Shown: piece after piece, positions 1 through 64,000 of the stretch
Position numbering within the stretch: the first letter of the stretch is position 1
How the letters are laid out: each line of letters begins with the position of its first letter
Virus record (IMG/VR): IMGVR_UViG_3300049793_000366
Span: 62,001-126,000 of that record
DNA length: 64,000 nucleotides
Direction: 5' to 3' (one strand)
Made by a program: the position numbers and the translations under genes
The notes under the pieces: model-generated
The model's database searches: none
Told to the model about the DNA's origin: nothing
What the model saw: only the letters and a program-made list of their open reading frames with translations

Positions 1-158
1 TGTTTATCTCTGTCCTTATTCTCTTCTTCTGTTAATTCATTTACCAATTTGACAACTTCTTCAAATTGCCAAAAAGGTAAATTATTAGCATCCGTCTCAG
101 ACATATGATAGTGCTTACTAAGCAATAGTTTATTTTTTAATAAACTGGTCAAAGGCAT
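1..158 (-). CDS. gp51-like baseplate hub assembly protein (3' end runs off the window)
   Basis: Not in the ORF track. ATG at 158 gives MPLTSLLKNKLLLSKHYHMSETDANNLPFWQFEEVVKLVNELTEEENKDRDK, resembling T4 gp51-like proteins. It overlaps the end of the gp26-like gene. Confidence 0.55.
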   Translation of the reverse strand, partial: MPLTSLLKNKLLLSKHYHMSETDANNLPFWQFEEVVKLVNELTEEENKDRDK

Positions 159-1071
159 CTGGAAGAGAGAAAATAGCTGACGGTCCGTTGGGAAATACCA
201 TATCAGTGTGGACCTCCTCGCCACACTGGGTACATTTCTTTTTTAAATTCTTAATACCAAACTGCATTTTATTAACAGCCGCATTTAAGAATTGGAAAGA
301 AGGAATAGACATTTGTTGGAATTCTAATAACTTAGATTTAATACCATCAACTGTAATACCATTTCTACCAACTAATGTGAATGGAATAATTTTCAAGAAT
401 GATAAGTTTGGTGTTTTCTTATCATTGTATTCCTTTACAATATATTCAGTGAATGACTTCTGTAACCCAATTGTTGGTGGTGCAATTTTAAACACAGAAC
501 CTTCAACTGTTTCGAAGATAAATTGTTTTTCAATGCTATCGAAATACTTATCAAGTGCTTCCGGCATTAAATGATGTTCAAAGTTTTGACGCTTTAATTC
601 AACTGATAATTCGCACCCACATTGACAAGTAGCATTTGTAGACAATATGTTACCAGCTTGGAATGTTAACTCACGAATTAAGAATATTAAGTATATTCTA
701 TCACCATCTTTAACATCCATGTATGAACCAACTCTATCATCAACATACTTTACACGAACGCAAGCAGATAGCATATCATTCATTTTTTCAATCATATCAT
801 AGAAGTTTTTATCATCTACCATTGAATATGCTTGAATTTCTTTTACCTGTGCCGCACGTACCATTATTTTAGTACCGTTTTGATAGAACATACCAAGCGG
901 TAAATCTTTAGCATCAAACGCGAAATACTGTAAATCTGCTATACGACCAGTATCTTCTTGTTTTAGCCCTTTAATAGATTCCTCAAATTGTGGAACCTTT
1001 GTTTTATTTACGTCAGTTTCATCTAAATACTTTTTTAGAAATTCTTCTTCGTTAATCTGAGATTGTGTCAT
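130..1071 (-). CDS. Baseplate hub subunit, T4 gp26-like
   Basis: DLPLGMFY...KIMVRAAQVKEI start, CQCG and C-terminal CTQC motifs; lies next to the sheath gene and the gp51-like ORF. Confidence 0.65.
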   Translation of the reverse strand: MTQSQINEEEFLKKYLDETDVNKTKVPQFEESIKGLKQEDTGRIADLQYFAFDAKDLPLGMFYQNGTKIMVRAAQVKEIQAYSMVDDKNFYDMIEKMNDMLSACVRVKYVDDRVGSYMDVKDGDRIYLIFLIRELTFQAGNILSTNATCQCGCELSVELKRQNFEHHLMPEALDKYFDSIEKQFIFETVEGSVFKIAPPTIGLQKSFTEYIVKEYNDKKTPNLSFLKIIPFTLVGRNGITVDGIKSKLLEFQQMSIPSFQFLNAAVNKMQFGIKNLKKKCTQCGEEVHTDMVFPNGPSAIFSLPDAFDQFIKK

Positions 1072-1155
1072 ATGACTTTATTATTTTTATCGATATCCTC
1101 TATTATAGAATTATATATTGGATTGTTTTCGATTCCCACCTCAATTGATGCAAAT

Positions 1156-1183
1156 AAAAAAGCCTTGATTTCTCAAGGCTTTT
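1156..1183 (-). terminator. Intrinsic terminator after the tail sheath gene
   Basis: AAAAAAGCCTTGA-TTTC-TCAAGGCTTTT inverted repeat with a U-tract on the minus strand. Confidence 0.8.
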
Positions 1184-1204
1184 GAATTATTAGTTTTTAA
1201 GTGA

Positions 1205-4200
1205 TTATGGGTTTAAGAAACCACCTGACTGAATAGCACCAGTTCTAAGAACCGTAACGTTATTCACAATAACACCCATACCTTTTATCGGTTCAACATA
1301 AGTATCTAAGACACCAAATTGATTATCGATAATTTCAGAAGTATTATTTTCTTCGTCAATCTTATTGAAGAAATTAAATAAACCATTTCTGTTTACAAAT
1401 CTCTCGCAGATTGCGTCAGCTTTTAACTTAATCTCTGCTCTAACATCTGGAGTATTGTACTTCCATTGGTAGTTTAATAACATAGCAGCTATTTCTTTCT
1501 CAAGCTCAATTAGAACCTCTCTAACGTGAATGAATGATAAAGCTGACCTTAATAATGTCTGAGCAGTGTTTTCAGTTTCAATTACGAAACCTCTGTTCTT
1601 CTTAGACACGATTGGATTGGCGTGCATTCCATTCAAGTTTTCAATGTCTTCTGAGTTGAAATTCATCTCAAGAGCGCCGATACCAGTAACAACACCGTTA
1701 GTAACACCAGCCGCGATTGTCCAAGGCGTAACGTTAGTTTGATTGCTGTTAATCTTTCTCATATACGTTGTCGCAACGAATGATGCTGGTGGGAATTCAG
1801 TAGGTCTTCCATTATCGTTTATGATAACATAAGGAGCGAAATAACCAACTGTTGACACACCTGCTCCTTCTGCGAAAGAGTATAAGAATGCTGGGCTTGA
1901 CTCAGGATCTCCACCTAAAGCTATATAGCTTGTTTGTAGAACACCTTCTGTATTTACGAATGTAGGTGATGTAGAGTTCTTAAAGCTTCTCATAGAAGGC
2001 ATATTTAAGAAACCAAATACATCTAATCTAGCACCGCAAACGTCAGCTAATTGTTGTTTAGATAACTCAGTTAAACCTAAACCGAAAGAGTCAGTTAAAT
2101 AACGGAAGCTGATAGCCTCTTTATCTGTTAACGCTTTGAAAAGGTTTGTACCTTTTGCTACCAAGTTCAGAATTCTATTCTGTCTTTCTTCTGTACCATC
2201 AGGCATAGAATCTTGACGGATTTTAAATCCTTTAAGTGCGATAGCTTTGTAAGTAGTTACGTAGTCATCAACTGCTGTGATTCTGTTAGTTTGAAGGTCA
2301 CCATTGAAGTCGTATGTTTTGATACGAGCATCACAAGTGATTTCAACTAAAGTTGTATCAGCAGCATATAATTTTTTGCTTGTAATTCTTGTTAATCTTT
2401 TTGGAATACCATTTGCTGAATCGTAATCAACATCAGATGGATCATTCTCAGGAGCAATATAAGCTTCTAAGTAGTCACCAACCTTAACTTCAGTGTAACG
2501 TGAACCGTTAACTAAAATCTTGTTTGGAGATTGAACATATCCTGTTGGTACTTCAATTTCAACACCTTGTCTGTAATTAGACTTCTGTGACTTAACAACA
2601 ACAGTAGTGTTTAAAGCTACGTCTGTAATAGGCTCAGCAGAAGATAATAAAGAATCAGTGAAAGCAACTTTAAGGTTGTTAGAACCATCAAGGTATGCTT
2701 TAATGAAGTGCTTAACAAGCGCATTCCACATTGTAGATACATCAGTCAATGATTCTGTTGTTACAGACTCGTTAACTTTAAATGCTCTATAATTAGCAGC
2801 TGGTGAATAACCAATAGCAGCTGCGAAGTTATTAGGGTCAATAACAGTTAATGTTCCTGTGTTCGATACTGAATCAGGGAATAATACCTTTTGATTAGTA
2901 GTGAATGTTGGGAAACTTGCTAAGTTGTTAGTGTTGTAGAATACAACGTAACCCTGACCAGTAGCAGTAACGAATGATACGTCAAATGGCTCAGCTAAAA
3001 TATTCTCGTAGAAATAGTCACCACTTTCGATGATACCATCGTTGTAGTTCTTATATAAAGACGAGTATTTAGCAACGATACCATCAGAAGATGTACCAGT
3101 TAATACTGCGGCTGTGTTTTTAGTAGACATACCATACTCAGCGAAGATTAACTCATCATCGATTGTATAGAATCCTAATACACCATTAGCAACATCAGTT
3201 AAAATAGTTGATGATAAGCCAGTTGCTAATGTGAATTTCTTATTAGCAGTAGAAGCAGTAACAACATTTGATAATGTCATAGTTGCTAATGAACGCTTTT
3301 CATTACCATCAACAACCATAGTCATTTTAGACTTGTTTGGTGAATCTAAAAGGTTAATTAAGTGGTTGAAGAATTTGAATCTTCTATATTGTCCGTAGTT
3401 TGCTGTTGAAGCAACTGCGTTAGTAGCTAACATTTCAACAGTTACATCACCACCAGTTGCTACTGTTACAGTGTAATCAGAACCAAGTGCTAATTCAACA
3501 TAACCAGAACCATTTACTGTGTAATCAGTATATACCGCGTTTTGAATTTGATTTATACCAGCTACAGTTTTGATACCGAATACAACGTGACCTAAAACTA
3601 TATCAGTTGTTCCAACTGCTACGTTTGATGAGCTTGTAGTATTTTCGTATTTTCCAATAGTACCTGTTGTATCTAATACGTAAGTAGTAGAGTAAGTTAA
3701 AGTAGATGCTGTAATACCAATGTATGAAGTAGGGTCAATTGTGAATGAACCAGTACCAGCAACATTGATTTGAACACCACCGATAACAGTGTATGCGTTA
3801 GCAGCCGCACCATAAGTAATAGTAGCAGAAGCAGTAGCGTAACTGAAAGTAGCAAGTGTAACACCATCAACATAACCCTCAGCGAAATAAGCTGAACGAA
3901 TTGTTGAACCAGTTAAACCTCTCAATTGAGAAGCTGTACCATCGATTGCTGAAACGTTTCCAGCTCTATCAAGGTATGTGTTGTTATATGTAACAGCTTC
4001 GATAATAGAATCCTTATAAGATAAGAATTCGATATCAGTGATGTCATCATTTGAAATTAAGTTGTTACCAACTATATCAATTAAACCATTTGGAGAATCT
4101 GTTTCAAGAGCTTCTGCGTTGAAAGCACAGAATAAACCTGTTTTGTCAGTATCTCTATTGACAACAGTTTCAACGAAAATGTTTCTTCCGTTTTTATCTC

Positions 4201-4996
4201 TAAAATATGGCACTAAAGATAAACCTTCGTAAAAGTTTAAAATGTTTACATTTCTATCATTGATAAAGTTAAGAACTTGGTCTTTCTTAAGACCAGATGT
4301 ATTAAAGTAGTTACCCCATCTTGAGTCAACTGATAATACAGCGTAGTTTGACCAATCACCTGATACAACAATAATGTCAACCATATAATCAGAAACTAAG
4401 TCATTGGCATATACATACGATGGTATTTTATCGGCAGAACCATAGTAGTCTAACATTGTTTGATTGTACCCTGTAATCTTAGATTTAACTGCGAATACAG
4501 TAATAGTCTTATCAGACATATTAGTAAACTGCATTACTCTTTGACTTGCGTTTGGATTGTTTTTAACAATATTTAAAAACGATTCTGTGTCTTTTGTCCA
4601 GAAACCAGTTGTGTCGAAGAATCTTCTATAAGCACCTGTTTTAACAGTATCGTTTAAATACTGTGTAGAAGTTGACAATGACTTATACTCTAATAAGTCT
4701 AAAGTGTCATCAGTTGCCAATAGATTCATAGCCCATACTGGACTAGATTCTAACATCTTAGTTACTGTTCTGTGGAAGTAAGAACCTTTCTTCTCCATAT
4801 TTCTGTCAATAGGACCAAAAATCTTTTCAAGGTCATTAACATTGTTTAGTAACACTGGATTATTAACAGGACCTTTTCTTGAAAAACCAATAACCATAGT
4901 AGTCAAACCTTGTACGATTGGGGTCTGAATTGCTGAGTTATCGAATTCTTCTATAAAGATTCCAGGTCTTTTGTATTTACCAATTTGAACTGCCAT
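1205..4996 (-). CDS. gp18: Contractile tail sheath protein with a large central insertion
   Basis: N-terminus RPGIFIEEFD...GFSRKGPVNNP; C-terminal sheath motifs PPASFVA, WTIAAG, FIHVREVLIELEK, IDEENNT, YVEP. Confidence 0.92.
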   Translation of the reverse strand: MAVQIGKYKRPGIFIEEFDNSAIQTPIVQGLTTMVIGFSRKGPVNNPVLLNNVNDLEKIFGPIDRNMEKKGSYFHRTVTKMLESSPVWAMNLLATDDTLDLLEYKSLSTSTQYLNDTVKTGAYRRFFDTTGFWTKDTESFLNIVKNNPNASQRVMQFTNMSDKTITVFAVKSKITGYNQTMLDYYGSADKIPSYVYANDLVSDYMVDIIVVSGDWSNYAVLSVDSRWGNYFNTSGLKKDQVLNFINDRNVNILNFYEGLSLVPYFRDKNGRNIFVETVVNRDTDKTGLFCAFNAEALETDSPNGLIDIVGNNLISNDDITDIEFLSYKDSIIEAVTYNNTYLDRAGNVSAIDGTASQLRGLTGSTIRSAYFAEGYVDGVTLATFSYATASATITYGAAANAYTVIGGVQINVAGTGSFTIDPTSYIGITASTLTYSTTYVLDTTGTIGKYENTTSSSNVAVGTTDIVLGHVVFGIKTVAGINQIQNAVYTDYTVNGSGYVELALGSDYTVTVATGGDVTVEMLATNAVASTANYGQYRRFKFFNHLINLLDSPNKSKMTMVVDGNEKRSLATMTLSNVVTASTANKKFTLATGLSSTILTDVANGVLGFYTIDDELIFAEYGMSTKNTAAVLTGTSSDGIVAKYSSLYKNYNDGIIESGDYFYENILAEPFDVSFVTATGQGYVVFYNTNNLASFPTFTTNQKVLFPDSVSNTGTLTVIDPNNFAAAIGYSPAANYRAFKVNESVTTESLTDVSTMWNALVKHFIKAYLDGSNNLKVAFTDSLLSSAEPITDVALNTTVVVKSQKSNYRQGVEIEVPTGYVQSPNKILVNGSRYTEVKVGDYLEAYIAPENDPSDVDYDSANGIPKRLTRITSKKLYAADTTLVEITCDARIKTYDFNGDLQTNRITAVDDYVTTYKAIALKGFKIRQDSMPDGTEERQNRILNLVAKGTNLFKALTDKEAISFRYLTDSFGLGLTELSKQQLADVCGARLDVFGFLNMPSMRSFKNSTSPTFVNTEGVLQTSYIALGGDPESSPAFLYSFAEGAGVSTVGYFAPYVIINDNGRPTEFPPASFVATTYMRKINSNQTNVTPWTIAAGVTNGVVTGIGALEMNFNSEDIENLNGMHANPIVSKKNRGFVIETENTAQTLLRSALSFIHVREVLIELEKEIAAMLLNYQWKYNTPDVRAEIKLKADAICERFVNRNGLFNFFNKIDEENNTSEIIDNQFGVLDTYVEPIKGMGVIVNNVTVLRTGAIQSGGFLNP

Positions 4997-5060
4997 ATTA
5001 ACTTTATTAATTTTATTTTATATATAAAAAAACAAAAACGATATTTTGTGAGTTTTGCTC

Positions 5061-5570
5061 TTACTTGTTAGTGTTAAGCAATTCCTTCTTTGTAGTTTCT
5101 ATCTCTGTTTTCATATATTTATCGAAATCCTGATAATCTTTATTAACCTTACTCTTCAACGCTGTTAACTCATCTGTTAACTTTTTATTATCATTTTGTA
5201 TTTGTGATAGTTGCGCTGCATTTTGTGATGCTAATGTTTTATCAGTTGTACTCTTTAAGTCATTTGTTTTATCCTGACCATCTTTAATACTTTTTTCTAT
5301 CTCACTTGCTCTTCTTTCGCTTTTAAGTATTTGAGCATATTTCAATAGATAGGCGTTCGGGATTTTAACACTACCGTTGACTACATTTGCTTTATCTAAA
5401 ATTCTCTTAGCTAAAGCATCAGGGTCTTCATTTGCATTATTCAAATAGATTGATTTCAATTGACCAGCAAAGGACTTATAATCCTTAACCATTTTACTTT
5501 TTGTTTCTAAACTTTGCGTTATAGATTTATCTAGGTCGTTAAACTCTTCGAACAATGCGATGTATTTCAT
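5061..5570 (-). CDS. Coiled-coil protein with capsid-targeting-like leader (putative internal head protein)
   Basis: Probable true start MKYIALFEEF at 5570, directly after an AATATATA motif (5576-5583). Confidence 0.6.
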   Translation of the reverse strand: MKYIALFEEFNDLDKSITQSLETKSKMVKDYKSFAGQLKSIYLNNANEDPDALAKRILDKANVVNGSVKIPNAYLLKYAQILKSERRASEIEKSIKDGQDKTNDLKSTTDKTLASQNAAQLSQIQNDNKKLTDELTALKSKVNKDYQDFDKYMKTEIETTKKELLNTNK

Positions 5571-5615
5571 ATAAGTATATATTAAATGAAAACATGAGTA
5601 TTTTGTCAAATAAAA

Positions 5616-5637
5616 AAGCCCTCTGATGTGAGGGCTT
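5616..5637 (-). terminator. Intrinsic terminator after the ankyrin gene
   Basis: AAGCCCTC-N6-GAGGGCTT stem with an adjacent A-tract (U-tract on the minus strand). Confidence 0.7.
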
Positions 5638-5640
5638 AGT

Positions 5641-7392
5641 TTATTGCTTGTTTTTACTGATATTATCCTTTAATAGTTTAATAATTTTTTGTGACCTAAT
5701 AGCTTCTTCGCCAGTAGAATCCTCAAGGGCAATCTCAGCCCATTTTATAGCTTGAACATATCCTCTATCAGCTCCATTTTCAATTAGCCATTGAACTAAA
5801 TCAAGGAATCCATTTTCAGCCGCAAATTTTAGTGGCATACCTTCTTTAGAGTTGATGTCAACACCTTTCTCTACTAAATATTTAATAAGTGGTAAGTTAC
5901 CTGTTCTACAAGCCGCTCTAATAGCATAAGAATCTTCGAAGTTAGGGTCAACACCATATTCTTCTACAATATACTTAACAGCATCGAAGTCACCTGATAA
6001 TGATTTAAATGCTTCCTTATTCATATTAGCACCATGTTTAAGTAATAACTTTAACATATCAAATGTTTTAACCAATGATACTGCTGTTTTATTTTTCTCA
6101 TAAGGGATATCCGGATTAGCACCATTATCCAATAAGAATTCAGCAACTTCTAAATTATTCGATTTAACAGCATTTCTAAGTGGTTTACCAGCTTCGATGT
6201 TAATATTAGCACCTTCCGCTAAACACTCTTTAATTCTATCAAGTGATGGAAGCTTTTCAGCTTTTAATTCTCTTGATGCTCTGTTATATTTTTCTTTTTG
6301 GTCTTTTTCTTCATTCGTCATTGCTCTTACAGCCGCATTCTCTTCTTCATCTAATCTTTTTCTAACTTGTCCTTCATCGATATAAGAGTCATTCTTAGTA
6401 TGTGCAGTGTCAAAAGTACCTTTCATATTAACTGTACAACCAATGATAGACTTTAAATCTGTTGGTGGTAAAGCATAGTCAAAAATAGCATACTGCTTTG
6501 TAAATTTATTCTCGTTACCAACGTATTGGTCCCAATGTCCTTGCGTTCTTGCGATACACCAGTTTGTTTGAGCGCATAATAATCGACAAGCATCAAATGA
6601 TTTTAATTCAACGATAACTCGTTCTTTTTCTTCATTCATAAATGCGATTGTAGCACCCCACTTTTCACCATATTTAGCATTAACATCTTCAACCTTCTTC
6701 AATAGTTCAGTCAAACCATCATTAGTACAAGCCTTAACGTATTGCTCCATCCTTTTAGTAGCCTCATCTGCTGTCTTAATAGCTGAAATCTTTTTGAAGA
6801 ATTCTTTTCTAAGAATTGGATCCAAATCGAATAGACCAATAGCAGCACCATCAAATCTTTCTTTTAATTTACCAGTGATACGCAAAACGTCATGTTTTAA
6901 CTCAGATGGTAACTCATCAATAATCTTTTTTACCTTACGGTAGTTTTTAATACGTTCGATATCATCGACTAAATCTTCATAAGCTGTTCTATCTTCAAGA
7001 CCATATCTCTTTTCAGATTCTAAATATTTATCAACTTGTTTAGGAAGCTTGTTTAAGCTATCTCGATTTTCAAGTAATGTATTATACAATGCTGTTAAAT
7101 CATCCATTGATACTTTATCTCTAAAAAAGAATCTTGTGAATACCTCAGTATAACCTGGGTTTCTTTCAACAAGTTTTTTAATTTTTAAGAAGTCAGGATC
7201 ATTTTCAGCCTTTCTAATTTCGTCTGGTGTTAATTTAGCTTGAACTGGTGCTTCTCCCTCTTTAGGTTCAACAGGAGTTTCACCCTCTGTTTTAGAAGCT
7301 AAATATGTATCACGCATGAATTTTTTAGCATTCTGTACGTTTTCATTGACAGTTTCTTTGTTTATAAAGTCGTTGTATTTACGCAAATTCAT
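5641..7392 (-). CDS. Ankyrin-repeat protein with N-terminal domain and capsid-targeting-like leader
   Basis: C-terminal ankyrin-like repeats (PLRNAVKSNNLEVAEFLLDNGANPD, AIRAACRTGNLPLIKYLVEKGVDIN, PLKFAAENGFLDLVQWLIENGAD); N-terminus MNLRKYNDFINKETVNE; central TNWCIA..W..Y motif. Confidence 0.85.
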   Translation of the reverse strand: MNLRKYNDFINKETVNENVQNAKKFMRDTYLASKTEGETPVEPKEGEAPVQAKLTPDEIRKAENDPDFLKIKKLVERNPGYTEVFTRFFFRDKVSMDDLTALYNTLLENRDSLNKLPKQVDKYLESEKRYGLEDRTAYEDLVDDIERIKNYRKVKKIIDELPSELKHDVLRITGKLKERFDGAAIGLFDLDPILRKEFFKKISAIKTADEATKRMEQYVKACTNDGLTELLKKVEDVNAKYGEKWGATIAFMNEEKERVIVELKSFDACRLLCAQTNWCIARTQGHWDQYVGNENKFTKQYAIFDYALPPTDLKSIIGCTVNMKGTFDTAHTKNDSYIDEGQVRKRLDEEENAAVRAMTNEEKDQKEKYNRASRELKAEKLPSLDRIKECLAEGANINIEAGKPLRNAVKSNNLEVAEFLLDNGANPDIPYEKNKTAVSLVKTFDMLKLLLKHGANMNKEAFKSLSGDFDAVKYIVEEYGVDPNFEDSYAIRAACRTGNLPLIKYLVEKGVDINSKEGMPLKFAAENGFLDLVQWLIENGADRGYVQAIKWAEIALEDSTGEEAIRSQKIIKLLKDNISKNKQ

Positions 7393-7395
7393 ATA

Positions 7396-8796
7396 TTACT
7401 TATTAATTTTTGATTCTTCTATTAAGTTAGCCTCGCGTAAATAAATCTCTACGGACATACTATCCTTTATAAAGCCAGAAAGCTTTTTAACTTTTTCATA
7501 ATCTTTAGCATCTAAGGCATCATCAATCTCACTACGTAAATCACTTTGAGACCATCCTGAATAATCTGTATCATCTGATTTAGTTTCTTGTGGTGTTTCA
7601 GCTTGAGTTGGTTCAGTATTATAGTCATCTTCACCATCATTTGGTAAAGCAGTATTATAATCATAATCCTTAAGCTCCTTAATTGTAGCAGCTATTAAGC
7701 TATCAACCTGAGTTCTAGCTTCATCTGTTTTCATTAAGATACCCTTCATTAACTTTAAGAAGTCCTCTGCTGGTAATACTATCATTTTACCAAATACAAA
7801 TTCTCTAATATTTGGAAAGTCATCAACACTTGTATTTACATTTAAGAAATCACGTAAGTCAGCTGCTACTTCTGGTCCGTATCTGAAATCCTCAGCTTCG
7901 TCTTCAAATGTATCAGTATTCATTAATACCTTTTTAGCAAGTTCTTCACTTCCTGGTATTCCTGCTGATGTTATTAATTCATAAATACCCTTAACTGCTT
8001 CGTGTAATAACATTGGAAAGTCAACACCGATTGCTTTAACTGTAATTTCAAATTCATTATATGATTCTTCTTGTTCTTCTTGTGCTTCTTCCTCTTTTTC
8101 CTCTTCCTTATTAGGGTCTTCTGGTTTATACTCTTTTGGTTTCCATTCAACTTTACAAGCTCCTGCTAAACCTTCTGGTACATTTTCCATCATATCACTC
8201 TTAGCTTCGATAGGAATAATCCAGTCTAACTTATCAGCAATAGAAGTAATTTCATTCCATACTTGAAATGCTCTTTCACCATCACGCTCACCTAATATTT
8301 GTTTAATGCCTTCTTTAACTTCTGGCATATTTAAGATGTGCTTTGTATTCTTAGCCTCACCTTGTGTTATAAGGTTTGCTATTTTTCTTTTATCAACTTC
8401 CGATTTCAATTCTGGATCTTCAACCTTTCTCAATTCTGGTAGTTTACAAGTTTCAGAATCACAATCATCCATAAAGTTTTTAACTGCTCTTCTACCACGA
8501 GCAAACTTAATATCCAATTTGATACCATCTAAGATAGCACCATAATTATCCATAATAACTTTAGTAGCTAAATTCTCAAGTTCTACTTCTTTACCAGAAA
8601 TTATTCCTTGTGATTCACCGACTAATTGCATAATCCTTGGTATTAGTGTGTGTGAATTTGTACGGTCATTAATACCGAATCTCTCTTTTGCTCTATCCTC
8701 TACGCTTTTAACGTACTTAGGTTCACTTCCCTTACCTGGAATACCATCATTATCTTTAATGCTGATTTCTTCTAAAAACTTCTTATAATCCTTCAT
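7396..8796 (-). CDS. Hypothetical protein (LLHEAVKG motif, short UVR-like helical pair near the C-terminus)
   Basis: 466-aa ORF starting MKDYKKFLEE; overlaps the upstream gene by a TAATG junction. Confidence 0.6.
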   Translation of the reverse strand: MKDYKKFLEEISIKDNDGIPGKGSEPKYVKSVEDRAKERFGINDRTNSHTLIPRIMQLVGESQGIISGKEVELENLATKVIMDNYGAILDGIKLDIKFARGRRAVKNFMDDCDSETCKLPELRKVEDPELKSEVDKRKIANLITQGEAKNTKHILNMPEVKEGIKQILGERDGERAFQVWNEITSIADKLDWIIPIEAKSDMMENVPEGLAGACKVEWKPKEYKPEDPNKEEEKEEEAQEEQEESYNEFEITVKAIGVDFPMLLHEAVKGIYELITSAGIPGSEELAKKVLMNTDTFEDEAEDFRYGPEVAADLRDFLNVNTSVDDFPNIREFVFGKMIVLPAEDFLKLMKGILMKTDEARTQVDSLIAATIKELKDYDYNTALPNDGEDDYNTEPTQAETPQETKSDDTDYSGWSQSDLRSEIDDALDAKDYEKVKKLSGFIKDSMSVEIYLREANLIEESKINK

Positions 8797-9029
8797 TATT
8801 TAACATAAGTTTTGATATCGTCGCCAGCATCATTTAAAAGGGCGATAAATCTTTTAGCAACATCCTCAGCACTTGCTTTAGGAGCAGGTTCAACAGATGG
8901 CTTATCTCTTCTTATTGGAGATGGTCTGCTTGGTCTTGGTGTTGTTGTAGGCTTGATACCAGGCGTTGTTGTAGGCTTAGTAGCCGGCTCAGCCATAGCA
9001 AAGGATTCAAATTTTTTAAGATATTTCAT
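8796..9029 (-). CDS. Small Pro/Thr-rich protein with capsid-targeting-like leader
   Basis: MKYLKKFESF leader, KPTTTP repeated twice; TATATATA at 9054-9061 upstream. Confidence 0.65.
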   Translation of the reverse strand: MKYLKKFESFAMAEPATKPTTTPGIKPTTTPRPSRPSPIRRDKPSVEPAPKASAEDVAKRFIALLNDAGDDIKTYVK

Positions 9030-9078
9030 AATTTCGGACTTTTACGTTTGCTGTATATATAAAATATTTAATTTTAAT

Positions 9079-9109
9079 TTTGAAAATTAAATTATTTTGC
9101 CTATATTTG
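9079..9109 (+). promoter_or_regulatory. Bacteroidota housekeeping-sigma promoter upstream of the ligase
   Basis: TTTG (9079-9082), 19-nt spacer, TATATTTG (9102-9109): matches the -33/-7 consensus TTTG-N19-21-TAnnTTTG. Confidence 0.8.
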
Positions 9110-9116
9110 TACAAAA

Positions 9117-10946
9117 TTGACCAGATATATGGAATTAGAAGCTTTAAGAAAAATTATAAAAGAAGCAAATGCCGCTTATAGAAAAGGTAACGCTATCATT
9201 TCGGACGAAGAGTATGATAACTACGTTGAAATGCTTGAAGAACTTTCACCAAATGATGATTTGTTAAATCAAATCGGATTTGAAATAGAGGATGATTCGA
9301 GAAAAGAACGTTTACCTATGCAAATGCGTTCGATGAATAAAGTTAAAACCTATGCTGAATTACACAGATGGTTGGAACTGAAGGGTATACCAAAAACTAC
9401 TGAGTTAGTAATTACACCAAAATATGATGGTATCTCATTTTGCGTAGAAGAAGATGTTAAAAAAGCATGGACAAGAGGTGATGGTGTGTTTGGTCAACGT
9501 TCTGATGAACATTACAAAACCATTGGTAACTCAAGTGATACACTTAAGCATTTAACATTTGGTGAGGTAATGATGCCTCGTGGTGTATTCGCGCAAAAAT
9601 ACAGCACTGATTTCAAGAATCCTCGAAATATGGTAGCTGGTCAAATCAATAATAAAGAGCCACAAAAAACATTAGCTGATTTAGTTTACATAAGATATGG
9701 TATTGGAAATAGTGAGTTTCCGACCAAATCAGCACAATTGGAATTCTTAAACAAAAACCAGGGCATCACTGTACCATTTTTCATTACAACTATCGATAAA
9801 CTATCAGAAGATAGTCTATTAGACCTATTCAATAAATTAAACACTGAGTTTGAGCTTGATGGTTTAATCATTGAAGTAAATGATGAATCACTGAGAACTA
9901 AACTTGGTCGCGAAACATCTACTGGAAATCCTTGTTTTGCTCGTGCTTATAAAGGTGCGTTTGAACAAGTAGAAGAAACAGAGGTTATTGGTATTTCTTG
10001 GAATATTTCTAAGCAAGGGTTATTGAAACCAATTCTTCACATCAAACCTATTCAGTTAGATGGTGTAACTGTGTCGAATGTTACCGGGAACAATGCTAAG
10101 TTTGTTAAAGACAATGGTATTGGTATTGGCTCTATGGTTAAAGTTAAGCGTTCTGGTATGGTTATCCCTTTAATCGTAGCTGTAACAAAAACAGTTGAGT
10201 TTCAAACACCAACTATCGAAGGTGTTGAAGTAGTGTGGAATGAAGCCGGTATTGAATTAATGACATTAACTGAAACTGATGAACAACGATTCAAACAGCT
10301 TGTTTCCTTCTTTGAAATTTTAGAAGTTGAGAACGTATCAGAAGGTATCATTAAGCAACTTTGGGAAGCAGGCTACACAAATGTAGCTGATATACTTAAA
10401 CTACAAGCATCGCAACTAAATACCTTAGAAGGTTTTGGTAAAAGAAAAGCTGAGATAGTTTACAACGCTATTCACGATAAAATGAAGAATGTTGAATTGT
10501 CTAAGTTACAACACGCTACTGGATTCTTTAAAGGATTGGGTTCTAAGAAATTAGCTCTACTTGAGCATTTCGAATCAAAACCATCAGTAAATGATATCGT
10601 TTCAATTGAAGGTTTCGCTGAGACATCAGCATTGTCTTACTTAGAGGGATTGGATAAATTTCATGAGTTTGTGAAAGACTTACCTATAACATTGAAGAAG
10701 ACTACCAAAGTAGAATCATTATCAAGTGAGCTATCTGGTCAGCAGTTTGTATTCACTGGTGTAAGAAGAGCAGACTTAGAAGTTGTAATCGCTGAAAAGG
10801 GTGGTGTTGTTGGTTCTGGTGTATCTAAAAGAACTACATACTTAGTAATGAAAGAAGTTGGCTCTGGTTCATCTAAAGAACAGAAAGCTCTTGAATTGGG
10901 TGTTAAAGTTATCACCGTTCAACAGCTTGAGTCGATGCTATCGTAA
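9117..10946 (+). CDS. ligA: NAD-dependent DNA ligase
   Basis: ISDEEYD domain Ia, KYDG adenylation motif, TRGDG, DGLII, OB fold, HhH (EGFGKRKA) and C-terminal BRCT (FVFTG...SKRTTYLV). Start may be the ATG at 9129. Confidence 0.95.
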   Translation: MTRYMELEALRKIIKEANAAYRKGNAIISDEEYDNYVEMLEELSPNDDLLNQIGFEIEDDSRKERLPMQMRSMNKVKTYAELHRWLELKGIPKTTELVITPKYDGISFCVEEDVKKAWTRGDGVFGQRSDEHYKTIGNSSDTLKHLTFGEVMMPRGVFAQKYSTDFKNPRNMVAGQINNKEPQKTLADLVYIRYGIGNSEFPTKSAQLEFLNKNQGITVPFFITTIDKLSEDSLLDLFNKLNTEFELDGLIIEVNDESLRTKLGRETSTGNPCFARAYKGAFEQVEETEVIGISWNISKQGLLKPILHIKPIQLDGVTVSNVTGNNAKFVKDNGIGIGSMVKVKRSGMVIPLIVAVTKTVEFQTPTIEGVEVVWNEAGIELMTLTETDEQRFKQLVSFFEILEVENVSEGIIKQLWEAGYTNVADILKLQASQLNTLEGFGKRKAEIVYNAIHDKMKNVELSKLQHATGFFKGLGSKKLALLEHFESKPSVNDIVSIEGFAETSALSYLEGLDKFHEFVKDLPITLKKTTKVESLSSELSGQQFVFTGVRRADLEVVIAEKGGVVGSGVSKRTTYLVMKEVGSGSSKEQKALELGVKVITVQQLESMLS

Positions 10947-10966
10947 TAACAACAAATTTTTATCTT

Positions 10967-11236
10967 ATGGAAAAGAACTGTTCTATTTGTGGGAATCCTA
11001 TCCCAGAAGGAAGGCTTAAGGCTATGCCCAATGCTAAAACTTGTGTTAAATGTTCTGATACTGATAAAGTATATGGACATAATATGATTACTGGTAAAAA
11101 TACCTACTCAGAGCTTCAAATTGTTGATGCTGAAACTTCTCGTAGATTGAGAGCATTAGAGAACAGGGCTGGGTATGGTGTATCGAATGGTGTTAAATTT
11201 GATTCGGATAAAACAAAAGAATCAGGCGAAGAGTAG
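10967..11236 (+). CDS. TraR/DksA-type C4 zinc-finger protein
   Basis: CSICGNPIPEGRLKAMPNAKTCVKC matches the DksA/TraR zinc-finger pattern. Confidence 0.8.
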   Translation: MEKNCSICGNPIPEGRLKAMPNAKTCVKCSDTDKVYGHNMITGKNTYSELQIVDAETSRRLRALENRAGYGVSNGVKFDSDKTKESGEE

Positions 11237-11269
11237 TAAACTTTTCGTGTTTTTGAATAATAAAACAGA

Positions 11270-12256
11270 ATGAAAGAATTTATTGAGAAAATAAATGAGC
11301 AAATTGTAGAAGCAGTTGATATTGCGAATACTTCTAATTTTAAGAAATATTCAAAGATATCAGAGGTTTTGATTTGTGGTGTGGGTGGCTCTGGTATCTC
11401 AGGTACTATCGTAGCAAATATATTCAAAGACGAATGTAAAGTTCCTATATTCGTGAATAAGTCGTATAATATACCAAAATGGGTCAATAAGAACACGTTG
11501 ACAATTATATCATCATATTCAGGTACAACAGAAGAAACGGTTTCTTGTCTTAACCAAGCACTAAAAGCTAATACACAGATATTGTGCATAGCTACTGGTG
11601 GAACTGTTATAGAAGAAGCTAAGGATAAGAACCTCGACTATATTATTATACCATCTGGTTATCAACCAAGAGCGGCTTTAATTTATTCACTGATTCAAAT
11701 AATTAACGTATTGAGTAGTCAGGGATTTATTTCTGATAAAACAAACGAAATTAAAAACGCATCTGAGATACTTAAGTCAGAATCATGTGATGCTGTTGAA
11801 TACGCCAGACATATCGCTAAATTTATGGTGGGTTCAATTCCTATTATATACTCCGATGATATCTACGAAGGTATTGCAATAAGATTCAGGCAACAGTTGA
11901 ATGAGAATGCTAAGATGATTGCTTTCTCTTCAACATTACCAGAAATGAACCATAACGAATTAGTGGCTTTATTTGGACAATCATCCAATAGTAAAAACTA
12001 TCGTTGTATCTTCATAAATACTGGTCACGACCATGTAGAAATGCGTAAGAGATACGACTTCTTAAAGATAACTCTTGATAAGAGAGGTATACAGTGGTTG
12101 GATATCATCACACAAGGAAATACACCTCTCGAAAAAGCTTTATATACAATCCATTTAGCTGATTGGATATCTTATTACCTTTCTATTGAGAACGATGTAG
12201 ATCCGTTTGATGTTGGTATCATTGGTGCCTTAAAAGACTTCATTAAGCGCGATTAA
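11270..12256 (+). CDS. Bifunctional phosphoglucose/phosphomannose isomerase (double SIS domain)
   Basis: ICGVGGSGISG, SYSGTTEET, GYQPRAA, RFRQQLNENAK and LPEMNHNE motifs of the PGI/PMI family. Confidence 0.88.
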   Translation: MKEFIEKINEQIVEAVDIANTSNFKKYSKISEVLICGVGGSGISGTIVANIFKDECKVPIFVNKSYNIPKWVNKNTLTIISSYSGTTEETVSCLNQALKANTQILCIATGGTVIEEAKDKNLDYIIIPSGYQPRAALIYSLIQIINVLSSQGFISDKTNEIKNASEILKSESCDAVEYARHIAKFMVGSIPIIYSDDIYEGIAIRFRQQLNENAKMIAFSSTLPEMNHNELVALFGQSSNSKNYRCIFINTGHDHVEMRKRYDFLKITLDKRGIQWLDIITQGNTPLEKALYTIHLADWISYYLSIENDVDPFDVGIIGALKDFIKRD

Positions 12257-14424
12257 AGTCTCTTTCCAAAAATATCGATATTATTACCTCTCTGTTGATT
12301 CTTATATTGGTTCATAAACTTTCTGTTTCTATTAACAGATAACATAGCACCATAATCAGTTCCTTCGCTATAATCAACATTCTTTAATTTCTCATTGATG
12401 AATGTTGCTAATTCTTTTGGTATACCTCTGGTAACCATCTGTTCACATAAATCTTTGAAGAATATTTTCTTGAATACTGTCGCGGCACTAACTAATGTCA
12501 TAACAGTATCATCATTACCAGTATCAGCTTGATATCTAACGTTACCAGCAGTTGTTATAGTCTTAATAAAGGTCGTAATCTCATGTATATTCTCAGCATT
12601 ATTAACCTGTATATCACCTCTTTGCATAGCATCTTGGTAATCTTTAATTAATAGATTTTTATTATCATTGATTTTAAGACCTATCTTCTCTTCAGTAGCA
12701 TCCGCGCGATGTTTATATCTAACGAATACACCAGAGCCATAATCATTATTACCATCAAATACCTGTGGCATATGTGCTAATAATTCAGAGCCATATGTAT
12801 TTAATTCTAATACAATCTTAACCTTGTCACCATTGAAATATTCAAAGGCAATTAAATAAAGTAACTCAGCTAATTGCTTAACTGATACAATATTGGATCT
12901 AAATAATCCAATTTGAGTCAATGTAAAGAAATCAGCAGTATTATTATACGTGTGATGTTGTAACTCTATTTTCTCCTTAGACTTAGGCATGAGTCGGAAT
13001 ATATTTAAAATAGAGTAATCCTGACCCAATCCCTCTGCTATATCTACCGATATAACAACATCATATGTTTTCCTTGCAATTGGCGCGAATAGATTAGGGT
13101 CGTCAATCCATTTCAAGTTTTGATATGACCATCTTAATTTTCTATCAAACTCATGTATTTGTTCAAATACATACTCTTTTTTACTCTTAAGTAACTCATC
13201 TATTATTTTCTCATCAAATAATGATTTAGATGCGTTTACGAAACGTAAGTCGTACTCTTGATTGAAAGCCTCTTCACCACCAATATCTTTGATGGCTTCT
13301 TCTTTCCATGATGTAACCTCACATAATTCAACGATAGGTACTTCGAGACCTAATCTATTAATAAACGTAATAGCTCTAACATCATCAGTAGAACATCTAT
13401 CACTGTTTTGTATGTGTATAACATCTTTATTTGTATTGTAGTCAAACTGTTCTGTTATTTGGTCAATTGCTAAACCACCCCAATCAAAGGTGTCTCGTAA
13501 TCTTGCTACGATATCATCCTTAGATATACCGTGTTCGTGTAATAGACCTTCATCAATACGTAGATATGTAACGAATCGATTTGGTACTTGCCACCAATAC
13601 ACACGCATGGCTTTATAGTTATTCTTAAGCTTATCACCTTCTGGTCTCTCAGCAGCTGCTAATAGCTTATAGAACATATTCATACCGTTAGGTGTTGATG
13701 TAATAATAATCTTAGAGTTACTAATCGCAGAAACCGTTGGGAATGCGGCAGTATAGTATGGTTCAATAATATTAGATGGAATGTGAGCAAACTCATCCAT
13801 GTATAAGAAGTCAATAGTAAAACCGATTGCTGGTGTCTTAGAACGAGCAGATGTTTTGATACGACATCCATTTTCGAAAATAAGTGACTTTTGATTCCAG
13901 TTCTTAACACCCTTTTGTAAAAAGAATGGCATCAATCTATAAATTGATTTAATCTTATCAACAATCTCTACTGCTGTATCACCTTTATTGGCGATAATCA
14001 TCACGTTTTTATCATTATTGAATAGTACGAAGTGTAGAATAGCAATCGCGGCTGATACAGTCTTACCAACCTGACGAGATGCCATTAAGATACTGAATCT
14101 ATTTTTTGTATATAAATCTAATATATCTTTTTGGTAATCACGTAGCTTCATTTGACCTACGGTACCATCCTCTCGTTTAATCTTACAGTATTTCTCAGAG
14201 AAGTAATGAATATCAAGTTTGCATTTAATGTATTCTTGGATTTCATCCTCTGTCATTGAATATACGCAACCCGCTCGTCTAACACCTATCTCACCACTGA
14301 ACCATGGGTTCATGAATCTCTTTATAGCATAACCGTCATTAATCTTGGCTGTTACGTCTACTACATTCTCGGCATTAAATATAAATTGTTTATCTGGGGT
14401 TGGCTTTTTTGTTTTAGTAGCCAT
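12253..14424 (-). CDS. gp17: Terminase large subunit
   Basis: LRDYQ, ASRQVGKT Walker A, LYMDEFAH Walker B, IITSTPNG, FNQEY, nuclease motifs SVDIAEG and NDDTVM. Confidence 0.95.
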   Translation of the reverse strand: MATKTKKPTPDKQFIFNAENVVDVTAKINDGYAIKRFMNPWFSGEIGVRRAGCVYSMTEDEIQEYIKCKLDIHYFSEKYCKIKREDGTVGQMKLRDYQKDILDLYTKNRFSILMASRQVGKTVSAAIAILHFVLFNNDKNVMIIANKGDTAVEIVDKIKSIYRLMPFFLQKGVKNWNQKSLIFENGCRIKTSARSKTPAIGFTIDFLYMDEFAHIPSNIIEPYYTAAFPTVSAISNSKIIITSTPNGMNMFYKLLAAAERPEGDKLKNNYKAMRVYWWQVPNRFVTYLRIDEGLLHEHGISKDDIVARLRDTFDWGGLAIDQITEQFDYNTNKDVIHIQNSDRCSTDDVRAITFINRLGLEVPIVELCEVTSWKEEAIKDIGGEEAFNQEYDLRFVNASKSLFDEKIIDELLKSKKEYVFEQIHEFDRKLRWSYQNLKWIDDPNLFAPIARKTYDVVISVDIAEGLGQDYSILNIFRLMPKSKEKIELQHHTYNNTADFFTLTQIGLFRSNIVSVKQLAELLYLIAFEYFNGDKVKIVLELNTYGSELLAHMPQVFDGNNDYGSGVFVRYKHRADATEEKIGLKINDNKNLLIKDYQDAMQRGDIQVNNAENIHEITTFIKTITTAGNVRYQADTGNDDTVMTLVSAATVFKKIFFKDLCEQMVTRGIPKELATFINEKLKNVDYSEGTDYGAMLSVNRNRKFMNQYKNQQRGNNIDIFGKRL

Positions 14425-14458
14425 ATATGTTCATTTTTTTAAGTAAAAAGCATTTCTT

Positions 14459-14468
14459 TATATATATT
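14459..14468. promoter_or_regulatory. Candidate bidirectional late promoter between terL and the terS-like gene
   Basis: TATATATATT sits in the 62-nt gap between the divergent starts at 14424 (-) and 14487 (+). Confidence 0.55.
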
Positions 14469-14486
14469 GAAAAAATAACTCTTACT

Positions 14487-15110
14487 ATGTCAAAGAAAGA
14501 AGAGAAAATAAACGAATTACAATCGGAGTTTGACTCCATACAAAATAATCCAGCCCAAACACCGGCGTTTGATCCAAACAATCATTTAGCTAATACTGAG
14601 GATATGCCAGACTTTGGTGAGCTTGAGATATATAATTATAACAATGATTTAGCCGAAGTGAGAGATGAAGCTACCGAGATTATGGACCATTTGGTCGATT
14701 TATATCTTGGTGATGCTCCTAAAATCACCAAACATCCGTACATTGTGCGAAAGATGAACGAAGATGCGAGAATATATGCTCGTTCATTATTCTTAGAGAG
14801 AATGTCTGAGAAGCTATTAATTCAGCAATTTAAACAAGTTGACCAGGGAGATAACTCAGCACGTATGCACGAGGTTATTAATCAAACAATGCGTGAGATG
14901 CGTGAAATTAACACAGATGGTCGTAAATCCAGAACTGAGATTGAAAAGTTATATAAAGAAATGAGAGATGATTTTGGATTGAATAATCTTTCTGATGCAA
15001 CTCCAATGTCAGAAGCTCCTGCTGAGGGTGCTACCGAAATAGGTAAGGTTGTAGATACCAGAGAGTTGAACGATGCAATTGATAAATACATACAACAGAA
15101 GAAAACTTAA
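14487..15110 (+). CDS. Putative terminase small subunit
   Basis: Helical protein with SARMHEVINQTMREMREIN, resembling the PRxYEV helix of T4 gp16-like proteins; adjacent to terL. Probable start MSKKEE. Confidence 0.5.
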   Translation: MSKKEEKINELQSEFDSIQNNPAQTPAFDPNNHLANTEDMPDFGELEIYNYNNDLAEVRDEATEIMDHLVDLYLGDAPKITKHPYIVRKMNEDARIYARSLFLERMSEKLLIQQFKQVDQGDNSARMHEVINQTMREMREINTDGRKSRTEIEKLYKEMRDDFGLNNLSDATPMSEAPAEGATEIGKVVDTRELNDAIDKYIQQKKT

Positions 15111-15219
15111 TTTCGGAAACGAATATATATCACACAAAAATTTTATATTGATTTAGATTAAAATGATGAAACCTTTTCTGAAAACTCAATATAACACAGT
15201 CTTGAAAAATTCCAATTTA

Positions 15220-15280
15220 AATAAAAAAGTCAGTTATAGATTACTATACGGTAGTGAGTCTATTAGCTGACTTTTTTATT
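15220..15280. repeat. Long imperfect inverted repeat (terminator-like or structured RNA)
   Basis: AATAAAAAAGTCAG / CTGACTTTTTTATT 14-bp perfect arms, plus inner pairings ATAGATT/AGTCTAT and ACTA/TAGT. Confidence 0.7.
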
Positions 15281-15304
15281 ATACAAACTAAAATTAATAG
15301 AGAA

Positions 15305-15544
15305 ATGGGAAAACAACCACTTATTGAAGAAATCTACGATAGAACCAAAGAATTAACTGGTTTTAAGATGATTAAAAACAAATCCATATATGACTTAATA
15401 ATGGAATTGAATCATTTAAATGAAATAAGTGACCTTACTATTAAAAGGAATAAGTACAATGGCGCATTGGTTAACGGTGTAAATTTTGAAATATCAGTTA
15501 AAAAGAATACAATATATTACGACTTAAATTTAAAACTATCATAA
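15305..15544 (+). CDS. Hypothetical protein
   Basis: Probable start MGKQPLIEE; contiguous with the next ORF. Confidence 0.5.
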   Translation: MGKQPLIEEIYDRTKELTGFKMIKNKSIYDLIMELNHLNEISDLTIKRNKYNGALVNGVNFEISVKKNTIYYDLNLKLS

Positions 15545-15754
15545 ATGGACAATAACAATAAAATATCAGTTATCAAACAAGAACGCAAAATTACCTGGAC
15601 AGAGACTAAAGAAACAGTAGAAGCGGTTATTAAATCACACGACATTGTAATATCAAAGAAGGATTTCACAATCTGGATGGGTAAACTCCCACTTAAGGGT
15701 TCGAAATCAATGGAAGAAGCAAAGGCAAAAGCGATTAGCCTTTTGGTTGATTAA
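15545..15754 (+). CDS. Hypothetical protein
   Basis: 69-aa ORF starting immediately after the previous stop. Confidence 0.5.
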   Translation: MDNNNKISVIKQERKITWTETKETVEAVIKSHDIVISKKDFTIWMGKLPLKGSKSMEEAKAKAISLLVD

Positions 15755-16601
15755 TAGATTTGCGAAAAGATTCGTAAGTTTTAATCAATTTCTCTTCAAG
15801 TTTTAATTCTACTTTATTGGAAATGAATTTCATAATTTTATTAGAAGTAACTTGTACTATATGTGCAATTGGTTTACTTTTAATAGAATCTTGAACTTTA
15901 AGCTTAACACCTTCGTCTTTTGTATTGTCAACTAATACATCAATAACTTTATTGATAGATTTACCCAATGCGATAGCTTTAGTTGAATCATCATAGAAAT
16001 ATACCTCTTCATATTTAGTTATTTCTTCTGCACTGAATCCTTTATTCTCTGTTCTCAGACCTATTAGGTGCTGTACCACGAGTTTAATCTTATTATATGC
16101 GATATCATCATCGGATTGATTATAGAACCTTTCATTTATGTGATAGAATGCTTTAATCTGTACACCTATCTCGGCAAGTTTTTCTTGAAGAGTTTTAAGA
16201 AATTTCTCATACTTAACTCTATCTTTTTTAGAGCAGATGATATATATGTCGTCTGGTGAGTTTTTTAAATGGTCGATATTCTCTACTAATATAGAGAACT
16301 CCAAGTTGTCAATAACGTCTTTATTTAAAAACTCCTGTAATGATAAACCTAAGTTAGACATCTTAGATTCGATGTTCTTAACTTTAACTTTTAGTTTTTC
16401 AACTAATTCATTTGGTAACCAATAAGTAGTACCATTGAATTTTATTTCATTTCCGTGTGAGCGAAATATTCCGGATTGATATACACTTAAGTCAGATGTT
16501 TCTATCTTAAGCAAAGGAATACTAGGCTTGGTTTTATCTATTACCCAAACTTGCTGTTTTACCTTTATTACTGTATCAATATTAAATATGTGTGCTTTCA
16601 T
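15735..16601 (-). CDS. HAD-fold-like protein with degenerate motif I
   Basis: IFNIDTV in place of FDxDxT; motif IV-like YFYDDS. Confidence 0.45.
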   Translation of the reverse strand: MKAHIFNIDTVIKVKQQVWVIDKTKPSIPLLKIETSDLSVYQSGIFRSHGNEIKFNGTTYWLPNELVEKLKVKVKNIESKMSNLGLSLQEFLNKDVIDNLEFSILVENIDHLKNSPDDIYIICSKKDRVKYEKFLKTLQEKLAEIGVQIKAFYHINERFYNQSDDDIAYNKIKLVVQHLIGLRTENKGFSAEEITKYEEVYFYDDSTKAIALGKSINKVIDVLVDNTKDEGVKLKVQDSIKSKPIAHIVQVTSNKIMKFISNKVELKLEEKLIKTYESFRKSINQPKG

Positions 16602-16608
16602 TAAATGA

Positions 16609-16860
16609 TTACTTTTCTTTCTTAACTATCTCTAATTCTTCTTCAAGAGATTTCAATTTGTCATTTATTTCATCTAATGAAATTTCTGACCATTTTCTAG
16701 TAGTCATGTTATAGTAACCAACTAATGTGTTCACGCAATTAGCATCATCAGATCCGTTTTTTAAAAACTTAGTAGATTTTAGTCTTTTTAAGACAGCAAT
16801 TTGTGATTCAATGCAATCAACTGATTCATTTATCTGTTGTGAGTTCTTTAAGTATTTCAT
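16609..16860 (-). CDS. Small protein with capsid-targeting-like leader
   Basis: MKYLKNSQQINES. Confidence 0.55.
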   Translation of the reverse strand: MKYLKNSQQINESVDCIESQIAVLKRLKSTKFLKNGSDDANCVNTLVGYYNMTTRKWSEISLDEINDKLKSLEEELEIVKKEK

Positions 16861-17081
16861 TACCTATCATATTTTTTTACACGGATATCTTCTCTATGAG
16901 GCATACCGTCAAATCTTTCACCCGCATATTCTTTATTCTCTACGAATGATACACCACCTGATAACTCGTTATTAAACGAATCACATTTCGGGCAAGTGGT
17001 AACTGGGTTATTTTCATCATATTTCTCGTCTGGTATAATGAATGTTCCTTTACACCAGAAGTTTTTACATACTATTCTCAT
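16860..17081 (-). CDS. Zinc-ribbon protein
   Basis: CKNFWC...CPKC; TATATATA at 17086-17093 upstream. Confidence 0.6.
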   Translation of the reverse strand: MRIVCKNFWCKGTFIIPDEKYDENNPVTTCPKCDSFNNELSGGVSFVENKEYAGERFDGMPHREDIRVKKYDR

Positions 17082-17222
17082 ACTCTATATATAAAATTCA
17101 TAACTCACTTAATAAGAGAATAATTAATATATCATGATGTTGTATTTTTAAGAAATTTTCAAGATTGTGTTTTTAGTCAGTAAAAAAAAGGAATATATAA
17201 CTAACCAAATACAATTTTTGTA

Positions 17223-17558
17223 ATGAGATATAAGAGTCTAATTTATAGTTCTCAAAAGTTCACACGAGAACTTGAAATCAATAAAATACTTATAGATAAC
17301 AATCTTGAGTGGCTTGATGATGCTGAATTCGAAAATGCTGAGATTGAAGTAGTAAACAATACTTTGATATGGCATAACGGAGAATGGTACTCAGGCGACT
17401 TTAACTATGGTATTTGGTTAAACGGTAAATTTTATGGAGGAACATTTATTAATGGAATATGGCAAAATGGCGAATTTCACGGCGGAACATTTGAAAGCGG
17501 CTTATGGAAAAACGGAAAGTTTATTGGAGGTGTCAATAGGCTGACCGATAAAAAATAA
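17223..17558 (+). CDS. Protein with 5-residue xGx(W/F)x repeats (beta-solenoid-like)
   Basis: NGEWY SGDFN YGIWL NGKFY GGTFI NGIWQ NGEFH GGTFE SGLWK NGKFI; AATATATA at 17192-17199. Confidence 0.7.
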   Translation: MRYKSLIYSSQKFTRELEINKILIDNNLEWLDDAEFENAEIEVVNNTLIWHNGEWYSGDFNYGIWLNGKFYGGTFINGIWQNGEFHGGTFESGLWKNGKFIGGVNRLTDKK

Positions 17559-17565
17559 AACACAC

Positions 17566-18039
17566 ATGATGAAAAAGAAAAAAGTAGCTGTTAAAGTTAA
17601 AGAAAGAAATCTTGACTTTACAATTTATACTAACGGCTTAGATGTGGAAATAGTAAGAGACTTAAAAGGCAATTTATACTTCAAAGTAGGAAAAGAATTA
17701 TCAAGCGATGTTGCTGAGGGCGTTGCCCTTCTTATGAGACATAAGAAATCTTTAAACGATAAAGAATTATGGGCAATAGATGTTAAAGATAATGGGTACA
17801 ACACATACCCAGAGAAAGCTCTTTACTGGTTAAGCGGTGGTGACACTGAATGGAACCTAAGAGATAACTACAAAAAAACATGGGGTGAATCTTACTGTCT
17901 TTTTCAAGAACAATTCGGGTTAACTATCTGTGATATTATAAACGAATCAAAAACCTTAGGAGAGGTTAAAACAAAATTTCAAAAACAACTCAACATATTA
18001 AATCTATATGAATTCGCCCTTGATAAGGGAATAGCATAA
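17566..18039 (+). CDS. Hypothetical protein
   Basis: 157-aa ORF followed by a terminator. Confidence 0.6.
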   Translation: MMKKKKVAVKVKERNLDFTIYTNGLDVEIVRDLKGNLYFKVGKELSSDVAEGVALLMRHKKSLNDKELWAIDVKDNGYNTYPEKALYWLSGGDTEWNLRDNYKKTWGESYCLFQEQFGLTICDIINESKTLGEVKTKFQKQLNILNLYEFALDKGIA

Positions 18040-18043
18040 AAAC

Positions 18044-18079
18044 AAAAAACCCTCACTATTAATTTAGTGAGGGTTTTTT
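18044..18079. terminator. Bidirectional intrinsic terminator
   Basis: AAAAAACCCTCACTA-N6-TAGTGAGGGTTTTTT between convergent genes. Confidence 0.85.
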
Positions 18080-18080
18080 A

Positions 18081-18269
18081 TTATATTATGGGTAAGCTTT
18101 GGACGAATATGAAGAACTCTTCATTTTTCTTACAAGTATCGATGAATTCTTCTTTATTTTTGAGAGCATCTATCGCTCTTTTCTTCCAGAGCGGATCTGT
18201 GTGATTCCTTTCAAAACTTTCAATTAGCGTTTTGCGCCAGTTGTCATAAAGACTATCAAAATCTATCAT
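18081..18269 (-). CDS. Hypothetical protein
   Basis: 62-aa ORF coupled to the upstream gene by an ATGA overlap. Confidence 0.5.
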   Translation of the reverse strand: MIDFDSLYDNWRKTLIESFERNHTDPLWKKRAIDALKNKEEFIDTCKKNEEFFIFVQSLPII

Positions 18270-18592
18270 ACTTTTTCGTAATCACCAACTTTTATCTTGA
18301 TGCCTTCAACTTTTGCTTCTTTTGCTAAGTCTTCTCTGCTTAAAACTGAATCTGCTACTGGTTCAAATCTCCAAGCACCAAATCCTGGTTCTGAACTGTG
18401 TGACTCACCAGCTTCGTTAACCCACTTAATTGGTGCGTTTTCGATGCCTTCAAGGTAGAAACCTTTAGCACTAAAACCACGAACTTTGTAGTAACCATAA
18501 AGAACAGGCTTCTTAATATCTAAGCCAGCGTATAAATTTGTATCATTTACAAATCTTACTGTTGAACCAATTTTTATGTTTTCGATTTTCAT
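18266..18592 (-). CDS. Hypothetical protein (SH3-like start: IKIGSTVRFV)
   Basis: 108-aa ORF directly downstream of a consensus Bacteroidota promoter. Confidence 0.6.
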   Translation of the reverse strand: MKIENIKIGSTVRFVNDTNLYAGLDIKKPVLYGYYKVRGFSAKGFYLEGIENAPIKWVNEAGESHSSEPGFGAWRFEPVADSVLSREDLAKEAKVEGIKIKVGDYEKV

Positions 18593-18608
18593 AGCTTTAT
18601 TTATATGT

Positions 18609-18640
18609 CAAATATAAGGACTTTATTCCAATTATGCAAA
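18609..18640 (-). promoter_or_regulatory. Bacteroidota-type promoter
   Basis: Minus strand TTTG-N20-TATATTTG. Confidence 0.75.
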
Positions 18641-18643
18641 TTT

Positions 18644-18691
18644 TTATGCTAATTTCTTGATTTTTAACAATTTAGAGAAAAGAGCGTCCAT
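18644..18691 (-). CDS. Possible 15-aa micropeptide MDALFSKLLKIKKLA
   Basis: ATG...TAA lying between two tandem consensus promoters; amphipathic pattern. Confidence 0.25.
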   Translation of the reverse strand: MDALFSKLLKIKKLA

Positions 18692-18701
18692 AATCACTGG
18701 A

Positions 18702-18733
18702 CAAATATACGGATCAAATAGGTAAAATCCAAA
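18702..18733 (-). promoter_or_regulatory. Bacteroidota-type promoter (second, tandem)
   Basis: Minus strand TTTG-N20-TATATTTG. Confidence 0.7.
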
Positions 18734-18784
18734 TTTTCGAGACTATTTTTTTAATATATATACTACAAAATATGCCCATTTTAG

Positions 18785-20935
18785 ATGAAGTACGTAATTA
18801 ATCGCGAAGAATTTGTTAAAAAAATGAACGAAAGTGTTGATAAGACACAGTTTATCAACGAAGTTATGTCAAATGACATAGGCTGGGGTGATTCATTAGT
18901 AGGTAGAATGTTTGCTTCTATATTTAGAGTAGCTAAAATGGGAGTTGATAATAAGCGAGTAGACTTCGCTTTGGGTAGATTAAAGTCATTAGCTGAGAGT
19001 ACTATTGTTTTATCAGTAGAAGAAGCTAAGAAAGAGATAGAGACTCTTAAACAAGAGGCTGAAACAGTTGCTAAAAAAGAAGCATTTGTTGATGCTATTA
19101 AGAATAATCAAGTAGACACTGCGGTTAAAGCATTAGGTCAAGCAAAAGTTATAGAAGTTATCGCTGAATTACCAGAAGAAATACAACCAGTATTCCTTGC
19201 TATTATATCAAATAGTACAGCATTAGCTACATCAAACACATCTGCTACTGCTTCTGGTGGTACAAATAGCATTGCTTCTTCTACGGATAAACCAGAAGGT
19301 GCTGGTGTTTCAGATAAACCAGAGGTTGTTGGACAAGCGGCATCAGGTGATGAAGGAAAATTACAGAAGATTCAAAATACAATTAATTCTTTAAAGAAGA
19401 TTATTGAAGATAAGAAAGCAAAAGGAGAAGATACTGCTCAGGATGAAAATCAATTAGCAGTAGCCGAAAGAACTCATAAAGTTATATCAGAAAAATTAGC
19501 TAAGGCTAAAGCTGAGGCTGAAAAACAACCAGTAGCTTCGGCTGAACAGGGTGTTCCTGATTCTATACAAGAAGCTATTGCTATCTTAGAACATATTGTT
19601 GAGTCTTTATGTACATCTTTAAACTATCAACCAATTAATGAAGAGTTAACTGGTGGTATCAAAACTAACAGCATATTGGATGCCTTTAGAAAGCAGACCA
19701 ATAAAGAGGTTAAAGAGATGAGTAAAGAAGATGCTGAGAAAGAATTACCAAACGCTATTAAAGAGCTTGAGAAGTCAGCACAAGAAGATGTTAAGAAGAT
19801 TGCACAAGAAGCTAATGAAACTGGTAAGAAATACGAAACAGTTATTAAGTCGAATAAAAAAGTATTAACGGATCCAATTGAAGTATTGAGAATATTTAAT
19901 GACGTTAATAGAATTATGATTAAAGGTAATATACCATCTGTAAGAACTGGTGGTAAAGTTAGTGTATCAAGAGCTAATAACTGGGAGAAGTTAGATGGTA
20001 GTTCTGTTAACCCTACATCACCAGGTGGTGGTCCTTTTAGAAATATTAAATTATTCAGCAAGTGGAATGATGGTGTGTTAGCATTGATGAAAGATAAAGC
20101 ATTAGAATCATTTTTTAACAGTAAATGGATTCTTGTTGATGGTGAAGAGAAACAAGTTTCTTATACAATAACATCTTTCATTACTGATATGTTAAATGAC
20201 CAACAGGCATTTGGAAAACCAGGATATCAAAAAACATACTTAGAAAAACACTTTGGTGTTAAAGGTGTTAGTCTTGGTAATGACGCTAAGAAAACTACTG
20301 CTTCTGCTGATGCTACTGAAGAAGAAAAAGCAGAACAACAAGATGTTAAAGAATGGTCATTTGTTGAATATAATGAAAATTTAAACATATCTAATTTTGC
20401 TGATAAGAAAAGCTTTAGAGTTAAGTGTACTTATAAGATGGATGGTAAGGAAAAAGAAGGTTATGTTTACTTTGTAGGATATAACAATACACTTGAGAAC
20501 AATGAATTAATCAATAAAGATATATTCAAAGGTTCTAAATTATTCCAAGTATCACTTGATAATGATTATTATATTAGTCAGTATAAGGGTTCTTCTTATA
20601 AACCAAAAAGTAGCGTTGATGTAAATAAACAAGTTTACTCAGTTATTGTAAATGATAAGGACTTTAAGAAAGAAGGTTCATTTAATTTATATGCATTACC
20701 AGCTATGAAGAGAGACCAATTAGCTGGTGCTGATCCTTCTGCGTTAGATATAAAGAAAATAACTGCGATTGATGTTCTTTCAAAAGAAGGTAAGCCAGTT
20801 GTTATGAACGTTGGTGTTACTGATAAAGATAATCAATTAAAGAAGTCTGAAAAATGGTTCCCATATACTCAAAAGGAAACAGTACAAATAATGTACGATA
20901 AGTTTTCTAAAATGAAAGGGTTCAGAGCGGCTTAA
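18785..20935 (+). CDS. Large putative internal head protein
   Basis: Leader MKYVINREEFVKKMNES, further FINE and PINE sites, Ala/Glu/Lys-rich linkers; AATATATA at 18753-18760. Confidence 0.6.
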   Translation: MKYVINREEFVKKMNESVDKTQFINEVMSNDIGWGDSLVGRMFASIFRVAKMGVDNKRVDFALGRLKSLAESTIVLSVEEAKKEIETLKQEAETVAKKEAFVDAIKNNQVDTAVKALGQAKVIEVIAELPEEIQPVFLAIISNSTALATSNTSATASGGTNSIASSTDKPEGAGVSDKPEVVGQAASGDEGKLQKIQNTINSLKKIIEDKKAKGEDTAQDENQLAVAERTHKVISEKLAKAKAEAEKQPVASAEQGVPDSIQEAIAILEHIVESLCTSLNYQPINEELTGGIKTNSILDAFRKQTNKEVKEMSKEDAEKELPNAIKELEKSAQEDVKKIAQEANETGKKYETVIKSNKKVLTDPIEVLRIFNDVNRIMIKGNIPSVRTGGKVSVSRANNWEKLDGSSVNPTSPGGGPFRNIKLFSKWNDGVLALMKDKALESFFNSKWILVDGEEKQVSYTITSFITDMLNDQQAFGKPGYQKTYLEKHFGVKGVSLGNDAKKTTASADATEEEKAEQQDVKEWSFVEYNENLNISNFADKKSFRVKCTYKMDGKEKEGYVYFVGYNNTLENNELINKDIFKGSKLFQVSLDNDYYISQYKGSSYKPKSSVDVNKQVYSVIVNDKDFKKEGSFNLYALPAMKRDQLAGADPSALDIKKITAIDVLSKEGKPVVMNVGVTDKDNQLKKSEKWFPYTQKETVQIMYDKFSKMKGFRAA

Positions 20936-21288
20936 TTTGAGCCTGTTCCGTAGGTAAAATCAAGATAGAATAATTGACCGCTTGGTCCCTCTGATGGAAT
21001 GTAGTCAGGGTGATCCGTTATAGTTTTTTCGACATATGCCTTATCTTCTATAAGAGATTCGATTTTATTTTCTCTATTTTCTTCCTTAATTTCTCGTCTA
21101 ATGCGGTTTAATTCCTCACCATTATTACCACCACCCATTGGTTGGACTGGTACTATATTAGTGGCAATTGTTTGAGCGAATACTCTTTTTATTGTAGGAA
21201 AAACAACTGAGTTAAATGAATCAGTCGTTGATTGGGTCGCATTAAGCGAACCATCATAATCCCAGTGGTCTATTAATCTGTGTCCCAT
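20932..21288 (-). CDS. Mini-protein homologous to the N-terminal (Gol-region) segment of the major capsid protein
   Basis: VFPTIKRVFAQTIATNIVPVQPM...GPSGQLFYLDFTY aligns by eye with LLPVAMKIAAQTIGLDLVAVKPTPGPKIDLLYVDFAY in the capsid protein at 33750. Confidence 0.7.
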   Translation of the reverse strand: MGHRLIDHWDYDGSLNATQSTTDSFNSVVFPTIKRVFAQTIATNIVPVQPMGGGNNGEELNRIRREIKEENRENKIESLIEDKAYVEKTITDHPDYIPSEGPSGQLFYLDFTYGTGSN

Positions 21289-21292
21289 AAAA

Positions 21293-21320
21293 ATTATATA
21301 CGGGCTATTAATGAAAGTTT
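21293..21320 (-). promoter_or_regulatory. Candidate middle (ECF-sigma) promoter
   Basis: Minus strand AAACTT-N16-TATAAT, 5 nt before the ATG at 21288. Confidence 0.65.
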
Positions 21321-22293
21321 ATTTAATCTTGATATTGAAGTAAATCCAATAATTATGTGGTTTAACTGATACTAATATCTTTTCAGACCAATTGTATTTG
21401 GTTAACCAAGTTTTGAAGTTTTGCTTGATGTTTTCGTATTCACCTTGGTCGAGATTCATACCATCCCATTTACCAACACCATATAAACCAAATGACATAA
21501 CACCATTTGTAATTTGAATAGGGCTTCTTTCTTGATAGTTAGATGGTTTGTATTCAAGTAATTCACGCTTAACTATCATGAATAATTTTATAATTCTTAT
21601 TGTAGTATCTTTCAACTCTTTTCTAAAGCTATTTAAAGACTTGTTTGGCTTGTTTAAAATAGAAATCAATACAGAGTCAGTCATTTTAAATTGACCCATT
21701 AAAATGCGCTCTCCGTCTACTAATACACCATAATCTAAATATACTGTGTTGTTGTTAAATGAAACACCGTAAAACAAACCAGATGTCTTCTTAGCTTGTT
21801 GTATATGTTGTGCGCCTATTTGTAATGAGCGATATCTTGATAGTAAATCTGATATATCCATCTTATCACCATCACAAGACCAATAAGCATAATAATCTCT
21901 TGGACAATCTTTCCAATTAGGCTCTAATTTTGATTGTAAAGCTGTTAGAACGTAAAGAAAGCAATTAAATGTGTATTTGCCTGATATTGCTACTTTTTCT
22001 ATCTCATCCATTGTTGCTGTGTTTTCATTCACAACATCAGTAGTCGCAATAACTTCTGTGTGGTCTTGATGTCCAGATATAGTATCTTCAATTTCTTTAA
22101 TGAGTACCTTTTGGTCATAATCGCTTAATAAATTAACAGCATTTGATACTGAAATATCAGGGCTAATATTGTTTATATACTTATTTACAATCTTAACTAA
22201 ATCTTTATTACCTTCTAATTGCTTCTCAACCCACTGTCCTGTTGTGGACTCGGTTGACTCTGTAATAAAATCGCTATATTTCTTAATTCTCAT
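21319..22293 (-). CDS. Hypothetical protein with capsid-targeting-like leader
   Basis: MRIKKYSDFITES. Confidence 0.6.
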   Translation of the reverse strand: MRIKKYSDFITESTESTTGQWVEKQLEGNKDLVKIVNKYINNISPDISVSNAVNLLSDYDQKVLIKEIEDTISGHQDHTEVIATTDVVNENTATMDEIEKVAISGKYTFNCFLYVLTALQSKLEPNWKDCPRDYYAYWSCDGDKMDISDLLSRYRSLQIGAQHIQQAKKTSGLFYGVSFNNNTVYLDYGVLVDGERILMGQFKMTDSVLISILNKPNKSLNSFRKELKDTTIRIIKLFMIVKRELLEYKPSNYQERSPIQITNGVMSFGLYGVGKWDGMNLDQGEYENIKQNFKTWLTKYNWSEKILVSVKPHNYWIYFNIKIK

Positions 22294-23101
22294 TTTCAAC
22301 ATTGTTATTTAATTCACCATCATTTATCGGTGTGAATTCAGAAAACTTCTGAACTGTTGGTTGTATATTCGTTACTTCTTCTGCGCCTAATGCGCTTTCT
22401 ATATCAGTAACTTGTGCATCTTTCAAATTAAACCTTTCTTTCATCTTAGATATTAAATCTACGATATAGTTATTTGTAATTAGTGTAGTTAATCCAGACC
22501 CAGCACCAATGAGCATACCTGGTAATACTTCCATATCAATCTTATACTTATCTATTAAATTTGATAGTATTTGTATGATTGGTGTTAACAAAGTCATATA
22601 ATTAAACAAGTCCAAGAACTGATAAACTAATTTACCGATATGTTTAGAGATGATGTTAAATATAGAGCGAATAGAATTAATACATCTAACGGCTTTCTTA
22701 ACAATACCATATATCCCCTGCATTCTAAATTCTTCCAATTCTAATTGGATATCTCTAACTATTAATTCTTTTTCCTTAATTGGTATATCTGCTCTTTTGT
22801 CTTCAACGTGCGTTATTGCTACCGCGCATATCGTCATATTAACAACCATATCTGGTGTTATTGTAACAGTTGACTTCTCGTTTTTAACTAAACTATTTAT
22901 AAAGTCATATAGCGGTAGAATATCGATTGACCTAATAAAGTCGAAACTATGCTTTAAATCATTAAATGCTTTGTTGTGTAGTTCATCCCATGTTGTGGAA
23001 GAAGATTCGTGTAAATTATCAGATAATAGACCCTTTAGGAAATCTTGACAAAAGACTTCCATGTATGACTGTGAATACTCTTCGAATTTTTGAACCTTCA
23101 T
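22283..23101 (-). CDS. Hypothetical protein with capsid-targeting-like leader
   Basis: MKVQKFEEY; AATATATA at 23107-23114 on the minus strand. Confidence 0.6.
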   Translation of the reverse strand: MKVQKFEEYSQSYMEVFCQDFLKGLLSDNLHESSSTTWDELHNKAFNDLKHSFDFIRSIDILPLYDFINSLVKNEKSTVTITPDMVVNMTICAVAITHVEDKRADIPIKEKELIVRDIQLELEEFRMQGIYGIVKKAVRCINSIRSIFNIISKHIGKLVYQFLDLFNYMTLLTPIIQILSNLIDKYKIDMEVLPGMLIGAGSGLTTLITNNYIVDLISKMKERFNLKDAQVTDIESALGAEEVTNIQPTVQKFSEFTPINDGELNNNVENEN

Positions 23102-23129
23102 GTTCCTATATATTAAATGTCAAAATTAA

Positions 23130-23507
23130 TTAGCCGAAATAAGAATAGACTTCATAATCTTTTATCTTGAAGTCAATAAACATCATATCTTGATATCTTT
23201 CCGGATCTGCGACAAATCTAACATCTAATACATAGTTGATTCCTGCAATTTCTGTGATGTAGCTTTCTATCTGACTTATTATTTCAGATTTTATAAAGTC
23301 AGATGAAACTCTTGTTTCGTGTAAATATTTATATAAATCGGCACCAAACTCTGGATCCCCAAGTAATTCGCCTTTTGAAGTGAATAATATCATTTCATAT
23401 TTTTGAATAATTACTTCTATGACTTCATCTTCGATGATTTCATTTGGGTTATACCTATGATGACCTTCGTATAGAATATAGAAGTCTGTGAAATTGAAAT
23501 TAGCCAT
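23130..23507 (-). CDS. gp25: Baseplate wedge protein, gp25/GPW-like
   Basis: ILFTSKGELLGDPEFGADLYKYLHE pattern. Confidence 0.8.
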   Translation of the reverse strand: MANFNFTDFYILYEGHHRYNPNEIIEDEVIEVIIQKYEMILFTSKGELLGDPEFGADLYKYLHETRVSSDFIKSEIISQIESYITEIAGINYVLDVRFVADPERYQDMMFIDFKIKDYEVYSYFG

Positions 23508-23537
23508 AGATTATATATAAAAAAAGAATTATTACCA

Positions 23538-23792
23538 ATGTGGTTTGTTTACTTAGTTGAATGTTCGGATGGTACGTTGTATTGTGGTATATCAAATGAT
23601 GTTGATAAGCGCATAGATAAGCATAATACCAAAAAGGGTGCTAAATACACATCAACGAGAACACCTGTAAGACTTGTATATAAAGAAAAAGCAGATGATA
23701 GGTCATCTGCTTCAAAAAGGGAATATGTTATAAAGAAATTAAGTAGAGATAAAAAACTATTATTGATTAAGAGCTTTAACCTCGCCGAATAA
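23538..23792 (+). CDS. Small GIY-YIG nuclease (YhbQ-like)
   Basis: FVYLVECSDGTLYCGISNDVDKRIDKHN...GAKYT...REYVIK. Confidence 0.9.
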   Translation: MWFVYLVECSDGTLYCGISNDVDKRIDKHNTKKGAKYTSTRTPVRLVYKEKADDRSSASKREYVIKKLSRDKKLLLIKSFNLAE

Positions 23793-24704
23793 TGATAATC
23801 CTACGATTATTGGATCTGTGCCTGAGTTTTCTAAAAATGTTGTATGCTCAGTTACTAACCTCGATACTTTGAATATCTTATCTACGAAAGGTTTCTTGTT
23901 TTCAAAAATCCACTGTATGAATGGCTTACCCATTAATCTAATCATTTCGTCTATCTTATCTGCTCCGAAATTTGTCATCAAGAAGTGATAAACTTGTTCA
24001 GGTGTATCATTTGAGAAAACCATATCATATAACTGCATTCTTAACTTTAAGTCTATGTTAGAACCAGTTGATGATAACTCACCAGTTTCTTTAAAGTTTT
24101 GTAACTGAACAAGTATAGCGCGAAAATCAGGAAAGTATTTGTTTATCAGTTTAACTAAGTCATCCTTACTTATTGTTATATCTTCCGCTGGACAAATTAC
24201 TTCCATGATGCGTTTATACATCTGTGTTTTAAGAAACTTCTCTTCTTCAAGACTTTGTGCATTGAAATCAATGATTAGAAATCGAGAATGTAGTGGGTCT
24301 ATTATCTTACTCAGATTATTAGTGGTAGCAATGAACCTAACTGTTGTGTGCTTTTCGATGAAGCCCTTGAAAGCTTCTTGAAATTGCCGAGATGCACCCT
24401 CAAACTCGTCTAAAAATACAACCTTTGTATCATCAGCGGAATCAAACATTGACATAGTAGAACAGAATTCTTCTATCTTTGAACGTAACGTATCAATAGA
24501 TGTCTCCATCGATGTATTGATTGATAGACAAGGCTTACCGTTTGATAATATCTTAGATAATGTTGTTTTACCAATACCAGAAGTTCCGTATAGTATAATG
24601 TTTTTACTTAGTCCATTTTCGATAGACTTTCGTATTCTTGGTAGAAGGATTATATCGTCCAATGTAGACGGACGCCATTTTTCCCAAAATAGTTTATTTT
24701 TCAT
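23760..24704 (-). CDS. gp44: Sliding-clamp loader AAA+ subunit (gp44/RFC-small-like)
   Basis: WEKWRP, GTSGIGKTT, VVFLDEFE, FIATTN, LHSRF, FPDFR motifs. Confidence 0.9.
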   Translation of the reverse strand: MKNKLFWEKWRPSTLDDIILLPRIRKSIENGLSKNIILYGTSGIGKTTLSKILSNGKPCLSINTSMETSIDTLRSKIEEFCSTMSMFDSADDTKVVFLDEFEGASRQFQEAFKGFIEKHTTVRFIATTNNLSKIIDPLHSRFLIIDFNAQSLEEEKFLKTQMYKRIMEVICPAEDITISKDDLVKLINKYFPDFRAILVQLQNFKETGELSSTGSNIDLKLRMQLYDMVFSNDTPEQVYHFLMTNFGADKIDEMIRLMGKPFIQWIFENKKPFVDKIFKVSRLVTEHTTFLENSGTDPIIVGLSLFGEVKALNQ

Positions 24705-24709
24705 ATGTT

Positions 24710-24737
24710 ATTGTATTTAAAAATGAAGCAATGGTTT
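24710..24737 (-). promoter_or_regulatory. Candidate middle promoter for the clamp loader
   Basis: Minus strand AAACCA-N16-TACAAT. Confidence 0.45.
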
Positions 24738-24781
24738 TAGAATATATAATGGTATTATTTAAAATAAACAAAGTTTATAAA

Positions 24782-26098
24782 ATGAAGTTACCAACTAACC
24801 CAGACCATCGATTTAATTATGATGATGTATTTTTCAGAGACTTAACAGCTTGTTTACTCGATACTATTGATGGTCAATTAACATGGGTTAATAGATTTTC
24901 ATCTGGTGACGTACAGGTTAGAGTTCCAATTTTTTATTCAATGACTGGTGATGAGAGTTTTCTATTAGATTCATTCTCAGATGATATAGTATCAAATTCA
25001 AGATATGTTGAGGTAAATACTTCAATGATTCCTAGAGGGCATATGACATTAACATCATATTCTATTAAAGGTGATGAATTTGCTAATCCAAATGTATGGT
25101 TGAAATGGGTTAGAGAAGATAATGATGAGATTCGTAAAATATTAACTAAAGTAAGAGCTGTTCCGTTATCCGTTAAGTTTGACTTACAGATTATGGTTAA
25201 AAGTGAAATAGACGCATTTAAATGTCAGGAAGCTATTATAAATATGTTCTGGTTATATAAGTATATGTTTTTTGAACATAACTTTATGAATATTGATGCA
25301 GTATTTGTTGTACCAGATGACTCCAACGTTGAAATACAAAGAGAACAGAATTTAGCAGCAGAGAATGTTATTAAATTAACTACCTCATTTGAAGTACATA
25401 CTTACTATCCAGCGGTTAGACCACAGAACTATGATTATAAGAAAGGTAGAATTGGTGGTGCTGGTCAAGATGGTATTGTGAGTGATGATGCTACGAATAT
25501 GCCGGGATTATTTGGTGGTGATATGATGATTCCAAAAAGAGTTAAATGGAGAACACATACAAATAGGGTTGCTGGTTATGGTGAAGTTGAAGCCGCATAT
25601 TTAGAAAATACATTTGCAATCGATAAAAATAGTGAAGTAATAGCTATTATTGAAAATATTAATAATAATACATTTGAAGTTGCGAGAACATATAAATTAA
25701 AAGATACTCTATCAATTACTGAATTGTTGAGACCAGCTAATCAATATGAGATAGATAACTTCGTTTTATCTTTTAATAGTAACTTTAGCCCACTAAACGT
25801 TACATATACGAGTGTTTCACCCACACTTAAGGGTCTAACGTTATCTGTGACACATTACCCTGCTGGTGCGACTATATCACAACCGATTGATTATTTAACT
25901 ACATTGAGTTCTACTGTTTCATTTTGGAGCATATCATCATATAGTATTTTAGACTATTATAATCAATCACTCGGAATCACTGTTTCCAATGCTAATTTAC
26001 GAATATCCAACGATGATTCAAGTTACACGGATTATATTGGAGGAAATAATATATACAATCAACAGTTTTTAATTCAGTATGGCATTAACAAGGTGTAA
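24782..26098 (+). CDS. Tail completion/sheath stabilizer (gp15-like) with C-terminal extension
   Basis: N-terminal half resembles gp15-like proteins (VRVPIFYS, IPRGHMTL..Y, AVPLSV.FDLQI); AATATATA at 24741-24748. Confidence 0.6.
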   Translation: MKLPTNPDHRFNYDDVFFRDLTACLLDTIDGQLTWVNRFSSGDVQVRVPIFYSMTGDESFLLDSFSDDIVSNSRYVEVNTSMIPRGHMTLTSYSIKGDEFANPNVWLKWVREDNDEIRKILTKVRAVPLSVKFDLQIMVKSEIDAFKCQEAIINMFWLYKYMFFEHNFMNIDAVFVVPDDSNVEIQREQNLAAENVIKLTTSFEVHTYYPAVRPQNYDYKKGRIGGAGQDGIVSDDATNMPGLFGGDMMIPKRVKWRTHTNRVAGYGEVEAAYLENTFAIDKNSEVIAIIENINNNTFEVARTYKLKDTLSITELLRPANQYEIDNFVLSFNSNFSPLNVTYTSVSPTLKGLTLSVTHYPAGATISQPIDYLTTLSSTVSFWSISSYSILDYYNQSLGITVSNANLRISNDDSSYTDYIGGNNIYNQQFLIQYGINKV

Positions 26099-26163
26099 TA
26101 AAGGGGAAAAAACGAGTTTTAAAATAAATATATATAGTAATATATAAAAAAAATATCTTAGAT

Positions 26164-27456
26164 ATGAACAAACCATTGGATTTAAAATTAGAGCTTTTCA
26201 ACTTTAAGAAGAAACTTAACTTGGATCAAGAAGAGGTTTTTCAAATTGTAGAAGGACATATGACTGCTCTTAATACTTTTTCTGAAAAGCAAGTAATAGA
26301 GTCGTTAAACGAAAGATTGAAGATTTACACTTACGACAAAGATGTTAAGTCTTTATTAGAGAACATGAATCTTTGCCTTGAAACATACAAACTTTTGTAC
26401 GAACTTAAACACTTATATAAAGTAATTGAATCAAAAAACTTAGGTATGATTTATCGTCAGCCACTTAAAGTTCTTTTTGACATCATTAATGTTGAAGCGG
26501 AAGAAGATAGAATGTCTAAGATTCTTAACGAATTAGCAGTATATGACTATGTTCCAGAGATTAAATTGTTTGTTCATAATTTAACTAAGTCTCCTGAACA
26601 AAAGCAAAACTTATTATCAGGTGGTAGAGCTGAATCAGTATTTACTATCGTTGAACAAGTTGAAGACGGTCACCTTGCTTATGTAAGAGATTCTTGGTTC
26701 TTATTGAACGAAGAAACTATCGAAAAAACTTTACTTGAAACACACGTAAAGGATGAGACTAAATTACGTACTCTAAGATTATTAGAAACAGCTATGAAAT
26801 ATGCTTCTATTGATGACAATAGAATTAACTTCAGAATTTCTGAAAACTTAGTAGTTGGTATGTCAGTTGACAAAAAAGGTACAATGTTCATCAATGAAGA
26901 TGAATTAAATGAAGAGACTACTCTTGAGAGTTTATTTGCTTCACCAATTGTTCCGATTGTTAATAAGAACTTCTACCCATTATTAATCGAAACTTCAAAG
27001 AATCTTGATAAGTTTGTTGAATTAGACGTTGTTAAACGTGTATCTAACTTAATCAATCCTTACTTAGAGGCTTTCACATTCAATTACAAAGAAAGCGTAT
27101 TTATGTATCGTTGTGATGAAAGATATGGTAATTCATTCTACCGTTATGATTCAGCTCTTGAGCTTGTAACAGAAGTTAGAAACGAATTAAACTTCGACCT
27201 TACTTATTTCTTCGAAAACAAAATCGGTAAAGAAATTATCGTTAAGCGTCAATTAGAAGATAAAGAAAGAGAAATCACTCTTCAATTAGAAGACGTTGAT
27301 TCAAACATCGATAAAGTAAAATTCACTCTATCTGATATGAATGATTCTGAAACTTTAACTAAAGCATTACATATGCTTGAAGAAAGAAAGAAGTCTTTAA
27401 ACACTGAATTAGAATCAATTAAAGAACAACAATTAACAGAAGTTACTAGAAAATAA
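26164..27456 (+). CDS. Late protein, possibly prohead core component
   Basis: Two AATATATA motifs (26127, 26139), several I/L-N-E sites (SLNE, FINE, ELNE), C-terminal coiled coil; lies just before the head cluster. Confidence 0.45.
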   Translation: MNKPLDLKLELFNFKKKLNLDQEEVFQIVEGHMTALNTFSEKQVIESLNERLKIYTYDKDVKSLLENMNLCLETYKLLYELKHLYKVIESKNLGMIYRQPLKVLFDIINVEAEEDRMSKILNELAVYDYVPEIKLFVHNLTKSPEQKQNLLSGGRAESVFTIVEQVEDGHLAYVRDSWFLLNEETIEKTLLETHVKDETKLRTLRLLETAMKYASIDDNRINFRISENLVVGMSVDKKGTMFINEDELNEETTLESLFASPIVPIVNKNFYPLLIETSKNLDKFVELDVVKRVSNLINPYLEAFTFNYKESVFMYRCDERYGNSFYRYDSALELVTEVRNELNFDLTYFFENKIGKEIIVKRQLEDKEREITLQLEDVDSNIDKVKFTLSDMNDSETLTKALHMLEERKKSLNTELESIKEQQLTEVTRK

Positions 27457-27476
27457 TCAATTTCTTGAGATAAATT

Positions 27477-27506
27477 AAAAAAGAGAGCTAAAAACTCTCT
27501 TTTTTT
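27477..27506 (+). terminator. Intrinsic terminator
   Basis: AAAAAAGAGAG-N6-CTCTCTTTTTTT. Confidence 0.7.
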
Positions 27507-27528
27507 GTGCCTTTTACAAACCTTTTCT

Positions 27529-27556
27529 AAACTTATCATGATGAGTATTGTATAAT
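27529..27556 (+). promoter_or_regulatory. Candidate middle (ECF-sigma) promoter of the late sigma gene
   Basis: AAACTT-N16-TATAAT. Confidence 0.65.
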
Positions 27557-27596
27557 TTTAAACTATCCAATTGGATCTAAAAACTAATGACTATGA

Positions 27597-27962
27597 ATGT
27601 ATTTAAATAATCGAGATTTATTTGTTGAAATCGTTGTGTCTAAAGCACAGGGCAAATTAACACCAAAGGCAAAAGTAATGCTTGAACTTCTTGCAAAGAA
27701 GACTATTAAAAAAATGCGTTACTATAACAACGACGATAGAATGGATTGTTATCAATCAGGTCTTCTTGATATGTTTTCAAACTGGCATAACTTCAATGAA
27801 GAGAAATCAACAAATGCTTTCGCTTATTATACAGAAATCTTCAAAAGAGGATTAGCAAAGGGATATAATGAATTGTATAAGAAAAAAGGCGATGCCGAAC
27901 ATTTAATTAAACTAGTATCATTGGATAGCTCTAATGATGGACAAGGATTACACTCAATATAA
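27597..27962 (+). CDS. gp55: Late-transcription sigma factor, gp55-like
   Basis: YLNNRDL start, DRMDCYQSG, KSTNAFAYYTEIFKR (equivalent to the NPFAYFTQ motif of gp55-like proteins). Confidence 0.8.
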   Translation: MYLNNRDLFVEIVVSKAQGKLTPKAKVMLELLAKKTIKKMRYYNNDDRMDCYQSGLLDMFSNWHNFNEEKSTNAFAYYTEIFKRGLAKGYNELYKKKGDAEHLIKLVSLDSSNDGQGLHSI

Positions 27963-27963
27963 C

Positions 27964-28281
27964 ATGGAAAAGGAAAAAATTGTGGTTCTCCAACTTTGGG
28001 AAGAATCAGAAAAGGGATGGGGAGTTAGACCAGATGGTTGCTCACTACATACAGACGTAATAGAATGCCAAAATCATATAAAGTCTATCTATAATAGTAG
28101 AAGTAAAGAAGTACCAAGCGAATACTCGCGTGTTTGTGGAAAACCTCTATACGTTCACGTAAGTGATACTTTATATAATTTAGTACAGAAGGATAAAACA
28201 GTAGTTTTACTTGAAAACTCGTTGACTAATTTAAAGGATCTAAGTGAAATTATCTACTTAGAACCTATTTTAGCTGGCTAA
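27964..28281 (+). CDS. Hypothetical protein
   Basis: Probable start MEKEKIVVLQLWEESE. Confidence 0.55.
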   Translation: MEKEKIVVLQLWEESEKGWGVRPDGCSLHTDVIECQNHIKSIYNSRSKEVPSEYSRVCGKPLYVHVSDTLYNLVQKDKTVVLLENSLTNLKDLSEIIYLEPILAG

Positions 28282-28807
28282 TTCTATTAATGAAGTCTTC
28301 GGTTATGATTATAAATTTCATACCCTTCTTCAAACTAAATTCTTCCATTGCCTTCCACTTGGATGAGTTTTTCTGAGCCATTTTAAACTGATACTCAAGA
28401 TTTTTTAATCTCTTTGAGTTTAGATTATTTGGTATGTGAAACTTACCCTCGTTGAACATTTCAACATCTTTAACCTCTTTCATAGGTTTAACTTCGGCTA
28501 TGACTTCTTTTATAGAACCATCAGCCGATTTTATTTTATAATAAAAATCAGGATAATATCTTCTGTGCTTTGTTCTAACCATCTGTGCATCTCTATCATA
28601 TTCTTGTGATGCGTATGGTATTTCGAGCCCTTCGGCACCCCACATTACAATTTCCTCTTTCATATCTAAGTAAATCATAATCTTCTTCTCCCAAGAACTA
28701 CGATAGTATAGACCACCCTTCTCATTTAGCTTAAGCACCTTGTTTTTGTTTTGTGGAACATATAGTCCACTATTATAATTAGCATTATTTGGCTTAGCGT
28801 TTAACAT
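28265..28807 (-). CDS. gp4: Head completion nuclease, gp4-like (TnsA-N / PD-(D/E)xK)
   Basis: YRSSWE, WGAE, RYYPDF, EVKP and KWKA motifs. Confidence 0.85.
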   Translation of the reverse strand: MLNAKPNNANYNSGLYVPQNKNKVLKLNEKGGLYYRSSWEKKIMIYLDMKEEIVMWGAEGLEIPYASQEYDRDAQMVRTKHRRYYPDFYYKIKSADGSIKEVIAEVKPMKEVKDVEMFNEGKFHIPNNLNSKRLKNLEYQFKMAQKNSSKWKAMEEFSLKKGMKFIIITEDFINRISQLK

Positions 28808-28837
28808 AGATTAAAACTGTTTTTTAATATATATTAT

Positions 28838-29533
28838 ATGGGAGTACTTCTACAAACACTTAAAGAGTCAGGAAAGAATTTACCGGCTACATATAAAGAG
28901 AATACAAATTACTTTGGATTAGCTTATAGTAAGGCTAACACTGATAATGGTGTAGTTAAGACTATTGATAAAGGTAAAATGCAAAAGGGTAGATTTTATT
29001 TTTTACACTACGCAGATGATTCCACTTGGATGAAGTATTCACCTATAATGACTGTTGATTTCAAAAGGTTTAATAATATGATTGTTGTTCAAGCAATTAA
29101 TCTAAACTTCATTCCGATGCAAATACGTGCCTTATTCTTTGATAAGTTCATAAAAAACTTCGAGAAAGATGACCAATTAAATTGGGTTAACTATCAGAGA
29201 GTATATACTGAGCTATTAAAGATAGGATATGAGTATGCACTTGTTGAATATAATCTTGCTATGGTTAAGACTGTACATAAGATTGATATATCTAATATTA
29301 ATCGATTTCTATATTCTGGTCACCCTAAAGTTAAATATGACCCCAAGAAGCTATATGAAATTTGGTCTGTCAAGATAGAAACAAAGCGAGAAAGACATGA
29401 AGAGATAATGAAATTCATGCTCGATGACTTCTATAAAATAGATGAAGAGATGCGAAGCGAATACACTGAGTTAAAAGGGCATATAGACAGAATACAGAAG
29501 AATTTAACCAAATACGGGGGTAGGTCTTTTTAA
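28838..29533 (+). CDS. DNA end-protector protein, gp2-like
   Basis: GRFYFLHY.D...YSPI...AINLNFIP..IR; located between gp4 and the portal. Confidence 0.7.
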   Translation: MGVLLQTLKESGKNLPATYKENTNYFGLAYSKANTDNGVVKTIDKGKMQKGRFYFLHYADDSTWMKYSPIMTVDFKRFNNMIVVQAINLNFIPMQIRALFFDKFIKNFEKDDQLNWVNYQRVYTELLKIGYEYALVEYNLAMVKTVHKIDISNINRFLYSGHPKVKYDPKKLYEIWSVKIETKRERHEEIMKFMLDDFYKIDEEMRSEYTELKGHIDRIQKNLTKYGGRSF

Positions 29534-29591
29534 TTATAAGTAAAAGGAAAACTGGAAACTAAATATATACCTAAAAATTAGCAAAAATTTA

Positions 29592-31331
29592 ATGGCCAGT
29601 TATAACCCACAGAACAATCCGCAAAATCAAGTTGTGACAGGGGGTGCCGCACAGAATCGCGGTGTTTTCAGTAGAATACTAAGAGATTTATCGTCGTGGG
29701 GAATGAATTATGATGACATGATTATCAAAAATTCATATGCTATTTCCATTAATGAAGATCCATATTCTCAAAAGGGATTTGGTATGTACGATTTCTTTTC
29801 ACAAAAGGCTATTGCCTCTATTATGGCTAAGAAGTCTATTCCTTATTTAGATAGAGCTTACCCAGATAAAAGAAGAATATTAAGAGAATATTCAATCAAA
29901 GATGAAGTACGAGATTTTGTTACTACAATAGCTGATGAGGTTATTATTTATGGTGATGATGGTCAGAAGTTTTGTAAGCCGAGGTCATTACCAGATGAAT
30001 ACTCTCAAGAAATTAAGAATAAATATCAAGAAGTATTTGAGAAGATATATTCTAAATATGGATTTAATGATGGTATATCTGCTTGGTACTATATAAAGGG
30101 ATTTCTTATTGATGGTTACTTAGCATTCGAAATCGTTTATGATGATAAATTCAAGAATATCATTCACTTTAACCAATTAGACCCAGCTACTCTAGTTCCG
30201 GGTTATGAACCAGCAACGGGTAAACATATTTGGATTCAATATCCAGAAGACCCACAGCTTAGAAAGATTCTATTAGACTCACAAGTTGTTTTCATATCAT
30301 ATTCAACACAAAAAGAATATTCTGAGACATCTTATGTTGAGGGATTAATTAGACCATATAATCAATTAAAAATCATAGAGCAAACAAGAATTATGTTCAA
30401 TATGTTGAACGCTATGATTTATCAGAAGTTTACAATTCCAATTACAGGTTTATCGCGTCAACGTGCAGAAGAGCAAATATCACAATTGATATCCGATTAT
30501 TCAGAAGAGGTTGAATGGGATGACTCATTAGGAACTGTTATGATTAATGGTTCGAAGCATTTACCATATAACAAACAATTGTGGTTCCCTGAGGGTGAAG
30601 GTGGGTCTCCTGCTTTTGAATTAGTATCACCAGAAGGACACAATCTAAATGAGTCTGATATGCTTACTTGGTTTTTTAATGCACTTAAGAGAGCAAGTAG
30701 AATTCCATTCTCACGATTTGATAAGGATAATGGTGGTGGTAATATATTCTCTGATGCATCTGAGATGACAAGAGATGAGGTGAAATTTTCAAACTTCATT
30801 AATAGATTAAGAACCGCTTATAGAGAGATACTTGTTAAGCCAATGAAACTTCAAATGATTATTGAATTTCCTGAGCTTATAAAGGATGAAATATTTCAAA
30901 ATGCTGTTGGTATCGAATTCAATTCAAATGATTTATTTGAAGAATGGAAGAAACTAAATAACCTACAGAAGAGAGCAGAGATTGTATCAAGTATGTTAGG
31001 TTCAATTCAAACAGCAGATGGTCAACCATATTTTCATGTTGACTATTTAGTAGATACAGTTTTAAAGTTGACTGAGGATGAAAAACAAGCTAACGCACGT
31101 TACAAACTTAAAGGTGGAGCAAATGCTACCGCTGGAGAAGGTGGCGCACCAGGCGGTGTAGGCGGAGCTGAACCAGGTGGACCTGATTTAGGTGGTGGTG
31201 GTGGAGCTGAACCAGGTGGTGACATCGGTGGCGCACCAGAAGAAGGTGGTGATGTAGGTGGTCCTGAACCGGGTGGTCCTGAACCAGGAGGTGATACAGA
31301 AGGTGCTGGTGGTGACGAATTTGAATTCTAA
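29592..31331 (+). CDS. gp20: Portal protein with Gly/Pro/Glu-rich C-terminal tail
   Basis: FLIDGYLAFE, LDPATL, SYVEGLIRPYNQLKIIE, WFP..EG, LKRASRIPFSRF, ITRDE-like MTRDEVKF; AATATATA at 29562-29569. Confidence 0.93.
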   Translation: MASYNPQNNPQNQVVTGGAAQNRGVFSRILRDLSSWGMNYDDMIIKNSYAISINEDPYSQKGFGMYDFFSQKAIASIMAKKSIPYLDRAYPDKRRILREYSIKDEVRDFVTTIADEVIIYGDDGQKFCKPRSLPDEYSQEIKNKYQEVFEKIYSKYGFNDGISAWYYIKGFLIDGYLAFEIVYDDKFKNIIHFNQLDPATLVPGYEPATGKHIWIQYPEDPQLRKILLDSQVVFISYSTQKEYSETSYVEGLIRPYNQLKIIEQTRIMFNMLNAMIYQKFTIPITGLSRQRAEEQISQLISDYSEEVEWDDSLGTVMINGSKHLPYNKQLWFPEGEGGSPAFELVSPEGHNLNESDMLTWFFNALKRASRIPFSRFDKDNGGGNIFSDASEMTRDEVKFSNFINRLRTAYREILVKPMKLQMIIEFPELIKDEIFQNAVGIEFNSNDLFEEWKKLNNLQKRAEIVSSMLGSIQTADGQPYFHVDYLVDTVLKLTEDEKQANARYKLKGGANATAGEGGAPGGVGGAEPGGPDLGGGGGAEPGGDIGGAPEEGGDVGGPEPGGPEPGGDTEGAGGDEFEF

Positions 31332-31359
31332 AAATAGAAAAAAGTGATATTTCCAAGTA

Positions 31360-31367
31360 AATATATA
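31360..31367 (+). promoter_or_regulatory. Late promoter core AATATATA
   Basis: Same octamer found upstream of most structural genes. Confidence 0.7.
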
Positions 31368-31392
31368 CTATACAGAAAAAATAAAAAAAAAT

Positions 31393-33666
31393 ATGAAACC
31401 AGTATTAATTGTAGAACACAACACTAGTTCACTTCGTCCTCTAAATGAGAACGCGACTGGGGAAAAAGATTGGATCTTAAGCGGAACGTTTACTGAATTC
31501 GGTGTAAAAAACCGTAATGAGCGTATCTATACTGCTGAAAAATTTCTTCCTTGTCTTAACGAATTGAACGAGCGTATTACTACTATGGGTGTAGTTTACG
31601 GTGAGTTCGACCATCCAGATGTATTTGATACATCTCTATCTAGAGCGTCACACCTTATCAAGTCTACACGCTATGTAAACGAGTCTAACAAAGTAGAAGG
31701 TGAAATTAAATTACTTAACACTTATTGGGGTAAAGAAGCTAAAGCATTAGTTCAAGACGGATGCCCAATCTTTGTTTCTTCAAGAGCTGCTGGTATCACT
31801 GAATCTGACGGAACTGTAACACTTAAAAAGTTATTTACTTATGACATTGTTGCTGATCCTGGTTTTGCTTCTGCTAAGATGGAAGTAAGATCCTTAAATG
31901 AATCTTTTGGATTTAATTCTAACGCAAACTTCAGAATATATGAAATGTCTAACGACTCAAAAATTAATGATTTATTCAATATGAACAAGAATGAATTTGT
32001 AACAAAGCAACAATTGACTGATTACTCTAAGTATTTAGTTAAGGAACTTGCTTCGACTAAAGAACAAGTTACCAAAGCTATTAAGACTGGAAACGTTGAG
32101 CCAAAGAAATTGGATCAAATGATGGAGTATTATGAGAACTTAAATACTACAAGTACACAAATTGTTAAATACTTAGATTATTTATCAGAAAAAGTACAAA
32201 TCGTAGTTAACGAAAACAATTCTTTAAAAGAAACTGCTTCTAAGCTTATGAAGCATAATGATTATTTAGCTGAGAACTTAGAAAAAGCAATTGGTTATAC
32301 TGAATACTTAGCTGAGAACTTAGATAAGAACATTGAATACTCTGAATATTTAGCGGAAAATTTAGATAAGAATATTTCTTATGCTGAATACCTTGCTGAG
32401 AATGTTGACAAAAACATTTCTTACTCAGAATATATTGCTGAGAACTTAGATAAAAACATTGCATACTCTGAATATTTAGCAGAAAACTTAGATAAGAATA
32501 TTGCTTACTCTGAGTATATCGCTGAAAATTTATCAAAAAACATTGACTATTCTGAATATTTAGCAGAACACGTTGATAATACAATTGCGTATTCTGAATA
32601 TTTAGCAGAACACGTTGAAGGAAACATCAAATACTCTGAATATTTAGCAGAGAATTTAGATGATACTATTGCATACTCGGATTATATCGCTGAGTCTTTA
32701 GATAAAACTATTACTTATGCTGGTATGATTACTGAAAAATTAAATGGTTCAAAATTAAATGAATCAATTGAAGGTGGTAAAATTTTAACACTTGAAGATT
32801 ATGGATTTGAAGCAGAAGAAGAAGTTCTTCCAATCGAAAACGGTCAAGAAGAAGGTGCTGAAGAAGAATTACTTCCACTTGAAGACGGAGAAGAGAATAT
32901 CGATGACGTTGATGGTGAAGAACAACCACAAGAAGGTGATGAATCAATCATCGCTAAATTACAAGACTTAAACGCAGAAGAAGGTGACTTATTAAACGCA
33001 TTAGCAGGTGAAGAATCTGTTGAAGGTGAAGAGTCTGCTGAAAATCTTCCATTGGAAGGTGAAGAAGCTCCTGCTGAGGGTGGTCAAGAAGAAGGTGCTG
33101 AAGGAGAAGAAGACTTCGACGGTGGTGCTGATGAAGACGAAACTCAATTTGAGTCCAACACGGATCTATCAAAACAAATAGATACTCTAATCGCAGAAGC
33201 TAAGAAACGTAAAGCTTCAGAAACAAGCGATTTACATTTCTTGAAATTTTTAAACAAGAGTCAAGCTGACAGTTTCAACAGCTTAACAAATGAAGAACGC
33301 GAACTTGTTACTGTGTACCTAAACGAAAACACGTATTTCTCAAGCGCAGATGTTCTACGTTTAATGAATGAAGCTCTATCGACTAAAAATGAGTCAATGG
33401 AAGAAAAGCTAATCAGATTGATGCCAGAAAACATTAAGCCAATTTGGGAGCAAATGAATGAATCTTCAAAGAAGAGCATTTTATCACAAGCAAGATTATA
33501 TCCTGACTTGAACAGTGAGCAAAAAGTAGAACACTTTTGGTTAACGAGAAACCTTAAAAAGAACGAGTCAACTAAGAAATTAGTATCTCACGAGGCTATC
33601 ATTCAAGAAGATAAATTATCTGACAATGAGATGAATTCTATCTTAGAAAGATTTAAAAATCTATAA
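31393..33666 (+). CDS. gp21: Prohead protease (gp21-like) fused to a scaffold/core domain
   Basis: NRNERIY, GEFDHP, VSSRAAG and YDIVADPG protease motifs; followed by a coiled coil, tandem 14-aa repeats and an acidic region. Confidence 0.9.
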   Translation: MKPVLIVEHNTSSLRPLNENATGEKDWILSGTFTEFGVKNRNERIYTAEKFLPCLNELNERITTMGVVYGEFDHPDVFDTSLSRASHLIKSTRYVNESNKVEGEIKLLNTYWGKEAKALVQDGCPIFVSSRAAGITESDGTVTLKKLFTYDIVADPGFASAKMEVRSLNESFGFNSNANFRIYEMSNDSKINDLFNMNKNEFVTKQQLTDYSKYLVKELASTKEQVTKAIKTGNVEPKKLDQMMEYYENLNTTSTQIVKYLDYLSEKVQIVVNENNSLKETASKLMKHNDYLAENLEKAIGYTEYLAENLDKNIEYSEYLAENLDKNISYAEYLAENVDKNISYSEYIAENLDKNIAYSEYLAENLDKNIAYSEYIAENLSKNIDYSEYLAEHVDNTIAYSEYLAEHVEGNIKYSEYLAENLDDTIAYSDYIAESLDKTITYAGMITEKLNGSKLNESIEGGKILTLEDYGFEAEEEVLPIENGQEEGAEEELLPLEDGEENIDDVDGEEQPQEGDESIIAKLQDLNAEEGDLLNALAGEESVEGEESAENLPLEGEEAPAEGGQEEGAEGEEDFDGGADEDETQFESNTDLSKQIDTLIAEAKKRKASETSDLHFLKFLNKSQADSFNSLTNEERELVTVYLNENTYFSSADVLRLMNEALSTKNESMEEKLIRLMPENIKPIWEQMNESSKKSILSQARLYPDLNSEQKVEHFWLTRNLKKNESTKKLVSHEAIIQEDKLSDNEMNSILERFKNL
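32254..32757 (+). repeat. Twelve tandem 42-nt (14-aa) coding repeats in the scaffold
   Basis: Consensus YSEYLAENLDKNIx from HNDYLAENLEKAIG to YAGMITEKLNGSKL; synonymous variation between copies. Confidence 0.9.
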
Positions 33667-33710
33667 TCTAAACAAAATTTCAAAATAGAAAAAAACGACT
33701 TTTTTGAAGT

Positions 33711-33718
33711 AATATATA
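33711..33718 (+). promoter_or_regulatory. Late promoter core AATATATA (major capsid gene)
   Basis: 31 nt upstream of the capsid start, in a context similar to 31332-31380. Confidence 0.7.
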
Positions 33719-33749
33719 GATATAGAAAAAACAAAAACAAAACAAAATT

Positions 33750-35426
33750 ATGTCACACATTAGAATAGACAAACAAAAAGCAATTAAGAAGTGGACACCT
33801 GTTCTTGAGAACATGGGAGTTAAAGATTCTGAAAGAATCGACTGGATGGCGGAATACGCTGAGTTCCACTCAATTAATGAAAATGCTTACGTTAATCAGC
33901 ATAACTTAGCTGGTTTAGGTAACGCTCTTTCTCCTCAACCTTCAAGCATCCCAGGTCAAACTATCGGTGCTTACACAACTAACGGTGGTGTAGTTGGTTC
34001 AGGTGATATCGGACAACAACTTTTACCAGTAGCGATGAAGATTGCTGCTCAAACTATCGGTCTTGACTTGGTAGCGGTAAAGCCAACTCCGGGTCCAAAA
34101 ATCGATTTATTATATGTAGATTTCGCATATGATGACACTCCAATGGGTGAAGGTCGTCCTCAAGTTTTCAAAGTAAACAACGCTTCTGCGGCTGCTATTG
34201 CTAACTTAAGAACCCTTATCACAATCGCTGGTGCGCGTGAAGTGCAAGGTGGATTAACTGGTGCTAAAATTTGGGTTTCTATCAACGCAACTGCGTCTGG
34301 TACTTTCTCTTACGGTGCAACAGAAAACTCTGCTCCTGCGAACAAAAAAGGATGGGTTGAATTCTTAGGTTTCTCTCGTATCGATGGTTATCCAATGTTA
34401 CGTGCTTACCGTCAGAACAACTACACAGGACAAAACAATTGGGCATATGACCAAACAGTAAATACATTCACTTCAACAGGTGATATCGCATCTCAAATCA
34501 CTATGATTTCTGGTGTAGCATTCTCTTCTGCTGCTGTAGAATTAATTTCTGCTCTTGAAGACCATATCCCAGGTTTCGTATCTAACTGGGCTGATAATAA
34601 CTTATCTCCAATGAACCGTAATGCTGATGAGAACTCTTATCCTGGTATTATTGCTCCAAGAGTATCAAGTAAATCAGTACAAGTTGGTACTATCGAAATT
34701 TCTTCTGCTTTAAAGCGTACAGAAATTGAAGATATCAAAGCTAACACAGGTATGGATATCGTTCAAAAGATGGAATCTATCCTTGTTAACGAATTATCTC
34801 AAACAATCTCTAAACAAATTGTTGCGAAGATTTTCGAAATGGGTGATTTAAACAGAGCTTCTGCTCCAACTTTAACTGCTACGGCTGGTATCGCGGACAG
34901 AACTATCTTCGACTTTGACGTTACAAGTTATTTAGCTACTAACGCACCAGGTGGAGAAACATCTCACGCAGTTCAACGTAAGTTAATCTCTAAGATTTTC
35001 AACGCAAGTAACTACTTAGCAACAGAAGGACGTATCGGGCCTGCACAGTTCGCTGTGACAAACGGTAACTTAGCTTCTGTATTAATGGATATCTCTGGAT
35101 ATACTATTAACCCAGCTAAGTCTAAGTTAAATACTGCTGGACAATTATACCCAGTTGGAACAATCGGTGATATCACTATCTACGTTGATCCATACATGAA
35201 GTATAACGACAACCGTATCGTTTTAGGACGTAAGAACAACCCTGACCAACCAGGTATCATCTTCGTTCCTTACTTGATGGCACAATCAATCAGCATCATC
35301 TCTGAAGCGACTTTCGCTCCAAGAATGTTACTAAGAAGCCGTTACGCGGTGACTGAAGTAGGTTGGTTCCCTCAAAAACAATATATGACACTTAAGGTGT
35401 ACGATGCAAATCAGAACCTTATCTAA
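33750..35426 (+). CDS. gp23: Major capsid protein
   Basis: W.PVLE start, AQTIGLDLVAVKP, ELSQTISKQI, GTIGDITIYVDPY, FVPY, TFAP...SRYAV; putative maturation site SINE/N. Confidence 0.93.
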   Translation: MSHIRIDKQKAIKKWTPVLENMGVKDSERIDWMAEYAEFHSINENAYVNQHNLAGLGNALSPQPSSIPGQTIGAYTTNGGVVGSGDIGQQLLPVAMKIAAQTIGLDLVAVKPTPGPKIDLLYVDFAYDDTPMGEGRPQVFKVNNASAAAIANLRTLITIAGAREVQGGLTGAKIWVSINATASGTFSYGATENSAPANKKGWVEFLGFSRIDGYPMLRAYRQNNYTGQNNWAYDQTVNTFTSTGDIASQITMISGVAFSSAAVELISALEDHIPGFVSNWADNNLSPMNRNADENSYPGIIAPRVSSKSVQVGTIEISSALKRTEIEDIKANTGMDIVQKMESILVNELSQTISKQIVAKIFEMGDLNRASAPTLTATAGIADRTIFDFDVTSYLATNAPGGETSHAVQRKLISKIFNASNYLATEGRIGPAQFAVTNGNLASVLMDISGYTINPAKSKLNTAGQLYPVGTIGDITIYVDPYMKYNDNRIVLGRKNNPDQPGIIFVPYLMAQSISIISEATFAPRMLLRSRYAVTEVGWFPQKQYMTLKVYDANQNLI

Positions 35427-35444
35427 TATAATGTTAGAAACACA

Positions 35445-35474
35445 CAAAAGTCCACTCTCAGAGTGGACTTTTTG
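35445..35474 (+). terminator. Intrinsic terminator after the capsid gene
   Basis: CAAAAGTCCACTC-TCA-GAGTGGACTTTTTG. Confidence 0.85.
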
Positions 35475-35528
35475 TTTGCACTATATTTTTAATTTCATCC
35501 GGTAATAATAAATTAATTATGGTCAAAT

Positions 35529-35559
35529 GTTGGAATCGACAAATAAATTATTAAATTTG
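35529..35559 (+). promoter_or_regulatory. Near-consensus Bacteroidota promoter
   Basis: GTTG-N19-TAAATTTG; an AATATATA also lies at 35598-35605. Confidence 0.5.
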
Positions 35560-35609
35560 CATAAAAATAGCAATTAGTAAAATTAAAAACAGCAATTAAT
35601 ATATAGTAT

Positions 35610-36959
35610 ATGATAATATTAAGCCCGGAATTACTAATGATTTTAAGCGAAATTGATGATGAAGTATCATCGGCAATTATGGAGCTTGATAGAAATGGTA
35701 ACATTGAAAATAGCCACGGTGTATCTAAAATAGACATATCTGATAAAGATTGGATGTTTGAAGTAACAATCGGTAAAAGAATTGGTAGTGTTAAAGTTGG
35801 TAGTTTGGTACGAGATTTCTTTGGTAATAGTCTTACACAGAAGCAAATAACAGAATTCACAGTTGATTACAACGAGATAAAGAATGAATTATTTAATTTT
35901 GGTAAGCCTGAAAAGAAAAAACTACCACCAAGAACACCATTACAAGTAGAGGCTAAGAAAGCTAACTATAATAATGTTAGAGAAACATTCTTATCATTGG
36001 TTACAGAGACATATCCACATGGACACGAAGAAGAAGTAATGCATTTGATGCCTTCTGATTTAGAGAAGGATATGTATGGTAACTACTATAAGATAATTGG
36101 TGATTCTGATGTTATGTTCACATCACACTTAGACACCGCCTCTTATAAAAAATCCAAAATTAATTTATTTACATATAAAGAAGGTGACGATGATATCATC
36201 TGTACTGATAATAAAACTATATTAGGTGCTGATGATAAGGCTGGTGTAGCTGTTATGCTGTATATGATAACACATAATGTACCAGGTGTATATTATTTCT
36301 TTATGGGTGAGGAAAGAGGATGTATTGGTTCATCATCAGTTGTATCAAACCTCGATTCATTTAAATTCCTAAAAAATATTAAAAAGGTAGTTTCTTTTGA
36401 TAGAAGAAATTATAACTCTGTTATAACTGTTCAAATGGGCGGCGAATGCTGTTCTAATGAATTTGCTGATGCTTTAGCGGCTGAGTTAAATAAGAATGGT
36501 ATGTCTATGAAGAAGGATCCTACTGGTATCTTTACTGATTCAGCCTGTTTTATGGATGATATGCCAGAGATAACAAATATATCAGTTGGTTATTTCAATG
36601 AACATCAAGATTCAGAGATACAAAACATATCATTTCTTGAAAGATTAGCAGAGGCATCAGTTAAAGTTGACTGGGCATCACTTCCGGTTAGAAGGAGAGT
36701 TGGTATATCACCTGACTTATTAAGTAAGTTTAAAGGCGTTATTTCAGCAACCAAAGCATATTCATTTGATGCTGAGAATCCAATTAAAGTAATTGGTGAT
36801 GGTGATAACGTTATCATTAAAATAGAAGTTGTTGAGCCATCATTTGATAAGTTCTACAAAGATATAATGGCATTGAATAAAATTGTAATTAGTAATAACG
36901 TTAATAGTGTAGTAACTTTTGACGAAAACCGAATGAAAATCAATATTAAAGGCAAATGA
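35610..36959 (+). CDS. M20/M28-type metallopeptidase with an N-terminal phage module
   Basis: FTSHLDT, LGADDKAGV, GEERGCIGS, SFDRR, TGIFTDS, NISVGYFNEH. Confidence 0.85.
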   Translation: MIILSPELLMILSEIDDEVSSAIMELDRNGNIENSHGVSKIDISDKDWMFEVTIGKRIGSVKVGSLVRDFFGNSLTQKQITEFTVDYNEIKNELFNFGKPEKKKLPPRTPLQVEAKKANYNNVRETFLSLVTETYPHGHEEEVMHLMPSDLEKDMYGNYYKIIGDSDVMFTSHLDTASYKKSKINLFTYKEGDDDIICTDNKTILGADDKAGVAVMLYMITHNVPGVYYFFMGEERGCIGSSSVVSNLDSFKFLKNIKKVVSFDRRNYNSVITVQMGGECCSNEFADALAAELNKNGMSMKKDPTGIFTDSACFMDDMPEITNISVGYFNEHQDSEIQNISFLERLAEASVKVDWASLPVRRRVGISPDLLSKFKGVISATKAYSFDAENPIKVIGDGDNVIIKIEVVEPSFDKFYKDIMALNKIVISNNVNSVVTFDENRMKINIKGK

Positions 36960-37321
36960 TAAAAAAATACCAAAAGTACGTCAATGAAGCCAATGGTGAA
37001 GACGCTGATATCAATGAACAAATGGAGCAACTTGAACATTTGCTTGGTTTATTATTTAAGAATTCAGGAATTGAAGCATATGATATTGAAGCCGATGGTT
37101 TGAATTTCAATATGTATGTGATGCTTTCTAAAACAGAAAAGTTATCAAATATAGTAAAGGTATTAGATGTTTGTAAGAAGCTACACACAGATGTTCTTAT
37201 TCAATATGTTGTTGAGTTTGATTTGTGGGAAACAAAGTCTGGCTTCCCGTTAATGACTATAAATTATATTATAGAGGACGAGGTAGATGATTCAGTAATT
37301 GTAAATGAAGAAGAAAAATAA
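36956..37321 (+). CDS. Hypothetical protein with capsid-targeting-like leader
   Basis: MIKKYQKYVNEA. Confidence 0.6.
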   Translation: MIKKYQKYVNEANGEDADINEQMEQLEHLLGLLFKNSGIEAYDIEADGLNFNMYVMLSKTEKLSNIVKVLDVCKKLHTDVLIQYVVEFDLWETKSGFPLMTINYIIEDEVDDSVIVNEEEK

Positions 37322-37326
37322 CAACT

Positions 37327-37346
37327 AACCCTCTAAAGAGGGTTTT
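37327..37346 (+). terminator. Intrinsic terminator
   Basis: AACCCTC-TAAA-GAGGGTTTT. Confidence 0.75.
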
Positions 37347-37399
37347 GTTTTTAAAACAATTATACATTTATTCGTATAAATTAAAAATTAGCAGTAATA

Positions 37400-37879
37400 A
37401 TGAAGAAAATCGAAACCGAAAAATCAGAAGACTTTGAAAAAATATTTGAAAGTTTCTCTAAGGAGAATTCTGATAATACTGTGGATAGCAGACCAATCGC
37501 TATTCACCACGTTGAGAGACAAAAAACATATTTATGGATTAGAGTTTACCTTTCAGTTGAAAGAGTAGATTTAACACCAAATGATGTAATTACTGTTACA
37601 TACGCACCAACCAATGAAAAGCTTAACGCTAAATTTGCGTGTTATGCTAAAAAAGGATTGGATAAAGATGGTGGTGAATTTATAAATGCTTACAATCCAG
37701 AAGATGATAAGAAGATATTATGTCTAATGGTTGATAGTGATGATTTAGGATTTCACATACCTACATTGAGTTCTTTATTCAAGAATACAATACATTATAA
37801 ACACCAACTTTTGAAAAGAAGTGAGTTAACATTTTCGTTTAAAAATTCTGATTTAGAATATTTCGATAGCGAATTTTAA
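37400..37879 (+). CDS. Hypothetical protein
   Basis: 159-aa ORF. Confidence 0.55.
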   Translation: MKKIETEKSEDFEKIFESFSKENSDNTVDSRPIAIHHVERQKTYLWIRVYLSVERVDLTPNDVITVTYAPTNEKLNAKFACYAKKGLDKDGGEFINAYNPEDDKKILCLMVDSDDLGFHIPTLSSLFKNTIHYKHQLLKRSELTFSFKNSDLEYFDSEF

Positions 37880-39426
37880 GTACATTCTGGACAATCTCTG
37901 TCACCTTCACCGTGACATACACCACAGTCTACTTTACCATCACCGCTACATGAATCACATGATAGTATGTTTGTTCCGTCACAGTTAGTACAGGTTTTTT
38001 TACCTGTGTTGTTACATTCTTCGCATCCATTACCGGAACATTCTGTACATTCTACCACGCCTGTTTCTTCACAGAAATAACAATCTGTTTCACCGCTACC
38101 ATTACAATCAGTACATGATTTGGTACCATTGCCATGACAGCTTGTACATTCGATAGCTTGTGTATTATCGCAGTATCTACAAACACCATTTGTACCATCT
38201 TGAGATTCTAACTTCCAAGCTGTTTCACCATAGTCAGCAATGACGCTCTTTTTATTTGATGCTTGTGTTGTATCAGGGTTGAAGAATTTTAAGGAATCCA
38301 TATATGGTAATTCCCAATACTCTTTAAAATTATCAAATGTTAATCTTAATGTAGCATCGGATATACTTGACTTACCTTCTAAATTAAATATCTCTGTTGA
38401 TTGTTGTAATTGTTTATAATACCAACCTCTATCTTTAGCATAGTTTGTAAATTGAATTATATCAGAGTCTTCATTTGTGTATATTCTATCCATAAATGTT
38501 ATCTTCTCTGAACCACCATCAGTGATGAGTTCAACATTCCATAACAATGCTCTACCTTTTATCTTCTCAGATACAGGCTCTAATAGAATAAGCATTTTGA
38601 CTTGATTCTCATTCTCAGTATATAATTGGAAAAATGTTTGACAGCTATCATATTTCATACAAGAGTTACCAAGTGACCCACCTTGTGAGTAGTAAGTATC
38701 TTCTGAATAATATGTTCGTATATCTTCGCCTTTGACTGTCTCGAAATTTCTAAATTTATCTTTAAGTATTTTAAATGTAGCCTTATATTGATTAACAAAA
38801 TCTTCAATTTGCTTATCAGTTGCTTTATATCCACCAATTTGTAATAATCTATTAACTAAGCGACCAACCTTAATTGGATTTCTACCCTTAGTCATCTTTG
38901 TAATCTCGCTGTACTGGTCAATATATCTCACAGCCGCGTCATTTTCATCAGAAGCATATACTGAATCAACTTGTTCATTATCGTTGCTTAAATCAGCTTT
39001 AAAGTGTACTATATCAACATCACCGTATTTCTCATCTTTAGCCCAACCCTTTGTTCCTATTTGATGTGGTTGATATACTTTTCCTTTTAGATTCAACTGT
39101 CTGAACATATCAGTGTGAGTTGTGTATGCTCTACTAGGATTAATCAAAATAGCTCTTCTCCAACCCTTTTCTGATGTCGGTGGTTTAGCCACTAAATCAT
39201 CAGTTTTAGCATCAGGTATGAAGCTTAATTGGTCTTCACTATCAGTAACGTCTATATAATTGATGTCGGTATCTTTATCATCCGAGTTCATAGCTAATAA
39301 CTCAGTAGATATCTCTGATTTAATTCGCTTAAGTGTTTCTACAAATTCATCCGAAAAGTAAATAACGGACTCGTCAAGTCTCAGTAATAAACTTTCTACA
39401 ATAAAATCATTATACCTATTAATCAT
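37876..39426 (-). CDS. Leader-bearing protein with a conserved phage domain and C-terminal DnaJ-type CxxCxGxG zinc repeats
   Basis: MINRYNDFIVES leader; NSCM...VKMLIL...GRALLW...FMDRIY core shared with 52810-54216; about 8 CxxCxGxG-like units at the C-terminus. Confidence 0.75.
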   Translation of the reverse strand: MINRYNDFIVESLLLRLDESVIYFSDEFVETLKRIKSEISTELLAMNSDDKDTDINYIDVTDSEDQLSFIPDAKTDDLVAKPPTSEKGWRRAILINPSRAYTTHTDMFRQLNLKGKVYQPHQIGTKGWAKDEKYGDVDIVHFKADLSNDNEQVDSVYASDENDAAVRYIDQYSEITKMTKGRNPIKVGRLVNRLLQIGGYKATDKQIEDFVNQYKATFKILKDKFRNFETVKGEDIRTYYSEDTYYSQGGSLGNSCMKYDSCQTFFQLYTENENQVKMLILLEPVSEKIKGRALLWNVELITDGGSEKITFMDRIYTNEDSDIIQFTNYAKDRGWYYKQLQQSTEIFNLEGKSSISDATLRLTFDNFKEYWELPYMDSLKFFNPDTTQASNKKSVIADYGETAWKLESQDGTNGVCRYCDNTQAIECTSCHGNGTKSCTDCNGSGETDCYFCEETGVVECTECSGNGCEECNNTGKKTCTNCDGTNILSCDSCSGDGKVDCGVCHGEGDRDCPECT

Positions 39427-39437
39427 ATTGTTATATA

Positions 39438-40100
39438 TTAAATATGTACTGATAATTTATCAGCCTTAATGTATCTATTTACATAGCTACAAAGTGGTCT
39501 TAAGTTTGAGTAATGGTTTAATCTATAAACATCACTTTCTGTTATAGCCGATGATACTGGTATTATGTGGTCTAAATCCCATCCGTAATTTAACTCACCA
39601 TTATATTTGCCCCAATTTTCCCAACTCATCCACGGTTCAAATTTAGATTCTATATAAATCTTAAACTCAATAGGGCTTAGTCCTATAATTTCATGAGTTC
39701 TATTGCTTTTTATATGTCCTCTTTTTCTAAGAACTGCCCTTATTGAGTCTGATATGGTTTCTTTCAATCTATTACTTATGTTTGACATCCTACTTTTGTG
39801 TAGTTTATCCTTATTGATTAATCTATAATTTAAATTTTTTGCTAAAATAACATCCCTGTTTTTAAGGTAATGTTCATGTTTATACTTCTTTAGTACTTCT
39901 TTGTCTATTTTGCGTTTTTCCCTATTATATTTATTCACTCTATTCTTTTCCTTATCTATGTTCTTCTGTCTATACGTATCATAATATACTTTACAACAAT
40001 CTTTACAATTTATTTTAAGACCATCCTTTTTATGTTTATCGGTTGTATAATGTGTTATTTCTTTGTCCTCTTTACACGTTGAGCATACTTTCATATTCAT
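39438..40100 (-). mobile_element. Free-standing HNH homing endonuclease
   Basis: N-terminal CSTC...CKDC, C-terminal WMSWENWG...WDLDHIIP...LNHYSNLRPL; divergent from the polymerase gene. Confidence 0.8.
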
Positions 40101-40133
40101 ATACTATATATTGATATTGAGTATCTATGGGTA

Positions 40134-40161
40134 AAACTTTCTCACAAACAATTTGTATAAT
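40134..40161 (+). promoter_or_regulatory. Candidate middle (ECF-sigma) promoter of polB
   Basis: AAACTT-N16-TATAAT. Confidence 0.65.
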
Positions 40162-40181
40162 ACTAAAATAAAATACTAAAA

Positions 40182-41699
40182 TTGTTAATCGATACTCAAT
40201 ACCTGGCTCATTCAAAACAGCTACTAGCTTCATATGTTGACGCAAGTGGTCAAATAAAACATAAGTACTTTAAGTGGGATGACCCACGAAAGTATGAGAT
40301 TTGTGACGTATCAGATAAACACAAGCATCCAACATTTCGCTCTTGGGATGGATATCCAGTAAAACAAGTGGAAGTATCTCATCCTGATAGATATGCTATT
40401 TATGAATTTTTGGACTCTTTACCAAAAGAACAAAAAGCTGAAATTTTTGACTACCATTTACCTAAAATGTACTTTGTCGATATTGAGGTTGCTCAGAAGC
40501 CAGAAGGTGGATTCTCTGAACCAAAAGATGCGGAGTGCCCAATTATATCTATATCAGTTGTATATGATGATAAAATCATATTAATGGGTACTGATGAAAT
40601 GCCAAAAGAAATGCAAACTCGAATAATCGAAAAAACAAATGATTATTTTAAGAAGTTTGGTGTTGAATATAAATTCAAATACATGAAGTATGATGATGAG
40701 TTCGATATGATGAGACATTTCTTTGAACACTATATTCCTAAAATGCCTTTAATCACTGGTTGGAATTTCGTTGGCTATGACTGGGTATATATGGTTAATA
40801 GATGTAGACGCTTAAAGAAAGTCATCAATGGTATCACTAATCACATTGACCCTGCTATTTCTTCTTTTACAAAACGTTTAAATAAAATATTCTTAACAGA
40901 GCAAGAAATGCCTGCTCATAGAATGATTTTTGACTATATGCAATTGTATGAAATATGTGATACATCTGTTAAGGTTAAAGAATCATCATCATTAGATTTC
41001 GTATCTACTGCTCTATTAGGTGTTAATAAGATTAAATATACTGGTTCATTACAGAAGTTATATGAAGATGATTTTGAAACATTCATGTACTACAACTGTG
41101 TCGATTCAATTCTTGTTCAGAAAATACACGAGAAAACAAACTACATATCAATTGTATTTGCGATTTCCTCATTGGCTCAAATAAAAATTGTAGACGTTAT
41201 TTCCAACTTAAATAATGCGCTTGGTTCATTAGCTATCACTGAAGGTGTATTGCGTAATAGATTCCGTGAGCAAGATAACATTGTTCTATTTAAAGACCAT
41301 TCGGTTAAGGAGGTAGCGGTTGATGCTTCTAAAATTGAGGGTGGATGGGTTAAAGACCCAAGAGTTGGGATGAATCAGTGGGTTGTATGTTATGACTTTG
41401 CTTCTCTATATCCAACTACACAAAGACAGTTTTATATCGCACCAGAGACATTCGTAGGTATTGTTGATAAGAAAGACCCATCCTTCGCTGAATATGGTTC
41501 TCGTGTTACTAAAATAGAACCAGATAAGCACGTAGTTTGTGTGAATGGTGTTGTATTCGAAAAACGTCCGTCACCAACATTACGAATGTTGGAAGATGTT
41601 TATGCTGACCGTAAGAAAGCTAAGAAGGTAATGATGGGTAAAAAGGACGAATATTATAAAGTTTTGGAAGAAATTAAACAATTAGAGGATAGTTTATAA
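40182..41699 (+). CDS. Family B DNA polymerase, N-terminal subunit of a split enzyme
   Basis: Exo I FVDIEV, Exo II GWNFVGYD, Exo III YNCVDS, motif A CYDFASLYP and DRKKAK; ends before the KxxxNSxYG and YGDTDS motifs. Confidence 0.88.
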   Translation: MLIDTQYLAHSKQLLASYVDASGQIKHKYFKWDDPRKYEICDVSDKHKHPTFRSWDGYPVKQVEVSHPDRYAIYEFLDSLPKEQKAEIFDYHLPKMYFVDIEVAQKPEGGFSEPKDAECPIISISVVYDDKIILMGTDEMPKEMQTRIIEKTNDYFKKFGVEYKFKYMKYDDEFDMMRHFFEHYIPKMPLITGWNFVGYDWVYMVNRCRRLKKVINGITNHIDPAISSFTKRLNKIFLTEQEMPAHRMIFDYMQLYEICDTSVKVKESSSLDFVSTALLGVNKIKYTGSLQKLYEDDFETFMYYNCVDSILVQKIHEKTNYISIVFAISSLAQIKIVDVISNLNNALGSLAITEGVLRNRFREQDNIVLFKDHSVKEVAVDASKIEGGWVKDPRVGMNQWVVCYDFASLYPTTQRQFYIAPETFVGIVDKKDPSFAEYGSRVTKIEPDKHVVCVNGVVFEKRPSPTLRMLEDVYADRKKAKKVMMGKKDEYYKVLEEIKQLEDSL

Positions 41700-41720
41700 A
41701 ATTTTTAGTATATTTGTATC

Positions 41721-42404
41721 ATGGATGTAAAATCATTTAATAATTATAATATGGACAAAGTTGATATTTTCGGTGATTCTCAAGTAGGACCTGCTAAAGT
41801 TTTGAAAACTGAACCATATGGTGAAGGATTTGTAGTGTACACAAATGCTGGTGGATTCTATATAAGTGAAAAAACTTGCCCATCTATTGTTGTGGATAGT
41901 GGTGTTTTAATAAAACCACATCTTGATTACACATATGTGTTCGATACTGATTCAAAAACCATCGTTGATATTGCGATGTCAACGGTTGATTTGTTGATAT
42001 TTCATAAGAACTCAAATAGTTTACAATTACTTGCTATAAAAAGAGGACACCCGCCATTCGTTGGTTCATGGGCTAATCCGGGTGGTAACATTGATGAAAG
42101 CGAAGCACCAATACAAGCGGCTATTCGTGAATTGGAAGAAGAAACGAGTGTTATTCTATCTGATACTGATTTGAAATTCATCGGTAAGTTTGATAAGCCT
42201 TGGAGAGATCCAAGAAGTAAAATATGCGTTAGTTATGCTTTCGCTTGTGTTTTATCAGAGAAGCCAGCTACCGTAGCTCAGGATGATGCCGATGATGTTA
42301 CTTGGTTAGATATTGTTGATGGTAAAATTCTTAATAATGGTGTAGCTGTTGAAATGGCTTTTGACCACGAAGAGATTATTAAATCAGCACTTACACTAAT
42401 TTAA
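41721..42404 (+). CDS. Nudix hydrolase (ADP-ribose pyrophosphatase-like)
   Basis: Nudix box GGNIDESEAPIQAAIRELEEET, plus RDPR and AFDH; TATATTTG at 41709-41716. Confidence 0.88.
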   Translation: MDVKSFNNYNMDKVDIFGDSQVGPAKVLKTEPYGEGFVVYTNAGGFYISEKTCPSIVVDSGVLIKPHLDYTYVFDTDSKTIVDIAMSTVDLLIFHKNSNSLQLLAIKRGHPPFVGSWANPGGNIDESEAPIQAAIRELEEETSVILSDTDLKFIGKFDKPWRDPRSKICVSYAFACVLSEKPATVAQDDADDVTWLDIVDGKILNNGVAVEMAFDHEEIIKSALTLI

Positions 42405-42967
42405 TCAATTATTGTGTTTTTGTCTATTATACTTAAGTAGAGTTCAGATATAACGAACTTACCAGTAGATAATAATTTAACAAATTCTGAGAACATTTCT
42501 TTAGTTGCGTAGTTTCTACTAGTTTCCTCGTTAAACTCTTCATCATATACTTCAAATAAGGTTATAACTAAGTCTAATCCAATATCCGATAGCTTCTTAT
42601 AAGCATTGAGTAAAGCATTCACAAACTTATCACTGATAAAATCAACCTCTCCACCTTCATCAATATGTCTTATATCATTGGTGATTTTATATTTAAATTC
42701 GTGTATTATTAAATGACCACCATCTTTGGTGTGTGTCCTACCGAAAATGACATTATCTATCATCTTTGCTGAACCGTGTGTCATAAAGTCATCCTGTACT
42801 AAATCATAATCATCCATTAATATACTCAGGCATTCTTCTATTCTTGGTTTTAATTCCTTAATAGTTCTCTCAAGTAGCTCTTCACGCTCTTGCTCTATGC
42901 GCTTTTCGATACTTATTAGTTCCATATTTTTATCTCTAATAAATCCTTCGTATAGCTTAATTTTCAT
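42401..42967 (-). CDS. Hypothetical protein with capsid-targeting-like leader
   Basis: MKIKLYEGF; AATATATA at 43004-43011 on the minus strand. Confidence 0.6.
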   Translation of the reverse strand: MKIKLYEGFIRDKNMELISIEKRIEQEREELLERTIKELKPRIEECLSILMDDYDLVQDDFMTHGSAKMIDNVIFGRTHTKDGGHLIIHEFKYKITNDIRHIDEGGEVDFISDKFVNALLNAYKKLSDIGLDLVITLFEVYDEEFNEETSRNYATKEMFSEFVKLLSTGKFVISELYLSIIDKNTIID

Positions 42968-43013
42968 AAATATTTAGTATATTTGTTTGTATAACTCTTG
43001 ATGTATATATTAA

Positions 43014-43040
43014 AAACTTACGCTAATTATTAAATATAAC
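43014..43040 (+). promoter_or_regulatory. Candidate middle promoter of the helicase
   Basis: AAACTT-N15-TATAAC. Confidence 0.45.
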
Positions 43041-43044
43041 ATCA

Positions 43045-44715
43045 ATGAGAGACCTTAAGAAAGACCTAAAATACAAACCGCGTAAGGAACAACAAGAATC
43101 ACTTGATTTTGTAGGCGATATTTTCAAAAATAAACCAAATTATAAACATATTCTACTTGATTTACCAGTGGGTATTGGTAAGTCATATCTTGCTCTTATG
43201 GTTGCTGATTGGTATCAAAAGAACATCGACAAGAGTGCTAAGTTTGATATCCTAACAAATTCAAAATATCTTCAAGAGCAATACACTGATGAATTTCAGT
43301 CTATACAATCACTATCAGGAAAGGATAATTTCAATTGTGACCAATATGCTTGTTCTTGCGCCCAGGGTAAAGAATTCAATCGTTTAAATAAAACATCTTG
43401 TGATTCTTGTCCATATGATAGAGCAAAAGCTGGTTTCGTAACTGGTGATGTTTCTCTTACTAACTTTCACTTGTATATTCTATATGCATTGTATATGCCA
43501 GAATTTCTAAAGGGTAGAGGTGCTAAGGTTTTGATTATTGATGAGGCACATGATTTTGACCAAATATTCTCAGACTTTATTTCTATTTCAATCACTGAGC
43601 CATTAGTTAAACGATTGAGATTTTCTAATGATACTCAGATTATAAGCGACCTTAATAAGGTTAAAACAGTTAATGATTATGTTAGTTTTCTTAAGGATTT
43701 ACTTGGTGAGATTAAGCAAACTGTTTCTGAAATAGAGAAAGTTCTTGGTACTTCAAATAAAAACACTAAAATAACAAAGCGCAACCAGAAGGTGAGTAAA
43801 GTTTTAAGTGAAAGAACATCTGATGTTAAATTAATGTCAACCATAGCTGATTTAAATCAGTTAGAGTTGAAGATTGAAGTATTCTTAAAGGAGTTTAAAG
43901 AAGAACCTGAGAATTGGGTATTAGAAAGTTCATATAATGAAAAAACAAGACAGAAATCATTATCACTTGAACCAATATGGGCATATAACTACTTAGATAA
44001 GTATATTTGGTCTAACTACGACCATATTATTATGATGTCTGGGACAATTCTTGATAAGAATTTATTCTGTTATCTCAATGGTTTAGATGTTACGCAAACC
44101 GCGTACTATTCAATACCATCACCGTTTCCTGCTACGAATAGACCAATCTATTATATGCCGGTTGCTCGAATGACGTATCAGAACAAGGAAGCGGCATTTA
44201 AGCAATACGTACCATATATCGATAAGTTATTATCCAAATATCAAAATCATAAAGGAATTATACACACGAATTCATTTGAATTAGCCAATTGGATAAAACG
44301 TGATGTGAAAGATAAAAGGCTTCTATTTCACGAGTCTGATACCAAGTCTGAAATATTACGTCAGCACTTTGATACTGATAAACCAACAGTTGTTGTTAGT
44401 CCTTCGGTTTCTACTGGTGTATCATTTGATAATGACCGAAGTAGATTTCAAGTAATTGCTAAAATTCCATTTCCATCATTAGCTTCACAGAAGAATAAGA
44501 TGCGTCAGAAAATGATGCCTGATTGGTATAGTTGGAGAACAGTGGCTACGATGATTCAAATGACTGGTCGTTCAGTTCGTTCATTTAACGATTATGCTGA
44601 TACTATTATAATTGATGGATGTTTCTCTGATATTATGAAGTACTCAAGCCATTTGCTACCTGGTTACATACAGGATGCTATTAAGAAGATTAATGTTAAT
44701 GCGACATCCAAATAG
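43045..44715 (+). CDS. DinG/XPD-like SF2 helicase
   Basis: PVGIGKS, Cys cluster (CDQYACSC...CDSCPY), IIDEAH, MMSGT, STGVSF and QMTGRSVR. Confidence 0.88.
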   Translation: MRDLKKDLKYKPRKEQQESLDFVGDIFKNKPNYKHILLDLPVGIGKSYLALMVADWYQKNIDKSAKFDILTNSKYLQEQYTDEFQSIQSLSGKDNFNCDQYACSCAQGKEFNRLNKTSCDSCPYDRAKAGFVTGDVSLTNFHLYILYALYMPEFLKGRGAKVLIIDEAHDFDQIFSDFISISITEPLVKRLRFSNDTQIISDLNKVKTVNDYVSFLKDLLGEIKQTVSEIEKVLGTSNKNTKITKRNQKVSKVLSERTSDVKLMSTIADLNQLELKIEVFLKEFKEEPENWVLESSYNEKTRQKSLSLEPIWAYNYLDKYIWSNYDHIIMMSGTILDKNLFCYLNGLDVTQTAYYSIPSPFPATNRPIYYMPVARMTYQNKEAAFKQYVPYIDKLLSKYQNHKGIIHTNSFELANWIKRDVKDKRLLFHESDTKSEILRQHFDTDKPTVVVSPSVSTGVSFDNDRSRFQVIAKIPFPSLASQKNKMRQKMMPDWYSWRTVATMIQMTGRSVRSFNDYADTIIIDGCFSDIMKYSSHLLPGYIQDAIKKINVNATSK

Positions 44716-45193
44716 AAGCTAATTCTATTATTCTTGTTTCCGGTACTTTAAGGAAGAAATTAATATTATTCTCATCACCTAATCGATAATGAATCATATC
44801 TAAATTTAGAGCTTTCTTGGCTCTCAATTTAAGATTCTCGCGAGCATTTTGGTCAAACATACGACCTTCTAATTTAATAGACCTAAAGTAATAAGTGTCA
44901 AACTTATCAGTATCGGATATTTTATTTAAATAGAATGGTGAACGCGATGATAGAAACTCAGGTAAAACTTCACCAATGCTATTGATAAACCCATTTCTTG
45001 TGTACTTAGGATAAATGCCTTTATTAAATGTGTGAAATAATTCAACATCGTATAGTAATTCAACATCATAATCATCATATATGGGTTGCATTAACTGAGT
45101 AAAGTCAGCATCATTAATAGCATCGCCTCTAAGTATTTCAATTACTTGTTTTTCTGTAACAGATTCGTTAAAAGATTTCCAATTTTTAATCAT
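44696..45193 (-). CDS. Hypothetical protein with capsid-targeting-like leader
   Basis: MIKNWKSFNES. Confidence 0.6.
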   Translation of the reverse strand: MIKNWKSFNESVTEKQVIEILRGDAINDADFTQLMQPIYDDYDVELLYDVELFHTFNKGIYPKYTRNGFINSIGEVLPEFLSSRSPFYLNKISDTDKFDTYYFRSIKLEGRMFDQNARENLKLRAKKALNLDMIHYRLGDENNINFFLKVPETRIIELASIWMSH

Positions 45194-45197
45194 CGTA

Positions 45198-45812
45198 TTA
45201 GTTTTTTATAGGGCAATGTGCCGCTGAGTAGATATAGCTATGATTTAACTTTACTATTAACCCGAATGATTCTGCGGCTGTAACAACATCATCTAAACAC
45301 TCGTTATCAGCACCGCCTACAATATAAACAGTTTGTCCTTTCAATGATTCAAATAATTTATGTAGCTTCTTAGGAACGTGCATCCATTGATGTTTATTAC
45401 CGATATAAACAAGAGGTGTTGAATATTTAGTCCAAATAACATCACCTTTCTTATAAGTTTTCTTGCTTAACTCTTTCCAATTCTCTATGATGTTTTTGAA
45501 ATGCTCAATATCAACATCATATTTATATCTTTTTTCTATAAATTGCTTCTGGTTAGGAAAGTCATACAAATCTATACCATCATTATTACTTTGATATGGG
45601 TCATATAAATATGTTTTATCTTTATCTTTTCCTTCGAAATGATTATCCCATATTTGATATACGTTGGTGAATTGTGAAGCATATTCCTTCAGTCTATGTA
45701 TATACATTTCAGTAAAAAACTTCTTAAAAGCTGGTTGTACATCAACTATAATTAGATTCTGATTAGGATTGCTATTTTCCTTAAATATTCTATATGGTAC
45801 CAAGCTTTTCAT
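45198..45812 (-). CDS. Isochorismatase/nicotinamidase-like cysteine hydrolase
   Basis: LIIVDVQP and IVGGADNECL motifs; leader MKSLVPYRIFKEN; AATATATA at 45817-45824. Confidence 0.7.
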   Translation of the reverse strand: MKSLVPYRIFKENSNPNQNLIIVDVQPAFKKFFTEMYIHRLKEYASQFTNVYQIWDNHFEGKDKDKTYLYDPYQSNNDGIDLYDFPNQKQFIEKRYKYDVDIEHFKNIIENWKELSKKTYKKGDVIWTKYSTPLVYIGNKHQWMHVPKKLHKLFESLKGQTVYIVGGADNECLDDVVTAAESFGLIVKLNHSYIYSAAHCPIKN

Positions 45813-45830
45813 GTAGTATATATTAAAACA

Positions 45831-45855
45831 AAAAGCGAGTCTTTCGACTCGCTTA
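45831..45855 (-). terminator. Intrinsic terminator
   Basis: AAAAAGCGAGTC-TTTC-GACTCGCTT. Confidence 0.8.
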
Positions 45856-45881
45856 ATTTGAACAAATATTATTGATTAAAA

Positions 45882-46475
45882 TTATTGAGGTAATTCCTCA
45901 TTGCTTTCACCTTCTTGAGATTCTTCTTCTTTAACTTCCTCAGTTTCTTCTACTTTCTCTTCTGTTGATTCAACGTTTTCATCAACGCTTTCTTCAACAC
46001 TTTCGAAACCACCTTGTGATTCAACAGTTGGTTCAGTTTGTGCTTGGACTTGCGCCTGAGCCTGACCTTCTGGTTGAGATTGAATAGAAACTTCTGGTTG
46101 TTCTGGTTGTTCTTGTACCTGTGCTTGAGCTTGACCCTGAGCTGGTGGAACTTGAGCAACTGGTTGTCCAGGCTGTCCAGGTTTTACTTCACCTCCAACA
46201 AGCGCTGCTGTTGGGATAGCATCAGAATTAACAAAAGTTTGGTTTACATATTTAATGATTTCCTCAGCGATGTCTTGGTCACCATAGAAGTTTCTAAGAT
46301 CCTTACCGCTTTCGTCTTTTACTTTTTTAATTACTTGATTGATAAGTGATTTAGGGATGTCCACAACAGCTTTAACTTTGTAGATATCGTTTACCTGCAT
46401 CACAGATTCTTGAATTGCGTCACCTAATCTTTTTTTGATTTGGAAGCTTTCAAATTTTGAAACGTGTTTTTTCAT
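45882..46475 (-). CDS. Leader-bearing protein with a Gln/Glu-rich low-complexity tail
   Basis: MKKHVSKFESF; QPGQP, QAQAQ and EE-rich C-terminal half. Confidence 0.65.
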   Translation of the reverse strand: MKKHVSKFESFQIKKRLGDAIQESVMQVNDIYKVKAVVDIPKSLINQVIKKVKDESGKDLRNFYGDQDIAEEIIKYVNQTFVNSDAIPTAALVGGEVKPGQPGQPVAQVPPAQGQAQAQVQEQPEQPEVSIQSQPEGQAQAQVQAQTEPTVESQGGFESVEESVDENVESTEEKVEETEEVKEEESQEGESNEELPQ

Positions 46476-46546
46476 ATTAATCAATATTTTTTGTTATTTG
46501 TAGTATTATATATTAAATTGAAAAACTCAATTTTCATACATTATCA

Positions 46547-47044
46547 TTAAAGAATAAGCAACGCCAGTAAAACTATTATAGCGGCTCCACCACCAATGAA
46601 TCCACCTATCTTTTGTCGCTTATGCTTTTGTATTTGTTCGTCCTTTTCGCCTATTATAAGGTCTTTCTTCGCTAATTCTTCTTTACTAAGCGCATCCTTT
46701 GCCTTATATTCGGCAACTTGTGACTTAAGATTAGTGATTTCTTCTGTTTTAGTTTTATCCAATGACTGTAATGCTGATATCTGTACTTTTAAACCAGCGA
46801 TTTCTTTACCCTGAGCATCAACAACTTTGATACAAGCAGAGTCAACACTATTGAAATCAGCATTTAACTGTTTGAATAATTTAAGAAGTTCTCCGTCATT
46901 ATCAAGCTTTTGAGCTTGTTCGATAGTCATAACAACTACTTGTTTACCATTCTCAACTGAGTAATGTGGATATGTGATAGTATCTTGTGCGTTAGAAATG
47001 AATACAGACAAGAATAGAAGTATTGTGAATAATAATCTTTTCAT
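46547..47044 (-). CDS. Secreted coiled-coil protein with C-terminal membrane anchor (candidate spanin partner)
   Basis: Signal peptide MKRLLFTILLFLSVFISNA/QD, long coiled coil, C-terminal IGGFIGGGAAIIVLLALLIL. Confidence 0.55.
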   Translation of the reverse strand: MKRLLFTILLFLSVFISNAQDTITYPHYSVENGKQVVVMTIEQAQKLDNDGELLKLFKQLNADFNSVDSACIKVVDAQGKEIAGLKVQISALQSLDKTKTEEITNLKSQVAEYKAKDALSKEELAKKDLIIGEKDEQIQKHKRQKIGGFIGGGAAIIVLLALLIL

Positions 47045-47045
47045 C

Positions 47046-47462
47046 TTATTTTGTTTTATTTTTTAGTGAATTAAGTAAATCATCACCTTCTCGTTTAACT
47101 GGATTCTTAAGTAACTCAGCTATTTTGTCCTGCGTCTCTTTTAGCTTTTTCCTAGTTTCTTCAAGTCCCTTTTGTGCATAAGCTACCTGATTGGCTAACA
47201 ATACGTTACCTCTTGCTAGGTCTTCAACCAGTTGAGTTTTAACCGCGATGGTAGCTTCTAAATCTTTCTGTTGGTCTTGTAACACTTTGATGTTAGCATC
47301 TCTTTGTGCTTTCTCTTTCTGAATTAGTTCAATCTGACCTTCTAATTCTTTGATTTTTGATTTGGCAACGTCATCTCCTTTGAAATACCATTTACCCACA
47401 AATACCAATGATATGATTAGTAAAACTACTATAATCCAGCTTTTTACGTCTAATTTCTTCAT
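47046..47462 (-). CDS. N-anchored coiled-coil membrane protein (i-spanin-like)
   Basis: Single N-terminal hydrophobic helix followed by about 100 aa of heptad coiled coil; AATATATA at 47496-47503. Confidence 0.6.
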   Translation of the reverse strand: MKKLDVKSWIIVVLLIISLVFVGKWYFKGDDVAKSKIKELEGQIELIQKEKAQRDANIKVLQDQQKDLEATIAVKTQLVEDLARGNVLLANQVAYAQKGLEETRKKLKETQDKIAELLKNPVKREGDDLLNSLKNKTK

Positions 47463-47551
47463 ATTTTTAATATTTTTTGATATATTGACTTTTGGTATAT
47501 ATTACGAATTGCTATATTCGTCAAAAAATGTCCAATATTCTGGTTAAAATA

Positions 47552-47583
47552 TTTGGTTTTCTGATATTAATTTACGATATTTG
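47552..47583 (+). promoter_or_regulatory. Near-consensus Bacteroidota promoter
   Basis: TTTG-N20-GATATTTG upstream of the HAD gene. Confidence 0.55.
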
Positions 47584-47614
47584 TAATCACAATTAAATAA
47601 AATAGCGGACATAA

Positions 47615-48130
47615 ATGAAAGATATCCAAAACATAATAGTATTTGACTTCGATAAAACTCTTATATACACAGTTGAAAGAGAAGAAGGTGAGAAGTTATA
47701 TAAGCAAGCTACTGGTAGAGACTGGGAGCATAAAGGGTGGTGGAGTCGTAAGGAAACGCTTGATATCGATATATTCTATCCCGTTAAGAATGAATGGGTT
47801 TACAAAAAATACCTTGAGGCTAAAGCTATGCCGAACACTATCATAATTCTTATGACTGGTCGTATTCTTCCATTAGAAGATGCTGTTATGAAGATATTAA
47901 ACCATCACGAGTTTGAGTTTGACCGCGTTTTCTGCTGTGATCCTCGTCAGGGTGGTGGTCACCCAATGGGCGCAACTTATGGCTTTAAGCTTAAAAAGTT
48001 TGAATCTTTGCTTCGTGAGTTCCCATATGCGAACCTAACTATGTATGACGATAGAACTGAACACGTTTTGGAATTCCAAAAGTGGGCAAGAACAACTAAA
48101 AGAAATATAGAAATTGTACACGTTAAATAA
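47615..48130 (+). CDS. HAD phosphatase resembling the 'Swiss Army Knife' RNA-repair HAD family
   Basis: VFDFDKTL, WWSRKETLD, ILMTGR, FK..F..LL and MYDDRTEH. Confidence 0.75.
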   Translation: MKDIQNIIVFDFDKTLIYTVEREEGEKLYKQATGRDWEHKGWWSRKETLDIDIFYPVKNEWVYKKYLEAKAMPNTIIILMTGRILPLEDAVMKILNHHEFEFDRVFCCDPRQGGGHPMGATYGFKLKKFESLLREFPYANLTMYDDRTEHVLEFQKWARTTKRNIEIVHVK

Positions 48131-48240
48131 TGAATCACAACGAGAAATTATTTATAATAATATTGTTCGTTTTGGGCATGGGTTATTTGATAATAACTGG
48201 TTTCATGTTTATAATTGATATTTTACATCGTATTTTATAA
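48130..48240 (+). CDS. Small membrane protein (36 aa)
   Basis: Not in the ORF track. The ATG overlaps the previous TAA and gives MNHNEKLFIIILFVLGMGYLIITGFMFIIDILHRIL. Confidence 0.45.
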   Translation: MNHNEKLFIIILFVLGMGYLIITGFMFIIDILHRIL

Positions 48241-48299
48241 CAAACAAATCAATTAAAAAGTAATATATAATCAACAAAATAAGATAAAAATCAAAAGAA

Positions 48300-48578
48300 A
48301 TGACAATAACTAAAGAAAAGAAGGATGCGAGTGTAAAGGAAACAACCGCGCATACTAAAAAACTTGTGTTACACAATGATGATTTCAACTCATTCGACCA
48401 TGTTATCGACTCACTCGTACAAGTGTGTGGACACCAGAGTGAGCAGGCAACGCAGTGTGCCTATATTGTTCACTATAAAGGTGAGTGTGATGTTAAATTA
48501 GGTGACGAAGAGACACTTTCTCTTATGAAAGATAAGCTGGTATTCAGAGGTCTTTCTGTTACCTTAGAAGATAATTAA
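48300..48578 (+). CDS. clpS: ClpS N-degron adaptor
   Basis: LVLHNDDFNSFDHVIDSLVQVC...QA.QCAYIVHYKG. Confidence 0.88.
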   Translation: MTITKEKKDASVKETTAHTKKLVLHNDDFNSFDHVIDSLVQVCGHQSEQATQCAYIVHYKGECDVKLGDEETLSLMKDKLVFRGLSVTLEDN

Positions 48579-48579
48579 T

Positions 48580-49365
48580 ATGAATGACAAAGAACTCCTA
48601 TTATCAATTTTAAATGCACCAGATCCATCAGCAGAGCTTATTAAGCTTGATGAATCTGGTGTACTTGATAAATTATTGCCCGAACTTACGGCATTAAAGG
48701 GAGTTGATTCTATTGATGGCCAACAACATAAAGATAACTTCGCACATACTTTACAGGTTTTAAAACAAACTGCTGAAGTATCACAGAATCCTTATCTAAG
48801 ATTAGTTGCCATTCTACACGATGCTGGTAAAGCACCAACCAAAAGATTCGATAAAGAGAGAGGATGGACATTTCACGACCATGAAAATGTAAGTGCTAAA
48901 ATGTCTGTTAAATTATTCAACAGATTAAACCTCGATATTGAAAATCTTGACTATGTTTCTACAATAATAAAATTTCATGGTATAACCAAAGCTCTTACTG
49001 AGCCAGGTGTTACTGACACTGCTATCAAACGATTCTATAATGAATTGGGTGAGTATGTGAGTGATTTATTATTATTTTGTAGTTGTGATATGACCACTAA
49101 ATCAGAAGCTAAACGTCTTAGATTTAGAAAAAGTCTAATAGAACTACACGAGAGAATTACTTCGATTAAGGAATCAGAAGAAGCTAAATTATGGAGGTCA
49201 CCAATCACTGGTGATTTTATCATGAAGGAGCTTGATATAAAGCCTTCTAAGAGGTTGGGTAATATTAAGTCTGAGATAGAACGTGCTATCAAAGCAAATG
49301 AAGTAGAGGATAATTTTGAATCTGCTTACAAGTATTTGTATCTTATCAAAGATAAGTTTCCTTAG
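48580..49365 (+). CDS. HD-domain protein corresponding to the C-terminal half of HD-type CCA-adding enzymes
   Basis: LLPEL...HKDNFAHTLQV...AILHDAGKAPT...FHDHE...A, SPITGDFIMKEL.IKP...LG.IK; no nucleotidyltransferase head. Confidence 0.8.
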   Translation: MNDKELLLSILNAPDPSAELIKLDESGVLDKLLPELTALKGVDSIDGQQHKDNFAHTLQVLKQTAEVSQNPYLRLVAILHDAGKAPTKRFDKERGWTFHDHENVSAKMSVKLFNRLNLDIENLDYVSTIIKFHGITKALTEPGVTDTAIKRFYNELGEYVSDLLLFCSCDMTTKSEAKRLRFRKSLIELHERITSIKESEEAKLWRSPITGDFIMKELDIKPSKRLGNIKSEIERAIKANEVEDNFESAYKYLYLIKDKFP

Positions 49366-49379
49366 TAATTTTTCTTTTT

Positions 49380-49706
49380 ATGACACCACAACAAATCCAA
49401 TTACAGCTACTTAAGCTGTGTCCTAAATTTAATAATAACGCTGATGATATTATCAGAAGCCTTATTGATAATGAACCATATTGGGATTCAATGATTGTGG
49501 ATAATGATTTGATGGTTAAATTAAGAGATTTGGGTACTGGTATCTGGAATGCTGATACTATTTATATAATGACTCACCACCGCGATGTGATGGAGCCAGT
49601 TGTAGAAAGCTGGAATCCCTCTGCCTGGGAATGGATTTCAAATCCGGATGATTTCTTAGGTGGTGCTGATGTAGATTGTCAGGTTGTTAAAGTATGGTTC
49701 GATTAA
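49380..49706 (+). CDS. Hypothetical protein
   Basis: 108-aa ORF in an operon-like run. Confidence 0.55.
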   Translation: MTPQQIQLQLLKLCPKFNNNADDIIRSLIDNEPYWDSMIVDNDLMVKLRDLGTGIWNADTIYIMTHHRDVMEPVVESWNPSAWEWISNPDDFLGGADVDCQVVKVWFD

Positions 49707-49716
49707 TAAGAAATAT

Positions 49717-49896
49717 ATGATATCAAATAACTTTTTAGACGAAATGACTAAGCTTGGTTATAGCGTCCATATTGATGTAGATGAAAAAATAAAAATAATT
49801 AAGGACAATCAGGAAATAATCCTTAGCTTTGAAAAAATTAGACGCATTTTTTTAAATGCTTTAGTGTCACACATAGATAACGCAAAAGATGTATAA
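49717..49896 (+). CDS. Hypothetical protein
   Basis: Probable start MISNNF. Confidence 0.45.
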   Translation: MISNNFLDEMTKLGYSVHIDVDEKIKIIKDNQEIILSFEKIRRIFLNALVSHIDNAKDV

Positions 49897-50197
49897 GTTC
49901 GAACCAGATGAAATTAGAGACTTTAAAATCATTGATATCAATGGTGGTCTCAAAAAGAAAGTCAAACTTACTTTAGTTGGATTAGATGGTAATGCTCACA
50001 ATTTAATTGGTAAGTTTCAATTAGCCGCTAAGAAAGCTGGGTGGTCAAAAGAAGATGTTAATTTCGTAGTTTGGAAAGCAACATCTGGTAATTATGATAA
50101 TCTTCTTGCTACTCTGATGGAATATTCATCGGATCCATTTGGTTCAGACGATGATGATATCGTCTATGTAGATGGTCAACCTTATAAAAAGATGTAA
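49889..50197 (+). CDS. Hypothetical protein
   Basis: LVGLDGNAHNLIG...A.K.GW....SGNYDNLL motif, which I recall from other small phage proteins. Confidence 0.6.
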   Translation: MYKFEPDEIRDFKIIDINGGLKKKVKLTLVGLDGNAHNLIGKFQLAAKKAGWSKEDVNFVVWKATSGNYDNLLATLMEYSSDPFGSDDDDIVYVDGQPYKKM

Positions 50198-50198
50198 A

Positions 50199-50657
50199 AT
50201 GGTAATGGAGATAACAGTATTGGTTTTATGTTTGTCGTTATTAGTCATGTCGTTTCTTGCCGTGAAGCAATATGGTAACAACCTACACCTGAGAGAAGAG
50301 AACGAATTATTAAAGAAGGAAGTCACTAAAAGCAAAACAGATAAGGATTATCTCGTTTCTATTGACCCTGGTGATAGAGCTATCATTCCTAACTATTCTT
50401 TGGTATACGCAAAGGGTGAAAAAGATGAACATCATTTCGAAGTAACATATGAAGTGGAGATAGTAGAAGTATCTCTTGATAAAGTAAAAGTTAAAGCAAC
50501 TGGATTAACAACACACGATAGTAAAATAAATAACGAGCCGTCACGCCGGGCATCATGTATAGCATTTATGCAGGACAAATGGATAAGCAGAAAAAGTATA
50601 GAATTAGTGGTGGATGACACAATGCGAAGAGATGCAAAATTACAACAATTATTATAG
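50199..50657 (+). CDS. N-anchored membrane protein
   Basis: Hydrophobic N-terminus VLVLCLSLLVMSFLAV; ends RDAKLQQLL. Confidence 0.55.
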   Translation: MVMEITVLVLCLSLLVMSFLAVKQYGNNLHLREENELLKKEVTKSKTDKDYLVSIDPGDRAIIPNYSLVYAKGEKDEHHFEVTYEVEIVEVSLDKVKVKATGLTTHDSKINNEPSRRASCIAFMQDKWISRKSIELVVDDTMRRDAKLQQLL

Positions 50658-50678
50658 TAATTTATGCTTAGGAAGCAA

Positions 50679-50706
50679 CAACTATTTTATAAATAATTAC
50701 TATAAT
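50679..50706 (+). promoter_or_regulatory. Candidate autoregulatory ECF promoter
   Basis: CAACTA-N16-TATAAT upstream of the ECF sigma gene. Confidence 0.55.
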
Positions 50707-50757
50707 AGTAATAACGGCAATTGAGGTAATCAAAAATTAAAAAATTAACGGCAATTT

Positions 50758-51378
50758 ATGAATTTAGACGGCAATCTAGTTGAATTTTCTGAACAAGAAA
50801 CTCTTTTCAGAGAGCGAACAGGGAACGATTTCGCATTCTTTTACAAGAAATATTACCCAAAACTTATTTACTACACATCCAAAATGTGTAATGATCCTCA
50901 AGAAGCAGAGGATGTATCTACCGAATCTTTTATGGTAGCTCTTCAAAAAATCGACAAGTACGAGAAAGACAAAGCACAATTTTCCACTTGGTTATTTACG
51001 ATAGCTCGAAACCTTATGTTACAAAATTTAAAAAGCAAGAAAAAGTTTGTATCAATGGATTACGAGATTGATGAAGAGGGAACAACAATGAAAGACTTTA
51101 TCCAAGAACCACATCAAGAGGGTTCTCATTCAGATGAACAGTTCTATGAGCTTTTTGATAAAAAGGCTGAGATTCTGAAAAAACACATCGATAAGCTTGA
51201 ACCAATTTACCGTACGGTTATTGAAATGAGAGAGCTTAAAAAAATGCCCTACAAGGACATCGCGGTTATACTTAATCTGAATGAAAATACAGTTAAGTCG
51301 CAGATACGCAATGGGCGAATAAAACTACAGAAAATGGTCAAGAAAGAATTTGATGTTCTTGACGAAATGTTCACGTAG
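50758..51378 (+). CDS. ECF-type (RpoE-like) sigma-70 factor
   Basis: Region 2 EAEDVSTESF...FSTWLFTIARN; region 4 PYKDIAVILNLNENTVKSQIRNGRIKL. Confidence 0.9.
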   Translation: MNLDGNLVEFSEQETLFRERTGNDFAFFYKKYYPKLIYYTSKMCNDPQEAEDVSTESFMVALQKIDKYEKDKAQFSTWLFTIARNLMLQNLKSKKKFVSMDYEIDEEGTTMKDFIQEPHQEGSHSDEQFYELFDKKAEILKKHIDKLEPIYRTVIEMRELKKMPYKDIAVILNLNENTVKSQIRNGRIKLQKMVKKEFDVLDEMFT

Positions 51379-51407
51379 TATATTGATTACCTCCGTTAGT
51401 TATGAGA

Positions 51408-51439
51408 ATAGCCTCGACCAAAATCGGGGCTTATTTTTT
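51408..51439 (+). terminator. Intrinsic terminator
   Basis: AGCCTCGA-CCAAAA-TCGGGGCT followed by a T-tract. Confidence 0.7.
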
Positions 51440-51440
51440 G

Positions 51441-51468
51441 CAACTTATTACTATATACTCACTATAAT
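51441..51468 (+). promoter_or_regulatory. Candidate middle promoter of thioredoxin
   Basis: CAACTT-N16-TATAAT. Confidence 0.6.
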
Positions 51469-51492
51469 TTAAACAAAAATAATATTCAAATA

Positions 51493-51819
51493 ATGGTTGC
51501 ATTTATAACAGAATTAAACAACACAAACTATAATGACTTCATTAAAAATGATGTAGTATTAGTTGATATTTGGGCGCAGTGGTGTGGTCCTTGTAAACAA
51601 ATAAGTCCTATAGTTGATGAAATATCAATCGACTTTAAAGATAGAGTATTCGTTGGTAAACTTGATGCTGATGCTGATGATAACAAAGAAATTCTTGCTG
51701 AACTTGGTGTTAGAAATATTCCTACAATTTTAATTTTCAAAAACGGTGTTATCGTAGATAAGAGTGTTGGTATGGTTTCTAAAACTGCTTTAGAAGATTT
51801 GCTTAATAAGCATTTATAG
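51493..51819 (+). CDS. trxA: Thioredoxin
   Basis: WAQWCGPCK active site and VRNIPT. Confidence 0.95.
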   Translation: MVAFITELNNTNYNDFIKNDVVLVDIWAQWCGPCKQISPIVDEISIDFKDRVFVGKLDADADDNKEILAELGVRNIPTILIFKNGVIVDKSVGMVSKTALEDLLNKHL

Positions 51820-51838
51820 TATTATATTAAATTGGGTG

Positions 51839-51928
51839 GCTCCCTTGAGTAGAAATACTCCTAAATACGAAAGTATAGAATAGTTAAGGCTGACCTTTAA
51901 GCATCCATCGAAAGATTATACAGGGGGC
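51839..51928 (+). ncRNA. Candidate structured ncRNA (five-way junction)
   Basis: Closing stem GCTCCCT/AGGGGGC encloses GAGTA-GAAA-TACTC, ATAC-GAAA-GTAT, TTAAGG-CTGA-CCTT(T)AA and ATC-GAAA-GAT. Confidence 0.6.
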
Positions 51929-51991
51929 GAAAAATTTAGTATAGTGAAAGAAAGAACCGTAATTGGTTCTTTTTTTATTTATATATACTAC

Positions 51992-52282
51992 ATGAAACAT
52001 CTAAGAAGATTTAACGAAGAGGTAATAAATGCGGAAGAACACAAGATAAAGTTCAGTTGTGATTTTGATCCAAGTTATAGTAAAATGATTTTAGATGCTG
52101 CTGAATCTGCTGGTGTAGACCTAATGGTTCCAGAGGGAGTTAAAAGAAGATATGTAGAAGAAATGCTACATATGTTAATGACCGATTATATCGAGGTTAT
52201 GATGCAGGAAACATTAAACGAATGGGTAGACCACAATGAATCCACTTTCGAAGATGTTATGAAACAAGTTTCTGCTGAATAA
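51992..52282 (+). CDS. Small protein with capsid-targeting-like leader
   Basis: Probable start MKHLRRFNEE, directly after TATATATA. Confidence 0.6.
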   Translation: MKHLRRFNEEVINAEEHKIKFSCDFDPSYSKMILDAAESAGVDLMVPEGVKRRYVEEMLHMLMTDYIEVMMQETLNEWVDHNESTFEDVMKQVSAE

Positions 52283-52774
52283 TTACTTACCTAAGTAATT
52301 CATTAATTCAATAATATTCTTGATTGTATATTGAAGTGATTCTAAGTTCTTAGAACAAGCTCTTAAGAATTCAATGTGAACATCAATAATTTGAATATTT
52401 CTCTCGTTCTCACCAAGATGTCCATCAATAAGAATTGATTTCTCACCCATGTTAGTTTTCAACCCAACACCAGTTGCGTAAAATAAGAACTTATCCTGTT
52501 TAATTTTCTTAAGCTTAACTTCTTCTTTGGATCTTCTGTTTAGGTAGAAGGAAATTTCCTCATTTATTGTTTGACGATAGTTAAGAGCATTCGATTGCAT
52601 TTCCATTATTTTCTTGGAATTACCAGCATTGAAATCAGATTTTAATACTTCATAAAGAGGGTTTATGTTTTCGTTCCAAATGCTTCTCTTCTTGGAGAAG
52701 AATTCTTCCAATTTATCATTTGTTTCGCTAGCCTTATTTATTCTATCGATTTCTTCTGGTGTATATACGTTCAT
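52283..52774 (-). CDS. Possible UvsY-like recombination mediator
   Basis: All-helical 163 aa ending EFL...KNLESLQYTIKNIIEL, resembling the UvsY C-terminus. Confidence 0.45.
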   Translation of the reverse strand: MNVYTPEEIDRINKASETNDKLEEFFSKKRSIWNENINPLYEVLKSDFNAGNSKKIMEMQSNALNYRQTINEEISFYLNRRSKEEVKLKKIKQDKFLFYATGVGLKTNMGEKSILIDGHLGENERNIQIIDVHIEFLRACSKNLESLQYTIKNIIELMNYLGK

Positions 52775-52809
52775 AAGTAATTTTATTATTTAAAAGTTAA
52801 AAGTTTTTA

Positions 52810-54216
52810 TTAATTATCCTCTTCTTCATCTTCTTCTGGTACATCATCGTAGCTCTCATCTGCGCCCTGCCATGTACCATTCGTAGAATTAAGAACATAG
52901 TCGTAGTCAAAGCCAGAATCGTTTGTTAGCATAAGTACATCTCTATTATCAGTTAGGTAACACAATGTATCTAAATACGGATAATAAGTACCATCCATAT
53001 CATTATCAAGACTTACTCTCAATATAGCATTTGGTAGTTGTTCATTGTCTTTACATATCGACTTAGTATTATCCTTATATGACCATCCGTTTTTAATTGC
53101 GTAATTGATGAATAGCTTTTCATCAGAGTCATTTATTGAATAAATTCTATCCATAAATACACCCTCGATTGATATATCTTTTAATTCGTCTTCAGTAGAT
53201 ATATCATCTAAATACCAAAGTAATGCTCTACCCACGATTTTATCTTCTTTGGTTACTAAGATGAGCATTTTTACTTGCCCTGGATTATTAGTGTATATTG
53301 AGAAATACTTCTGACATCTATTTAATCTCATACACGAGTTCCATAAAGTACCCTTGTGTATTCTATTTTCATAACCATGATATGTAGAATAGTGGTAGTA
53401 TTTAGCAACATCATCACCTTCTACTATTTTAAACTCTACACCGATTTCATCCAAGTTTAATTCTTTTCTTAATGCTAAAAATTCATTTACGAACTTCTCA
53501 ATATCAGAGTCAGTGAATGTTGGTGTACCATCAAATGTAACAGTACCTTCTACTAATACAGGTCTTGACTTTATAAACGTAAGTGGTTCATATTTATAAT
53601 CAACCATTGCTATGTTTTTACCATTATAGAATCTATATTTAGACCAGATTTGTTCAGTTGTAGTTATTGATTCTGCTTTAGCCTCTACATTTATTTGTTG
53701 ACTATCAACTTCATCAATATTACCATTCTCGATATTAAGCTCACCTATTAGTTTACCAGACATCCTTAGTTTACCGTTAAGTTTAATCAGAGCATTTATA
53801 AACTTAATATCATCTTTTGATAATTGGTCTGCGCTATTTAATATTACTTTATTATTATCATAGAAGTAAAACTGACCAGTATAGGTAAAGGTTAATTTAT
53901 TAGTCTTTAAATCAGTGATTATTTTACGAACTAATCTACCAGTTTTGATTGACTGTCTCCTACTATCTTCGAAGTTTGCTAACCAGTCAATTGTGTCTAC
54001 ACGATTCTTTGCTAAGAATGATAATTCAGTTAGGTTAGAACCTAAGTCAATATAATCAGTTGAAAAAATAAAGGCATCTCTGCTTATTCTTATTTTCATA
54101 AGAAACTCAGCTATCTTATCCTTTTTAGCTTTTAATATCTCTAAAATACCATATAAGTCGGTAGACATCTCCAACTCTTCATTGATGCTATTAAATTTAT
54201 TAAAGTTTGTAATCAT
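52810..54216 (-). CDS. Leader-bearing paralog of 37876-39426
   Basis: MITNFNKFNSINEE; IKTGRLVRKI, TDSDIEKFVNEF, WNSCMR, QVKMLIL, VGRALLW and FMDRIY. Confidence 0.75.
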   Translation of the reverse strand: MITNFNKFNSINEELEMSTDLYGILEILKAKKDKIAEFLMKIRISRDAFIFSTDYIDLGSNLTELSFLAKNRVDTIDWLANFEDSRRQSIKTGRLVRKIITDLKTNKLTFTYTGQFYFYDNNKVILNSADQLSKDDIKFINALIKLNGKLRMSGKLIGELNIENGNIDEVDSQQINVEAKAESITTTEQIWSKYRFYNGKNIAMVDYKYEPLTFIKSRPVLVEGTVTFDGTPTFTDSDIEKFVNEFLALRKELNLDEIGVEFKIVEGDDVAKYYHYSTYHGYENRIHKGTLWNSCMRLNRCQKYFSIYTNNPGQVKMLILVTKEDKIVGRALLWYLDDISTEDELKDISIEGVFMDRIYSINDSDEKLFINYAIKNGWSYKDNTKSICKDNEQLPNAILRVSLDNDMDGTYYPYLDTLCYLTDNRDVLMLTNDSGFDYDYVLNSTNGTWQGADESYDDVPEEDEEEDN

Positions 54217-55001
54217 TAGTTAAATCTATTATTGAACTTCAAAAGTCTCTTTGAAGCATTTTTAAGTGGTGTTCTTTTAAATATTTGTTCCGACTCTCTA
54301 TTCCATTCGATAATGTCATCCAAAAGAGTACTGTTTATTTTATCTATCAATTCCTTATAATCCATTACACCAAAGTGTTCTATTCTCTTAAACATACTTT
54401 GACCGTTACCAATAGTTTCGATTTTATATGACATTGTATATTCATCGATTTTATTAACACCGATTAATATTTCAATTATAAAAGAAACAACATCAGACTC
54501 AGTAAACTTTACTGTATCATCTTTCTTAAGCCATAATTCTTTTTCGCTACCAAATGGAGAAAGCTCATCTATGAATGGAGCATCCCATTTTAATTTATAA
54601 AGTAAATTCTCAACCGGGCTTAATTTATCAACCGCGGTCTTTATTAATTCTTTCTTGTCAATATTACCGCTCAAGAAGTCTATTTCTTGACTATTCTTAA
54701 GTTCTTCTGTATCAAATAGCTCAGATAATCTTTTATCTTCATTCCATTCAACTCTTTTAACATCCTCAAGGTTTACATAGTGTGGGTTACCCTCTATCTT
54801 AACACCTATTCTACCATCTTCGATATCGAATGGTGTCAATGGTTCTTTCTCCCAATTTTCATTATCAGAATATTCAGATACTATTTCTGAATATATAACT
54901 CCGCCGGCTTTGATACAATCAACTATATCTTGCTCGGTGATATTGTTGACTTTGTAGTTCTCATTAATGAAACTATTAAAACTCTTTATCTTTTTCATCA
55001 T
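54216..55001 (-). CDS. Hypothetical protein with capsid-targeting-like leader
   Basis: Probable start MMKKIKSFNSFINEN, after TATATATA at 55007-55014. Confidence 0.6.
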   Translation of the reverse strand: MMKKIKSFNSFINENYKVNNITEQDIVDCIKAGGVIYSEIVSEYSDNENWEKEPLTPFDIEDGRIGVKIEGNPHYVNLEDVKRVEWNEDKRLSELFDTEELKNSQEIDFLSGNIDKKELIKTAVDKLSPVENLLYKLKWDAPFIDELSPFGSEKELWLKKDDTVKFTESDVVSFIIEILIGVNKIDEYTMSYKIETIGNGQSMFKRIEHFGVMDYKELIDKINSTLLDDIIEWNRESEQIFKRTPLKNASKRLLKFNNRFN

Positions 55002-55031
55002 ATATCTATATATAAAATATATTAACATAAA

Positions 55032-56174
55032 ATGCTGGATGTAACTAAACAATGGATCGAAAACACACCGAAAGAATACAGAAAGAAATTCGGTCAATAT
55101 TTTACCCCTTCTCAAATAAGAAGTAGGCTATTCGAACTTTTACCAAAAATGGAGAATGCCTTAGTGCTTGAACCAGCTATTGGAACTGGTGAGTTTGTAG
55201 AAGACATACAACAGAATTTAAAAGGTTGTACGATAAATGGTTGTGATATAGATCCTGAAATAATTAAGAATGTATCACCGAGCATCCCTGTTAAATGTAT
55301 GTCATTCCTTGACATGAAAGCTGAATCGATATATGATTACGTTATTACTAACCCACCATATTATGAATTTACATTAGATGAGTCTACTAAAGAGAAATTC
55401 AATTATGTAGTTGATGGTAGAGTAAATATTTACTCTCTTTTCATAAAACATTCTATTGATTTCTTAAAGCCAGGTGGTTATTTAGCATTTGTGGTTCCTA
55501 CGTCAATGAATAATGGTAGATACTTCGAAAGACTTAGAAGCTATATAATGAATAATTGTGAGATTGAACACATTGAACTATTTAACAGTAGAAACTTTAT
55601 TGATGCTCAACAGAATGTACAGATTGTTATTCTTAGAAAAGCTTTAAATACTGGTAAGAATATATTTTCTAAAAATGGGCTTATTATATTTACACCTGAC
55701 TGGCAGAAACTTTCAAGTTACTATAAAGACAGTAAATCGATTAAAGAACTTGGATATGCGGTAAAAACTGGTAGTGTTGATTGGTCTAAGAATAAAGAGA
55801 AGCTAATCAACGATTCAAGTTACACGAAGTTAATCTGGTCTCATAATATTAAAAGAGGTAGTATAACACTTAGTACCAATAATGATAAGAAGCCTCAGTA
55901 TATAAATGCTCATGGTATAGAAGGCCCAGCAATAGTAGTCAATAGAATTACGGGTGCTGTTGGTAAAGGTGCTATCAAAGCTGGTATTGTTACTGGACGA
56001 TTTTTAGCTGAAAATCACGTAAATGTGATTACTCCGACTAACCCTCAATGTGAACTTAGTGTGATTTTGAAGTCCTTATGTGACCCAAGAACAGTTGAGT
56101 TATTACAGATGATAACTGGTAATACCCAGCTTTCTAAGACAGAATTAGAAAATTTAATACCAATTCGTATATAA
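55032..56174 (+). CDS. Solitary amino (N6-adenine-type) DNA methyltransferase, TaqI/Eco57I-like
   Basis: FGQYFTP, LEPAIGTG, NPPY, NIYSLF, GGYLAFVVP and a C-terminal target-recognition-like region. Confidence 0.85.
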   Translation: MLDVTKQWIENTPKEYRKKFGQYFTPSQIRSRLFELLPKMENALVLEPAIGTGEFVEDIQQNLKGCTINGCDIDPEIIKNVSPSIPVKCMSFLDMKAESIYDYVITNPPYYEFTLDESTKEKFNYVVDGRVNIYSLFIKHSIDFLKPGGYLAFVVPTSMNNGRYFERLRSYIMNNCEIEHIELFNSRNFIDAQQNVQIVILRKALNTGKNIFSKNGLIIFTPDWQKLSSYYKDSKSIKELGYAVKTGSVDWSKNKEKLINDSSYTKLIWSHNIKRGSITLSTNNDKKPQYINAHGIEGPAIVVNRITGAVGKGAIKAGIVTGRFLAENHVNVITPTNPQCELSVILKSLCDPRTVELLQMITGNTQLSKTELENLIPIRI

Positions 56175-56188
56175 ATTGTCCGGAATAT

Positions 56189-56219
56189 TTTGATATATAA
56201 CTGAAATTCACTATATTTG
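56189..56219 (+). promoter_or_regulatory. Bacteroidota promoter with an embedded late-like motif
   Basis: TTTG (56189-56192)-N19-TATATTTG (56212-56219); GATATATA at 56192-56199. Confidence 0.75.
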
Positions 56220-56223
56220 TGGT

Positions 56224-57441
56224 ATGACCAAAATTCAAAAGTTTTTTCAGTTTAATGAAAGTGCGCTAGGCTCTACTTTTTGGAATTTAATTCCAGAGTC
56301 TATTAAGACTATTCATGCCGTTTTTCAAGCAAGTGGTTATAAGCTATTCTTGGTCGGCGGTGCTGTGCGAGATTTTATTCAAGATGATATTCCAAAAGAT
56401 TATGACTTAGCTACTGATGCTCACCCGAAAGAGGTCATGAGCCTATTGGATGGTTATGAACTTAACTTACAAGGTAAAGCATTTGGTGTGGTTGTGGTAT
56501 ATACCGAAGACCAACCTCTTGGTATGGAGATAGCTACATTCAGAAAGGATGTTTCTAAAGGTAGAAATCCTTTAGTTGAGCTTATTGGTGTTACAATAGA
56601 AGATGATGTTAGAAGACGTGATATCACATACAATGCGTTATTCTTCGATTTGGATAAAAAGGAGATTGTAGATTTAGTTGGTGGCGTTGAAGATTTGAAG
56701 AACAAAATCACAAGAATGGTTGGTGATGCGATTGAGCGATTAGATGAAGATTCATTGAGAATTCTTAGAGCGTTCAGATTCGCCGCGAGATATAACAGTG
56801 AACTTGATGCTGATTTAGTTTCAGCATTGAGAAGAAGAAACTGGTTGAAAAATATTAACCACGAGACTGGTAAGCTTGAAAGAATCTCACAAGAGAGAAT
56901 TTGGCAAGATGAAATTGTTAAAGCATGGAAACAAGCTAAGAACAACTATACCAAGTATTTAAAATTCTTCACTGAGTTTGATATGTGGCCAGAAGTATTT
57001 CCGGGTGCTGTAATAAACTCTGATATCGTTAAGTGTGAACACTTCGAGGTTTACATGGCTAACCTTTTCAGAAATATGGATGTGGATGTTGCTCACCCTC
57101 AGAAGTCAGAAGCAGTATTGGTAGCTAATTACAAAATTGATGGTAATACAGCCGCAGTGATTGTTTTCTTAGTTAGTTTGTTACAGTTAACACCACAGAA
57201 TGCTCTTAGATTGTATAGAACTAAGACAAGATGCGTTTCTATGGGCTTTGAAGATATAGACCCAATGATAATCGATTGGTTCAATGTTAACTCAATAACC
57301 GATTCGACACATTCTAAATTCATCAGTTACAGACCTACTGTTGATGTTGAGTTTTTAAAATCTCAGGGTTTTAAAGATAAAGCTCTTGGTGATGAAATTC
57401 AGCGATTAGAGGTGATAGAATTCACTAAGTTAATAAAGTAA
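56224..57441 (+). CDS. cca: Class II tRNA nucleotidyltransferase (CCA-adding / poly(A) polymerase family) without HD domain
   Basis: LVGGAVRD, PKDYDLAT, EIATFR, RRDITYNAL, GGVEDL, EDSLRILRAFRFAAR and ISQERI; leader MTKIQKFFQFNES. Confidence 0.9.
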   Translation: MTKIQKFFQFNESALGSTFWNLIPESIKTIHAVFQASGYKLFLVGGAVRDFIQDDIPKDYDLATDAHPKEVMSLLDGYELNLQGKAFGVVVVYTEDQPLGMEIATFRKDVSKGRNPLVELIGVTIEDDVRRRDITYNALFFDLDKKEIVDLVGGVEDLKNKITRMVGDAIERLDEDSLRILRAFRFAARYNSELDADLVSALRRRNWLKNINHETGKLERISQERIWQDEIVKAWKQAKNNYTKYLKFFTEFDMWPEVFPGAVINSDIVKCEHFEVYMANLFRNMDVDVAHPQKSEAVLVANYKIDGNTAAVIVFLVSLLQLTPQNALRLYRTKTRCVSMGFEDIDPMIIDWFNVNSITDSTHSKFISYRPTVDVEFLKSQGFKDKALGDEIQRLEVIEFTKLIK

Positions 57442-57466
57442 AATTAGAATTCAATATATAACGACA

Positions 57467-58210
57467 ATGGCAAGATTACAATACATAAAAGATGTTTTAG
57501 GAAATAACTATGTGGGTATAGATGTTTACGCAGAAGAGGTTGCTCCTTATTTACAAAAACTGAAAGATTACATAGATGATGATAAGCAATTTGAAATACT
57601 AACTGCTAATCAAAAGTTGCGTGACCACGATAAATGGCACATCACTGTAATTAATGTATTTGATTATAACGACTTAGCTAAGTCACTTGGAATGAAAAAC
57701 TTTCTTGAGAGGTTAGATAATATCTTCAAGATGGAAGTTAACGATATCGATTTTAAAGGTATCGGTAGAGCAGAAAGAAATGGTAATGAAGCTTACTTTG
57801 TTGTTTGTCAGTCTGACTTTTTGAATTCTATTCGAGATTCTTTCAAATTAAACCCAATTGACCTTCATTGTACACTTGGGTTTAATAGAAAGGATGTTCA
57901 TGGTGTGAGGAAGAATGAGATTTTGGAGAATAAACCAAAATTTTTAAAAACTATTTCCAATCTTTATCATAAAGATAAATCTCTATCATTTATAAACGAC
58001 ATTCAAAATTTAGGAATGAAGTTAGATAATATAGAGGTTTTATCCATTACTGATACAGTGTTAACTATTCGTTCAAACGATGTGTGTTATGGTATATCTT
58101 TAATAAACACTGGTGATGAAGACGTTCTACGTATTGTATCGCAGTACGCAGATAATGGGAGTAAATCAATCAATCAATATCAAATAGAGAAAATACTGGG
58201 TAAACTATGA
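57467..58210 (+). CDS. 2H phosphoesterase
   Basis: Two HxT motifs (WHITVI, LHCTLGF) about 75 aa apart; AATATATA at 57453-57460. Confidence 0.75.
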   Translation: MARLQYIKDVLGNNYVGIDVYAEEVAPYLQKLKDYIDDDKQFEILTANQKLRDHDKWHITVINVFDYNDLAKSLGMKNFLERLDNIFKMEVNDIDFKGIGRAERNGNEAYFVVCQSDFLNSIRDSFKLNPIDLHCTLGFNRKDVHGVRKNEILENKPKFLKTISNLYHKDKSLSFINDIQNLGMKLDNIEVLSITDTVLTIRSNDVCYGISLINTGDEDVLRIVSQYADNGSKSINQYQIEKILGKL

Positions 58211-58536
58211 CCAGAATAAAAATTAAGCGCACCACAATGACAGAGGTTTTAGGGTACTTTAACTTATCGGAATGTACCGACAGAAAAAAAGTAACAACGT
58301 ATCTCAATGATTTAGCTGATAATTGTAAGATTACTTGGCACCAAGAAGATTATGACACTATAAAGATAGTGGATCTTGATTTGGATGAAACAGAGATAGA
58401 GGACATTACTAAGTTCTTGAGCGATTACGATGTAATACAAGATATCATTCAAGAGGATAATGATGATGATTTTTATGATTCTCGTGGTGATTTCGATGAT
58501 GATTTCAGTGATTTTGGCTATGGTGACATGGTTTAG
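58207..58536 (+). CDS. Hypothetical protein with acidic C-terminus
   Basis: ATGA overlap with the 2H gene; D-rich tail. Confidence 0.55.
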   Translation: MTRIKIKRTTMTEVLGYFNLSECTDRKKVTTYLNDLADNCKITWHQEDYDTIKIVDLDLDETEIEDITKFLSDYDVIQDIIQEDNDDDFYDSRGDFDDDFSDFGYGDMV

Positions 58537-58621
58537 TCTTATTTTTATTTATCTTTAAGTATCTGATTATCAACAAGTTATGTTTTATTTTAAATATTGG
58601 ATGAAAATAGTTCGCTAAAAA

Positions 58622-58653
58622 CTTGCACAATAAGAAAAGCGTCCGTATATTTG
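58622..58653 (+). promoter_or_regulatory. Bacteroidota-type promoter, probably driving ORF 58694 and the RNA array
   Basis: CTTG-N20-TATATTTG; the first obvious downstream terminator is at 59760. Confidence 0.65.
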
Positions 58654-58693
58654 TACTCAGCTAATAAATAATATAAACTTAAATAAACACACT

Positions 58694-59314
58694 ATGGCAG
58701 GTATCTTCGACAAAGCAAAAAAGAACGCAGTTGTTAAAACAGCAGCAAAAGACGAAAAAACTCGTGTAACTATCGATAACCCAGAGTTCTTCGATAAAAT
58801 TGCTACTTTACAAGTACTTAACGAAAACATGAAACGTGATAAAGCGAAAGCTGACATGATTTCTGATGAAGTTAAAGAAATGGGTATCGAGAAGTGGGCT
58901 GACCTTTATACCGAAAAAGGTAAAAATCCTGAAACCATCATGCTTGAAGCACAAAACGCTACTGGTGACACTGCTCAAGCAATGTTCATGGTTACAGACA
59001 AATACATCAAAATTGACGAAGCTCGTGCTGAACAGTTGAAAGAATCTTATGGTGATGATATCGTTACCGAAGAAACTACTTTCGCTTTCGATGCTAAGAT
59101 GCTTGAGAAATATGCTGATATCATCAGCGAATTAATTGAAAATAGCGACAAAATTAAAGATGCCGACAAAGGCCAGTTAATTGTTGCTACAACCTCTTAC
59201 AACGTAGCAAAAGGTACTATCGACAAGCTTGATAAGTACGGAGAAGTTGCTACAATGGTTCAAGAAGTGAAACCAGTTGTAATGATGAAAAATGTAGAGG
59301 TTATCAACGGGTAA
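58694..59314 (+). CDS. Hypothetical early protein
   Basis: 206-aa Lys/Ala/Asp-rich ORF with strongly biased, high-expression-like codon use. Confidence 0.7.
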   Translation: MAGIFDKAKKNAVVKTAAKDEKTRVTIDNPEFFDKIATLQVLNENMKRDKAKADMISDEVKEMGIEKWADLYTEKGKNPETIMLEAQNATGDTAQAMFMVTDKYIKIDEARAEQLKESYGDDIVTEETTFAFDAKMLEKYADIISELIENSDKIKDADKGQLIVATTSYNVAKGTIDKLDKYGEVATMVQEVKPVVMMKNVEVING

Positions 59315-59316
59315 CC

Positions 59317-59436
59317 TTTTAGGAGCGTCTCTTGTTGTCGAAGAGTGGTGAGAAATCATCACTCTTTGTCAGATGGTGACTAAATGATACAACCAAATAG
59401 GTCACGCTACTATTTAATATAGTAGTTCTCTTAGAA
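59317..59436 (+). ncRNA. Candidate four-way-junction RNA
   Basis: Closing stem TTTTAGGAG/CTCTTAGAA; arms CGTCT/AGATG ending in an 11-bp GAAA hairpin, GTGACT/GGTCAC and CTACTAT/ATAGTAG. Confidence 0.5.
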
Positions 59437-59445
59437 ATTAAAAAT

Positions 59446-59511
59446 GGGGATTTAGCTCAGTGTTTAGAGCGTCTGTAAAGAAGGTCGGTGGTTCGATTCC
59501 ATCAATCTCCA
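59446..59511 (+). tRNA. tRNA-Ala-like RNA with a truncated anticodon arm (no anticodon)
   Basis: Acceptor GGGGATT/AATCTCC (G3:U70) with A73; D-stem GCTC/GAGC; T-arm GGTGG-TTCGATT-CCATC; variable AGGTC; anticodon arm only TCT-GTAA-AGA. Confidence 0.75.
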
Positions 59512-59513
59512 CA

Positions 59514-59624
59514 AGTGTTGTAGGGCATATTAGGTCAGTTAAAGCACTGACATAGGGGTAGAATGACAGTACTTCGTTTTACCAAACAAAAACTACAAGT
59601 GTTTACCCGACACTTGGCAACACT
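59514..59624 (+). ncRNA. Candidate multi-stem RNA between the two tRNAs
   Basis: AGTGTTG/CAACACT closing stem; hairpins GTCAGT/ACTGAC, GGTAGAA/TTTTACC and CAAGTGT/ACACTTG. Confidence 0.5.
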
Positions 59625-59629
59625 GACCC

Positions 59630-59701
59630 GGTTTGGTAGCTCAATGGCAGAGCGGCGGATTCTAAACCCGAAGGTTGTGGGTTCGAACCCCATCCGAACC
59701 A
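59630..59701 (+). tRNA. Amber suppressor tRNA (anticodon CUA)
   Basis: Acceptor GGTTTGG/CCGAACC with A73; D-arm GCTC-AATGGCA-GAGC; anticodon loop TT-CTA-AA (59660-59666) on CGG/CCG; T-arm GTGGG-TTCGAAC-CCCAT; no encoded CCA. Confidence 0.78.
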
Positions 59702-59702
59702 C

Positions 59703-59757
59703 ACTGCTTAGTTACATAGTGTGTTACAGATTCTCCTTTAGCAAGAGGATCAGCAGT
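59703..59757 (+). ncRNA. Small candidate structured RNA after the suppressor tRNA
   Basis: ACTGCT/AGCAGT closing stem stacked on a GATTCTC/GAGGATC hairpin. Confidence 0.35.
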
Positions 59758-59759
59758 AA

Positions 59760-59789
59760 AACCCGTTCTTCGAGCGGGTTTTCTTTTTT
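59760..59789 (+). terminator. Intrinsic terminator ending the RNA array
   Basis: AACCCGTT-CTTCG-AGCGGGTT followed by TTCTTTTTT. Confidence 0.85.
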
Positions 59790-60492
59790 ACAATAAATTG
59801 ATTTTGGATATTGGTCTATCACCGCTCTTGAATACACCCATTCCTATAATTACGGAAATAGTATCATCTTTCTCTTCGGTTTTTATTGCGCGACTTATAA
59901 CTACGTCTAAATCATTCTTATTTATGATTAGAACAGACTTCTCAGTCCAAGTGGGTACTACATAGCATTTTCTATTATTAATGAAGCCAGCCTCAGAGAA
60001 ACCCATATTCTTACTAAATAGTAGACTATTCTGCTTTTTGTAAATATCATTGAATGCAGGCATACTGAATAAAACTATTGAGTCAGCCTTTAGACATGAT
60101 TCTATACTCGACATTACGTATTCCTTAGACTTAGTTTTCTTTGAGAAAAGTCTCTTGAAGAAATTCTTTGCCTTATAAAACTTGATGTATTCTATTACAT
60201 TAGCATTTGATGATAAATAATTTAGAATGTGACTATGAATGTGACTCTTAGCTAAATTAGCAGCTATTGGTGTTAAGTCAATATCATTTTTATTATGTTG
60301 GATATCAATATTATGTTCATCCAAAACACAGTCTATAAGTACCGTATCAGTTTCGATTAGGTCGCCTTTGTTGACGGTTGTTTGCTTTTGATACTTACCT
60401 TTATTTCTATCGATGTAGAAAATATTTACAATATCGCTAACGTTAGATGCATTCATAGCACCTGATAAAATCTCGTGTTTATCTATGTTCAT
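59788..60492 (-). CDS. Hypothetical protein
   Basis: 234-aa ORF converging on the terminator. Confidence 0.55.
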   Translation of the reverse strand: MNIDKHEILSGAMNASNVSDIVNIFYIDRNKGKYQKQTTVNKGDLIETDTVLIDCVLDEHNIDIQHNKNDIDLTPIAANLAKSHIHSHILNYLSSNANVIEYIKFYKAKNFFKRLFSKKTKSKEYVMSSIESCLKADSIVLFSMPAFNDIYKKQNSLLFSKNMGFSEAGFINNRKCYVVPTWTEKSVLIINKNDLDVVISRAIKTEEKDDTISVIIGMGVFKSGDRPISKINLL

Positions 60493-60524
60493 AGATTTGA
60501 TTTTCTCTTTTATATTAAAAAATG

Positions 60525-61217
60525 TTAGATTGTTCTATTGACAAGTTCAATAGCACTTAAAGGAATTGAGTCAAATGTCATTACAACATCTTCTCTCTTG
60601 TGGAAATTTAAATCCATCCACCATTTATTTGGAATCATTGATGTGTCAATTCTCCATTTATCCATATCGTCTCTCCAATTATCACTGGGGTGATTTATAG
60701 CGAATACTGCTGGTGGGTATGCTAAGTCATTACTGCCTTTCCAGTTAGTACTCTGCTTATGATTTCTTGCTTTTATACCGTCTTTTAAAATCTCTTGTCT
60801 ATTAGATTTGTTAGAGAAGTGATATACATATCTATCGGTTTTAATTCTTGTATTGTGTATATCTTTAAAGAATAGGTTATAGCTGTATGTCCATGTACCA
60901 GTAGTTTCGAAGTCAAGTGAATCACCACCCATAAACTTTAAATCTGGTATTTTGGAAAAAGTATATGATAACATTACACCAATTCGCGTAAGTTTATGTT
61001 CCCACTTATCTAATATTTTGATAATAGAATCATGTGATTCTACTGAAAGATGTCTTATTTGTAATTCGTGAAAACGCTGTCTGTCTTTATCGTACTTAAC
61101 ATTATCTCTCTTTATTGATGATTCAACGCCTTGAATATCTTTAAGAATAGATTTCATATATGACTTAACTAATAACTCATTACTGACTGTCTCGTTAAAT
61201 GATAGTAGGTGCTTCAT
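60525..61217 (-). CDS. Leader-bearing protein with a putative ADP-ribosyltransferase-like C-terminal domain
   Basis: MKHLLSFNET; YVYHFSNKSNRQEILKDGI...AVFA...TFDSIPLSAI pattern. Confidence 0.55.
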   Translation of the reverse strand: MKHLLSFNETVSNELLVKSYMKSILKDIQGVESSIKRDNVKYDKDRQRFHELQIRHLSVESHDSIIKILDKWEHKLTRIGVMLSYTFSKIPDLKFMGGDSLDFETTGTWTYSYNLFFKDIHNTRIKTDRYVYHFSNKSNRQEILKDGIKARNHKQSTNWKGSNDLAYPPAVFAINHPSDNWRDDMDKWRIDTSMIPNKWWMDLNFHKREDVVMTFDSIPLSAIELVNRTI

Positions 61218-61636
61218 ATTAATTTAGCATTTTTATATCTTACCTTAATGTATTTAAATTCTGGATGTATAATCTGTGTACTCATTCTTACTGATGAAAC
61301 ACAATCTAAATCTTCTATTTTTCTAACTGCTTTATTTACTGACTTTTCTAGTTCTTCTATATTAGATTCTTTAGTTCCTGATATAATAAATTCATCCTGT
61401 ATTTTAATTACTGTGGATAGGCTACTCTTATCAATATTATCTTTAACGATGATAGATGTAGTTAATATATTAGAATGCTCGAATTTTGAGTTATGGTTCA
61501 TTTCGAATGTTCTTTCTCTATCTACGGTTATACCATCGTCAACCATACCAAAGAATATTTCAATACACTCGTTATCTGACATCACACCTGTGACTCCATT
61601 GCTATTAAATGATTCAAATAATTTAATGTGCTTCAT
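61214..61636 (-). CDS. Hypothetical protein with capsid-targeting-like leader
   Basis: Probable start MKHIKLFESF. Confidence 0.6.
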   Translation of the reverse strand: MKHIKLFESFNSNGVTGVMSDNECIEIFFGMVDDGITVDRERTFEMNHNSKFEHSNILTTSIIVKDNIDKSSLSTVIKIQDEFIISGTKESNIEELEKSVNKAVRKIEDLDCVSSVRMSTQIIHPEFKYIKVRYKNAKLI

Positions 61637-61640
61637 CAGG

Positions 61641-62609
61641 TTATACTTTCTTTTCAAAGATGTATAAGTCATAAATGTTATTACCCTTTATGCGCTTAAT
61701 CTTCTTTAGTACATCACCAGTTACAGAATCAAGTACTTTATATACACCCAATGTTGTACCGTTGCTTGTCAATACTTTTACAGTATTACCAGTTTGACCT
61801 AATGCTCCTAATATTGCGATGAATTTATTACCATAAATACTCTTTAAGAAAGATAATCTCATGTTAGCAACATCTTTAACTTGTGCTACATAAGCATTTT
61901 CAAATGGTTCATTTAAGTCTAATAAAGTATCAGTCTTAGTAACTTTAATAGTTGCGAACTTAGAACCTTTCTCAGACATAGTAACATCTTCCTTATTTTG
62001 GATTGTTTGTGTCTTAACAAGATTCTGTTGATTTCTTCTAATTTCATTAAAGTCAGCACGAGCGATGATACCACCTCTCATACCCTTATCATTCATATTA
62101 TATCCTTCTGGTGGTAAACGGTAGAAAGATCCGGTAAATGTCATTGATAATATACGGTCTGCTCTGAATAAACGCCAGATTTTCTTAATATGTGAGTTCT
62201 GTGATACAGACCAACCATTTAAGTGATAACCTCTAAGTAAAAGTTTACCCTTTGATGATTTACCATATACCATAGGATAGATAACCCTCTCGTGACCAGC
62301 AAAGTGCTTATCTTTTTCACCCTTATAGTTAATAAGGAAAATCATACCGTATTTAATAGCTCTGATTAATATATCAGGATTGAATTTAATTGGTTCGTTT
62401 ACTGGAATATCTTTAAAGATGGCTACATCATTTAATGAGAATCGAGGTACGAAAGATGTATCTTCAATTAAATCATTATAGTTTTCCCTTAATACAAACT
62501 CAAGTGGCTTTTTAACAGAATTATACACTGGTGGTTGCCAAGTATCTTCAAGCTTATTAAGAGCTTCGTTTGTTTTCTTTATAAAGGATTCTTTGTTATT
62601 ATCAACCAT
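61641..62609 (-). CDS. WYL-like domain protein
   Basis: INYKG...RVIYPMVYG...LLRGYHL.G.S...IWRLFRADRILSM; AATATATA at 62614-62621. Confidence 0.65.
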   Translation of the reverse strand: MVDNNKESFIKKTNEALNKLEDTWQPPVYNSVKKPLEFVLRENYNDLIEDTSFVPRFSLNDVAIFKDIPVNEPIKFNPDILIRAIKYGMIFLINYKGEKDKHFAGHERVIYPMVYGKSSKGKLLLRGYHLNGWSVSQNSHIKKIWRLFRADRILSMTFTGSFYRLPPEGYNMNDKGMRGGIIARADFNEIRRNQQNLVKTQTIQNKEDVTMSEKGSKFATIKVTKTDTLLDLNEPFENAYVAQVKDVANMRLSFLKSIYGNKFIAILGALGQTGNTVKVLTSNGTTLGVYKVLDSVTGDVLKKIKRIKGNNIYDLYIFEKKV

Positions 62610-62644
62610 GTGTTATATATTAATTTCACCATGACCAAAAACAA

Positions 62645-62670
62645 AAAAAGAGACCCATAAGGTCTCTTTT
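62645..62670 (-). terminator. Intrinsic terminator after the lipoprotein gene
   Basis: AAAAAGAGACC-CATAA-GGTCTCTTTT. Confidence 0.75.
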
Positions 62671-62692
62671 CTGTAAGTATCGCGATTAACGA

Positions 62693-62866
62693 TTACTTTG
62701 TAGTGTCAACTGCTGTTGTAGTTGAACAAGCTGCTGTTGTGTCAACGGCAACTACTGCTGAATCAACTGCTGTTGAATCAGTCTTTGGAGCTTCAGCTTC
62801 CGTAGTGCTACCACCACAAGATGCAAGAACTACTACAAAGCCAAGTGCTAAGAATAAATTTTTCAT
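62693..62866 (-). CDS. Small lipoprotein (57 aa) with Bacteroidota O-glycosylation motifs
   Basis: Not in the ORF track. MKNLFLALGFVVVLAS-C lipobox, then GGSTTEAEAPKTDSTAVDSAVVAVDTTAACSTTTAVDTTK; own TATATATA (62909-62916) and terminator. Confidence 0.8.
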   Translation of the reverse strand: MKNLFLALGFVVVLASCGGSTTEAEAPKTDSTAVDSAVVAVDTTAACSTTTAVDTTK

Positions 62867-62975
62867 AATTTGTTTTGTTTTATTGTTTTTTAATTATTGT
62901 TTGAGTAGTATATATAAAGATGAACATCTTTAGTTTAGTGTGTTTTTGAAAAAAATTAAAATAATATATACATTT

Positions 62976-63701
62976 ATGAAGCAGAAGATTGAAAACCGAA
63001 AACAGCTAAATGACTTTTTCAAAAAAGTAAACGAAGAAGTTGATAAGTATCTTATTGAACATCAAATCAAACCAAGTAGACTTGCTAAGTATATTATCAG
63101 TAATGGTGGGATAGATAAGTTTGTTGAAGAGATTGGACTATCTGAAATTGATGGTATAAATAAAGTTGTTGACCAGGTTCTTAAATCAAGAGTTCATATG
63201 GAAAGGGATGGTATTATGAAGTTTGAGTCATTCAGACTAAATGAAGATGCTGTTGTAACTGGACCCAGCCTATTGACAGTAGATGTATTATTTGATACAA
63301 TCGGTAAGGCTACTATTGAACACGAGAAGATATTAGGGGATTACTTTGATACATCACTTGGTCACATAGAAGAATTTAATGCTTTAAAACATCTTTATAT
63401 CGTTGATTCAACAGAAGGTAAGTATTATGCTTATGCCTTCACTGATAGTGATATGGACACAATGTTCAATAACATTAAAGAGTTCGTATATAACAACATA
63501 CCACTTGAGGTAGAAGTTAAACTAACCGCTAATAAGTCAATTAGTATTCCGGTAACAGAAGCGAACGTAGAAGCTAAAGTAAATTCTTTGGATGTTACTT
63601 CAATATTGGAAGAATTATTTAGTGATTACACGATAGAGAAATTCGATACATCAAGTGATAATCACAACGAAGCTATCGTAATCTATAAGAAGAGTAACTA
63701 A
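62976..63701 (+). CDS. Hypothetical protein with an internal leader-like motif
   Basis: Probable start MKQKIEN after AATATATA (62963-62970); internal IMKFESFRLNED. Confidence 0.6.
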   Translation: MKQKIENRKQLNDFFKKVNEEVDKYLIEHQIKPSRLAKYIISNGGIDKFVEEIGLSEIDGINKVVDQVLKSRVHMERDGIMKFESFRLNEDAVVTGPSLLTVDVLFDTIGKATIEHEKILGDYFDTSLGHIEEFNALKHLYIVDSTEGKYYAYAFTDSDMDTMFNNIKEFVYNNIPLEVEVKLTANKSISIPVTEANVEAKVNSLDVTSILEELFSDYTIEKFDTSSDNHNEAIVIYKKSN

Positions 63702-64000
63702 TTTTTAGTCACAAACTTAACGTAATTCTTAGTCTCTTTAATGTTTGGAACATTTTCATTTGCTTCCAATACATTAACTATACCAGCATTATATTCAGAT
63801 AGTGCTAATTCCCACGCTTTGTCTTCATCGTATTTCTTATTCCACTTATCATACAGAACGTGTAATAGATACACGCCTACTTTTATATTATTTTCAGGTG
63901 TATGTCCACCAGTCAAATTTAGCTTTTTATAATTTGACGAGAATGTACCAGGCATTATTTGCATATAACCCTTGGCACCAGCAGAGCTTATAGCTTTTGA
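63698..64000 (-). CDS. Lytic transglycosylase (SLT domain), 5' end outside the window
   Basis: The frame is open to the window edge: ...AISSAGAKGYMQIMPGT...N...G..LL...AL..YNAG...ETKNYV. Confidence 0.88.
   Translation of the reverse strand, partial: SKAISSAGAKGYMQIMPGTFSSNYKKLNLTGGHTPENNIKVGVYLLHVLYDKWNKKYDEDKAWELALSEYNAGIVNVLEANENVPNIKETKNYVKFVTKN

Follow-up and report, generated by a model that had tools for sequence, protein, structure and literature searches.

Genes for RNA 3'-end chemistry in a soil megaphage of ~0.5-0.7 Mb fall into two separately inherited blocks, A and B, whose CCA and 2H enzymes, together with nearby phosphatases, most likely build and mend tRNA 3' ends, to judge from their sequences. 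Block A is ordered HAD_SAK_1, ClpS, HD, and Block B runs from a putative CCA-adding nucleotidyltransferase to a 2H-SAK phosphoesterase and a small acidic protein. Comparison with relatives indicates that the two blocks adjoin in the megaphage's own lineage only. With genes taken as independent, the chance of finding four of ~10 RNA-end genes within 10.6 kb is P ~0.007; for genes inherited as two blocks, not independently, the chance of two given blocks lying this near each other is P ~0.04. The sole sequencing run containing the locus DNA is a soil DNA metagenome.

The preliminary description of the window (the whole stretch of 64,000 nucleotides that was analysed) had gathered four enzymes into a dispersed kit for tRNA 3'-end healing. 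All four are encoded where it placed them, score above Pfam cut-offs and have intact catalytic motifs. The enzyme identities are retained, but the kit resolves into two separate blocks and not one unit. The four genes do not co-occur as one conserved set either: in relatives, the HAD and HD genes are tens to hundreds of kb away from the CCA-2H pair and often missing, with HAD_SAK_1 present in 9/22 and the HD protein in 2/22 related records. What many diverged huge phages do conserve is a pair of genes on one strand, those of the CCA enzyme and the 2H phosphoesterase.

The nucleotidyltransferase and 2H phosphoesterase of Block B

The class II tRNA nucleotidyltransferase (405 aa; 56224..57441, + strand) carries the Pfam PolyA_pol head of class II CCA/poly(A) nucleotidyltransferases (PF01743, 8.8e-28), and the genome contains no second PolyA_pol gene. 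It contains the full class II motif set A-D (GGxxRD...DxD, (T)FRxD, RRD, EDxxR), and GGxxRD, DxD, RRD and EDxxR are invariant across 29 homologues, the invariant residues being G45, G46, R49 and D50, D59 and D61, R107 and D109, R131, R132 and D133, and E175, D176 and R179. The closest solved structures are CCA-adding enzymes (PDB 6ibp, 5e-31), and among NCBIfam models the pcnB subfamily scores best (148 bits, against 133 bits for CCA models), all under cut-offs. The enzyme is most likely CCA-adding, a specificity that sequence does not separate from poly(A), CC-only or A-only addition. CCA is encoded in none of the ~61 phage tRNAs, 58 of 61 of which continue from an N73-C74 end into A/T-rich sequence, so that ordinary maturation needs CCA addition.

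Directly downstream, the 2H-SAK phosphoesterase (247 aa; 57467..58210, + strand; Pfam PF22547, 1.2e-17) combines a 2H domain (residues 10-155) with an uncharacterised beta-rich C-terminal domain. It has the two H-x-T/S motifs and duplicated alpha+beta fold of the 2H superfamily, and both motifs, H58-x-T60 and H134-x-T136, are invariant in relatives. When its AlphaFold model (pLDDT 90.5) was compared with known structures using VIA-align, all 21 best matches were 2H enzymes, headed by the CPDase of D. radiodurans and LigT (Z 7.8). In other contexts, 2H-SAK is joined to, or next to, kinases, phosphatases and ligases: some relatives are fused to a PNKP-type HAD phosphatase, which bears out the suggested link between 2H and HAD modules, others to an AAA_33 kinase, a giant-virus MAG relative unites 2H-SAK, PTP phosphatase and kinase in a single protein, and distant 2H-SAK genes adjoin PF09414 ligases. 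From its family and the kinase and phosphatase fusions, we infer that the protein is a 2',3'-cyclic phosphodiesterase acting on RNA ends. It is very improbable that it is instead an Acb1-like phosphodiesterase destroying cyclic (oligo)nucleotide defence signals, unrelated to tRNA. The 2H fold is common to phage Acb1 (Z 6.1) and poxvirus cGAMP phosphodiesterase, and the N terminus of one 2H-SAK family member is weakly matched by Cap15-like sequences; however, CPDase and LigT-type enzymes (Z 7.2-7.8) outscore Acb1, the Pfam family is that of the RNA-repair 2H-SAK, and the gene shows consistent linkage to a tRNA nucleotidyltransferase, to kinases and phosphatases, and to RNA ligases.

Of 47 2H clusters from huge-phage loci dereplicated at 90%, self left out, 30 have the nucleotidyltransferase gene upstream of 2H and on its strand, with a gap of <=50 bp in 13 of those 30. 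The loci keeping this order have 2H identities of 31-50% and have not retained the remaining neighbours. Among the 150 best family members, no CCA-2H fusion protein was found. The small acidic protein p109 (58207..58536, + strand), whose gene overlaps the 2H stop codon, has a D/E-rich tail with an aromatic final residue and no Pfam, PHROG or NCBIfam match; a homologue stands directly 3' of 2H-SAK (gap <=80 bp) in 17 dereplicated relatives. Another frequent 3' neighbour, the conserved phage protein p206 (58694..59314, + strand), has homologues of 46-58% identity that follow 2H in 28 loci; its model (pLDDT 81) has no PDB match, and a protein atlas returned phage hypotheticals only.

The conserved CCA-2H order could stem partly from shared ancestry and not from functional coupling. 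According to a reading that we consider possible but doubtful, the CCA enzyme only matures CCA-less tRNAs, whereas 2H, HAD, HD and an AAA_33 kinase serve T4-like anticodon-loop ligation by Rnl1- and Rnl2-type ligases, the adjacency of CCA and 2H genes being inherited synteny. No kinase or ligase occurs among the window genes, and the earlier remark that no RNA ligase is visible there was correct. Outside the window, the genome nevertheless encodes an Rnl1-type ligase (PF09511, 447 aa; genome position ~375 kb), two PF09414 RNA ligases, one DNA-ligase-like nucleotidyltransferase, and AAA_33 kinases, one of them with an adjacent NT5C-type HAD at ~151 kb. The parts of a T4-type system, namely an Rnl1-family ligase and a candidate kinase/phosphatase pair, are therefore present, all outside the window, and a route that is ligase-free or distinct from T4-type repair is not supported, given the Rnl1 ligase, the two PF09414 ligases and the AAA_33 kinases. 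Rnl1 also accompanies 2H-SAK in 18/22 relatives and lies 2-7 kb from 2H in L061 and L062, and the ligases beside distant 2H-SAK genes, the kinase and phosphatase fusions in relatives and the lack of CCA in every phage tRNA agree with such a division of labour. Against it, the CCA and 2H genes keep their order and strand, often abutting, where identity is 31-50% and the surrounding genes differ, the ligases of the megaphage genome are 65-310 kb away from the locus, and a near-complete relative with few tRNAs still has the pair (see below).

This division of labour is also the published reading for jumbo phages, as far as the available part of the survey of their RNA-repair genes goes (Iyer, Anantharaman, Krishnan, Burroughs, Aravind 2021, PMC7824862). 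The CCA-2H pairing is part of this wider, already described phage RNA-repair toolkit, which includes ligases (Iyer et al., 2021). In that part of the survey, the repertoire shares with the megaphage a 2H phosphoesterase, a stand-alone 'Swiss-army-knife' HAD, an HD phosphatase, a polynucleotide kinase, Rnl1 and Rnl2 ligases, a CCA-adding enzyme and many tRNAs; 2H and HAD are presented as healers for the ligases, and the CCA enzyme is listed apart. Neither a conserved operon of CCA, 2H-SAK and acidic protein genes nor a headless HD half appears in the same part.

Block A and the proposed steps of 3'-end repair

The first gene of Block A encodes a HAD_SAK_1 phosphatase (171 aa; 47615..48130, + strand; Pfam PF10307, 2.2e-15, 57 bits vs a cut-off of 25.6), present as a single copy in the genome. 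HAD motifs I (DxDxT), II (S/T), III (K) and IV (DD) are all found, as D11-x-D13-x-T15, T81, K125 and D145-D146, invariant across 10 homologues, and the protein, a stand-alone 'Swiss-army-knife' HAD, is a predicted 2'/3'-phosphomonoesterase. Between the HAD and HD genes sits a ClpS-like adaptor gene (92 aa; 48300..48578, + strand; Pfam PF02617, 2.9e-16), which stays next to HAD_SAK_1 even in relatives as divergent as 47% identity.

The HD phosphohydrolase (261 aa; 48580..49365, + strand; Pfam HD, 7e-10) has the metal-binding pattern H...HD...D of its superfamily, with conserved residues H56, H80-D81, H101, H133 and D170. The protein, noted earlier simply as a stand-alone HD protein, is by homology the 'headless' C-terminal 'repair' half of an HD-type bacterial CCA addition/repair enzyme. 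It aligns to positions 217-437 of 466 in TIGR02692 (4e-38), 185-394 of 409 in NF008137 ('multifunctional CCA addition/repair protein') and 183-376 of the phrog_2244 tRNA nucleotidyltransferase profile, and to residues 240-492 of PDB 3wfo (E 5e-11). The nucleotidyltransferase, whose polypeptide is missing an HD domain, aligns to the N-terminal halves of the same models (positions 2-199 of NF008137, 15-219 of TIGR02692). The layout of NF008137 and TIGR02692, head and HD in one polypeptide, is absent; two genes, 7 kb apart, stand in its place. We would give even chances to the reading that Blocks A and B act together as an unbundled bacterial NTase-HD CCA addition/repair enzyme. In its favour, the CCA-2H pair does not simply follow the number of phage tRNAs: one relative (G003, 98% complete) keeps it with 4 tRNAs only, whereas G018 and G021, with 23 and 49 tRNAs, mostly CCA-less, have no phage nucleotidyltransferase.

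A close known counterpart would be the bacterial multifunctional CCA addition/repair protein of the E. coli Cca type, in which a class II nucleotidyltransferase and an HD phosphoesterase are joined in one chain. PMC6961547, citing Yakunin 2004, attributes the removal of 2',3'-cyclic phosphate to the HD domain of the E. coli enzyme. The phage nucleotidyltransferase keeps every class II motif, the phage HD protein shares homology with the C-terminal half, where the HD domain lies, and the same chemistry is proposed, cyclic phosphodiesterase and phosphatase action followed by CCA addition. Unlike in E. coli, the phage activities are encoded by separate genes, the nucleotidyltransferase adjoins a 2H and not the HD enzyme, the HD half is 7 kb off and missing from most relatives, and a SAK-type HAD phosphatase is added.

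We infer the substrates of the two blocks, the order of their reactions and any host-defence link, and propose three steps. First, the 2H enzyme would open 2',3'-cyclic phosphates at tRNA 3' ends. Second, the leftover 2'- or 3'-phosphate would be removed by the HAD and/or HD phosphatase. Finally, the nucleotidyltransferase would add or complete CCA, and, as CCA is encoded by none of the phage tRNAs, the same enzyme would carry out their routine maturation. The healing enzymes would not be reserved for this route: the Rnl1- and Rnl2-type ligases that the phage encodes elsewhere could equally use the ends they prepare. In the T4 Pnkp/Rnl1 repair of anticodon loops, too, ends are healed by a P-loop kinase and a phosphatase of the HAD family, and the megaphage genome likewise has an Rnl1-family ligase; the window HAD is, however, of the SAK_1 and not the Pnkp type, and the conserved neighbour of the phage cyclic phosphodiesterase is a nucleotidyltransferase. 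The domain families 2H-SAK and HAD_SAK_1 are those of eukaryotic and giant-virus 'Swiss Army Knife' RNA-repair proteins, but the phage domains are separate small proteins and not parts of a multidomain one, and 2H and HAD do not adjoin.

It is rather unlikely that the genes form a dedicated, ligase-independent pathway reversing damage inflicted by host nucleases or effectors on the tRNA acceptor/CCA end. The conserved CCA-2H(-acidic protein) operon and the keeping of a CCA enzyme's HD repair half as a gene of its own are consistent with this counter-defence, and the retention of the pair in the tRNA-poor relative G003 suggests action on host tRNAs. Across five relatives, the presence of the nucleotidyltransferase does not track phage tRNA number. 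On the other hand, a cognate host nuclease clipping acceptor ends is neither known nor found here, there is no conserved four-gene unit, and the genome has ligases and kinases; a CCA enzyme, moreover, is not known to rebuild cuts within the acceptor stem.

RNA elements downstream of Block B

Two tRNA-type genes follow Block B, and neither encodes CCA, as had been noted. What had been called a tRNA array thus consists of just two elements, the first of which has no anticodon arm. This tRNA-like RNA (59446..59511, + strand; Rfam tRNA, 53 bits) has 4 nt in place of 11 model positions; it keeps the acceptor, D and T arms and a G3:U70 pair, with a 3-bp stem and GUAA loop where the anticodon arm would be, and it is rejected by ARAGORN because that arm is missing. 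Among full tRNAs it comes nearest to the tRNA-Ala(UGC) of the phage itself, and by sequence it is a tRNA-Ala derivative. The element is conserved in the sister genome L017. The spacer RNA that follows (59512..59629, + strand; 118 nt) folds into three hairpins that a long-range stem encloses (MFE -36 kcal/mol, z -3.4, equalled by 0/200 shuffles); it is conserved in L017, and a search of Rfam families gave no match with E values up to 1.

The second element is an amber-suppressor tRNA with anticodon CUA (59630..59702, + strand), called by ARAGORN and matched by Rfam (62 bits at 59630-59701). It has the decoding-tRNA cloverleaf with a 7-nt anticodon loop (RF00005) that 59446-59511 does not have. 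In L017 its 3' half is decayed. The genome that carries this amber suppressor uses the standard code.

These RNAs bear on the source of the ends to be repaired. Self-cleaving ribozymes or a metal-independent nuclease could remove some phage tRNA 3' trailers and leave cyclic phosphates, which the 2H, phosphatase and CCA enzymes would then finish; we hold such an origin to be highly unlikely. There is a precedent in the theta (HDV-like) ribozymes found directly 3' of phage tRNAs, often amber suppressors, for which trailer removal has been proposed; in the phages carrying them, tRNA nucleotidyltransferase shows a 250-fold and DRB0094-type RNA ligase a 140-fold enrichment (PMC10879173). The conserved structured 118-nt RNA, lying 3' of the tRNA-like element and before the suppressor tRNA, is suggestive of a similar arrangement. 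However, searches with the families of Rfam 15, which may not include a theta-ribozyme model, gave no ribozyme match at E up to 1 between 59320 and 59800 and none at E up to 0.5 across 31 kb of tRNA arrays, and most tRNAs in the arrays of the genome are spaced by 5-15 nt, which leaves no room for ribozymes.

An intrinsic terminator (59758..59792, + strand), with an 11-bp stem and then a T-run, is the sole + strand terminator-like site in 54.9-59.9 kb, and the stretch from the CCA gene to the suppressor tRNA may thus be one transcription unit. Block B is probably co-transcribed with p206, the tRNA-Ala-derived RNA, the structured spacer and the amber-suppressor tRNA.

Gene content and conservation of the two blocks

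All four enzyme genes named in the preliminary description are present where it had placed them, with scores above the Pfam cut-offs: a HAD_SAK_1 phosphatase (47615-48130), an HD protein (48580-49365), a class II nucleotidyltransferase (56224-57441) and a 2H-SAK protein (57467-58210). Their catalytic residues are intact and invariant across homologues. The solved structures closest to the nucleotidyltransferase are CCA-adding enzymes, and the 21 best structural matches of the predicted 2H-SAK model (pLDDT 90.5) are all 2H enzymes, with cyclic phosphodiesterases and LigT coming first (Z 7.8). The structural search returned no convincing match for the C-terminal domain of 2H-SAK (Z ≤4.5).

The proposal that these genes constitute a single kit is not borne out, as two blocks are conserved separately. 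The arrangement of HAD_SAK_1 and a ClpS-like protease adaptor (48300-48578), with or without the HD gene, is conserved on its own, and ClpS stays next to HAD_SAK_1 even where identity has fallen to 47%. This genome and its 709-kb sister are the only ones in which this block is adjacent to the one containing the nucleotidyltransferase and 2H-SAK; the two lie hundreds of kb apart in LR756502 and LR745206. Here they are separated by genes coding for a sigma-70 family factor (50758-51378), a thioredoxin (51493-51819), a weak UvsY-like protein (52283-52774) and an Eco57I/N6-type DNA methylase (55032-56174). A 299-aa protein encoded on the minus strand (54216-55115) carries a domain of ~80 aa common to small ORFs located 5' of the CCA gene, which lie on the strand opposite to it in ~30 related loci.

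Co-occurrence was evaluated in 22 larger related records, all carrying 2H-SAK. The expectation that the genes travel together stands for the nucleotidyltransferase, found in 17 of these records, but not for HAD_SAK_1 (9 of 22; 6 of the 11 near-complete records) or the HD protein (2 of 22). An Rnl1-family ligase is present in 18.

The order of genes in the second block is conserved. Relatives of 2H-SAK were retrieved from 58 IMG/VR loci, which dereplication at 90% identity reduced to 49 clusters. In 30 of the 47 non-self clusters, the nucleotidyltransferase gene lies upstream of 2H-SAK and shares its strand; the gap does not exceed 50 bp in 13 of those 30. A small acidic protein (p109; 58207-58536 in the window) follows 2H-SAK immediately in 17 clusters, and a 206-aa phage protein (p206; 58694-59314) is encoded within a few kb downstream in many. 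Identity between the 2H proteins of these loci is 31-50%, and the methylase, sigma factor and thioredoxin neighbors are not kept. Of 1329 family members, the 150 best included no fusion of the nucleotidyltransferase with 2H. p109 received no family assignment and no useful match in the protein atlas, and a structural search with a good model of p206 gave no match.

We read the CCA-2H pair as an unbundled CCA addition/repair module, with substrates and a reaction order that we infer, and would give this reading an even chance of being right. The fourth in weight among its rivals assigns the 2H enzyme an Acb1-like role against host signaling; the structural matches to cyclic phosphodiesterases and the recurrent proximity of the nucleotidyltransferase gene are the observations against which it has to be weighed.

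The detached HD protein and the 3' ends of phage tRNAs

The HD protein provides the most informative single result of the analysis. Its alignment spans positions 217-437 of the 466 in TIGR02692, the actinobacterial CCA-enzyme model (4e-38), and positions 185-394 of the 409 in the model for the 'multifunctional CCA addition/repair protein'. It likewise aligns with the class II enzyme PDB 3wfo over residues 240-492, and with the PHROG family of tRNA nucleotidyltransferases over the C-terminal part. Because these are C-terminal matches, and the phage nucleotidyltransferase covers no more than the N-terminal halves of TIGR02692 and of the 'multifunctional' model, the HD gene is, judging by its alignments, a headless half of a CCA enzyme. 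The corresponding HD domain of the E. coli enzyme takes 2',3'-cyclic phosphate off tRNA ends, according to a passage of PMC6961547 that cites Yakunin 2004.

The two tRNA-type genes that follow the enzymes were described as lacking an encoded CCA, and this was confirmed; the same holds for all 61 phage tRNAs. Every phage tRNA consequently needs a CCA-adding activity. In 58 of the 61, a C comes after the discriminator base, and A/T-rich sequence after that C (CAAA in 29 and CTAA in eight). This C at position 74 with its A/T-rich run is also found in nearly all tRNAs of the relatives G003, G017, G018 and G020, and looks like a conserved 3'-processing signature. Nevertheless, the presence of a phage nucleotidyltransferase does not track tRNA load in five relatives: G003 keeps the CCA-2H pair with just 4 tRNAs, whereas G018 and G021, with 23 and 49 mostly CCA-less tRNAs, respectively, have no phage nucleotidyltransferase. 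Small as this sample is, it argues for something beyond the maturation of phage tRNAs.

A related explanation, third in weight among the rivals, is that the enzymes finish ends made during maturation by a ribozyme or a metal-independent nuclease. Theta ribozymes adjoin phage suppressor tRNAs elsewhere (PMC10879173); however, a search of Rfam families beside the tRNAs of this phage, covering 59320-59800 and 31 kb of tRNA arrays, found no ribozyme.

Ligases, kinases and possible functions of the module

The preliminary description also proposed a route distinct from the T4 Pnk/Rnl pathway and saw no RNA ligase in the window, but the genome as a whole is not ligase-free. Encoded outside the window are an Rnl1-family ligase of 447 aa, two PF09414 RNA ligases, one DNA-ligase-like nucleotidyltransferase and two AAA_33 kinases. 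One of these kinases (162 aa) overlaps, stop to start, with an NT5C-type HAD (149 aa) at genome ~151.4-152.3 kb (L012:1465-2399, a locus outside the window), and the two may represent a split Pnkp (polynucleotide kinase-phosphatase). RtcB was searched for in the genome and is absent. In distant lineages, 2H-SAK is fused to a PNKP-type HAD, an AAA_33 kinase or a PTP phosphatase, and PF09414 ligases adjoin it. The 393-aa family member P0192, from the representative library, combines a C-terminal 2H-SAK with weak Cap15-like transmembrane/receptor matches below cut-offs. The ligases, kinases and 2H-SAK fusions agree with the published account of RNA repair in jumbo phages (PMC7824862), which has 2H enzymes and stand-alone 'Swiss-army-knife' HADs mend ends for ligases and leaves the restoration of CCA to CCA enzymes.

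This repertoire favors the first in weight of the rival explanations, in which the CCA and 2H genes are not coupled and simply serve tRNA maturation and T4-like heal-and-seal, respectively; their conserved order on one strand and the imperfect fit with tRNA load weigh on the other side. If the two genes are uncoupled, the locus is an ordinary part of the known jumbo-phage toolkit for RNA repair and tRNA maturation. Under the unbundled-module reading, the 2H enzyme would open cyclic phosphates, a phosphatase (HAD or HD) would then clear the monoester, and CCA addition by the nucleotidyltransferase would come last, with ligases keeping access to the healing enzymes.

Second in weight among the rivals is the dedicated counter-defense pathway of the preliminary description, to which the gene order of the second block lends some coherence and the presence of ligases does not. 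It seems rather improbable that the operon of CCA enzyme, 2H-SAK and acidic protein is a dedicated, ligase-independent system by which huge phages repair the 3' ends of host and phage tRNAs, countering a bacterial defense in which the CCA end is inactivated, whether through a cut that leaves a 2',3'-cyclic phosphate or through 3'-(pyro)phosphorylation. In such a system, the detached HD half and the SAK-HAD would contribute phosphatase activity as optional modules, and the acidic protein would serve as inhibitor or decoy.

Earlier descriptions cover the components and the general idea, but not, to our knowledge and within the portions of the literature at hand, the conserved operon of CCA enzyme, 2H-SAK and acidic protein, the occurrence of a CCA-enzyme HD half as a separate gene, or the parallel to the fused enzyme of bacteria. 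If the pair works as a unit, huge phages would have rebuilt bacterial 'CCA addition/repair' from other parts, the HD domain of the bacterial enzyme being replaced or supplemented by a 2H enzyme, and the tRNA 3' end, like the anticodon loop, would be a contested site for these phages. Beyond suggesting a simple three-enzyme pathway with a conserved partner, the acidic p109, the pair bears on a 3'-end chemistry for which recent studies of phage tRNAs processed by ribozymes gave no explanation.

Downstream RNAs and the genome of origin

The cloverleaf fold of the element at 59446-59511 has a 3-bp stem with a GUAA loop for an anticodon arm. By a covariance model built from the element, the full tRNA closest to it is tRNA-Ala(UGC) of the phage itself; the G3:U70 pair of the element is G3:C70 in the sister genome, where an encoded CCA comes after the element. 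Over 1.09 Mb of related loci, the model found only the sister copy and ordinary tRNAs, hence the module does not have this element as a conserved partner. Two possibilities are a copy of tRNA-Ala in decay and a small RNA specific to the lineage. The conserved 118-nt spacer at 59512-59629 is unusually stable (z -3.4), with three hairpins and a long-range closing stem, and matched no Rfam family. The amber-suppressor tRNA is intact here and decayed in the sister genome. A strong terminator (59758-59792, plus strand) is the only terminator-like site on that strand between 54.9 and 59.9 kb, so everything from the CCA gene to the suppressor tRNA may be carried on one transcript.

Recoding of TAG or TGA was considered as an explanation for the suppressor tRNA and rejected, as reading TAG as sense gains no more open frame than reading TGA as sense. 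Long frames stop at TAA (219), TAG (20) or TGA (19), a single same-frame pair of them is split by TAG, and the genetic code is standard. G018 and G019 have one in-frame TGA inside the HAD_SAK_1 match, and their lineage may read TGA as sense. ORF coverage between 460 and 470 kb of the genome is only 0.2 whichever code is tested.

The window covers bases 62,001-126,000 of an IMG/VR record that spans 507,910 bp (GC ~32%). The same proteins also occur on a 711,805-bp contig, from which this 'provirus' appears to have been cut, and the sister genome, in GCA_040384045.1, has 709,085 bp; the true size of the phage genome may be ~0.7 Mb. This DNA occurs in a single sequencing run, a metagenome of soil DNA. 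By megablast the region had no match among GenBank phages, and relatives were recognized at the protein level only, in the uncultured huge phages LR756502, LR745206, LR756504 and LR756511. Between 61 (ARAGORN) and 68 (Rfam) tRNA-type genes were counted in the genome, with clusters at ~320, 392, 408, 412, 420 and 432 kb, and a tmRNA (genome c59,956-60,348; tag peptide AKSKTTATQVEELEIA) is located 1.6 kb left of the window start. Finally, a GOLLD RNA (RF02032, 232 bits, E 7e-65) lies outside the window at genome 432,855-433,269 (L088:2356-2770), with tRNA genes on either side and, at a distance of ~2.5 kb, genes for a PF09414 RNA ligase and IF3.

Follow-up and report, generated by a model that had tools for sequence, protein, structure and literature searches.

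Small stable RNAs of unknown function have been described in phage tRNA clusters, such as the species 1 and species 2 RNAs of T4 (rnaC/rnaD), which are non-tRNA, sit inside or at the edge of tRNA gene arrays, and are presumably released by the tRNA-processing machinery. Large structured ncRNAs such as GOLLD and ROOL (Rfam RF02032 and relatives) are also phage-associated and typically found next to tRNA genes. The RNA characterized here behaves like the T4 RNAs, although no sequence or structure relation to them is expected, it also occurs beside tmRNA and in mRNA 3′ UTRs, and its hosts are probably Bacteroidota. It shares a neighborhood with GOLLD in two loci, but GOLLD is ornate and over 400 nt, whereas this RNA is 62-96 nt and gives no match to the GOLLD model. 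In seven loci it occupies the position of a tmRNA 5′ leader. However, ordinary leaders of pre-tmRNA and pre-tRNA transcripts are short and unconserved, whereas this is a conserved folded domain that also occurs with no tmRNA nearby. In size, in having a closing helix plus two hairpins, and in combining invariant junction nucleotides with variable peripheral stems, it resembles small three-way-junction aptamers (e.g. the purine riboswitch) and small self-cleaving ribozymes (hammerhead, pistol, hatchet, twister-sister). None of their Rfam models scores even at E<=10, the junction strand lengths (6/6/4-5 nt) do not fit the hammerhead core, tetraloops rule out a purine-type loop-loop kiss, and the downstream genes are mostly RNAs. 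We found no description of this RNA in the searchable literature.

The element was first noticed in a 64,000-nucleotide stretch (the window), bases 62001-126000 of a 507,910-bp IMG/VR phage record that is 97% complete and distantly related at the DNA level to two 630-640-kb uncultured megaphage records. IMG/VR labels this record a provirus, and the protein index lists the source contig as 711,805 bp, which leaves some doubt over the boundary call. The original prediction described a GC-enriched five-way-junction RNA after a thioredoxin gene, with three GAAA-capped hairpins and a terminator-like hairpin downstream, and this observation is confirmed at every position. A 7-bp stem, P1 (GCUCCCU, 51839-51845, with AGGGGGC, 51922-51928; one G·U), encloses H1 (51847-51860, 5 bp, GAAA loop), H2 (51865-51876, 4 bp, GAAA loop), H3 (51884-51900, 6 bp with a 1-nt bulge, CUGA loop), and H4 (51907-51916, 3 bp, GAAA loop). 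RNAfold reproduces P1, H1, H2, and H4 in the MFE structure and H3 in part in the centroid. The intrinsic terminator at 51947-51976 (+) is confirmed by a terminator scan, the upstream gene (51493-51819, +) is thioredoxin (Pfam PF00085, 2.4e-25), and the GC content is 0.40 in the element against 0.20-0.30 in the flanking intergenic DNA. Folding a longer stretch revealed a further 14-bp A-U/G-U helix, P0 (51820-51833 with 51933-51946), which encloses the whole element, begins 1 nt after the thioredoxin TAG stop, and ends at the foot of the terminator. The outer helix contains three G·U pairs, and all four non-Watson-Crick pairs in P0 and P1 are G·U on the + strand. As a DNA inverted repeat P0 is unremarkable, and it is perfect only as + strand RNA.

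From this sequence alone, the evidence that the fold exceeds chance is marginal. The z-score is -1.26 for the 98-nt core and -2.78 for the 127-nt element, compared to -0.62 for the reverse strand, and 147 of 6390 windows of 127 nt in the 64-kb stretch (about 2%) fold as well for their GC content. A cluster of three GAAA-capped hairpins is unique in the 508-kb genome, but such clusters appeared in 1 of 10 single-strand Markov simulations of it. A search of Rfam 15, at gathering thresholds and at E<=10, which had been set beforehand as a test of the prediction, found no tRNA, tmRNA, riboswitch, ribozyme, or other family at the locus, and ARAGORN was silent there. The minimal form of the RNA, taken from a homolog, matches no Rfam 15 family either. 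The ribozyme models without a match at E<=10, for both the window copy and the minimal homolog, include hammerhead, HDV-like, twister, twister-sister, pistol, hatchet, and hairpin. A degenerate class-II tRNA was rejected because all loops are tetraloops and there is no T-loop. Hammerhead and pistol folds were rejected by eye because the core strand lengths do not fit, in addition to the absence of model hits, and the loop sequences do not fit a K-turn or an 11-nt tetraloop receptor. Read-through of the thioredoxin TAG was dropped because it would add only 15 codons and the genome is mostly standard code. In this regard, the window carries a suppressor tRNA with anticodon CUA at 59630-59702 (+), which ARAGORN labels Pyl. 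The standard code still gives 84% ORF coverage of the genome, reading TAG as sense adds coverage mainly in the last ~50 kb (0.50 to 0.62), and thioredoxin ends in TAG here whereas relatives use TAA.

The closest relatives of this megaphage lack the element. The neighboring UvsY-like gene has 25 homologs in IMG/VR, and the thioredoxin has many homologs at 41-85% identity. In every locus retrieved, thioredoxin is followed either within ~25 nt by a terminator homologous to that of the window (AAAGAAC...GTTCTTTTTT hairpins) and then the convergent UvsY-like gene, or by other cargo, namely PPK2 plus a 109-aa ORF, SmpB, a TnpB fragment, or a tRNA, and never by the RNA. The interval between thioredoxin and the UvsY-like gene (51820-52282 in the window; compared with loci L032-L035, L044-L055, and L108-L115) is thus a cargo hot spot in this phage clade, which can be empty or hold these genes (the TnpB fragment being C-terminal), and one relative has a GIY-YIG homing endonuclease just upstream. 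In the window it also contains orf96 (51992-52282, +), which is wedged between the terminator and the stop codon of the convergent gene, has no homolog among 5.8 billion proteins and no Pfam domain, is absent in relatives, and is not part of the RNA. The RNA (51834-51946) and orf96 are therefore two separate lineage-specific insertions on either side of a terminator that is ancestral to the thioredoxin gene and probably works in both directions. The upstream gene run (47615-51378, +) includes a HAD domain of the 'Swiss Army Knife' RNA-repair proteins, an HD-domain protein, and an ECF-type sigma-70 factor directly before thioredoxin.

Several further searches were consistent with a singleton. 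A single-sequence covariance model found no hit in the phage's own genome, two Lak megaphage records, 25 UvsY-syntenic IMG/VR loci, or five large relatives. A P1-based pattern gave 8 chance hits, and a loop and junction pattern that included H1 and H2 gave none, which is now explained because H1 and H2 are unique to the window. Exact 20-21-mers returned nothing from GTDB genomes and JGI metagenomes except a chance hit in a coding region, an architecture pattern in metagenomes gave 51 chance hits, including a recurrent unrelated gut intergenic sequence, and blastn against GenBank phages and PLSDB plasmids returned nothing. The only public sequencing run holding this DNA is a soil metagenome, probably its source, with no RNA runs and no variant contig seen. 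These results, together with the absence from all near relatives, the ordinary folding energy, the single copy in its own genome, and the location in a cargo hot spot, would fit a non-functional lineage-specific insertion, such as a quasi-palindromic or MITE-like scrap whose fold is incidental. As a ~127-nt self-folding insert between a stop codon and a terminator, the window copy resembles co-transcribed palindromic intergenic elements such as ERIC, Correia, and REP/BIME, but those elements are multi-copy with terminal inverted repeats, whereas this one is single-copy with a conserved asymmetric core.

The reading as a non-functional insertion became very unlikely, and is largely refuted, once homologs were found, and the strand-specific pairing through G·U pairs and the finding of one copy per genome, not many, also speak against it. 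Two degenerate patterns that left the stems free and omitted H1 and H2 identified 14 loci in IMG/VR (here L118 to L131; 9 distinct sequences), each with a 62-71-nt homolog. The single-sequence model scores these loci at 35-58 bits, and a family model built from the 10 distinct sequences, including the window copy, scores them at 76-109 bits and the window copy at 78.3 bits (E 6e-17). The element is therefore not an orphan, as had been proposed, but an enlarged member of a previously unlisted family of at least 15 loci, with near-identical cores in unrelated genomic contexts in at least six other phage lineages. Only degenerate core patterns uncovered this family, after the single sequence had looked statistically ordinary and synteny-based searches had failed. 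Among the places where the family model found nothing were the closest large relatives of this phage, the two Lak-type records, and about 100 other loci, including the phage's own tmRNA locus. It also gave no true match among 151 Bacteroidota genomes, nor did a pattern search of 401, although only the top candidates were scored and this is a weak negative. Each phage genome searched whole has exactly one copy, namely two complete genomes of 310 kb (with terminal repeats) and 269 kb, two partial records, and the window's own genome.

Our alignment indicates that the conserved core is a three-way junction rather than the five-way junction with three GAAA loops. Every other member spans 61-71 nt across the core and lacks H1 and H2, so that the 32 nt at 51847-51878 (H1, a linker, H2, and AG) are a lineage-specific insertion into the first junction strand. 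From the outside in, the fold begins with P0, which is AAAUCAC/GUGAUUU (7 bp) in most members, a 4-bp UUGU/ACAA in L121, 14 bp in the window, and not evident in L120. It is followed by an internal loop of GGGUG (51834-51838) and GAAA (51929-51932). GGGUG is identical in 8 of 10 distinct sequences, with GGAUG in L120 and GAGUG in L131, and on the other side GAA is invariant and the fourth A nearly so. Within P1, the first junction strand UAAUAG (U51846 with AAUAG, 51879-51883, in the window) leads to H3 (UUAAGG[CUGA]CCUU(U)UAA), which is conserved in sequence, loop CUGA included, and has one extra bulged U in the window. The second junction strand, GCAUCC (51901-51906), precedes H4, which is AUC/GAU in the window and elsewhere a variable hairpin of 3 to 8 bp with GAAA, GAGA, or other loops. 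This is the only widely shared GNRA loop, and it is replaced in 2 members. The third junction strand is UAUAC in the window (51917-51921), of which AUAC is invariant in the family. The window copy retains all core positions apart from the insertion and the bulged U. The AAUAG and GCAUCC strands are identical in all members, but the pattern that found 13 of the 14 loci fixed 19 core nucleotides, including AAUAG, and the search patterns required GCAUCC. Invariance at those positions is thus partly by construction, and more divergent members were not sampled, whereas P1, both internal-loop strands, and AUAC were not fixed by that pattern and yet are conserved.

The helices are supported by covariation, and it is the homologs and their covariation, not the folding energy, that show the element to be more than chance. 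On the model-fitted alignment 95.7% of cells are paired, and 10 pairs change on both sides against 3.1 in shuffles (0 of 500 reach it), with values collapsing when the partners are slid. P0 covaries at 6 of 7 pairs, H4 at 3 of 3 (GAC/GUC, AAC/GUU, ACC/GGU; L121 has a 7-8-bp version), and H3 at one (U-A to C-G in L120). P1 is paired in 100% of cells but shows only G-C to G-U changes and no double-sided change. As only about 7 independent lineages and 10 distinct sequences are known, the covariation rests on few events, mostly in P0 and H4. RNAalifold finds the same helices on its own, as do single-sequence folds of L119 (centroid), L121, and L122. In addition, GGGUG could pair with CAUCC (51902-51906) to form a pseudoknot. 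One member, L120, changes a G·U to A-U in this putative pairing and another, L131, breaks one pair, which is suggestive only.

The genomic context of the RNA links it to translation-related RNA genes. In 7 loci it lies 26-27 nt upstream of a complete tmRNA gene on the same strand, with the tmRNA a separate gene (two more loci are cut by the locus end), and in 2 it lies before tRNA-Met and a GOLLD RNA. In these two, L122 and L126, full-length GOLLD RNAs (L122:3684-4088 and L126:5714-6118; 284-291 bits) lie about 0.7 kb downstream of the RNA and tRNA-Met. In one locus, L120, it is the last unit of an eight-tRNA array, 8 nt after tRNA-His and followed by an ORF, and in one it lies inside a tRNA cluster. 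In L121 and in the window it lies directly after an ORF's stop codon and before a terminator. For the window copy the nearest tRNAs are 7.5 kb away and the tmRNA about 53 kb away, so that a location in a tRNA/tmRNA gene island is frequent but not defining. The phage encodes its own tmRNA (59955-60348 of the record, - strand, just left of the window; tag peptide AKSKTTATQVEELEIA) and SmpB (177791-178204 of the record, + strand), and this tmRNA, unlike those of the 7 other phages, is not preceded by the RNA. Flanks are unrelated between lineages while the core is nearly identical. In the tmRNA-type and GOLLD-type loci a TAnnTTTG box, the Bacteroidota -7 promoter consensus, lies 6 nt before P0, suggesting that transcription starts at P0 and that the hosts are Bacteroidota.

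In the window, no copy of the phage's recurrent promoter-like motif lies between thioredoxin and the RNA. This motif, TATATACT(AC), occurs 14 times against 6 expected (0 of 100 shuffles reach that), at 51982-51991, 45813-45822 (-), 18757-18766, 31362, and 62914 (-), among others, often just after a terminator and 0-25 nt before an ATG, twice as TATATACTACATGAAA. It is probably a phage promoter, possibly giving leaderless mRNAs, and the same words recur elsewhere in the source contigs. The ORF orf96 is preceded by its own TATATACTAC motif, and a promoter for orf96 inside the element was rejected for this reason and because the consensus scan there is at chance level.

The sequence context also bears on whether the RNA is a cis-acting ligand sensor, in which ligand binding would stabilize P1 and P0 and decide whether transcription reads on into tmRNA, tRNA/GOLLD, or a downstream ORF. 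A compact three-way junction with invariant junction strands and a possible pseudoknot is reminiscent of small aptamers, the RNA sits at the start of transcription units, P0 is followed by U4-U7 in L118, L119, L131, L122, and L126, a canonical terminator follows in the window and in L121, and in L120 an ORF with a Shine-Dalgarno-like GGAG starts ~37 nt downstream. On the other hand, no aptamer model in Rfam 15 matches, the downstream genes are mostly ncRNAs, which is unusual for riboswitches, the terminator in the window exists without the RNA in relatives, orf96 has its own promoter-like motif, no antiterminator alternative pairing was found, and in two loci the RNA lies in a 3′ UTR. We consider this possibility unlikely. 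A new class of small self-cleaving ribozyme that helps cut polycistronic tRNA, tmRNA, or GOLLD precursors is slightly less likely still. An RNA of about 62 nt with a very highly conserved core and variable peripheral helices, phage-borne and embedded among RNAs that must be cut out of precursors, would fit such a role, and as no known ribozyme model matches, it would be a new class if catalytic. However, RNase P and RNase Z already explain processing of the neighbors, cleavage has no obvious use in the 3′ UTRs of the window and L121, and no candidate cleavage dinucleotide can be named from the alignment.

A further possibility is that the RNA is a tRNA-array passenger that is processed like a tRNA and titrates a host tRNA-directed enzyme, for example a defense nuclease or a processing or modification enzyme. 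Consistent with this, P1 is acceptor-like in its 7 bp, the L120 copy has tRNA-like spacing and no evident P0, and the RNA co-occurs with tRNA or tmRNA genes in 11 of 15 loci. The same phage also carries a tRNA-like gene at 59446-59511 (+; Rfam tRNA, 53 bits) that ARAGORN does not call, in which the acceptor, D, and T arms are canonical but the anticodon arm is replaced by a 3-bp stem capped by a GUAA tetraloop, making it an anticodon-less tRNA mimic. Just upstream of the tRNA genes, 59301-59427 (+) is one of the strongest-folding stretches of the window (-41 kcal/mol, residual z about -4), contains a 7-bp hairpin capped by GAAA, has no Rfam match, and may be another small RNA. Against the decoy reading, the element has no T-loop, D-arm, anticodon loop, or CCA, the tRNA covariance model shows nothing at E<=10, ARAGORN is silent, and H4 is separated from P1 by 4-5 unpaired nucleotides, so an acceptor/T-like coaxial stack is not evident. 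This reading is also doubtful, although it overlaps with the one we prefer.

The explanation we favor, with somewhat more confidence than not, is that the element is a real RNA gene, an expanded member of a new family of small structured RNAs (~65-80 nt) found once per genome in very large phages (contigs up to 310 kb; 508 kb here), usually next to their tmRNA or tRNA genes. Our analysis demonstrates the conserved, strand-specific fold with its nearly invariant core and variable peripheral helices, the single copy in the genomes searched whole, and the two extra hairpins and longer P0 of the window copy. Transcription, processing, and any binding, sensing, catalytic, or decoy activity are instead inferred from sequence and gene neighborhood. 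In this view, the window RNA would be made as the tail of the thioredoxin transcript, most likely as its 3′ UTR, and end at the ancestral terminator, which, being probably bidirectional, would shield it from antisense transcription. In most other phages it would be the first element of a transcript that continues into tmRNA or into tRNA-Met and GOLLD, or the last unit of a tRNA array, and would be released as a stable ~65-80-nt RNA by the cuts that mature its neighbors (RNase P and 3′ trimming), or by ending at P0 or a terminator. Because ~45 core positions, including the P1 sequence and all junction strands, are held constant while P0 and H4 drift, the junction core most likely forms one specific surface or pocket. 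Our preferred reading, which is tentative and weakly supported, is that it binds a conserved protein or ribonucleoprotein of the tRNA/tmRNA/translation sphere and acts in trans. This rests only on the conservation pattern and gene neighborhood, and the absence of the RNA from the closest relatives implies that it is dispensable or recently acquired. The original interpretation is thus partly supported. A discrete, strand-specific structured phage RNA outside known families is backed by homologs with covarying helices, whereas its orphan status and the five-way junction as defining architecture are not supported, and the proposed protein-sponge, decoy, and new-ribozyme roles remain hypotheses. 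It is also possible, though improbable, that the 62-nt core with its putative pseudoknot is a new catalytic or ligand-sensing RNA class, either a self-cleaving ribozyme or an aptamer, that lets giant phages gate or process their own tmRNA, tRNA, and GOLLD transcripts, in which case the window copy would be a natural insertion variant showing where the fold tolerates extra domains.

Giant phages carry their own translation-related RNAs, including tRNA arrays and tmRNA, as well as enigmatic RNAs such as GOLLD. At about 62 nt, the RNA identified here is small enough for direct biochemical study, and the window copy provides a natural experiment in which two extra hairpins sit in one junction strand without loss of any core nucleotide. 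A further small RNA that is almost invariant in its core, single-copy, and physically tied to these genes points to an unrecognized component of how such phages handle tRNA/tmRNA biology or RNA processing in their probably Bacteroidota hosts.

Follow-up and report, generated by a model that had tools for sequence, protein, structure and literature searches.

A class II tRNA nucleotidyltransferase, an ordinary enzyme read as CCA-adding, is encoded by a 508-kb Mahaphage-like soil phage of Bacteroidetes and carries a short N-terminal tag that is shared by about 90 unrelated proteins of the same phage and closely resembles the capsid-targeting peptide of phage T4, so that tRNA-repair enzymes may be packed into the virion. 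The gene lies at 56224-57441 (+) of the window, i.e. the 64,000-nucleotide stretch of DNA that was analysed, to which the coordinates below refer, and is the only PF01743 gene of the 507,910-bp genome. The earlier note had described here a consensus host promoter with a late motif embedded in its spacer and an N-terminal extension before the catalytic head, and all these features are indeed present in the sequence. Its interpretation, namely that the enzyme is made early for immediate use and again late for loading into virions, so that tRNA ends can be repaired at injection, is only partly supported.

Concerning the enzyme itself, the 405-aa product matches PF01743 (PolyA_pol head) with an E-value of 8.8e-28 and 97.6 bits against a Pfam cut-off of 23, over residues 41-163, and phrog_2244 with an E-value of 7.8e-54. 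The catalytic motifs A (GGAVRD at 45-50 and DYD at 59-61), B (RRRD at 130-133) and D (EDSLR at 175-179) are intact in the translation and invariant in 38 orthologues. The AlphaFold model has a pLDDT of 89.5, and a Foldseek search with it matched the CCA-adding enzymes 6QY6 (E = 2e-16 over 397 aligned columns), 1MIV and 4X4W over the full length, in agreement with a complete head-neck-body-tail fold. A megablast search of the region against the phage collection returned nothing, and relatives were found only by protein-level searches.

Family models do not separate CCA-adding from A-adding, CC-adding or poly(A) activity: all NCBIfam hits are far below their cut-offs, the best being the PcnB subfamily model (148 of 306 bits), with PRK13299 at 133 of 290. 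The possibility that the enzyme is an A-adding or CC-adding enzyme or a poly(A) polymerase is nevertheless considered unlikely, since it is the only PolyA_pol-head gene in a genome whose 61 tRNA genes almost all lack an encoded CCA, and since the closest solved folds are CCA-adding enzymes. The specificity is thus inferred from context. The genome encodes 61 tRNAs and a tmRNA, at most one of them with an encoded CCA, and finishing the phage's own tRNAs is a more obvious job, which the repair-at-injection account of the earlier note leaves out. No genetic code other than table 11 was needed for this genome.

The next gene (57467-58210, +) codes for a 2H phosphoesterase (2H-SAK; PF22547 at 1.2e-17), a likely partner that would open 2',3'-cyclic phosphate ends, and it stays downstream of the CCA gene in three relatives designated L001, L002 and L006. 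A AATATATA motif is found at 57453-57460 (+), 6 nt before its ATG. Its stop codon is overlapped by a gene for a small protein with an acidic tail (58207-58536, +), which has no family hit; a similar small acidic ORF follows the 2H gene in L001 and L002, and an ORF of matching size and position, compared on these two criteria only, is present in L006.

Upstream of the CCA gene, TTGATA (56190-56195), 16 nt and TATATT (56212-56217) form the best sigma-70-type match within 55900-57600, with 10 of 12 positions. However, the number of such matches in that stretch is no higher than in shuffled sequences (7 vs. 7.2 +/- 2.3), and the E. coli-type reading, not being above chance on its own, was dropped. 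The same bases are better read as a Bacteroidetes sigma-A promoter: TTTG (56189-56192, +; candidate -33 element), 19 nt, the -7 box TATATTTG (56212-56219, +; TAnnTTTG), 4 nt and the ATG at 56224. In such promoters TTTG lies about 19-21 nt upstream of the -7 box. The box spans -12 to -5 in Flavobacterium (PMC9723704), which places +1 at 56224, the A of the ATG, and predicts a leaderless mRNA.

This layout is above chance genome-wide: TATATTTG occurs 42 times in the 80 nt upstream of genes against 6 expected, and TAnnTTTG peaks at -15 to -11. Twenty-five genes have it at -20 to -8, 20 of them with a 4-6 nt gap to the ATG and 12 with TTTG 19-20 nt upstream. Most of those with a recognisable domain act in tRNA processing or RNA repair, the class including Rnl1, a PF09414 RNA ligase, a metallophosphatase, an AAA_33 kinase, a cREC domain protein, RnpA and a NUDIX protein, which fits early use. 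The -7 box is invariant in the closer relatives, whereas TTTG is not strictly kept. Just upstream of the -33 element, a TCCGGA palindrome (56179-56184, +) lies within TGTCCGGAA (56177-56185); TCCGGAAT and TCCGTATA are 9-10-fold enriched upstream of genes and the element recurs in or near host-type promoters, including that of the Rnl1 ligase gene, but only TGTCC is kept in relatives.

The spacer of this promoter contains GATATATA (56192-56199, +), a minority variant of the main phage motif of the genome, TTAATATATA, a candidate late promoter. GATATATA is 6.7-fold enriched upstream of genes (11 vs. 1.6) and the canonical AATATATA 14-fold (125 vs. 8.8). The ATATATA core precedes the sheath, terminase, portal, protease and capsid genes at -22 to -49, from which alone a late activity of the motif is inferred, and lies at -31 from the ATG of the CCA gene. 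In 85 genes it is found at -9 to -17, most often at -11. As a whole, only 69 of the 318 ATATATA of the genome lie in coding sequence, while 174 lie in the two upstream windows in sense orientation. With its T-rich upstream and A-rich downstream flanks, the site has a flank score of 1.66 bits, i.e. the 27th percentile of 88 other sites and above 88% of coding ATATATA; G replaces the usual A or T, as in 6% of sites.

A single working promoter, with the ATATATA being a relic or merely part of the AT-rich spacer and the gene being expressed early only, remains possible, though it is held to be less likely than not. The minority G, the middling flank score and the absence of such a promoter pair in the more distant relatives L001 and L002 speak in its favour, as does the fact that about 12% of all genes have the motif at that distance, so that its co-occurrence with a host-type promoter in 2 of 25 genes is not an excess in itself. 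Against it, the core is invariant in the relatives L003 and L006, which have the canonical A; in relatives at 77% and 64% protein identity it is invariant, and canonical, while neighbouring intergenic bases vary. Moreover, among the 25 host-promoter genes, only the two strongly tagged ones, CCA and Rnl1, also carry the motif (2 of 3 tagged vs. 0 of 22 untagged; Fisher p = 0.01).

The ORF starts at the only usable ATG, since a TGA lies in frame at 56191 and the next in-frame Met is residue 72, inside the catalytic head. The N-terminus reads MTKIQKFFQFNE-SALGSTFW, and CCA enzymes of other phages align only from query residue 19-40 onward, so that the extension of about 16 residues is real. Its residues 1-16 have a pLDDT below 50 in the model, i.e. 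they are predicted to be disordered. Codons 1-12 (56224-56259, +) encode the tag MTKIQKFFQFNE, a candidate capsid-targeting propeptide with a predicted cut after E12. It belongs to a family of N-terminal tags (consensus MKHLKKFEEFNEN) reaching 9 bits on the tag profile in 89 of 740 proteins, where about 1 is expected, and these proteins fall into 80 unrelated body families, which ruled out a single paralogous family. The CCA tag scores 16.8 bits but ranks only 72nd of the 89. Within the family, position 4 is L or I and position 7 is F or Y, both being among the most conserved positions after M1 and the same ones that target the T4 sequence (PMC9026906); the CCA tag has I4 and F7. Hydrophobic-x-E within residues 5-18 occurs in 70 of the 89 tagged vs. 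183 of the 651 other proteins. The phage motif lies directly upstream of 62% of tagged genes, against 17% of the rest.

The tag is kept in the 120 listed CCA orthologues, apart from those called from the second Met, and nearly all 120 Rnl1 orthologues read MKLFRY.EF[IL].ES, close to the YQEFIAE-A of T4 (PMC8442874). At the proposed cleavage site, the CCA tag has F-N-E/S, with F10 and E12 invariant in 38 orthologues but Phe rather than L or I at P3, while Rnl1 orthologues have I/L-x-E-S; many tags, including the commonest form MKHLK.FE.F, have no clear L/I-x-E site in a fixed register. A translation- or DNA-level origin of the tag, such as codon preferences at the start of leaderless mRNAs or a mobile promoter-plus-start cassette, might be suggested by the AT-rich genome and by the 10-fold enrichment, among tagged genes, of the motif that abuts the ATG (the leaderless layout). 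It was rejected as very unlikely, because synonymous codon use at the conserved positions mirrors genome-wide use (Leu is TTA 53%, CTT 30%, TTG 7% and CTA 7%; Lys is AAA 54% and AAG 46%), exchanges are by residue type (L/I and F/Y), and F10 and E12 are invariant across orthologues that differ at neighbouring residues. Selection thus acts on the protein.

The same genome has a T4 gp20-type portal protein (29592-31331, +; PF07230 at 9e-59), a T4 gp23-type major capsid protein (33750-35426, +; PF07068 at 4.6e-27 from residue 89) and a gp21-like prohead protease (31393-33666, +; phrog_207 at 6e-30, with a weak Peptidase_S77 hit at 1.3e-3). The latter is fused to a scaffold-like region with about 11 repeats of 14 residues, YSEY[LI]AENLDKNI (aa 300-455, nt 32290-32757), each holding the T4 gp21-type cleavage motif L/I-x-E. 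These repeats are conserved in LR745206 and LR756501, and are too conserved among relatives to reveal co-variation with the tag. Motifs similar to the tag occur in the repeats (YSEYLAEN) and in the capsid propeptide, which holds EFHSINE(44)N, a motif kept in relatives. A complex prediction with tag residues 1-40 and two copies of scaffold repeats 290-460 gave no answer, with a score of 0.00, which is not evidence either way. The tag family was also looked for in a cultured relative, but none was found in the last 50 kb of Tenacibaculum phage PTm1. A 50-kb stretch of Prevotella phage Lak-A1, read with TAG open since its coding density then rises from 61% to 86%, has none either.

A tag function other than capsid targeting, e.g. 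recruitment to another phage assembly or compartment, to a chaperone or to timed proteolysis, with the CCA enzyme acting only inside the infected cell, is considered rather unlikely but cannot be excluded. Twelve percent of all proteins is a great many for capsid cargo and far more than in T4, most tags lack a fixed L/I-x-E register, and the tagged proteins include housekeeping-like enzymes such as NUDIX, a kinase, Toprim and GNAT. On the other hand, besides the agreement at positions 4 and 7, the motifs in the scaffold and capsid propeptide and the link to the promoter motif of virion genes, a few tags are near-copies of the T4 sequence, such as MLKYLEFITEA (G000:C1:29393-30115, minus strand) and those of the Rnl1 orthologues.

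Taken together, and with about even confidence, the gene is best explained as coding for a class II CCA-adding enzyme of a huge (at least 508 kb) Mahaphage-like phage infecting a Bacteroidetes host. Its role, inferred from family and context, would be to add or restore the 3'-CCA on the phage's own tRNAs and on damaged tRNAs, the 2H phosphoesterase first clearing cyclic-phosphate ends. Early expression is shown as a sequence pattern, TTTG-N19-TATATTTG, from which host sigma-A RNA polymerase would start the transcript at the A of the ATG, making the gene one of about 25 presumed leaderless early genes. Late expression is inferred: a second start about 19 nt further upstream would be driven by the phage TATA-like motif, the enzyme being made again when proheads assemble. 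Packaging and cleavage are likewise inferred from sequence alone, the only public sequencing run found to hold this DNA being a soil DNA run, probably its source, with no RNA or proteome data found for this uncultured phage. In this view, the first 12-16 residues form a detachable tag that docks the protein onto the repeat-bearing scaffold core of the prohead, the gp21-like protease removes it after the invariant F-x-E (E12/S13), and the enzyme travels in the capsid and enters the next cell with the DNA.

A broader and more tentative reading, judged possible but less likely than not, is that Mahaphage-type huge phages have scaled up the T4 system into a sequence-readable ejected proteome of about 90 tagged proteins, including a CCA-adding enzyme and an Rnl1 RNA ligase, so that a tRNA repair kit would enter the cell ahead of any gene expression and blunt tRNA-cutting host defences. 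CCA-adding enzymes of huge phages are already on record, but the tag system appears undescribed. The tag (an N-terminal MK, L/I at position 4, F/Y at position 7 and a following Glu) would be a simple rule for predicting which proteins of an uncultured giant phage ride in the capsid. Its presence on two tRNA-repair enzymes across the whole clade suggests that repair may begin at injection, which bears on how phages outrun tRNA-targeting immunity. The clean split between a host-type, predicted leaderless early class, dominated by tRNA-processing and RNA-repair genes, and a phage TATA-like class serving virion and tagged genes gives a first map of the transcription programme of the largest known phages.

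Among known systems, the T4 capsid targeting sequence (MKTYQEFIAE of IPI/II/III, also on Alt), with its gp21 prohead protease, is likewise a short N-terminal peptide on unrelated proteins that begins with MK and has hydrophobic or aromatic residues at positions 4 and 7, in a genome with the same type of portal, capsid protein and protease and a scaffold rich in L/I-x-E sites (PMC9026906, PMC8442874); a Glu followed by a small residue ends the T4 peptide and also the CCA and Rnl1 tags, though many tags have no L/I-x-E site in a fixed register. The present tag, known from sequence only, differs by its approximately 90 carriers against a handful in T4, by the register of its commonest form, by the presence of tRNA-repair enzymes among the carriers and by the fusion of the protease to the repeat scaffold. 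Bacterial class II CCA-adding enzymes (e.g. 6QY6 and 1MIV) and those listed for jumbo and huge phages (PMC7824862, PMC7162821) share the fold, the catalytic motifs and the setting of a tRNA-rich phage genome with RNA-repair genes, but here a tag of 12-16 residues is added, and there is no HD phosphohydrolase domain, a separate 2H phosphoesterase gene lying next door. As for the T4 repair of tRNAs by Pnkp and Rnl1 against the PrrC anticodon nuclease, a phage-encoded kinase and phosphatase and an Rnl1-type ligase are found in both cases, here behind presumably early host-type promoters and in a larger set (two ligases, a cREC domain protein, 2H, metallophosphatase, CCA and RnpA); T4 Rnl1 starts directly with the ligase fold, whereas CCA and Rnl1 carry here a tag similar to the T4 sequence. 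In phiKZ and SPN3US, many head-internal proteins are processed after Glu (S/A-x-E) by a gp21-like protease (PMC5694885, PMC9026906), but their propeptides are mostly longer than 100 residues and share no common N-terminal motif. Finally, as with the T4 late promoter TATAAATA, a TATA-like 8-10-mer without a -35 element precedes the virion genes, and, as in the Bacteroidetes sigma-A promoter (-33 TTTG, -7 TAnnTTTG), the host-type -7 box sits at the standard distance (PMC9723704); the motif is here TTAATATATA, which abuts the ATG in 85 genes, and the host-type box also lies 4-6 nt from the ATG, so that leaderless mRNAs would be the rule, against 5.5% in Flavobacterium psychrophilum (PMC9723704).

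The window is bases 62001-126000 of a single 507,910-bp virus record, which is labelled a provirus by IMG/VR and is estimated by CheckV to be 97% complete, with a G+C content of about 32%. However, the identical CCA and Rnl1 proteins are also on record on a 711,805-bp contig, so that the record may be incomplete despite the CheckV estimate. The head genes are T4-like and comprise a gp20-type portal (PF07230, 9e-59), a gp23-type capsid protein (PF07068, 4.6e-27) and a head maturation protease, which hits phrog_207 at 6e-30 and Peptidase_S77 only weakly. The nearest relatives are the uncultured 634-735-kb phage genomes LR745206, LR756502 and LR756501, whose capsid proteins are 53-65% identical, followed further out by the Lak phages and the jumbo phages of Tenacibaculum, Chryseobacterium and Flavobacterium. 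The genomes above 634 kb are the Mahaphage clade, predicted to infect Bacteroidetes (PMC7162821). The one public run that contains this DNA is a soil metagenome.

The ORF at 56224-57441 encodes 405 residues, with a PolyA_pol head domain at residues 41-163 (PF01743, 8.8e-28) and a hit to the phage tRNA nucleotidyltransferase family phrog_2244 at 7.8e-54. Motifs A (GGAVRD, DYD), B (RRRD) and D (EDSLR) are present, and all are invariant in 38 orthologues. An AlphaFold model built on those orthologues has a mean pLDDT of 89.5, and its best structural matches, over the full length, are the CCA-adding enzymes 6QY6, 1MIV and 4X4W, whereas the NCBIfam models do not resolve the specificity. It is the only such gene in the genome, which also encodes 61 tRNAs, mostly in clusters between about 319 and 421 kb, plus a tmRNA at 59956-60348, and at most one tRNA gene has an encoded CCA. 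Finishing the phage's own tRNAs is therefore the plainest job for this enzyme, with the repair of trimmed 3' ends as a second. CCA-adding enzymes are already listed among the translation and RNA-repair genes of huge and jumbo phages (PMC7162821, PMC7824862). One tRNA, at window 59630-59702, has the anticodon CTA, which would read TAG; the genome nevertheless uses TAG as an ordinary stop in 102 of 740 called genes, and coding density under table 11 is 92%.

As for the neighbouring genes, an Eco57I/N6-type DNA methyltransferase (window 55032-56174) lies directly upstream of the CCA gene and is syntenic in the relatives L003 and L006. The next gene, at 57467-58210, is a 2H phosphoesterase (PF22547), followed by a small acidic ORF, and the 2H gene stays downstream of the CCA gene in three relatives. 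Since 2H enzymes open 2',3'-cyclic phosphates (PMC7824862), the pair could, by inference, stand in for the HD-domain CCA enzymes of bacteria.

Concerning the promoter, the TTGATA-16-TATATT arrangement proposed in the earlier note is the best sigma-70-type match nearby, but such matches are no more frequent here than in shuffled sequence. The same bases read as a Bacteroidetes sigma-A promoter, with TTTG (56189-56192), 19 nt, TATATTTG (56212-56219), 4 nt and the ATG, and genome-wide evidence supports this reading: TATATTTG is 7-fold enriched upstream of genes, TAnnTTTG peaks at -15 to -11, and 25 genes have it there, 20 of them 4-6 nt from the ATG and 12 with TTTG at 19-20 nt. In Flavobacterium the box spans -12 to -5 (PMC9723704), which places +1 on the A of the ATG, so that this class should give leaderless mRNAs. 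Twenty-three of the 25 genes were scanned against Pfam and nine had a hit, namely the CCA enzyme, an Rnl1-type ligase, a PF09414 RNA ligase, a metallophosphatase, an AAA_33 kinase, a cyclic-phosphate-processing cREC domain, the RNase P protein, a NUDIX protein and one HNH endonuclease. The host-type class is therefore largely a tRNA-processing and RNA-repair set, which fits the suggestion that the enzyme is made early for immediate use, although the timing itself is inferred. The palindrome TCCGGA (window 56179-56184), or TCCGTATA, recurs in or beside the host-type promoters and could be an operator, but it is not kept in the CCA spacer of relatives.

The strongest upstream signal in the genome is TTAATATATA, with AATATATA occurring 125 times against 8.8 expected, and GATATATA 11 times against 1.6. 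Its ATATATA core has two preferred positions, one abutting the ATG at -9 to -17 in 85 genes, and the other at -21 to -49 in 89 genes, where it is followed by an A-rich leader. This second group includes the sheath, terminase, portal, protease-scaffold and capsid genes. In the 85 genes (for example at window 57453-57469) the TTAATATATA motif ends about 4-6 nt before the ATG, and in 20 more the host-type -7 box does the same, so leaderless mRNAs seem to be common in this phage. The CCA site, taken as a late motif in the earlier note, has its core at -31 and a flank score of 1.66 bits, the 27th percentile of the other sites and above 88% of the ATATATA found in coding sequence, while G at the preceding base is seen in 6% of sites. 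In relatives whose CCA proteins are 77% and 64% identical, the methylase-CCA spacer varies, but the ATATATA core (there canonical AATATATA) and TATATTTG are both invariant. More distant relatives place the gene directly behind another gene, without this promoter pair. An Rnl1-type RNA ligase gene on the plus strand of the genome (G000:C1:375103-376446) has the same upstream layout as the CCA gene, with TTAATATATA, TGTCCGGAA, TATATTTG and then the ATG a few bases on, and it also carries an N-terminal tag, MKWLKERDKFSMNES.

Residues 1-16 of the CCA enzyme have pLDDT below 50 and the fold begins at about residue 17, and other phages' CCA enzymes align only from residue 19-40 onward. Within the clade the extension is kept: most of the 120 listed orthologues start M..KY..F[LC]ES, the window's subclade has MTKIQKF..F[NK]ES, and F10 and E12 are invariant. 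Some 24 of the 120 were called from a second Met just before the first conserved Trp; that Met is present in most orthologues but is Phe here, so this gene cannot make an untagged form.

The extension is not peculiar to this enzyme. A profile built from N-termini (consensus MKHLKKFEEFNEN) found 89 of 740 proteins, where about 1 is expected from internal windows, and simple patterns are 7- to 32-fold enriched at N-termini. With their first 20 residues removed, the tagged proteins fall into 80 unrelated BLAST clusters, and codon usage at the conserved positions equals genome-wide synonymous usage, so selection acts on the peptide. Carriers with a recognisable domain include the CCA enzyme, the Rnl1 ligase, an AAA_33 kinase, two NUDIX proteins, a Toprim protein, a GNAT and a 583-residue ankyrin protein lying in a late operon beside the sheath gene. 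The last belongs to four consecutive tagged genes (window 5061-9029, minus strand) next to the tail sheath gene, with a single upstream late-type motif, and another run of four tagged genes (G000:C1:400668-403108, minus strand) includes a NUDIX protein and an AAA_33 kinase. No cultured relative with the tag was found, since the 50-kb stretches sampled from PTm1 and Lak-A1 lack it, although three Lak proteins of 339-388 residues in the Lak-A1 stretch (20001-70000) start MNK.IK.L[LI]E[SN]LFDD, which could be Lak's own N-terminal tag or simply a paralogous family. In the literature searched, no paper mentioning huge phages or megaphages also mentions capsid targeting, so the tag family appears to be undescribed.

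The tag is also linked to the phage promoter motif: 62% of tagged genes have the TATA-like motif directly upstream, against 17% of the rest (odds ratio 8, p = 3e-18), and within the 25 host-promoter genes only CCA and Rnl1 also carry that motif, both being tagged (p = 0.01). This last point is what the model of the earlier note predicts, as a protein wanted early and also loaded into proheads would need a second, late promoter. As a whole, the features described in that note are confirmed in the sequence, and the enzyme is an ordinary one. The interpretation given in the note is partly supported: the promoter is a Bacteroidetes-type leaderless early promoter, as predicted from sequence, with a conserved phage motif inside it, and the proposed packaging leader is a member of a large tag family resembling the T4 capsid-targeting sequence (CTS). 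The enzyme family, the enrichment and conservation of both promoter elements and the sharing of the tag rest directly on the sequence analysis, whereas the activity on tRNA, the timing of expression, the two transcription starts, the packaging and the cleavage are inferred. The full model of early expression, late expression and packaging is considered about as likely as not, while that the tag is a real, modular, protein-level signal is held with high confidence.

The resemblance of the tag to a capsid-targeting sequence rests on a comparison with T4, whose CTS is MKTYQEFIAE (PMC8442874), in which residues 4 and 7 direct targeting and residues 8 and 10 direct processing, gp21 cutting after L/I-x-E (PMC9026906). 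Hydrophobic-x-E within residues 5-18 occurs in 70 of 89 tagged against 183 of 651 other proteins. Twelve percent of the proteome would nevertheless be a large cargo list, the commonest tag form has no cut site in a fixed register, the CCA tag is a weaker member of the family (rank 72 of 89), and a structure-based test of tag-scaffold binding gave no answer. The protease (window 31393-33666) is fused to a scaffold-like region with about 11 tandem 14-residue repeats of YSEY[LI]AENLDKNI (nt 32290-32757), followed by a very acidic stretch; each repeat holds L/I-A-E, and the repeats are conserved in LR745206 and in the 735-kb LR756501. The propeptide of the capsid protein holds EFHSINE-N. In 60 of the 89 tags the register is the same as in T4, with M1, K2, L/I at 4 and F/Y at 7, the last two among the most conserved positions, and the CCA tag has I4, Q5 and F7. 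Nearly all 120 Rnl1 orthologues start MKLFRY.EF[IL].ES, and one protein of the genome starts MLKYLEFITEA, which matches T4 at 6 of the 10 CTS positions.

Follow-up and report, generated by a model that had tools for sequence, protein, structure and literature searches.

A conserved anticodon-armless copy of tRNA-Ala in a giant phage

The current analysis identifies a conserved extra copy of an alanine tRNA in a giant phage, from which the anticodon loop has been excised and the remaining stump capped, such that the RNA cannot read codons. The element appears to belong to a large and apparently undescribed class of anticodon-arm-less tRNA-like genes encoded by phages and bacteria. It is located at positions 59446–59511 (+) of a 64,000-nucleotide stretch of DNA (hereafter the window; positions 62,001 to 126,000 of IMG/VR record IMGVR_UViG_3300049793_000366). 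Neither an assembly error nor a fresh pseudogene accounts for it, as it is identical in an independent assembly and is maintained in two syntenic relatives. The function of the element is inferred. Our tentative preference is for a processed, alanylatable, non-decoding top-half tRNA serving as an alanine carrier or AlaRS ligand, whereas the principal alternatives are an uncleavable tRNA decoy and an RNase P/Z processing signal.

Structure, genomic setting and origin of the element

The 66-nt gene reads GGGGATT TA GCTC AGTGTTTA GAGC G TCT-GTAA-AGA AGGTC GGTGG TTCGATT CCATC AATCTCC A, with the acceptor 5' strand at 59446–59452, the D arm at 59455–59470, the mini hairpin TCT-GTAA-AGA at 59472–59481, the variable loop at 59482–59486, the T arm at 59487–59503, the acceptor 3' strand at 59504–59510 and A73 at 59511. 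The acceptor stem has 7/7 pairs, including G1:C72, G2:C71 and G3:U70, the D stem has 4/4 and the T stem 5/5, whereas the T loop is TTCGATT, the variable loop is 5 nt and the D loop lacks the G18G19 that contributes to the tRNA elbow. In place of a 5-bp anticodon stem with a 7-nt loop, there is only a 10-nt arm of 3 bp closed by GUAA. All of these features match the description in an earlier note made from the sequence alone, and that description proved correct in every detail. The Rfam tRNA model (RF00005) matches the element end to end at 53.3 bits (gathering score 29, E 3.8e-10) with all three remaining arms aligned, while its anticodon arm collapses from 11 central positions to 4. ARAGORN does not call it. 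The minimum-free-energy fold is precisely the same four-helix structure (-18.8 kcal/mol, z = -2.2), with 3 of 200 shuffled sequences folding as well. Position 73 is followed by CAA, so CCA is not encoded and would have to be added after transcription. An independent Logan assembly (SRR35783291, 185-kb contig) is 100% identical over 59315–59800.

The element opens a small noncoding unit. It is followed by a 118-nt spacer (59512–59629, +), a tRNA with anticodon CUA (59630–59702, +; an amber suppressor labeled "tRNA-Pyl" by ARAGORN, 62.4 bits with Rfam) and an intrinsic-terminator-like hairpin (59758–59790, +) consisting of an 11-bp stem followed by CTTTTTT. The spacer matches no Rfam family, but is 89% and 77% identical to those of the two syntenic relatives and is predicted to form a 9-bp closing helix around three hairpins, with RNAalifold yielding 32 pairs, 3 of which exhibit compensatory changes. 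Upstream on the same strand are a DNA methyltransferase gene, a CCA-adding-type tRNA nucleotidyltransferase gene located 2 kb from the element (56224–57441, +; PF01743 at 8.8e-28, phrog_2244 at 7.8e-54; syntenic in relatives L292, L293 and L300), a 2H phosphoesterase gene of the "Swiss Army Knife" RNA-repair type (57467–58210, +; PF22547 at 1.2e-17) and two ORFs of unknown function. Among relatives of the CCA enzyme from viral and metagenome collections (38–57% identity), no tRNA hits were found nearby, although most of these were short contigs. A conserved 206-aa ORF (58694–59314, +) lies 132 nt upstream of the element and has more than 1384 homologues, many on 0.2–0.7 Mb contigs, but no Pfam, PHROG or PDB match. 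The remainder of the window encodes a T4-like core (portal, large terminase, gp23-type capsid, sheath, clamp loader and family B polymerase) as well as a HAD_SAK_1 RNA-repair domain protein. The window derives from a 508-kb IMG/VR contig that is part of a 711,805-bp JGI contig (Ga0497410_0000003), and its relatives in GenBank are uncultured phages of 0.63–0.74 Mb (LR745206.1, LR756501/2 and JAWVHH010000009.1), reportedly the huge-phage genomes of Al-Shayeb and colleagues.

Using the 206-aa ORF as a synteny anchor, we retrieved relatives of this locus, two of which carry the element at the same position. L297, whose neighbor protein is 86% identical, has GGGGACT...AGTCTCC-A and the mini-arm TCTG-GTAA-CAGA, while L292 (82% identical; a 709-kb NCBI contig) has GGGGATT...AGTCCCC-A and the mini-arm TCT-GTAAT-GGA. 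The element is 86% and 89% identical to these orthologues, respectively, whereas fourfold-type third codon positions of the adjacent ORF, our proxy for neutral sites, are only 59% and 51% identical. Every stem substitution preserves pairing: 6:67 changes from U:A to C:G in L297 and to U:G in L292, and 3:70 changes from G:U to G:C in L292. The cap remains a 4–5-nt loop even though the stem length differs, and the unusual D loop without GG is shared by all three (AGTGTTTA, AGCCTGTTA and AGTGTCA). The suppressor tRNA is conserved in L297, L293–296 and L298–299, but in L292 it has lost its T arm while the armless element is intact. More distant relatives have only the suppressor tRNA, another tRNA, or nothing in that slot, the element being absent from L293–296, L298–300, LR745206.1 and LR756502.1. 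It therefore arose, or survives, within one sub-clade and is under purifying selection there. The earlier note had stipulated that a normal tRNA-Ala at this position in relatives would overturn its reading, but no such gene was found there.

The origin of the element is evident from a second piece of the same phage contig (L307), which holds a tRNA array including a canonical tRNA-Ala(UGC) at L307 8222–8296. The armless element aligns to this tRNA base for base, except that the 7-nt loop CTTGCAC is missing, one stem base has changed so that the stump closes as GUAA, and the T stem differs. Thus, it is a paralogue of the phage's own tRNA-Ala(UGC) rather than a relative of tmRNA.

Distribution and genomic associations of armless tRNA-like genes

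To determine whether this design occurs elsewhere, we searched with a pattern demanding GGGG...U70-C71-C72, the D and T arms, and a D-to-T distance too short for an anticodon arm. This returned 16 viral contigs, one of which is this phage, and 29 bacterial genome loci, of which 28 were parsed. A blastn search of cultured-phage records further identified a 58-nt gene of the Polaribacter phage Danklef (NC_062745.1 43546–43603), which GenBank annotates as "tRNA-OTHER, Undet(NNN)". In contrast, megablast and blastn searches of the window locus against INPHARED returned no relative of the armless element; only the suppressor tRNA matched other phage tRNAs, and a second blastn returned normal tRNAs with a gap. 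Among 39 distinct alanine-type sequences, 38 have A73, which was not forced by the search pattern, and 12 encode CCA. The unforced stem pairs are 93–97% paired with many pair types, apart from a lineage-specific C6-C67 mismatch. The residual connector ranges from 8 to 19 nt (23 is normal) and is often a short stem capped by a stable tetraloop: GNRA in the window, in one other locus (L007) and in Bifidobacterium, CUUG or UUCG in Acidimicrobiia, and UCCG in Lacisediminihabitans. The same pattern with C70 in place of U70 found 7 viral loci as compared to 16, whereas at other G-initiated stem positions G:C outnumbers G:U roughly 7–15 to 1. Hence, G3:U70 is overrepresented, although ancestry from tRNA-Ala contributes to this, and both A73 and G3:U70 may partly reflect ancestry and the search pattern.

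In Acidimicrobiia and Ilumatobacteraceae genomes, the element heads an operon. In 11 Acidimicrobiia loci, an AlaRS paralogue starts 32–180 nt downstream, and in 2 further loci an MprF-like aminoacyl-phosphatidylglycerol synthase (aaPGS) comes first, with the synthase appearing in five loci overall and being found in the Acidimicrobiia loci only; one example of such an operon is L141 1901–5864. The paralogue aligns end to end with the crystallized 441-residue N-terminal fragment of E. coli AlaRS (3hxu). Such N-terminal fragments suffice to charge tRNA-Ala and minihelices. AlaPGS accepts an Ala-minihelix as well as full tRNA (PMC6103681). This arrangement looks like a dedicated carrier, synthetase and transferase system, of which we found no description in the literature searched. 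Among phages, the picture is less uniform. The neighbor genes of the 16 viral alanine-type loci share no family, indicating there is no conserved protein partner. One 109-kb viral contig (L132/L306) has an armless alanine-type element directly before a roughly 300-aa mini-AlaRS, and the phage studied here encodes a 64%-identical mini-AlaRS, albeit about 300 kb away beside its tRNA array. However, this adjacency is unique to L306, as relatives (L310 and LR745206.1) have a normal tRNA-Ala near that gene instead, which excludes the notion that the mini-AlaRS is generally preceded by an armless element. The phage mini-AlaRS also lacks most of the tRNA-recognition domain. Read-through of a TAG between the class-II-like ORF and the mini-AlaRS could likewise be rejected, since the stop codon there is TAA. 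A tblastn search with the Acidimicrobiia AlaRS fragment and aaPGS found nothing in the window, nor was any Fem, aaPGS or L/F-transferase-type enzyme detected among the 54 window ORFs scanned, which comprise most, but not all, of the roughly 63 non-nested ORFs of at least 100 aa within this portion of the 0.7-Mb genome.

When the alanine requirement was dropped, at least 120 viral loci were recovered. These held 99 distinct matches, 80 of which had at least 6 of 7 acceptor pairs and at least 4 of 5 T pairs, as compared to a chance expectation of about 1% for the acceptor alone. The acceptor stems of these 80 are very diverse and many do not start with G. As none of the ten eligible alanine-type loci fell within this sample, alanine-type copies are a small minority. 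In 22 of 116 loci, the element lies co-oriented just upstream of small terminase, large terminase and portal genes; where the small terminase gene is next, its start is 17–405 nt downstream, and in one locus (L121) it lies 14 nt from the element. Another group sits within a replication module. Lactococcus P335-type phages carry an unannotated armless copy in the attP region, between the lysin gene and the lysogeny module, whereas a hit in an Enterococcus Schiekvirus appears to be a permuted, YrlA-like arrangement and not of this type. Most of these RNAs could hardly be charged, because most synthetases need the anticodon. The architecture as such probably has a charge-independent use.

Possible functions of the armless tRNA-Ala

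Several inferences can be made from these observations, although they differ considerably in strength. With high confidence, the element is a functional, non-decoding paralogue of the phage's tRNA-Ala(UGC) that is under purifying selection and constitutes the first gene of a small noncoding RNA unit. Its structure, conservation, paralogy, identity elements and genomic associations are directly demonstrated by the analysis, while its expression, processing, charging and the acceptor of any alanine are inferred. The mechanism we favor, though only tentatively, is that the transcript is cut by host RNase P and by RNase Z or exonucleases, which need only the acceptor/T minihelix, and receives CCA from the phage or host CCA-adding enzyme. 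AlaRS reads G3:U70 and A73 and ignores the anticodon, so the RNA would be alanylated, yet could not enter decoding. In this view, it acts as a top-half-only Ala-tRNA, presumably a dedicated alanine carrier or AlaRS ligand kept apart from translation, modeled on the bacterial armless tRNA-Ala-likes co-operonic with an AlaRS fragment and a lipid alanyl-transferase. This is supported by retention of the identity set in the window and in L297, as well as by the AlaRS and aaPGS associations of the alanine-type subclass. The strongest single argument against it is the G3:C70 pair of L292, which by established AlaRS rules should abolish charging, even though this is otherwise the best-conserved copy. 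A non-syntenic element, L316, which shares the GNRA cap and the D loop without GG, also has G3:C70. In addition, no aminoacyl-tRNA-dependent transferase was detected among the window ORFs scanned, adjacency to a mini-AlaRS occurs in only one phage, the elbow is atypical, and the far greater abundance of armless tRNA-likes with non-alanine acceptor stems in phages favors a charge-independent role for the architecture.

The interpretation given in the earlier note is therefore partly supported. Its proposal of selection rather than decay holds, as do its statement that the RNA cannot decode, its reading of the AlaRS identity elements in this copy and its assignment of ORF 56224 as a CCA-adding enzyme. 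Its suggestion of a non-ribosomal alanine donor gains indirect support from the bacterial operons, but alanine identity is not invariant, and the proposed charging, EF-Tu or SmpB binding and decoy roles remain hypothetical. Its designation of the element as a tmRNA-TLD-like mimic is not supported.

An uncleavable tRNA top-half decoy or sponge is the next most viable scenario, albeit an unlikely one on present evidence. Such an RNA would retain the acceptor, T and D surfaces recognized by tRNA-targeting defense enzymes or sensors, including anticodon nucleases, acceptor-end or CCA-tail nucleases, and tRNA pyrophosphokinase or nucleotidyltransferase toxins, but would lack the anticodon loop they cut and would thereby titrate them, irrespective of charging. 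The RNA-repair neighborhood (the CCA-adding enzyme and 2H-SAK phosphoesterase upstream and the HAD_SAK_1 protein elsewhere in the window) suggests that the phage faces tRNA damage, and both the prevalence of the architecture in small phages with diverse acceptor stems and the tolerance of G3:C70 in L292 and L316 are consistent with this view. Moreover, tRNA-cleaving defenses and phage tRNA countermeasures are well documented, such as Cas12a3 cutting tRNA tails (PMC12851939) and Septu cutting tRNA-Tyr (PMC13096335). However, no defense system is known to be inhibited by such an RNA and none is described in the literature searched, a stoichiometric decoy would require very high expression, and neither the retention of the full AlaRS identity set (A73 in 38 of 39 and the G:U excess at 3:70) nor the Acidimicrobiia operons are explained.

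It is also conceivable, but somewhat less likely still, that the tRNA-like top half recruits RNase P and RNase Z to cut the primary transcript, thus releasing or maturing the flanking RNAs, which would be the structured spacer and suppressor tRNA in this phage and the terminase mRNA in many small phages. Removal of the anticodon arm would then keep the by-product out of translation. The positions ahead of terminase genes, the freedom of acceptor sequences to vary while the D and T arms are conserved, and the location of the element at the head of a multi-RNA unit with a conserved structured spacer are all in accord with this scenario. On the other hand, the element is still conserved in L292 despite decay of the downstream suppressor tRNA, a normal tRNA would serve equally well as a processing signal, and the D loop here lacks the GG that helps form the elbow read by RNase P. 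Retention of AlaRS identity and the encoded CCA in 12 of 39 alanine-type copies would also be unexplained.

A decaying tRNA-Ala pseudogene is very unlikely: although the element is a duplicate with a simple loop deletion, lacks GG in the D loop, is absent from several relatives and has a counterpart in L306 that resembles a plain deletion without a neat hairpin, all 19 of its base pairs are intact, its orthologues exhibit only structure-preserving changes at 86–89% identity against 51–59% at neutral sites, the GUAA cap is kept although the stem length differs, and it outlives the neighboring suppressor tRNA in L292. A tmRNA-like ribosome-rescue mimic, in which the alanylated RNA, with SmpB standing in for the anticodon arm, would enter stalled ribosomes and modulate or block trans-translation, is the least likely of all, since the shared G3:U70, A73 and lack of an anticodon, together with the established dependence of trans-translation on SmpB, EF-Tu and alanylation, are outweighed by a contiguous cloverleaf derivative with a canonical 4-bp D stem and no mRNA-like domain or pseudoknots, the absence of a tmRNA call by ARAGORN in the window or of any Rfam family other than tRNA above its gathering score here, the clear origin from tRNA-Ala(UGC), and the G3:C70 of L292, which would prevent charging.

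Relationship to known tRNA-derived RNAs and implications

Several kinds of non-decoding tRNA-derived RNA have been described previously. The acceptor/T minihelix substrates of AlaRS and AlaPGS (PMC6103681; PMC11392972) similarly present G3:U70 with A73 on a 7-bp acceptor stem stacked on a T arm, but are laboratory constructs, whereas the element is a natural gene that also keeps the D arm and variable loop, and its charging is inferred from sequence alone. The non-proteinogenic tRNA-Gly isoacceptors of Staphylococcus, which are dedicated to peptidoglycan synthesis (PMC7826273), are extra tRNA copies diverted from the ribosome to a non-ribosomal aminoacyl-transfer pathway and provide the working model for the Acidimicrobiia operons and, by extension, for this element. 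However, they keep a normal anticodon arm and escape translation through weak EF-Tu binding, whereas here the anticodon is physically removed and no transferase partner is known in the phage. The tmRNA tRNA-like domain shares the alanine identity, T arm and lack of an anticodon, but has no true D stem, its ends flank a long mRNA-like and pseudoknot body, and it needs SmpB. A 2026 preprint reports mitochondrial tRNA-X1, X2 and X3 genes of Vischeria (eustigmatophyte algae), some of which lack the anticodon loop or arm (PMC13060386). These are also conserved tRNA-derived genes, of unknown function, in which only the anticodon arm varies or disappears and which are inferred to work outside decoding, but they are organellar, derived from tRNA-Lys, and have neither alanine identity nor a phage context. 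YrlA and other bacterial Y-RNA-like tRNA mimics (Rfam RF02553), also found in phages, combine a tRNA-like D/T/acceptor module with the lack of a decoding anticodon arm, yet YrlA is circularly permuted, with its acceptor closed by a loop, its ends forming the Ro-binding stem and its gene next to rsr. The topology of the present element is normal, the window scores only 15.5 bits against the YrlA gathering score of 69, at a different position, and no TROVE/Ro gene is among the neighbors scanned. Lastly, the tRNA-Other of Bacillus cereus (cited in PMC5389517) is a tRNA-like small RNA that is charged non-canonically and not used for normal decoding, but it keeps an anticodon arm, has lysine-related identity and belongs to a different lineage. 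In the literature searched, we found no report of anticodon-arm-less tRNA-like genes in phages or bacteria, whether as truncated or mini-tRNAs, tRNA mimics or decoys.

Reviews of tRNA treat the anticodon arm as its invariant part (PMC7609411), whereas the current results show a natural, selected design that removes exactly that arm and keeps everything else, and that recurs in many unrelated phages and bacteria. It is possible, though by no means assured, that such genes form a large class of functional non-decoding RNAs that standard tRNA finders miss or label "tRNA-OTHER/Undet". In that case, the alanine-type subclass would be charged by AlaRS or dedicated AlaRS fragments to serve as an orthogonal alanine carrier, feeding lipid alanylation in Acidimicrobiia and an unknown acceptor in phages, while the wider class would act as tRNA top-half mimics in phage-host conflict or in RNA processing. 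Regardless of which reading is correct, genome annotation pipelines are systematically missing these genes, and the existence of cultivable carriers, such as Polaribacter phage Danklef and the Lactococcus P335-type phages, renders the question directly testable. If these RNAs are charged, they are natural orthogonal aminoacyl carriers, which is useful for understanding tRNA-dependent lipid and cell-wall chemistry as well as for synthetic biology. If they are not charged, they are a new kind of tRNA mimic in the tRNA-centered arms race between phages and bacteria, or a phage form of tRNA punctuation.

RNA genes and RNA-repair-type genes of the window

An amber-suppressor-type tRNA (anticodon CUA) occupies window positions 59630-59702 and is conserved across this phage clade, as seen in the relatives L297 (1469-1540), L293 (5630-5700), and L298 (3372-3442), whereas it has decayed in the relative L292. 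In the window copy, the anticodon stem contains two non-standard pairs. The window itself shows no recoding: its 63 ORFs end in TAA 53 times, TAG 7 times, and TGA 3 times, and about 90% of the window is coding under the standard code. The 118-nt spacer (window 59512-59629) located between the two tRNA-type genes is as conserved as they are (89% and 77%) and is predicted to fold into a 9-bp closing helix around three hairpins, with 3 compensatory pairs. No Rfam family matches this spacer, which may be a further structured RNA. The window also holds an RNA-repair-type gene set comprising a CCA-adding enzyme and a 2H-SAK phosphoesterase (window 56224-58210) as well as a HAD_SAK_1 domain protein encoded by an ORF elsewhere in the window. 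The CCA-enzyme and 2H-SAK pair is syntenic in the relatives L292, L293, and L300.

Miniature synthetase-like genes and a GOLLD RNA in the same phage

In L307, a second piece of the same phage, a cluster of miniature synthetase-like genes lies beside a tRNA array (Glu, Tyr, Gly, Ile, Ala) at 9158-12572, corresponding to contig position about 422-425 kb. The cluster comprises a 266-aa class-II core (PF00587), a roughly 275-aa AlaRS-like core (PF01411), a LAGLIDADG endonuclease, and a 359-aa TyrRS/TrpRS-type enzyme. The AlaRS-like frame has no ATG, GTG, or TTG start. A conserved Shine-Dalgarno plus GTG mini-ORF (MDA...stop) sits in another frame just before it in four phages (L306, L307, L309, and L310), which suggests coupling or frameshifting. 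The same huge phage also encodes a GOLLD RNA (Rfam RF02032, 232 bits) at L307 19915-20329, which is immediately followed by a tRNA.

Aberrant tRNA-like genes in other phages and viral contigs

Among viral contigs (L162-L275), there is a large class of anticodon-arm-less tRNA-like genes with diverse, non-alanine acceptor stems, which amounts to at least 80 distinct well-formed copies. Examples can be found at L172 436-2763, L275 3515-7100, and, in a further viral contig, L121 7232-7294. In 22 loci, these genes lie co-oriented just upstream of small terminase, large terminase, and portal genes, while another group lies between an Enc34-type ssDNA-binding protein gene and a DNA polymerase A gene. 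Well-studied Lactococcus P335-type phages likewise carry an unannotated armless tRNA-like gene (GGTTCTT...AAGAACC-A, with a CCGTTCGG stump), as seen at 1493-1556 of L305, from Lactococcus phage D2950, and also in bIL309, TP712, P335, and bIL286. This gene lies between the lysin gene and the lysogeny module, which is the attP region. Furthermore, a 160-kb viral contig (L316) encodes an armless GGGG-type element at 6772-6836 with a GTA-GCAA-TAC cap, no GG in the D loop, and G3:C70, and it is followed at about 6900-7000 by another aberrant tRNA-like sequence that ARAGORN does not call.

Other departures from the canonical architecture were encountered as well. Several viral contigs (L004 4022-4100; L037, L039, L045, L074, L094, and L116; and the L012 family) carry tRNA-like genes whose anticodon arm is shortened by only 3 nt. 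Examples include a 4-bp stem with the 6-nt loop TTTCTA, which contains CTA, and the arm CCAC-ACTTCC-GTGG, each of which recurs in several of these contigs. In Enterococcus phage EFDG1 (L302 1495-1570) and other Schiekvirus genomes, a T arm plus acceptor 3' strand is followed after 6 nt by the complementary acceptor 5' strand and a D arm. This permuted tRNA-like arrangement is located about 300 nt upstream of a gene annotated as an "RNA-binding protein" and is probably a YrlA/Ro-type module.

An armless tRNA-Ala-like operon in Acidimicrobiia and Ilumatobacteraceae

Acidimicrobiia and Ilumatobacteraceae chromosomes carry an operon that includes an anticodon-arm-less tRNA-Ala-like gene with a CUUG- or UUCG-capped stump, often with encoded CCA, together with an AlaRS paralogue equal to the N-terminal aminoacylation fragment and an MprF-like aminoacyl-phosphatidylglycerol synthase. 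The operon was found in the bacterial genome loci L150 (5075-6525), L160 (5346-6779), L141 (1901-5864), and L154 (243-2907), and also in L133-L139, L145, L149, L156, and L157. We found no description of this operon. It looks like a dedicated, translation-insulated lipid-alanylation system.
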